Shown: positions 1-12,962 of the stretch, piece after piece
Layout: each line of letters starts with the position of its first letter
Position numbering within the stretch: position 1 is the stretch's first letter
Assembly: GCA_041739675.1 (NCBI GenBank)
Contig: JBGSNL010000040.1
Coordinates: 1-12,962 of the forward strand
Direction of reading: 5' to 3'
DNA: 12,962 nucleotides
DNA from: a bacterium
Lineage (GTDB): Bacteria; UBA10199; 2-02-FULL-44-16; DYJF01
Position numbers and translations under genes: made by a program
Notes under the pieces: model-generated
What the model was told of the DNA's origin: nothing
Databases searched by the model: none
Seen by the model: only the letters and a program-made list of their open reading frames with translations

Positions 1-2
1 TG

Positions 3-398
3 CGCGACGGCCAGTACAATCTCGGCGGCGAGCAGTCGGGGCATCTTATTTTCCTGGACTACAACACGACCGGCGACGGCATCCTTGGGGCGCTTCAGGT
101 TCTGGCTCTCATGATTCAGGAAGGCAAAAGACTCTCGGAACTCAAGACAATACTCAGCCCTTTCCCGCAGGTTTTAGTCAACGTGGAAGTAAAGGAAAAA
201 CGCGACTTTCAGGTGATACCGGAGGTCAGCAAGGTTGTGGCGCGCTGCGAGAGGGAGCTCGGTAAAAACGGACGGCTGGTACTCCGCTATTCCGGCACGG
301 AGAACATCGCGCGCATAATGATCGAGGGCGAAGACATAGACCGGATACGAGACATGGCCGGCCAGCTTGCCAAGCTCATTTCAACTCATTTGGGGTAA
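3..398 (+). CDS. glmM: phosphoglucosamine mutase, C-terminal part (5'-truncated by window edge)
   Basis: Frame is open from base 3: RDGQYNLGGEQSGHLIFLDYNTTGDG..., containing the GlmM GGEQSGH motif, and later the domain-IV motif LRYSGTEN.ARIMIEG; stop TAA at 396-398. Confidence 0.95.
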   Translation, partial: RDGQYNLGGEQSGHLIFLDYNTTGDGILGALQVLALMIQEGKRLSELKTILSPFPQVLVNVEVKEKRDFQVIPEVSKVVARCERELGKNGRLVLRYSGTENIARIMIEGEDIDRIRDMAGQLAKLISTHLG

Positions 399-410
399 TT
401 TCCGAAATCT

Positions 411-1127
411 ATGATCCGACTCGGCGTAAATATCGATCATGTCGCTACGATTCGTCAGGCGCGGCAAACGCGCTATCCGGATCTTCTTGCGGCAGCTCAG
501 CAGGCCGAAGCAAGCGGAGCGGACCAGATCACGGTCCACCTCCGCGAAGACAGGCGCCATATCCAGGATGAAGACGTAAGAATTTTGAAAAACGAAATAC
601 GGCTTCCTTTGAATCTCGAAATGGCGGCGACGAAAGATATCACCGCCGTCGCGATAAAAATTCAGCCCTATTCTGCAACGTTGGTTCCAGAGAAGCGCCA
701 CGAGCAAACAACCGAACGCGGTCTCGATCTCGCGATGGAATTTCAGGTGGTCTCTCCGCACGTGGAGGCACTCAAGAAGGCCGGCATTATGGTGAGCCTC
801 TTCATCGACCCTGAAGAAGAGCAGGTGAGGGCGGCAACTGAGCTCCGCGTTTCGGCCGTCGAGTTGCATACGGGCCCGTATTCGCTTGCAATGAATATGC
901 TGACGCGCGACCGCGAACTTGAGCGCATAAGGCGGTGCGCAAGGCTCGCAAAAAAGATGGGGCTCAAGGTCGCCGCCGGACACGGACTGCATTATGAAAA
1001 CACCAAAACACTCGTGAAGGCGGTGCCCGAAATCGAGGAGCTGAATATCGGCCACGCGATAATTGCCCGAGCGATTTTTGTGGGCCTCGGCAACGCGGTC
1101 AGAGAAATGAAGGAACTACTCGCATGA
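411..1127 (+). CDS. pdxJ: pyridoxine 5'-phosphate synthase
   Basis: Signature motifs LGVNIDHVAT.RQAR, ITVHLREDRRHIQ, LNLEMA, LVPEKR, AGHGL, ELNIGHAII; 238 aa. Confidence 0.97.
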   Translation: MIRLGVNIDHVATIRQARQTRYPDLLAAAQQAEASGADQITVHLREDRRHIQDEDVRILKNEIRLPLNLEMAATKDITAVAIKIQPYSATLVPEKRHEQTTERGLDLAMEFQVVSPHVEALKKAGIMVSLFIDPEEEQVRAATELRVSAVELHTGPYSLAMNMLTRDRELERIRRCARLAKKMGLKVAAGHGLHYENTKTLVKAVPEIEELNIGHAIIARAIFVGLGNAVREMKELLA

Positions 1128-1498
1128 TCTTGGGAATCGGGGTCGACATAGTCGACGTGAGAAGGATCGAGCGCATCGTCGTCAGATGGCAGGATAGGTT
1201 CCTGCGCCGCATCTTCACCGACAGCGAGATCCGCTACTGCAACAACAAGAAGAACCCTGCGCAGCGTTTCGCGACGCGGTTTGCCGCCAAGGAGGCCTTC
1301 ATAAAGGCGCTCTTCCCGAAAGGTGCGGAGAGGATCGACTACCGCGAGATTGAAGTCGCGGAAAAGGACCGCCGCCCCTTCATCAACCTCACTGGCAGGG
1401 TGAAGCAGGAGGCGGACACCATGGCGATCAAAACCATCCACGTCATGCTTTCCCACGACGGCAACTACGGCATCGCCAACGTCGTCATTGAAGGTTAA
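1124..1498 (+). CDS. acpS: holo-[acyl-carrier-protein] synthase
   Basis: GIGVDIV N-terminus, RFAAKEAFIKA, LSHD motif; 124 aa; ATGA overlap with the pdxJ stop, the classic pdxJ-acpS pairing. Confidence 0.96.
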   Translation: MILGIGVDIVDVRRIERIVVRWQDRFLRRIFTDSEIRYCNNKKNPAQRFATRFAAKEAFIKALFPKGAERIDYREIEVAEKDRRPFINLTGRVKQEADTMAIKTIHVMLSHDGNYGIANVVIEG

Positions 1499-1500
1499 CC

Positions 1501-3048
1501 GTGAAACTTGTAACCGCAGAACAGATGCGCCGCCTTGATTTGAAGGCGACGTCCGAGTTCGGCATCCCGTCTCTCAATCTGATGGAGCGTGCCGGCACGG
1601 CCCTTGCGGAATTCGTAGCGGCACATTATCCCCCTTCGCGAGGCGCGGTGGCGGTTCTGGTCGGCCGCGGCAACAACGGCGGAGACGGCCTCGTGGCGGC
1701 GCGCGTACTTATGGAACGCGGCCACGATGTCTTTGTGTTCCTGACATCTCCGGCGACGGATCTTTCTCCGGATGCCCGCGCCAACTGGGAGCGCCTGGCG
1801 CAGCTCGCGCCGACTTTTTTCCAGATAGATCAGTCAACCGATCTGAACCTCCATTCCCTGGCGATCGCCCGCTGCGCGTGCATCATAGACGCGCTTTTCG
1901 GAACGGGGCTCTCATCCGAGATCAAGAGTCCGCATCGTGAGATAATCGATATCGTCAACACCTTGAGAATTCCGATAATCGCCTGCGACATTCCATCCGG
2001 CCTATCATCTGACACCGGCATGCCTCTTGGAAGCGCAATCCGCGCAAGATGGACCGTCACGTTCGGACTTCCTAAAATCGGCCTCTTCATCGGAAGAAGC
2101 GCGGAGTATTCCCGCGATGTCTTTATAGCCGACATCGGGTTTCCCGAAGAGGCCGTGGATCAAATAGAAACTAAAACTCATCTTATAGACCCAAGCCTTT
2201 TTGTTTCGGAGCTGACAACGCGTGAACCTCAGAGCCACAAAGGGGATTACGGCCACGTGGCTGTCTTGGCCGGCAGCAACGGAAAGCTGGGCGCGGGATA
2301 TCTCACGAGCATGGCGGTGCTTCGCGCCGGCGCCGGCCTTGTCACCTATGCTCTCCCTGAAAAGTCATTTGCAAAATTCGACGCGCGATATCCTGAGATT
2401 ATGGCCCTTTCAATACCCGATAAGGGCAGGGGGCACTTCCACTCCGATGGTCTCACTGCGGCGCTTGATCTCGTCAAAGACAAGACTGTGGCGGCGATCG
2501 GCCCGGCAATCGGAACGCACGATGAGACGCGCGCGTTCGTTATCGAGTTCGTAAAACGGGCCAGACTTCCCCTTGTCATAGATGCAGACGGACTAAATGT
2601 GCTCTCCGACAATCTCTCGGTTCTCAATTATCGCACTGACGCCACGATCCTCACACCGCATCCTGGAGAAATGGAGCGCCTCACGAAAACTCCGAAAAAA
2701 GAAGAGGACCGTCTGCCATCCGCTCTCAAACTTGCAAGCTCACACAATGTGCATGTCGTCTTGAAAGGCCACAGGACAATCGTCGCCACTCCCGATGGGT
2801 ACGCGTACATCAATCCCACAGGAAACCCTGCGATGGCTACCGCCGGCATGGGCGATGCGCTGACGGGCATGATTGCCGGATTTATCGCGCAGGGAATGAA
2901 ACCCGCTATCGCGGCCGTGGCAGGTGTCTACTGTCACGGTCTTGCAGGCGACATCGCCGCAAGACAGTTCGGAGATAGAGGTGTCGTCGCCTCCGATGTG
3001 ATCAAATGTTTCCCCGATGCGATGAATCAAGTGACTAAAGAAAAATGA
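1501..3048 (+). CDS. nnr: bifunctional NAD(P)HX epimerase / ADP-dependent NAD(P)HX dehydratase (YjeF/Nnr)
   Basis: GTG start; LMERAG, GRGNNGGDG, DALFGTG and DIPSG in the YjeF_N half; SHKGDYG, VIDADGLN, ILTPHPGE, VVLKG and ATAGMGDALTG in the carbohydrate-kinase half; 515 aa. Confidence 0.96.
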   Translation: MKLVTAEQMRRLDLKATSEFGIPSLNLMERAGTALAEFVAAHYPPSRGAVAVLVGRGNNGGDGLVAARVLMERGHDVFVFLTSPATDLSPDARANWERLAQLAPTFFQIDQSTDLNLHSLAIARCACIIDALFGTGLSSEIKSPHREIIDIVNTLRIPIIACDIPSGLSSDTGMPLGSAIRARWTVTFGLPKIGLFIGRSAEYSRDVFIADIGFPEEAVDQIETKTHLIDPSLFVSELTTREPQSHKGDYGHVAVLAGSNGKLGAGYLTSMAVLRAGAGLVTYALPEKSFAKFDARYPEIMALSIPDKGRGHFHSDGLTAALDLVKDKTVAAIGPAIGTHDETRAFVIEFVKRARLPLVIDADGLNVLSDNLSVLNYRTDATILTPHPGEMERLTKTPKKEEDRLPSALKLASSHNVHVVLKGHRTIVATPDGYAYINPTGNPAMATAGMGDALTGMIAGFIAQGMKPAIAAVAGVYCHGLAGDIAARQFGDRGVVASDVIKCFPDAMNQVTKEK

Positions 3049-3458
3049 AACACGTGACATCCTCTCCTGAAGAGACAAAAAAATTGGCGGAGAAACTCGT
3101 GTCGCAGCTCAAGGCCGGCGACGTGCTGGCGCTCGAGGGCGAGCTTGGGAGCGGCAAGACCCAATTCGTTCAGGGGCTGGCGAGGGGGTTAGGCGTCTCC
3201 GAAGATGGTTATGTGCGCTCTCCTTCATTCACTCTTCTCAACGAATACAAAGGGCGCATGCCGCTCTACCATTTTGATTTCTACAGGCTCCATGAATCGC
3301 TGGATCTGGACGATCTGGGCCTCGAAGAATATTTTGATGGCGAAGGCATCACGGTGATCGAGTGGGCCGACAAGTTTCCGGGCGCAATGCCCGCGCGAAC
3401 CGTCCACATAAAATTTGAAATCATAGACGAGAATCGCAGATCAATCGAGATGAGGTGA
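3045..3458 (+). CDS. tsaE: tRNA threonylcarbamoyladenosine biosynthesis ATPase TsaE (YjeE)
   Basis: Walker A GELGSGKT, SPSFTL, HFDFYRL and IEWA motifs; 137 aa; ATGA overlap with the nnr stop. Confidence 0.96.
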   Translation: MKHVTSSPEETKKLAEKLVSQLKAGDVLALEGELGSGKTQFVQGLARGLGVSEDGYVRSPSFTLLNEYKGRMPLYHFDFYRLHESLDLDDLGLEEYFDGEGITVIEWADKFPGAMPARTVHIKFEIIDENRRSIEMR

Positions 3459-3463
3459 GAGTC

Positions 3464-4852
3464 ATGTCATTCGATATCGCAATAATCGGAGCAGGGCCGG
3501 GAGGTTACGTTGCGGCGCTGCGCGCGGCAAGGCTGGGAGCGAAGGTCGCAGTCATAGAAAAAAAGGAGATCGGCGGGACATGTCTCAACGTCGGATGCAT
3601 ACCGACAAAGGCCCTTGTTGCGTCGGCACACGTCATCTCTGCATGCAATCGCGCGGGCGAATTCGGGGCCTCGACTTCCGGCTCCCCCATCTCTTCTCCG
3701 GATTTGAAAAAAGCCCAATTGCGGAAAGATCAGATCGTCTCCGAGCTGAGATCCGGCGTCGGACAGCTTCTGAAATCCGCAGGAGTGGAGATTATCAAAG
3801 GCGAGGCAAAATTCGCTCGTGCGGATAAAATTGAAGTGGGGGGTTCTCCGGTCGACGCGAAAAAGATTCTCATCGCGACCGGTTCCACTTGGTGGGTCCC
3901 GCCAGGAATAAAGCTGGACGGCAAGCTCGTCGTCTCGAGCGACGAAGCTCTGACATGGTCTCAAGTTCCCCAATCCCTTCTCATCGTCGGTGGCGGCGTC
4001 ATAGGATGCGAGTTCGCATCCATATTCCATGCGTTCGGCTCGAAGGTGACGATCGTGGAGGCTATGCCTTCCATATTGCCGCCGGTTGAAAAATCAATCT
4101 CAAGACTTCTTTCAAAATCGTTCAAGGATCGCGGCATAGAAATTTTAACTGAAACGACCGTTCAATCGACCGAGCCGAAAGGTGAAACTGTTTCGGTTCG
4201 GCTGTCGAGCGGCGAAGAAATGACTGCCGATAAAGTTTTGGTCTGCGTGGGAAGGCGGCCCGACACATCGACGATAGGCCTCGACAAGACATCGATTGAT
4301 CTCACCGATCGCGGCGCGATCAAGGTGAACGAAAAATTCGAGACAAGCGTGCCGGGCGTCTACGCAATCGGAGACGTGATCGGGAACCTAATGCTGGCGC
4401 ATGTTGCATCAGCAGAGGGGGTTTCATGCGTGGAGCAGATGATGGGAGAGGGAGCACCTCTGGACTACAACGCGGTGCCGTCACCCATATTCACGATTCC
4501 AGAAATGGCGGGAGTAGGCGCAACGGCCGAGGAGCTCGGCGCTAAGAAGATTACGTTCAAAACGGGAAGGTTCCCGTACGCCGCATCGGGAAAGGCGCGC
4601 TGCGACGGCGAGACCGAGGGCATGGCGGTTGTCCATGTCGATGAAAAAGGAGTCATTCTAGGCGCCCACTTTGTAGGGGTTGATGCGACGATGCTTGCCG
4701 CGGAAGCCGCGCTGGCCGTCAGGAACCGCTTGACAGCCCGCGACGTGGGAGCCACAATCCACGCACATCCGACGATATCGGAGATATTCGCCGAAGCGGC
4801 GATGGACGCCGTGGGCGAGGCGATACACAAGGCGGGAAGAACCAGGACTTAA
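3464..4852 (+). CDS. lpdA: dihydrolipoamide dehydrogenase (E3)
   Basis: FAD-binding GAGPGG, redox disulfide GGTCLNVGCIP, NAD-binding GGGVIGCE, YAIGD and C-terminal HAHPTISE. ATG 3464 has GAGGTG (3452-3457) upstream; the GTG at 3455, overlapping the tsaE stop, is an alternative start. Confidence 0.93.
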   Translation: MSFDIAIIGAGPGGYVAALRAARLGAKVAVIEKKEIGGTCLNVGCIPTKALVASAHVISACNRAGEFGASTSGSPISSPDLKKAQLRKDQIVSELRSGVGQLLKSAGVEIIKGEAKFARADKIEVGGSPVDAKKILIATGSTWWVPPGIKLDGKLVVSSDEALTWSQVPQSLLIVGGGVIGCEFASIFHAFGSKVTIVEAMPSILPPVEKSISRLLSKSFKDRGIEILTETTVQSTEPKGETVSVRLSSGEEMTADKVLVCVGRRPDTSTIGLDKTSIDLTDRGAIKVNEKFETSVPGVYAIGDVIGNLMLAHVASAEGVSCVEQMMGEGAPLDYNAVPSPIFTIPEMAGVGATAEELGAKKITFKTGRFPYAASGKARCDGETEGMAVVHVDEKGVILGAHFVGVDATMLAAEAALAVRNRLTARDVGATIHAHPTISEIFAEAAMDAVGEAIHKAGRTRT

Positions 4853-4858
4853 AACACT

Positions 4859-6103
4859 ATGTCGTTGATTGTTCAAAAATACGGCGGAACATCCGTTGCC
4901 ACGCCGGAAAAAATCAAGGCGGTGGCAAAACGCATCGCCGCGAGCAAAAAAAACGGCGACAAGATCGTCGTTGTCCTTTCGGCGATGGCCGGCGAGACGA
5001 ACCGACTGATCGATCTTGCAAAACAGGCAGGAGTGGAGCCCAACCCCAAACATCAAGACCTTTTGGTTGCCACGGGCGAGCAGGTTTCCGTTTCGCTCAT
5101 GGCAATCGCACTTGAAGAGCTTGGGATCAAAGCTGAGCCGCTTCTGGCGCATCAGGTCTCGATTCTCACCGACGGAAATCACGGAAGAGCGCGCATCCGC
5201 AATATCGACACCAAAAAATTGCTTCAAATAGTTGACGAGGGAACAGTCGCGGTCGTGGCAGGTTTTCAGGGTGTGACGGAAGAGGGTGCGATCACGACGA
5301 TCGGCCGCGGTGGCAGCGACGTCACTGCCGTTGCAATTGCCGCCGCTCTGTCTCAGGTCTCAGGTCTCAGGTCTCAGGTCTCGTGCGAGATTTTCACCGA
5401 CGTTGACGGAGTGTTCACCGCGGATCCCCGTATCTGCCAAAAATCCAGAAAACTTAGCCGAATATCCTATGAAGAGATGCTGGAGCTTGCCGACGCCGGC
5501 GCAAAGGTTTTACATACCCGCGCTGTGGAAATCGCCGCAAAATATAGTTTACCGGTTCACGTCCGCTCCACGTTCAACGACAGCGACGGAACATGGGTCG
5601 TGCCCGAGGAGGAGAAAATGGAAGACGCCCTGGTTTCAGGAATAACCTGCAACTTGAACGAAGCGAAGGTCGCGATCCGCCGTGTTCCGGACAAAGTAGG
5701 GATCACCGCGAAGATCTTCGAGCCCATCTCGAAGGCTCAAATTAACGTGGACATGATCCTCCAGAACGTATCCGCGGACGGCTACACCGATCTCACGTTC
5801 ACGGTGCCCAAAGAGGATCTGAAGCGGGCCATCGCCCTCACGGAAGTCGTAGCGCGCCAGGTTGAAGCGGGAAGGGTGGAGGCGGCCGGCGATATAGCGA
5901 AGATTTCGGTGGTTGGTCTGGGTATGCGAAGTCATGCGGGTATCGCGCACACGATGTTCGCAGCGCTTGCAAAAGAAGGAATCGGCGTCCAGATGATAGG
6001 CACCTCGGAAATCAAGGTGTCGATCGTCATCGAGATGAAATACGCGGAGCTCGCGGTGCGGACGCTGCATGACGCTTTTCATCTGGAAATGAAGAAAACT
6101 TAG
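4859..6103 (+). CDS. lysC: aspartate kinase (alpha subunit)
   Basis: VQKYGGTSV, VVLSAM, VAGFQG, GRGGSD, TDVDGV.TADP and GAKVLH motifs, followed by two ACT domains ending TSEIKVS; 414 aa. Confidence 0.97.
   Translation: MSLIVQKYGGTSVATPEKIKAVAKRIAASKKNGDKIVVVLSAMAGETNRLIDLAKQAGVEPNPKHQDLLVATGEQVSVSLMAIALEELGIKAEPLLAHQVSILTDGNHGRARIRNIDTKKLLQIVDEGTVAVVAGFQGVTEEGAITTIGRGGSDVTAVAIAAALSQVSGLRSQVSCEIFTDVDGVFTADPRICQKSRKLSRISYEEMLELADAGAKVLHTRAVEIAAKYSLPVHVRSTFNDSDGTWVVPEEEKMEDALVSGITCNLNEAKVAIRRVPDKVGITAKIFEPISKAQINVDMILQNVSADGYTDLTFTVPKEDLKRAIALTEVVARQVEAGRVEAAGDIAKISVVGLGMRSHAGIAHTMFAALAKEGIGVQMIGTSEIKVSIVIEMKYAELAVRTLHDAFHLEMKKT
5350..5382 (+). repeat. perfect heptamer tandem repeat (GTCTCAG)x4 + GTCTC inside lysC
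   Basis: Read directly: gtctcag gtctcag gtctcag gtctcag gtctc; encodes SQVSGLRSQVS. Confidence 0.95.
5618..6103 (+). CDS. probable aspartate kinase beta subunit from an internal in-frame start (161 aa, ACT domains only)
   Basis: AGGAGG at 5607-5612, 5 nt before the in-frame ATG (Met254, MEDALVSGI), at the position where alpha2beta2 aspartokinases start their beta chain. Confidence 0.6.
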   Translation: MEDALVSGITCNLNEAKVAIRRVPDKVGITAKIFEPISKAQINVDMILQNVSADGYTDLTFTVPKEDLKRAIALTEVVARQVEAGRVEAAGDIAKISVVGLGMRSHAGIAHTMFAALAKEGIGVQMIGTSEIKVSIVIEMKYAELAVRTLHDAFHLEMKKT

Positions 6104-6118
6104 CCTGGAATTTGACTT

Positions 6119-6484
6119 ATGATCCGTGGCAGCCTGATACTGCTTGTTCTCGCTTTTTTTGCCGTCTTCTGGCACGGCACAAATTTCACTCCCAAGACAG
6201 TTCCTTCAATCGATCTCGCCAAAATCACTCAAACGATTTATCCCGAACAGAGGTTTCTGCTTACCGGGCCGGCCAATATCAACACGGCGACAATCGAGGA
6301 ACTGGAGGCCATTCCGTTCATAGGCCCTTCGATGGCAAAAAAAATCGCCGATTTCCGTGGCAGTCACGGCCGGATTGCGGATGCTCAAGAATTACTTGAA
6401 ATAAAGGGAATAGGGCCCCGTATATTAGAAAGAATTAAGCCATATTTCGTGTACGGGACGGGGAATACGGCAGGCCACTTGTAG
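6119..6484 (+). CDS. ComEA-family helix-hairpin-helix DNA-binding protein
   Basis: N-terminal hydrophobic anchor (LILLVLAFFAVFW), NINTAT.EEL and two HhH motifs (IPFIGPSMAKKI, IKGIGPRILERI); 121 aa. Confidence 0.88.
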   Translation: MIRGSLILLVLAFFAVFWHGTNFTPKTVPSIDLAKITQTIYPEQRFLLTGPANINTATIEELEAIPFIGPSMAKKIADFRGSHGRIADAQELLEIKGIGPRILERIKPYFVYGTGNTAGHL

Positions 6485-6685
6485 TTGGCCCAGCAACTCT
6501 GGCTATCGCCAAAACCGATAAAGGGGCTGGCGTAACGGGAATGTAAATTGGTATGGCAACGCATTTTGAAAGGTGTTATAGCGGCAATTATCATTATGAT
6601 AGGCAAAACCCACTCACTTCAGATTTTTCGCTGGCAAAACGCCTTGATTTCCATAAACATTGGGCTTCGGGCTTCAAATGCAGAC

Positions 6686-6701
6686 TGGCACAACGTTTGC
6701 T
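6686..6701 (+). promoter_or_regulatory. sigma54 (RpoN) -24/-12 promoter
   Basis: TGGCACAACGTTTGCT: GG-N10-GC spacing is exact, with TGGCAC and TTGCT blocks; it ends 33 nt upstream of the ATG at 6735, in an AT-rich intergenic region. Confidence 0.75.
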
Positions 6702-6724
6702 GTAAGTCTATATGGTAAAACAAT

Positions 6725-6729
6725 GGAGG
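6725..6729 (+). promoter_or_regulatory. ribosome-binding site of the large surface-protein gene
   Basis: GGAGG 5 nt before ATG 6735. Confidence 0.75.
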
Positions 6730-6734
6730 TATGT

Positions 6735-9700
6735 ATGAAAAAGGCAATATTTATCCTCATTGCGGCATTTGCGCTCAGCGCATGCTTCATCGCGGCACCG
6801 GCGATGGCCATGGATGAGTGGAATCTTCCGCCTGTGCCGGTGGGATCATCCCCAAATCAGGTGGGAGGTCCTGGTTGGCCGTTCGTTTCGGATAAGCTGG
6901 CTACTGTTTTGAGAGCCGATGCGACAAACATCGGATTTTTCACACATCCCGCAGGCGCCGGCCCCGACTTCATAGGCGACACATTAGATGTGACGCTTCC
7001 GGACGGTACAACAATTACGATCACCATTGATGATATTATTGCGACGCCTGGACTTGAGCCTGAAAGAAGAATTGTCGTTTCCCCCACTGAAGAAGTTGCA
7101 AAAATGTTGGATACCGTTCTCGATGAATCAGTTTCGCGCGCAATGAGTCCAGCGCACGGCTTTTGCCCTGAGCATCTGAAATTCAAAAGACCTGGCGGGA
7201 CAAGCGTTGAATGGGCCTTTGAGTGCGATCTCTTTAGGCAGCCAAGGGGACTTGTCGAGGTGTACGATATGACGGATCGCCAAATCGTTGTGGGTGATGT
7301 GAAAAAAGACACGGGCGGCGAATTTGCGGCGCTCTTTACAGGAACCGGCGCCGATCCTCTTCTCAACGGCGTTTTAGGCACAGGGGACGCGAGAGTCCTT
7401 CCATATACGGTGAACACTCACCCGGCAACAGTCAAGGCAAACTACAATTTCGCATGGATGTGGAAGGGCATACCGGCTGCTCCATTCCCAAATCCGGAAA
7501 ATGTGGACGATCCTTACACAAGTGTCATCTCATACGGAATGGCCGATCTTCCAGATACAGCCGATGGCAAACCTCAAGGGGTTGTCACGGCAGCTTATGA
7601 CACATTCAATGTTTTGAAGTATGTGAAAATCACGAGGACAAAACCCACACCAGAAATAACAATAAAAGATAATTATGACATGTCAGTTCCAGCGGATGCC
7701 CTTGTGTATAAGGCTTTTTTCAATACCCACATCTCTCCGCTCATTTCATGGCGAAAATCGGCGGAGGACGGCACAGTCAAGTTGGCCGGTTATTCCACGT
7801 GGCAGCTTGGAAGCGATGAATATGATTTGAGTGACTGGACTCCGGGCTGTCTAAAAACAAGACCGATTTCTTGCCGCTCATTTGCCATGAGCTTTTTGAA
7901 ACTTGTGTGGAAGCAATTCATGGCGCTCGATTTAAACCCAATTGATGTAGTAACGCTGCAAAGCGGCGGAAAAACGCTTGTGGCGGTTGTCAGTCAGTCG
8001 CCGTACGGCGGTATGGATGAATGCATCAGGGGGCCGCTGGGCATTTGCGCTGGCCTTGCAGGCGGGCCTCACGACTTGCGCGATGCGCTCGCAGTGGGGC
8101 CGTCACATGCGCCCTTCAGTATGCCGCACAACGCCTTTTCCAAAGTGACTTTCTGGGAGCTCAAAGAACCATGGACAGGTGCTAAAAACCCGAACGCCAT
8201 CTTCGAACCGGTGAGCTTTGCGTTCATCGGGGCGAATGCGGTCGATGCGGACGTGCTTGTGGACGGAACAAAGCAGTATCTTGTAGTCACAACACGGGAG
8301 CCGATGGGAGATACGAGTGCCGGCGGACCTGGTCCGAAATACTACATCTACAAGATAGACCCCGAGCAACCAAACCCCGCAACGGCTGTGTATGCCAAGA
8401 ACTTTGCAACGCCTCCCTCTTTCATTCAAATACCCAATGCCATCGCCGCGGAATATTTTGAGGCGACACCGCCAAAGGGTTTTGTGCCGCACGGCATATC
8501 GACCGCTGATCTTGATGGAAACGGTTGTGCGGAAGCCATTGTCACATTCAGCGGCCGTGGTATAAAGCCGGTCGCTCCGCCTCCGTTCCAGAACCACGAC
8601 GGAGAAACCGTCTACTATTATAACGATACTCTCCCGTCTCCCTTGCAGATCTTTTCGCCCACCTTCATAGTTTATCCTGCCCGGCTTGACGGCTCGACAT
8701 GTAAGTTTGATACAGCCGCCAGAAAGAGTTTCTCGGCTCCCTTGGATAGTCCAAACAGGCAAATCACCACAGCGATTGCAGCCGAATTGAACGGCGACGG
8801 CAAGCTGGATATTCTGGCTGGTGATCTCTTGCCAAAGCAGATCCCCGGGGAGGCAAAGTATGCGGCATACGCGCTAGCATTCTATGACCCCATGGATGCT
8901 GTGACGGGAACGCTTGTCGACCGCTACGTGCGCGCCGGATTCCAGACAACCCAAGTGGATCCAAGAGCAGCCGCGGAAGGAGAGTACCTCCTCAAAGTGG
9001 CGCAGTCGGATGCCGAACGCATTGCCGGTGTTTCAAAACTTTCCAGTTCACATGGAAATATTGTTGCGGCCAACGGACTGCCCTTGATGCTCCCGATGTT
9101 CGGCTGTCCGACAAGAGCCAACGCCGACATCGAGTCCATATTTGAGTTTTACCGCTCGCTGGCGTTTAACAGAAGGGCTCATTACGCCGGCATCGAAAGC
9201 ATGGGAATGGACAGCAGCGGTCAAATTGCGCCAATGCGCTGCGCAGTGATGCCGGCAGGGCTTGCTTGTGCCGATGTCGTTCCTCCTGCTCTTCAGGATT
9301 GCTGCTGCGGAAAAATTTGCGCTCCCTTCTGTGAAAGCTCGGTTGCGATATGCAATGAGTATCGCTTGCTGTACCCCGATATCGTAACGGGCGGTGGTTA
9401 CGCGGATTTTATGGATGATGGCGAATGCAATCACTCCTCCGCACTTTCCGGATCCGATAAGAACCTCTTTGCCGAAGGGCCTCGCGGCGACGGCGGGGGC
9501 TCGGACGGCGGCGGAGGAAGCGACTTTGCCGACAGAGCCGACCGTGTCTATGACACTAAGGCCCCATACATAGCGTCAATAGGTCAGTTAAAGTGCGCTC
9601 AGACGGAGGAAAATCAAAATATCGCCAATCAAAATAACCAGAAAATGACTAACGCGGCTCGTTTGCCAACTCCCTATCTCACGAATGAGGAGACCGAGGC

Positions 9701-11141
9701 GTTGACGCAGTTACTTCTCGGTTTGGTTGATGACGAGGAAATCGTGACGGCACTCATCGACGGCTTCAATTCGATTTCACCAACGTCGGTTGAGGGACAA
9801 TTTGTTCTCCCCATGATCTACATATTGGAAAGCCTCACGTACACGCCTATCGTTAAGCCTTCTTCAGAGGTCAGATCACCTAGCCAACCCACTTCCTGGC
9901 TCTTTAAGACAATTGAAAAAATTGAAAGCCTGGGCATCGTAAGTGAGGCACATGCCGGCGGAATTGGAGCGGTTTACCGATTCCCCCGCGGGCAGGTTAT
10001 GCCCGGAAAACGGGAAATAGATCTGATTTTGAACGCGACGCCTATACCGCCTGTTACTGAAATCACCGAAGGCGCAGCAGACACAAAGGTTATCACCGTG
10101 AAATGCATGGGCGACATGGATGATTCTATTAAGGCCCACTTCAAGAAATTCAACGAGCAGATGTGCAGCATGGTACCCGGTCTCACGAACGCCAACGGCG
10201 AGTGCAACGACTCTCTGTGTCTGGCGGAGCTGGGCTACATGCACGTCGAGATCAACTCCCCCGGCGGTGCGGCTCCGAGCACGCCGGCAGCCGATCTTAA
10301 CTCGTTGTCTCTGTCCGCCGACATGACCGGCAACATTGGACAAGCAGCGTTCGCCCAATATGCCGGTATGAAGCCCTTCGACTTCACAACGCGCGAGATG
10401 CTGCCTTTGAAGGTCGATAACGTAACCACGACGATGCTGCTTCTGCCCGCCGCGGCGACTGCCGGCGGAAGGGCGATCACTGTTTCGCCCGACCTTATGA
10501 CTTCCGCCTCGGCCATTGAGCCCGCGCTACTCACGAACTATATGGAAGCGAGCGCGGATCCATCCCTTGGAACTCCAAGTGTCAGCGTGCTTCCGGCTGA
10601 GAACAAGTTCACGTTCAACAACGTCATATCATGGCAGACGAAAGCCGCTGAAGTTTCCGATGTCGCCAAGGCTGCGGGCGTCTTGGGAACAGCCGTCAAC
10701 GTCTTCGATATAAGATTGCAGCCCCTCCTGTGCTCTTTCACGGCGGTCTGCGAAGACTCGGACGCGCAGAAGGATGAAAACCAGTACGGAAAACTCTCGC
10801 GTGAGGGAATCTTGAAGAAAGCACAGGAGAACGCGGCGATGTGCCATGACGGCGTGTGCCAGGCCGACTTCTACAGAGCTATCGGCATCCCTCCGTATCA
10901 GAGTGACGGCTTCGTGCTGATGCAGGGCAAAGTTGCCAAAACAGGTATGGCGATGGAACCGCCCGATGTCGTGGCTTTCGGTTTCGGCGGAATCAACGTC
11001 ATGGCGGCGCAGGGCGGCGGATGCGGATGCAATGTGTCAGCGCTCCCGCCCAACATGATGTCGGTCATCGCGATGATACTTGTTGCATCTCTGGCGACGA
11101 CGGGATTCATTGTCGTGAGAGTGAGAGCGAGAAGAAAGTGA
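6735..11141 (+). CDS. large secreted/cell-surface protein (~1468 aa) with FG-GAP-like motifs, a Cys-rich block and a MYXO-CTERM-like C-terminal sorting signal
   Basis: Start reassigned from 6660 to ATG 6735 (RBS, signal peptide MKKAIFILIAAFALSACFIAAPAMA). Contains ADLDGNGCAEAIV (8505-8543) and AELNGDGKLDILAG (8781-8822), 9 Cys in 63 aa (9240-9428), a Gly/Asp linker, and the tail GGGCGC + hydrophobic helix + RVRARRK (11013-11138). Function is not recognisable. Confidence 0.85.
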   Translation: MKKAIFILIAAFALSACFIAAPAMAMDEWNLPPVPVGSSPNQVGGPGWPFVSDKLATVLRADATNIGFFTHPAGAGPDFIGDTLDVTLPDGTTITITIDDIIATPGLEPERRIVVSPTEEVAKMLDTVLDESVSRAMSPAHGFCPEHLKFKRPGGTSVEWAFECDLFRQPRGLVEVYDMTDRQIVVGDVKKDTGGEFAALFTGTGADPLLNGVLGTGDARVLPYTVNTHPATVKANYNFAWMWKGIPAAPFPNPENVDDPYTSVISYGMADLPDTADGKPQGVVTAAYDTFNVLKYVKITRTKPTPEITIKDNYDMSVPADALVYKAFFNTHISPLISWRKSAEDGTVKLAGYSTWQLGSDEYDLSDWTPGCLKTRPISCRSFAMSFLKLVWKQFMALDLNPIDVVTLQSGGKTLVAVVSQSPYGGMDECIRGPLGICAGLAGGPHDLRDALAVGPSHAPFSMPHNAFSKVTFWELKEPWTGAKNPNAIFEPVSFAFIGANAVDADVLVDGTKQYLVVTTREPMGDTSAGGPGPKYYIYKIDPEQPNPATAVYAKNFATPPSFIQIPNAIAAEYFEATPPKGFVPHGISTADLDGNGCAEAIVTFSGRGIKPVAPPPFQNHDGETVYYYNDTLPSPLQIFSPTFIVYPARLDGSTCKFDTAARKSFSAPLDSPNRQITTAIAAELNGDGKLDILAGDLLPKQIPGEAKYAAYALAFYDPMDAVTGTLVDRYVRAGFQTTQVDPRAAAEGEYLLKVAQSDAERIAGVSKLSSSHGNIVAANGLPLMLPMFGCPTRANADIESIFEFYRSLAFNRRAHYAGIESMGMDSSGQIAPMRCAVMPAGLACADVVPPALQDCCCGKICAPFCESSVAICNEYRLLYPDIVTGGGYADFMDDGECNHSSALSGSDKNLFAEGPRGDGGGSDGGGGSDFADRADRVYDTKAPYIASIGQLKCAQTEENQNIANQNNQKMTNAARLPTPYLTNEETEALTQLLLGLVDDEEIVTALIDGFNSISPTSVEGQFVLPMIYILESLTYTPIVKPSSEVRSPSQPTSWLFKTIEKIESLGIVSEAHAGGIGAVYRFPRGQVMPGKREIDLILNATPIPPVTEITEGAADTKVITVKCMGDMDDSIKAHFKKFNEQMCSMVPGLTNANGECNDSLCLAELGYMHVEINSPGGAAPSTPAADLNSLSLSADMTGNIGQAAFAQYAGMKPFDFTTREMLPLKVDNVTTTMLLLPAAATAGGRAITVSPDLMTSASAIEPALLTNYMEASADPSLGTPSVSVLPAENKFTFNNVISWQTKAAEVSDVAKAAGVLGTAVNVFDIRLQPLLCSFTAVCEDSDAQKDENQYGKLSREGILKKAQENAAMCHDGVCQADFYRAIGIPPYQSDGFVLMQGKVAKTGMAMEPPDVVAFGFGGINVMAAQGGGCGCNVSALPPNMMSVIAMILVASLATTGFIVVRVRARRK

Positions 11142-11172
11142 ATAGTGATCGGTAATCAGTGATCAGTAAAAG
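11138..11172 (+). repeat. degenerate heptamer tandem repeat (consensus GTRATCA)
   Basis: gtgaata gtgatcg gtaatca gtgatca gtaaaag, running from the stop codon into the terminator. Confidence 0.65.
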
Positions 11173-11198
11173 CCCCCGCGAAATGCGGGGGCTTTTTT
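11168..11198 (+). terminator. intrinsic terminator, potentially bidirectional
   Basis: AAAAGCCCCCGC-GAAAT-GCGGGGGCTTTT(TT): perfect 12-bp inverted repeat with a T6 tail on + and T4 on -. Confidence 0.9.
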
Positions 11199-11219
11199 GC
11201 GACCGCGGAGAGATACCAG

Positions 11220-11393
11220 AAAAGTGCAAGCGAAAGACTTAGGGGGCTGGTTTTGGAAAAGCGTCTCGGAGGCGATTTTAACAGCCGGGATGTGATTAAC
11301 AAAATCGCCGAGAGACGAGCGGCCGTTTTGGGTGGCCCGAAACGGACCGCGTCTTTTCCAAAAACAGTCCCTAAGTCTTTCACACGCACTTTT
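11220..11393. other. unassigned Y-shaped structured element (candidate ncRNA or palindromic DNA element)
   Basis: Nested inverted repeats 11220-27/11386-93, 11232-44/11369-81 and 11251-61/11353-63 enclose two hairpins, 11262-11317 and 11319-11350. The pairing is read directly; identity and strand are unknown. Confidence 0.7.
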
Positions 11394-11396
11394 GTT

Positions 11397-11424
11397 TTGA
11401 CTTTCCGCAATTTATCGCTAAAAT
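11397..11424 (+). promoter_or_regulatory. putative sigma70 promoter for the OmpA-family gene
   Basis: TTGACT (11397-11402), 16-nt spacer, TAAAAT (11419-11424); RBS GGAGG at 11456-11460 precedes ATG 11469. Confidence 0.55.
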
Positions 11425-11468
11425 GCCCAAAAGAGTAATCCTTTCAACTATTTGGGGAGGGTGGGGAT

Positions 11469-12773
11469 ATGAAAAAAGCTAGAATGCTTATCATTGCTGC
11501 ATTTGCCGTCCTCATGGCAATGCCCGCAATGGCAAAACCCAAGACCGCCGATGTCGTGAATTTCAATCCCACATCGGACGGCGGCAAGTATATCACGCTT
11601 CATCAATCAAAAAGTTTGCACCAGTGGGGATTCAACGTCGGAATGTACACGGATTATGCGTATCATCCTTTGGAATACGCCGATCCTTCCGGCAACCGCC
11701 GCCGCGGAATCGTTGACAGTCTGCTCATGAGCCATTTCGACGCGGCAATCGGCTTCTTCGATTTCTGGTCTATGGGCATTGATATGCCTATGGCATGGTG
11801 GGAGGTCTTCTATAATCCCGCACTCAGCGCCGCGGCCGTCCAGAAGGAAAACGTGAAGATGAAAATGGGCGACCTGCGCGTCGAAATGAAATTCAAGTTC
11901 TTGGACATCGACAAATATCACTTTGGTCTCGCACTTGTTCCGTTCGTCTATATACCCACGGGTTCTTCCAGCTATTTTCTGGGCAACGGCATGTGGTCCC
12001 CGGGCGGAAAACTCGTAGTTGATGGCGATATCAAGAACCGCGTCTTCTTGTCCTTCAATGCCGGCTATCGCGCCTATGACAGAACCCAGTACGATCCCAA
12101 CACAACCGACGCAACGATCAACGACACAATAGAGCTGGGCCTGGGCGTAAACGTCCGCATCAACGATTCATGGGCGGTACTTGGCGAAGTTTATTCCGAA
12201 AGCGTTCTGTCGGCTTTCTTCAAGAACCAGCTTCAGAACCCCGCGGAGTTCACAGTGGCGGGGCGATGGACGCCGCAATCGAAGGCAAAAGGACTTGGCG
12301 TAACGTTAGGCGGAGGCAGGGGTCTGGATACCGGCATCGGTTCGCCGGACTTCCGCGTATTCGCGGGCATCAATTATCGTCCACCCAAGAAACCTCCGGC
12401 ACCTGTGCCGGTTGAGGTTGTGGCCGAGGAAAAGATCGTCATCACGCAGAAGATCCATTTCGAGTTCAACAAGTCTACGATCAGATCTATCTCATATCCG
12501 ATACTGGACGACGTCGCCTATCTGCTCCAGATCAACCCGCAGATCAGAAGGGTGAGGGTGGAAGGGCATACGGATTGGATCGGCTCCGATGCGTATAACC
12601 AGAAACTTTCCGAGCGCAGGGCAGCTTCCGTGCGCGATTACCTGATAGGCAAGGGCATTGCGTCAGACAGGCTCATCGCCATAGGCTACGGCGAAGCAAG
12701 GCCCATCGCGGACAACAACACAACGCAGGGCCGCGCAAGGAACCGCCGCACAGAATTCACAGTGCTTGAATAG
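11469..12773 (+). CDS. OmpA-family outer membrane protein: signal peptide, large predicted beta-barrel, Pro-rich linker, C-terminal OmpA/MotB peptidoglycan-binding domain
   Basis: Signal MKKARMLIIAAFAVLMAMPAMA; alternating amphipathic strands ending DFRVFAGINY; linker RPPKKPPAPVP; IHFEFNKS, VEGHTD, YNQKLSERRA, GYGEARP and GRARNRRTEF motifs. Confidence 0.93.
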   Translation: MKKARMLIIAAFAVLMAMPAMAKPKTADVVNFNPTSDGGKYITLHQSKSLHQWGFNVGMYTDYAYHPLEYADPSGNRRRGIVDSLLMSHFDAAIGFFDFWSMGIDMPMAWWEVFYNPALSAAAVQKENVKMKMGDLRVEMKFKFLDIDKYHFGLALVPFVYIPTGSSSYFLGNGMWSPGGKLVVDGDIKNRVFLSFNAGYRAYDRTQYDPNTTDATINDTIELGLGVNVRINDSWAVLGEVYSESVLSAFFKNQLQNPAEFTVAGRWTPQSKAKGLGVTLGGGRGLDTGIGSPDFRVFAGINYRPPKKPPAPVPVEVVAEEKIVITQKIHFEFNKSTIRSISYPILDDVAYLLQINPQIRRVRVEGHTDWIGSDAYNQKLSERRAASVRDYLIGKGIASDRLIAIGYGEARPIADNNTTQGRARNRRTEFTVLE

Positions 12774-12801
12774 TTGCTTGCACAATTTGAGCTAAAAGTA
12801 T

Positions 12802-12833
12802 AAAAATCCGGGGTTAATAACCCCGGATTTTTT
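12802..12833 (+). terminator. intrinsic terminator-like hairpin, potentially bidirectional
   Basis: AAAAATCCGGGGTT-AAT-AACCCCGGATTTTT(T): perfect 14-bp inverted repeat starting 29 nt after the ompA stop. Confidence 0.8.
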
Positions 12834-12962
12834 ATGCCATATCACATTCTGGTCGTGGACGATGACAGGGACTTCAGGAGCGAGATCAAAGACGCCCTTG
12901 AAGATTATGACGTGATGGAAGCGGGCGACGCTCAGACCGCGCTCGACATCCTAAAGAAACCC
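12834..12962 (+). CDS. response regulator, N-terminal receiver domain (3'-truncated by window edge)
   Basis: Not in the ORF track; manual translation gives MPYHILVVDDDRDFRSEIKDALEDYDVMEAGDAQTALDILKKP, with the receiver-domain ILVVDDD acidic pocket. Confidence 0.88.
   Translation, partial: MPYHILVVDDDRDFRSEIKDALEDYDVMEAGDAQTALDILKKP

What the first reader, a model, noticed from the sequence alone, without database searches (positions are those of the whole stretch)
11220..11393. Unannotated ~174-nt Y-shaped (three-way-junction) element between the terminator and the ompA promoter
Seen: an interrupted closing stem of about 40 nt per arm: AAAAGTGC/GCACTTTT (8 bp), GAAAGACTTAGGG/CCCTAAGTCTTTC (13 bp), CTG/CAG, and TTTTGGAAAAG/CTTTTCCAAAA (11 bp). 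It branches almost without spacers into hairpin 1 (CGTCTC/GAGACG plus GGCGATTTT/AAAATCGCC around a 21-nt loop region, 11262-11317) and hairpin 2 (GCGG/CCGC plus CCGTTTTGGG/CCCGAAACGG, 11319-11350). It starts 22 nt after the terminator and ends 3 nt before a TTGACT -35 box. G-U-compatible mismatches exist on both strands (11245/11368 and 11329/11339 on +; 11228/11385 and 11231/11382 on -), so the strand is unresolved. A minus-strand transcript could end at the bidirectional terminator. I cannot match it to tRNA, SRP, 6S, tmRNA, RNase P or a riboswitch I know. Inference: a novel structured ncRNA, or a non-autonomous palindromic DNA element (MITE/REPIN-like) or cruciform that could affect ompA transcription.
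Basis: partly seen in the sequence, partly recalled or inferred. Interest (0 to 1): 0.8.

Follow-up and report, generated by a model that had tools for sequence, protein, structure and literature searches.

The report
Y-shaped mobile repeat with kissing loops
The Y-shaped stretch before the ompA-like gene is one of about 25 scattered copies of an apparently uncatalogued non-coding repeat that is present or absent at this spot in related strains; it likely spreads as folded single-stranded DNA moved by an enzyme not yet found, and its two arms are predicted to touch tip to tip, which is unusual for such repeats.

Summary
The structure is real: stems as described, z about -10 on both strands, no Rfam match. 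It is not a single-locus RNA. The genome holds 24-26 copies; 27 of 93 class genomes have it; no neighbour gene recurs. Contigs of related strains in two runs lack 11199-11387, and the same-genus genome keeps the ompA promoter without it. Over 83 distinct copies 96% of stem cells pair, and unpaired core bases are nearly invariant on the + strand. The two terminal loops are complementary and co-vary. A GTAG-type tag sits at the stem foot, close pairs always have their tags inside (18 of 18), there is no direct target duplication here, and outer arms are copy-specific. Best reading: a GTAG-REP/REPIN-like non-autonomous element with a branched head; the mover is unidentified (0 of 84 Y1-transposase loci flanked). 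The scan already reported this family from another contig (e1-943688). New here: empty allele, strand, loop-loop covariation, inverted flank copy.

The parts
11168..11198 (+). Intrinsic terminator hairpin of the upstream gene; host DNA, not part of the element
   Evidence: sequence; kept in the empty allele
11199..11387 (+). Whole segment absent from the empty allele (189 nt; one T stands in its place)
   Evidence: joint 11198 to 11388 in runs X2 and X3, two studies
11205..11225 (+). Degenerate inverted copy of the host flank 11388-11408 (15 of 21 complementary)
   Evidence: 5 of 20000 random intergenic segments match as well
11226..11238 (+). Copy-specific outer arm (P0, left); pairs with 11375-11387
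11239..11242 (+). Tag at the foot of the stem: TTAG here, GTAG in sister copies on C81 and C50
11242..11261 (+). P1 left arm; pairs with 11353-11371. Length fixed at about 19-20 nt across the family, sequence free
11262..11317 (+). Hairpin 1 (P2): 6 bp, GGA/GA internal loop (11268-70, 11310-11), 9 bp, 21-nt loop 11280-11300 with invariant C11282 and near-invariant G11287
11284..11288 (+). Loop-2 segment predicted to pair with loop 3; in this subfamily the register is shifted by one
   Evidence: prediction from covariation
11319..11350 (+). Hairpin 2 (P3): 4 bp, bulged A11346, 10 bp, loop TGG 11333-11335; junction bases A11318 and GT 11351-52 nearly invariant
11353..11387 (+). P1 and P0 right arms
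11388..11424 (+). Host flank with predicted sigma-70 promoter of the OmpA-domain gene (-35 at 11397, -10 at 11419); not part of the element
   Evidence: conserved in G001 without the element

Best explanation
It is one copy of a dispersed, non-coding repeat family that is present or absent at orthologous sites, and it likely spreads as a folded single DNA strand handled in trans by a RAYT-like HUH (Y1) transposase, as GTAG-tagged REPs and REPINs are thought to. Shown: many copies, empty alleles, a conserved Y fold on one strand, a GT(A/G)G-like tag at the foot of a 19-20 nt stem, tags-inside pairs, no direct target duplication at this site, insertion between genes and in frame within genes. 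Inferred: (1) when the + strand is transiently single (replication fork, transcription) it folds into a three-way junction whose arms lie side by side and kiss through their loops; (2) this shape, not the stem sequence, is what the moving enzyme recognises, with the tag as guide; (3) after or during insertion, fold-back copying (template switching) homogenises the arms and extends them into the flank, which gives each copy its own outer stem and left an inverted copy of the ompA promoter flank here; (4) the copy beside ompA is a tolerated passenger between terminator and promoter. Odds: mobile repeat about 0.9; DNA rather than RNA intermediate about 0.7; Y1/RAYT-type mover about 0.45.
For: Copies: 26 by HMM, 25 at E<1e-3, 24 by covariance model. 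Empty allele at this locus in runs X2 and X3 (X3 record 18: 438 nt upstream at about 92% identity, then the joint), left arm and right flank present in X8; G001 lacks it here and has copies where G000 has none. No shared mobile or regulatory neighbour among 242 and 301 flanking ORFs. Orientation to genes is mixed: 4 copies antisense between co-directional genes, one antisense in frame in the mutL linker, one in frame in a radical-SAM gene. Tag: GT(A/G)G in 17 of 24 readable G000 copies (counted by eye) and 23 of 83 family copies; GT[AG]G at a hairpin foot defines canonical REPs (PMC6006769, passages). Pairs within 300 nt: 18 of 18 distinct pairs have tags inside (counted); such TT dimers are frequent in GTAG families (PMC3733652, passages). 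Two RAYT-like genes are in the genome (below the NCBIfam cut-off). Outer arms pair better with their own partner than with any other copy's in 51 of 75; some copies have the outer loop erased into a perfect stem, as template switching would do (PMC8604942, abstract). G-U share of predicted pairs is low, 169 of 4659, against 65 of 843 in tRNAs and 7 of 61 in 6S.
Against: No mover found: 0 of 84 Y1-transposase loci (about 1.5 kb each side, many cut by contig ends; 26 genomes queried) carry the element or its relatives. Y1 genes are as common in genomes without it (23 of 27 against 55 of 66, p=1.0), and two copy-rich genomes, G001 (83% complete) and G082, show no Y1 match. The tag is degenerate in 60 of 83 copies, this one included. 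No clear strand-skew bias (9 against 17, p=0.17). The G-U argument is weak: a known DNA hairpin family in the same genome has 27 of 296. Loop-loop pairing, tandem G-A and GUA/GAAA-like loops are also RNA hallmarks (own knowledge). The joint has only 28 letters on its short side, the strains are about 8% diverged, and a deletion between 2-nt GC ends cannot be excluded. In family f6 some copies sit inside IS5-like ends with TTAA flanks.
Confidence: 0.55

Rival explanations
1. A mobile RNA: the + strand is transcribed, folds with a kissing-loop tertiary structure and is copied back into the genome by a reverse transcriptase in trans (a bacterial SINE or retrozyme-like element), possibly with catalytic activity of its own.
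For: One-strand asymmetry: G-T 90 against A-C 28 in paired columns; + strand more stable in 70 of 80 copies as RNA; near-invariant unpaired bases; loop-loop covariation; no direct target duplication.
Against: No RT match in the own genome and no association with RT (9 of 27 against 27 of 66, p=0.64); 0 of 20 RT loci carry it; + strand is also more stable as DNA in 75 of 80; no evident shared promoter in the 5' flanks (read by eye); the window copy starts just after a terminator; no Rfam family, hammerheads included.
Confidence: 0.15
2. Passenger of DDE-type MITEs: the Y core is cargo inside terminal inverted repeats recognised by an IS5/IS1182-type transposase.
For: In G031 and G038 many copies are bracketed by a 15-nt IS5-like end with TTAA-type flanks; one such pair has lost its core and another brackets a different hairpin. 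The IS5 likeness is recalled, not tested.
Against: The window copy and the other G000 copies lack these ends and a direct duplication; no association with DUF772 (7 of 27 against 11 of 66, p=0.39); 0 of 20 DUF772 loci carry the Y; a DDE enzyme would not explain conservation of the inner fold.
Confidence: 0.1
3. A host-useful cis element (protein-binding site, mRNA stabiliser, insulator or promoter module) kept at many loci by selection; at this locus it would tune ompA expression.
For: The 3' neighbour is co-oriented in 13 of 19 intergenic G000 copies with a 3' neighbour; 45 of 83 copies have a 5-of-6 TATAAT-like hexamer in loop 2; at one site shared with G001 the outer arms stay paired after divergence.
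Against: Absent at this locus in related strains and in G001 while the promoter is kept; neighbours unrelated; antisense and in-gene copies; other palindromes occupy the same junctions in G001; 66 of 93 class genomes show no match.
Confidence: 0.1
4. Moved or amplified by a small GIY-YIG single-strand nuclease (Ssn type), as proposed for CGTC/SRM repeats.
For: An Ssn-like ORF and about 10 CGTC-type hairpins are in the genome (Ssn likeness by eye); a 105-aa protein with a weak GIY-YIG match (E 0.041) lies next to the C81 copy.
Against: That protein matches only 2 of 93 genomes and its G031 relative has no Y nearby; the Y does not have the short SRM layout (PMC11893778, passages; compared by eye).
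Confidence: 0.05

Closest known systems
GTAG-tagged REPs, REPINs and BIMEs with RAYT/TnpA(REP) (PMC3733652, PMC6006769, PMC3116915; passages read)
   Same: GT(A/G)G-like tag at a stem foot, dispersed extragenic copies, inverted dimers (tags inside), in-frame copies in genes including a DNA-repair gene, patchy distribution, RAYT-like genes in the genome.
   Different: 140-190 nt against 21-65 nt; three-way junction with predicted loop-loop pairing instead of a simple hairpin; tag degenerate in most copies; no RAYT gene flanked by it in 84 loci; copy-specific outer arms.
Rickettsia palindromic elements, about 150 bp (PMC10969869, passages)
   Same: Size, palindromic fold, in-frame insertion into unrelated genes, mover unknown.
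   Different: Other lineage and sequence; most Y copies are intergenic; no loop-loop contact mentioned in the passages read. Sequences were not compared.
Bacterial MITEs (PMC10969869, passages)
   Same: Short, non-coding, multi-copy, stable fold.
   Different: No shared terminal inverted repeat and no direct target duplication in G000; the conserved part is the inside, the ends vary.
Multicopy sequence features of Geobacter (PMC2996986, passages)
   Same: Several palindromic and short-repeat families clustering in the same intergenic regions, some in frame in genes.
   Different: Their sequences are in supplements that I did not open, so identity with any of them is untested.
Three-way-junction RNAs with loop-loop contacts (purine riboswitch, hammerhead, SRP Alu domain; recalled)
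   Same: Overall topology.
   Different: No Rfam match; junction has only A and GU(A/C) unpaired, no hammerhead core; no gene-context bias.

Membership tests
GTAG REP / REPIN | GT[AG]G tetranucleotide at the 5' foot of the stem | tested here: inconclusive
   17 of 24 G000 copies, 23 of 83 overall; TTAG in this copy
GTAG REP / REPIN | Short simple hairpin, 21-65 nt | tested here: not met
   140-190 nt branched fold
GTAG REP / REPIN | Inverted dimers | tested here: met
   18 of 18 close pairs inverted with tags inside; this copy is a singlet
GTAG REP / REPIN | Cognate RAYT gene flanked by the repeat (REPtron) | tested here: not met
   0 of 84 Y1 loci; draft genomes, so not proof of absence
GTAG REP / REPIN | Binding and cleavage of the single strand by RAYT | not testable with these tools
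   needs biochemistry
MITE (DDE type) | Conserved terminal inverted repeats shared by copies | tested here: not met
   outer arms copy-specific in 51 of 75; shared ends only in a subset of G031/G038 copies
MITE (DDE type) | Direct target-site duplication | tested here: not met
   none at this locus against the empty allele; TTAA flanks in some family f6 copies
Known Rfam ncRNA (6S, SRP, tRNA, riboswitch, ribozyme) | Match to a covariance model at gathering score | tested here: not met
   window: none on the element; 20 other loci: 4 weak matches, all far below gathering; the genome's 6S gene is on C84
Hammerhead ribozyme | CUGANGA and GAAA core at the junction (motif recalled) | tested here: not met
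   junction residues are A and GU(A/C)
Retroelement (SINE/retron-like) | Linked or co-occurring reverse transcriptase | tested here: not met
Retroelement or ncRNA | Discrete transcript | not testable with these tools
   no RNA holder listed
CGTC REP / Ssn-related motif | CGTC-tagged short hairpin flanking an ssn gene | tested here: not met
   the CGTC in the Y is paired inside P2; no Y beside GIY-YIG-like genes except one weak case

The most novel reading that the evidence does not exclude
A new kind of shape-encoded mobile element: a family that keeps a riboswitch-like tertiary fold (three-way junction plus kissing loops) while its stem sequences turn over freely, inserts without direct target duplication by building an inverted copy of its target flank, and is moved by an enzyme class, or by its own RNA or DNA catalysis, not yet linked to bacterial repeats. 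It would head a superfamily with the related branched and rod-shaped repeats in the same genome and reach beyond this class.
Probability: 0.2. Interest if true: 0.85.

Novelty: new variant of a known kind. Interest (0 to 1): 0.55.

Why it matters
How small palindromic repeats spread, and why they keep their structure, is a long-standing open question. This family separates fold from sequence unusually well: all 42 modelled pairs show compensatory change while about a dozen unpaired bases hardly vary, and the loop-loop covariation cannot be made by arm homogenisation. That gives sharp mutants for binding, cleavage or self-cleavage tests. It also warns that strong covariation among dispersed copies can look like a new ncRNA. 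For ompA itself it probably matters little.

Tried and rejected
Rfam: nothing on the element. 6S RNA: the real gene is on C84. Viral contigs: 20 pattern matches, 0 confirmed by the model. Plasmids and phages, blastn: no match. First metagenome pattern: 0; looser pattern: 19 loci, 16 with a model hit. Search for a mover: Y1, RT, DUF772, IS110 (115; 30 loci, one weak hit at E 0.71), GIY-YIG-like neighbour: none flanked, none associated (for the first three; IS110 in 4 of 27 genomes with the Y against 14 of 66 without, counted). Expression: no RNA holder listed, so untested. K-turn: rejected, the bulge next to the tandem G-A is one base, not three (motif recalled). Minus-10 mimic in loop 2: only 45 of 83 copies reach 5 of 6. 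Fixed-register test of the kissing pairs was weaker than the register-free test: only one of eight positions beat its permutation clearly (1 of 5000), others were invariant or hurt by alignment slips. Replichore bias: none shown. Empty-site checks in G001: radical-SAM flank not found; C71 junction uninformative, C18 junction holds another repeat, C48 holds a core-deleted remnant, C6 is shared. mutL comparison: only G000 and G001 were printed before the script failed. Literature: searches listed no description of this family; subscription papers and supplements were not seen.

Full report
OBSERVATION. The 174 nt fold far better than shuffles on both strands and as DNA (z -9.85, -11.18, -10.44; 0 of 200 each). 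The element lies between a terminator (11168-11198) and a predicted sigma-70 promoter (11397-11424) of an OmpA-domain gene. Rfam has nothing on it and the genome's 6S gene is elsewhere.

IT IS A DISPERSED FAMILY. BLAST and HMM searches of the own genome (1.91 Mb, 88 contigs) give three close sisters (C81, C72, C50; 93-94% identical) and a larger second subfamily: 26 copies (listed), 25 at E<1e-3, 24 by covariance model. The model R1 (built from 36 hand-picked copies) finds the family in 27 of 93 genomes of the class, G000 included, with 1 to 31 matches; 31 is the scoring cap. A strict pattern over 185,579 species genomes returned 10 stretches, titled as Deltaproteobacteria, Bdellovibrio or unnamed-bacterium MAGs. 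A looser pattern over metagenomes gave 19 loci, 16 with a model hit; five score only 46-59 bits, and three of them lie in 68% GC DNA of unknown origin, so the family may reach other lineages. Viral contigs, phages and plasmids gave nothing. Flanking ORFs share no mobile or regulatory gene.

IT COMES AND GOES. Contigs from runs X2 and X3 (two studies) join 11198 to 11388 with one T between, skipping 189 nt; X3 record 18 aligns for 438 nt upstream with 35 differences, so it is the orthologous locus in a related strain. X8 has the left arm and the right flank on two contigs. Limits: 28 letters on the short side, about 8% divergence, GC at both ends of the skipped part, so deletion is possible. 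The same-genus genome G001 keeps the promoter and ribosome site but has other palindromes in this gap, and has Y copies at sites where G000 has none. One site is shared (C6) and one holds a core-deleted remnant whose outer arms still pair (C48). In G000 the copies point either way relative to genes; four are antisense between co-directional genes; one reads in frame, antisense, in the mutL linker; one in frame in a radical-SAM gene; one supplies or abuts the start of a prepilin-like gene.

ANATOMY. On the model-fitted alignment of 83 distinct copies 96.2% of 3384 cells pair, all 42 pairs have two-sided changes, and sliding the partners drops pairing to 39-48%. The alignment leans to the model, but the MAFFT alignment gave 40 of 42. 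Stem lengths are fixed (P1 left arm 19-20 nt in 76 of 82). Unpaired bases are nearly invariant on the + strand: the T in P2, GGA/GA, the loop C (83 of 83) and G (80 of 83), junction A and G. G-T outnumbers A-C 90 to 28 and the + strand is the more stable in 70 of 80 copies as RNA and 75 of 80 as DNA. So the + strand is the folded one; this does not tell RNA from DNA. Stem covariation alone proves little, because template switching homogenises inverted-repeat arms without selection (PMC8604942, abstract and outline).

LOOP-LOOP CONTACT (predicted). The two terminal loops are complementary: ATGG with CCGT in one subfamily, CGG with YCG in the other, with variants such as ATGC/GCGT, TGG/CCA, GGG/CCC and GCC/GGC in separate branches of the tree. 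A register-free score is higher with the own partner than with permuted partners: 7.84 against 7.06 +/- 0.20 over 45 distinct loop pairs (0 of 10000); within subfamilies 19 and 43 of 10000; a control segment of the same loop shows no excess (4617 of 5000). Against: relatedness is not fully controlled, I chose the segment after seeing the pattern, the fixed-register test was weaker, several copies keep only two C-G pairs, and the window's subfamily (loop TGG) needs a one-base shift. Template switching cannot create this signal, so if real it means selection on a tertiary fold.

ENDS. A GT(A/G)G-like tag stands at the foot of P1: 17 of 24 readable G000 copies (by eye), 23 of 83 overall; here TTAG. 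Of 18 distinct pairs within 300 nt (duplicates of the same pair removed), all are inverted with the tags inside; one same-strand pair lies 406 nt apart. Outside the tag the stem goes on for a median 19 nt, and in 51 of 75 copies the left flank fits its own right flank better than any other copy's. At this locus 11205-11225 is complementary at 15 of 21 positions to host DNA 11388-11408, which the empty allele keeps; 5 of 20000 random intergenic segments do as well. There is no direct duplication. In G031 and G038 some copies sit inside a shared 15-nt end with TTAA flanks that also brackets other cargo.

MOVER NOT FOUND. G000 has two RAYT-like genes below the NCBIfam cut-off. None of 84 Y1 loci, 20 RT loci, 20 DUF772 loci or 30 IS110 loci (one weak hit, E 0.71) carries the element, and presence does not track Y1, RT or DUF772 across 93 genomes (kin are not independent). 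An IS110 sits inside the P1 arm of a Y at one orthologous site in three metagenome contigs; I read it as a parasite of the repeat, a single event.

MECHANISM. Best supported: a non-autonomous, single-strand-folding DNA repeat of the GTAG-REP/REPIN kind with a branched head, recognised by shape and tag and moved in trans, most likely by a Y1 HUH enzyme; arms are then homogenised and extended by fold-back copying. Mobility is shown by polymorphism; the folded strand and core are shown by conservation; the kiss, the DNA intermediate, the enzyme and the origin of the outer arms are inferred. Rivals: RNA-based spread (0.15), DDE-MITE cargo (0.1), host cis element (0.1), Ssn-type nuclease (0.05).

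KNOWN AND NEW. It works like a REP/REPIN (PMC3733652, PMC6006769, PMC3116915; passages read) but fails two membership tests (size and shape; no REPtron), so I do not file it as a REP. It also recalls Rickettsia palindromic elements and MITEs (PMC10969869, passages), Geobacter multicopy features (PMC2996986, passages) and SRM repeats (PMC11893778, passages). Nine library searches listed no description of this family; supplements of PMC3733652 and PMC2996986, which list repeat sequences, were not opened and could bear on novelty. The scan noted the family before on contig C6 (e1-943688) and a branched repeat with a possible kissing loop in another phylum (e1-9532499, seen, after my own test; homology untested).

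VERDICT. Real, multi-copy, polymorphic, uncatalogued as far as searched; new variant of a known kind; interest 0.55, held down by the missing mover, the lack of expression data and the earlier report, and raised by the predicted tertiary contact.

Noticed in passing
window 6735-11141 and 11469-12773: The upstream 1468-aa gene ends in a GGGCGC + hydrophobic helix + basic tail (MYXO-CTERM-like, recalled), and the 'ompA' gene's best NCBIfam match is TraB (208 bits, cut-off 700): a possible TraA/TraB-like pair.
   Followed up: partly
window 11143-11167; 5152-5168; 5353-5383: Short heptamer runs (GTGATCA-type and TCAGGTC-type); the first recurs at many places in this genome and in relatives.
   Followed up: no
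G000 C69:17476, C23:3348, C25:4379, C33:34011, C58:14865, C65; C7:171, C81:17938, C87:155; C54, C6:61067, C75: Further repeat families: a distant Y with GCC/GGC loop complementarity, a long rod rich in tandem G-A loops, and a shorter form; several share the GTA/GAAA end loop and pair 5'-to-5' with Y copies or with a 225-bp foldback repeat.
   Followed up: partly
L209, L210, L216 (about 600-1990): An intact IS110 transposase gene inserted into the P1 left arm of a Y copy, at one orthologous site in three contigs.
   Followed up: partly
L073:1080-5011 (G001); L176 (G000 C81:15735-18144): Repeat pairs with tags inside that enclose cargo genes: 3.7 kb of unknown genes absent from the G000 site; 2 kb with a weak GIY-YIG-like 105-aa ORF. 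Possible composite elements.
   Followed up: partly
G000 C6:12380-12640 against L074:1040-1300: Element and both flanks are about 97% identical between G000 and G001, whereas the surrounding 2.3 kb average 78%: recent transfer, conversion or a binning effect.
   Followed up: no
G000 C33:38564-38851 and ten CGTC-type hairpins: A 95-aa GIY-YIG-motif ORF resembling Ssn nucleases (by eye) and a CGTC/SRM-like hairpin family in the same genome.
   Followed up: no
L170 (G001 mutL linker), L064, L244: G001 carries different palindromic repeats at the same junctions and in the same mutL linker where G000 carries the Y: sites hit repeatedly.
   Followed up: partly
L218, L237, L226: In family f6 one 15-nt terminal repeat with TTAA flanks brackets a Y, a core-less remnant or CGTC-type hairpins; one Y has another hairpin inserted in loop 3.
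   Followed up: partly
G000 whole genome: ARAGORN found 35 tRNA genes and no tmRNA gene in this 94.6% complete assembly.
   Followed up: no
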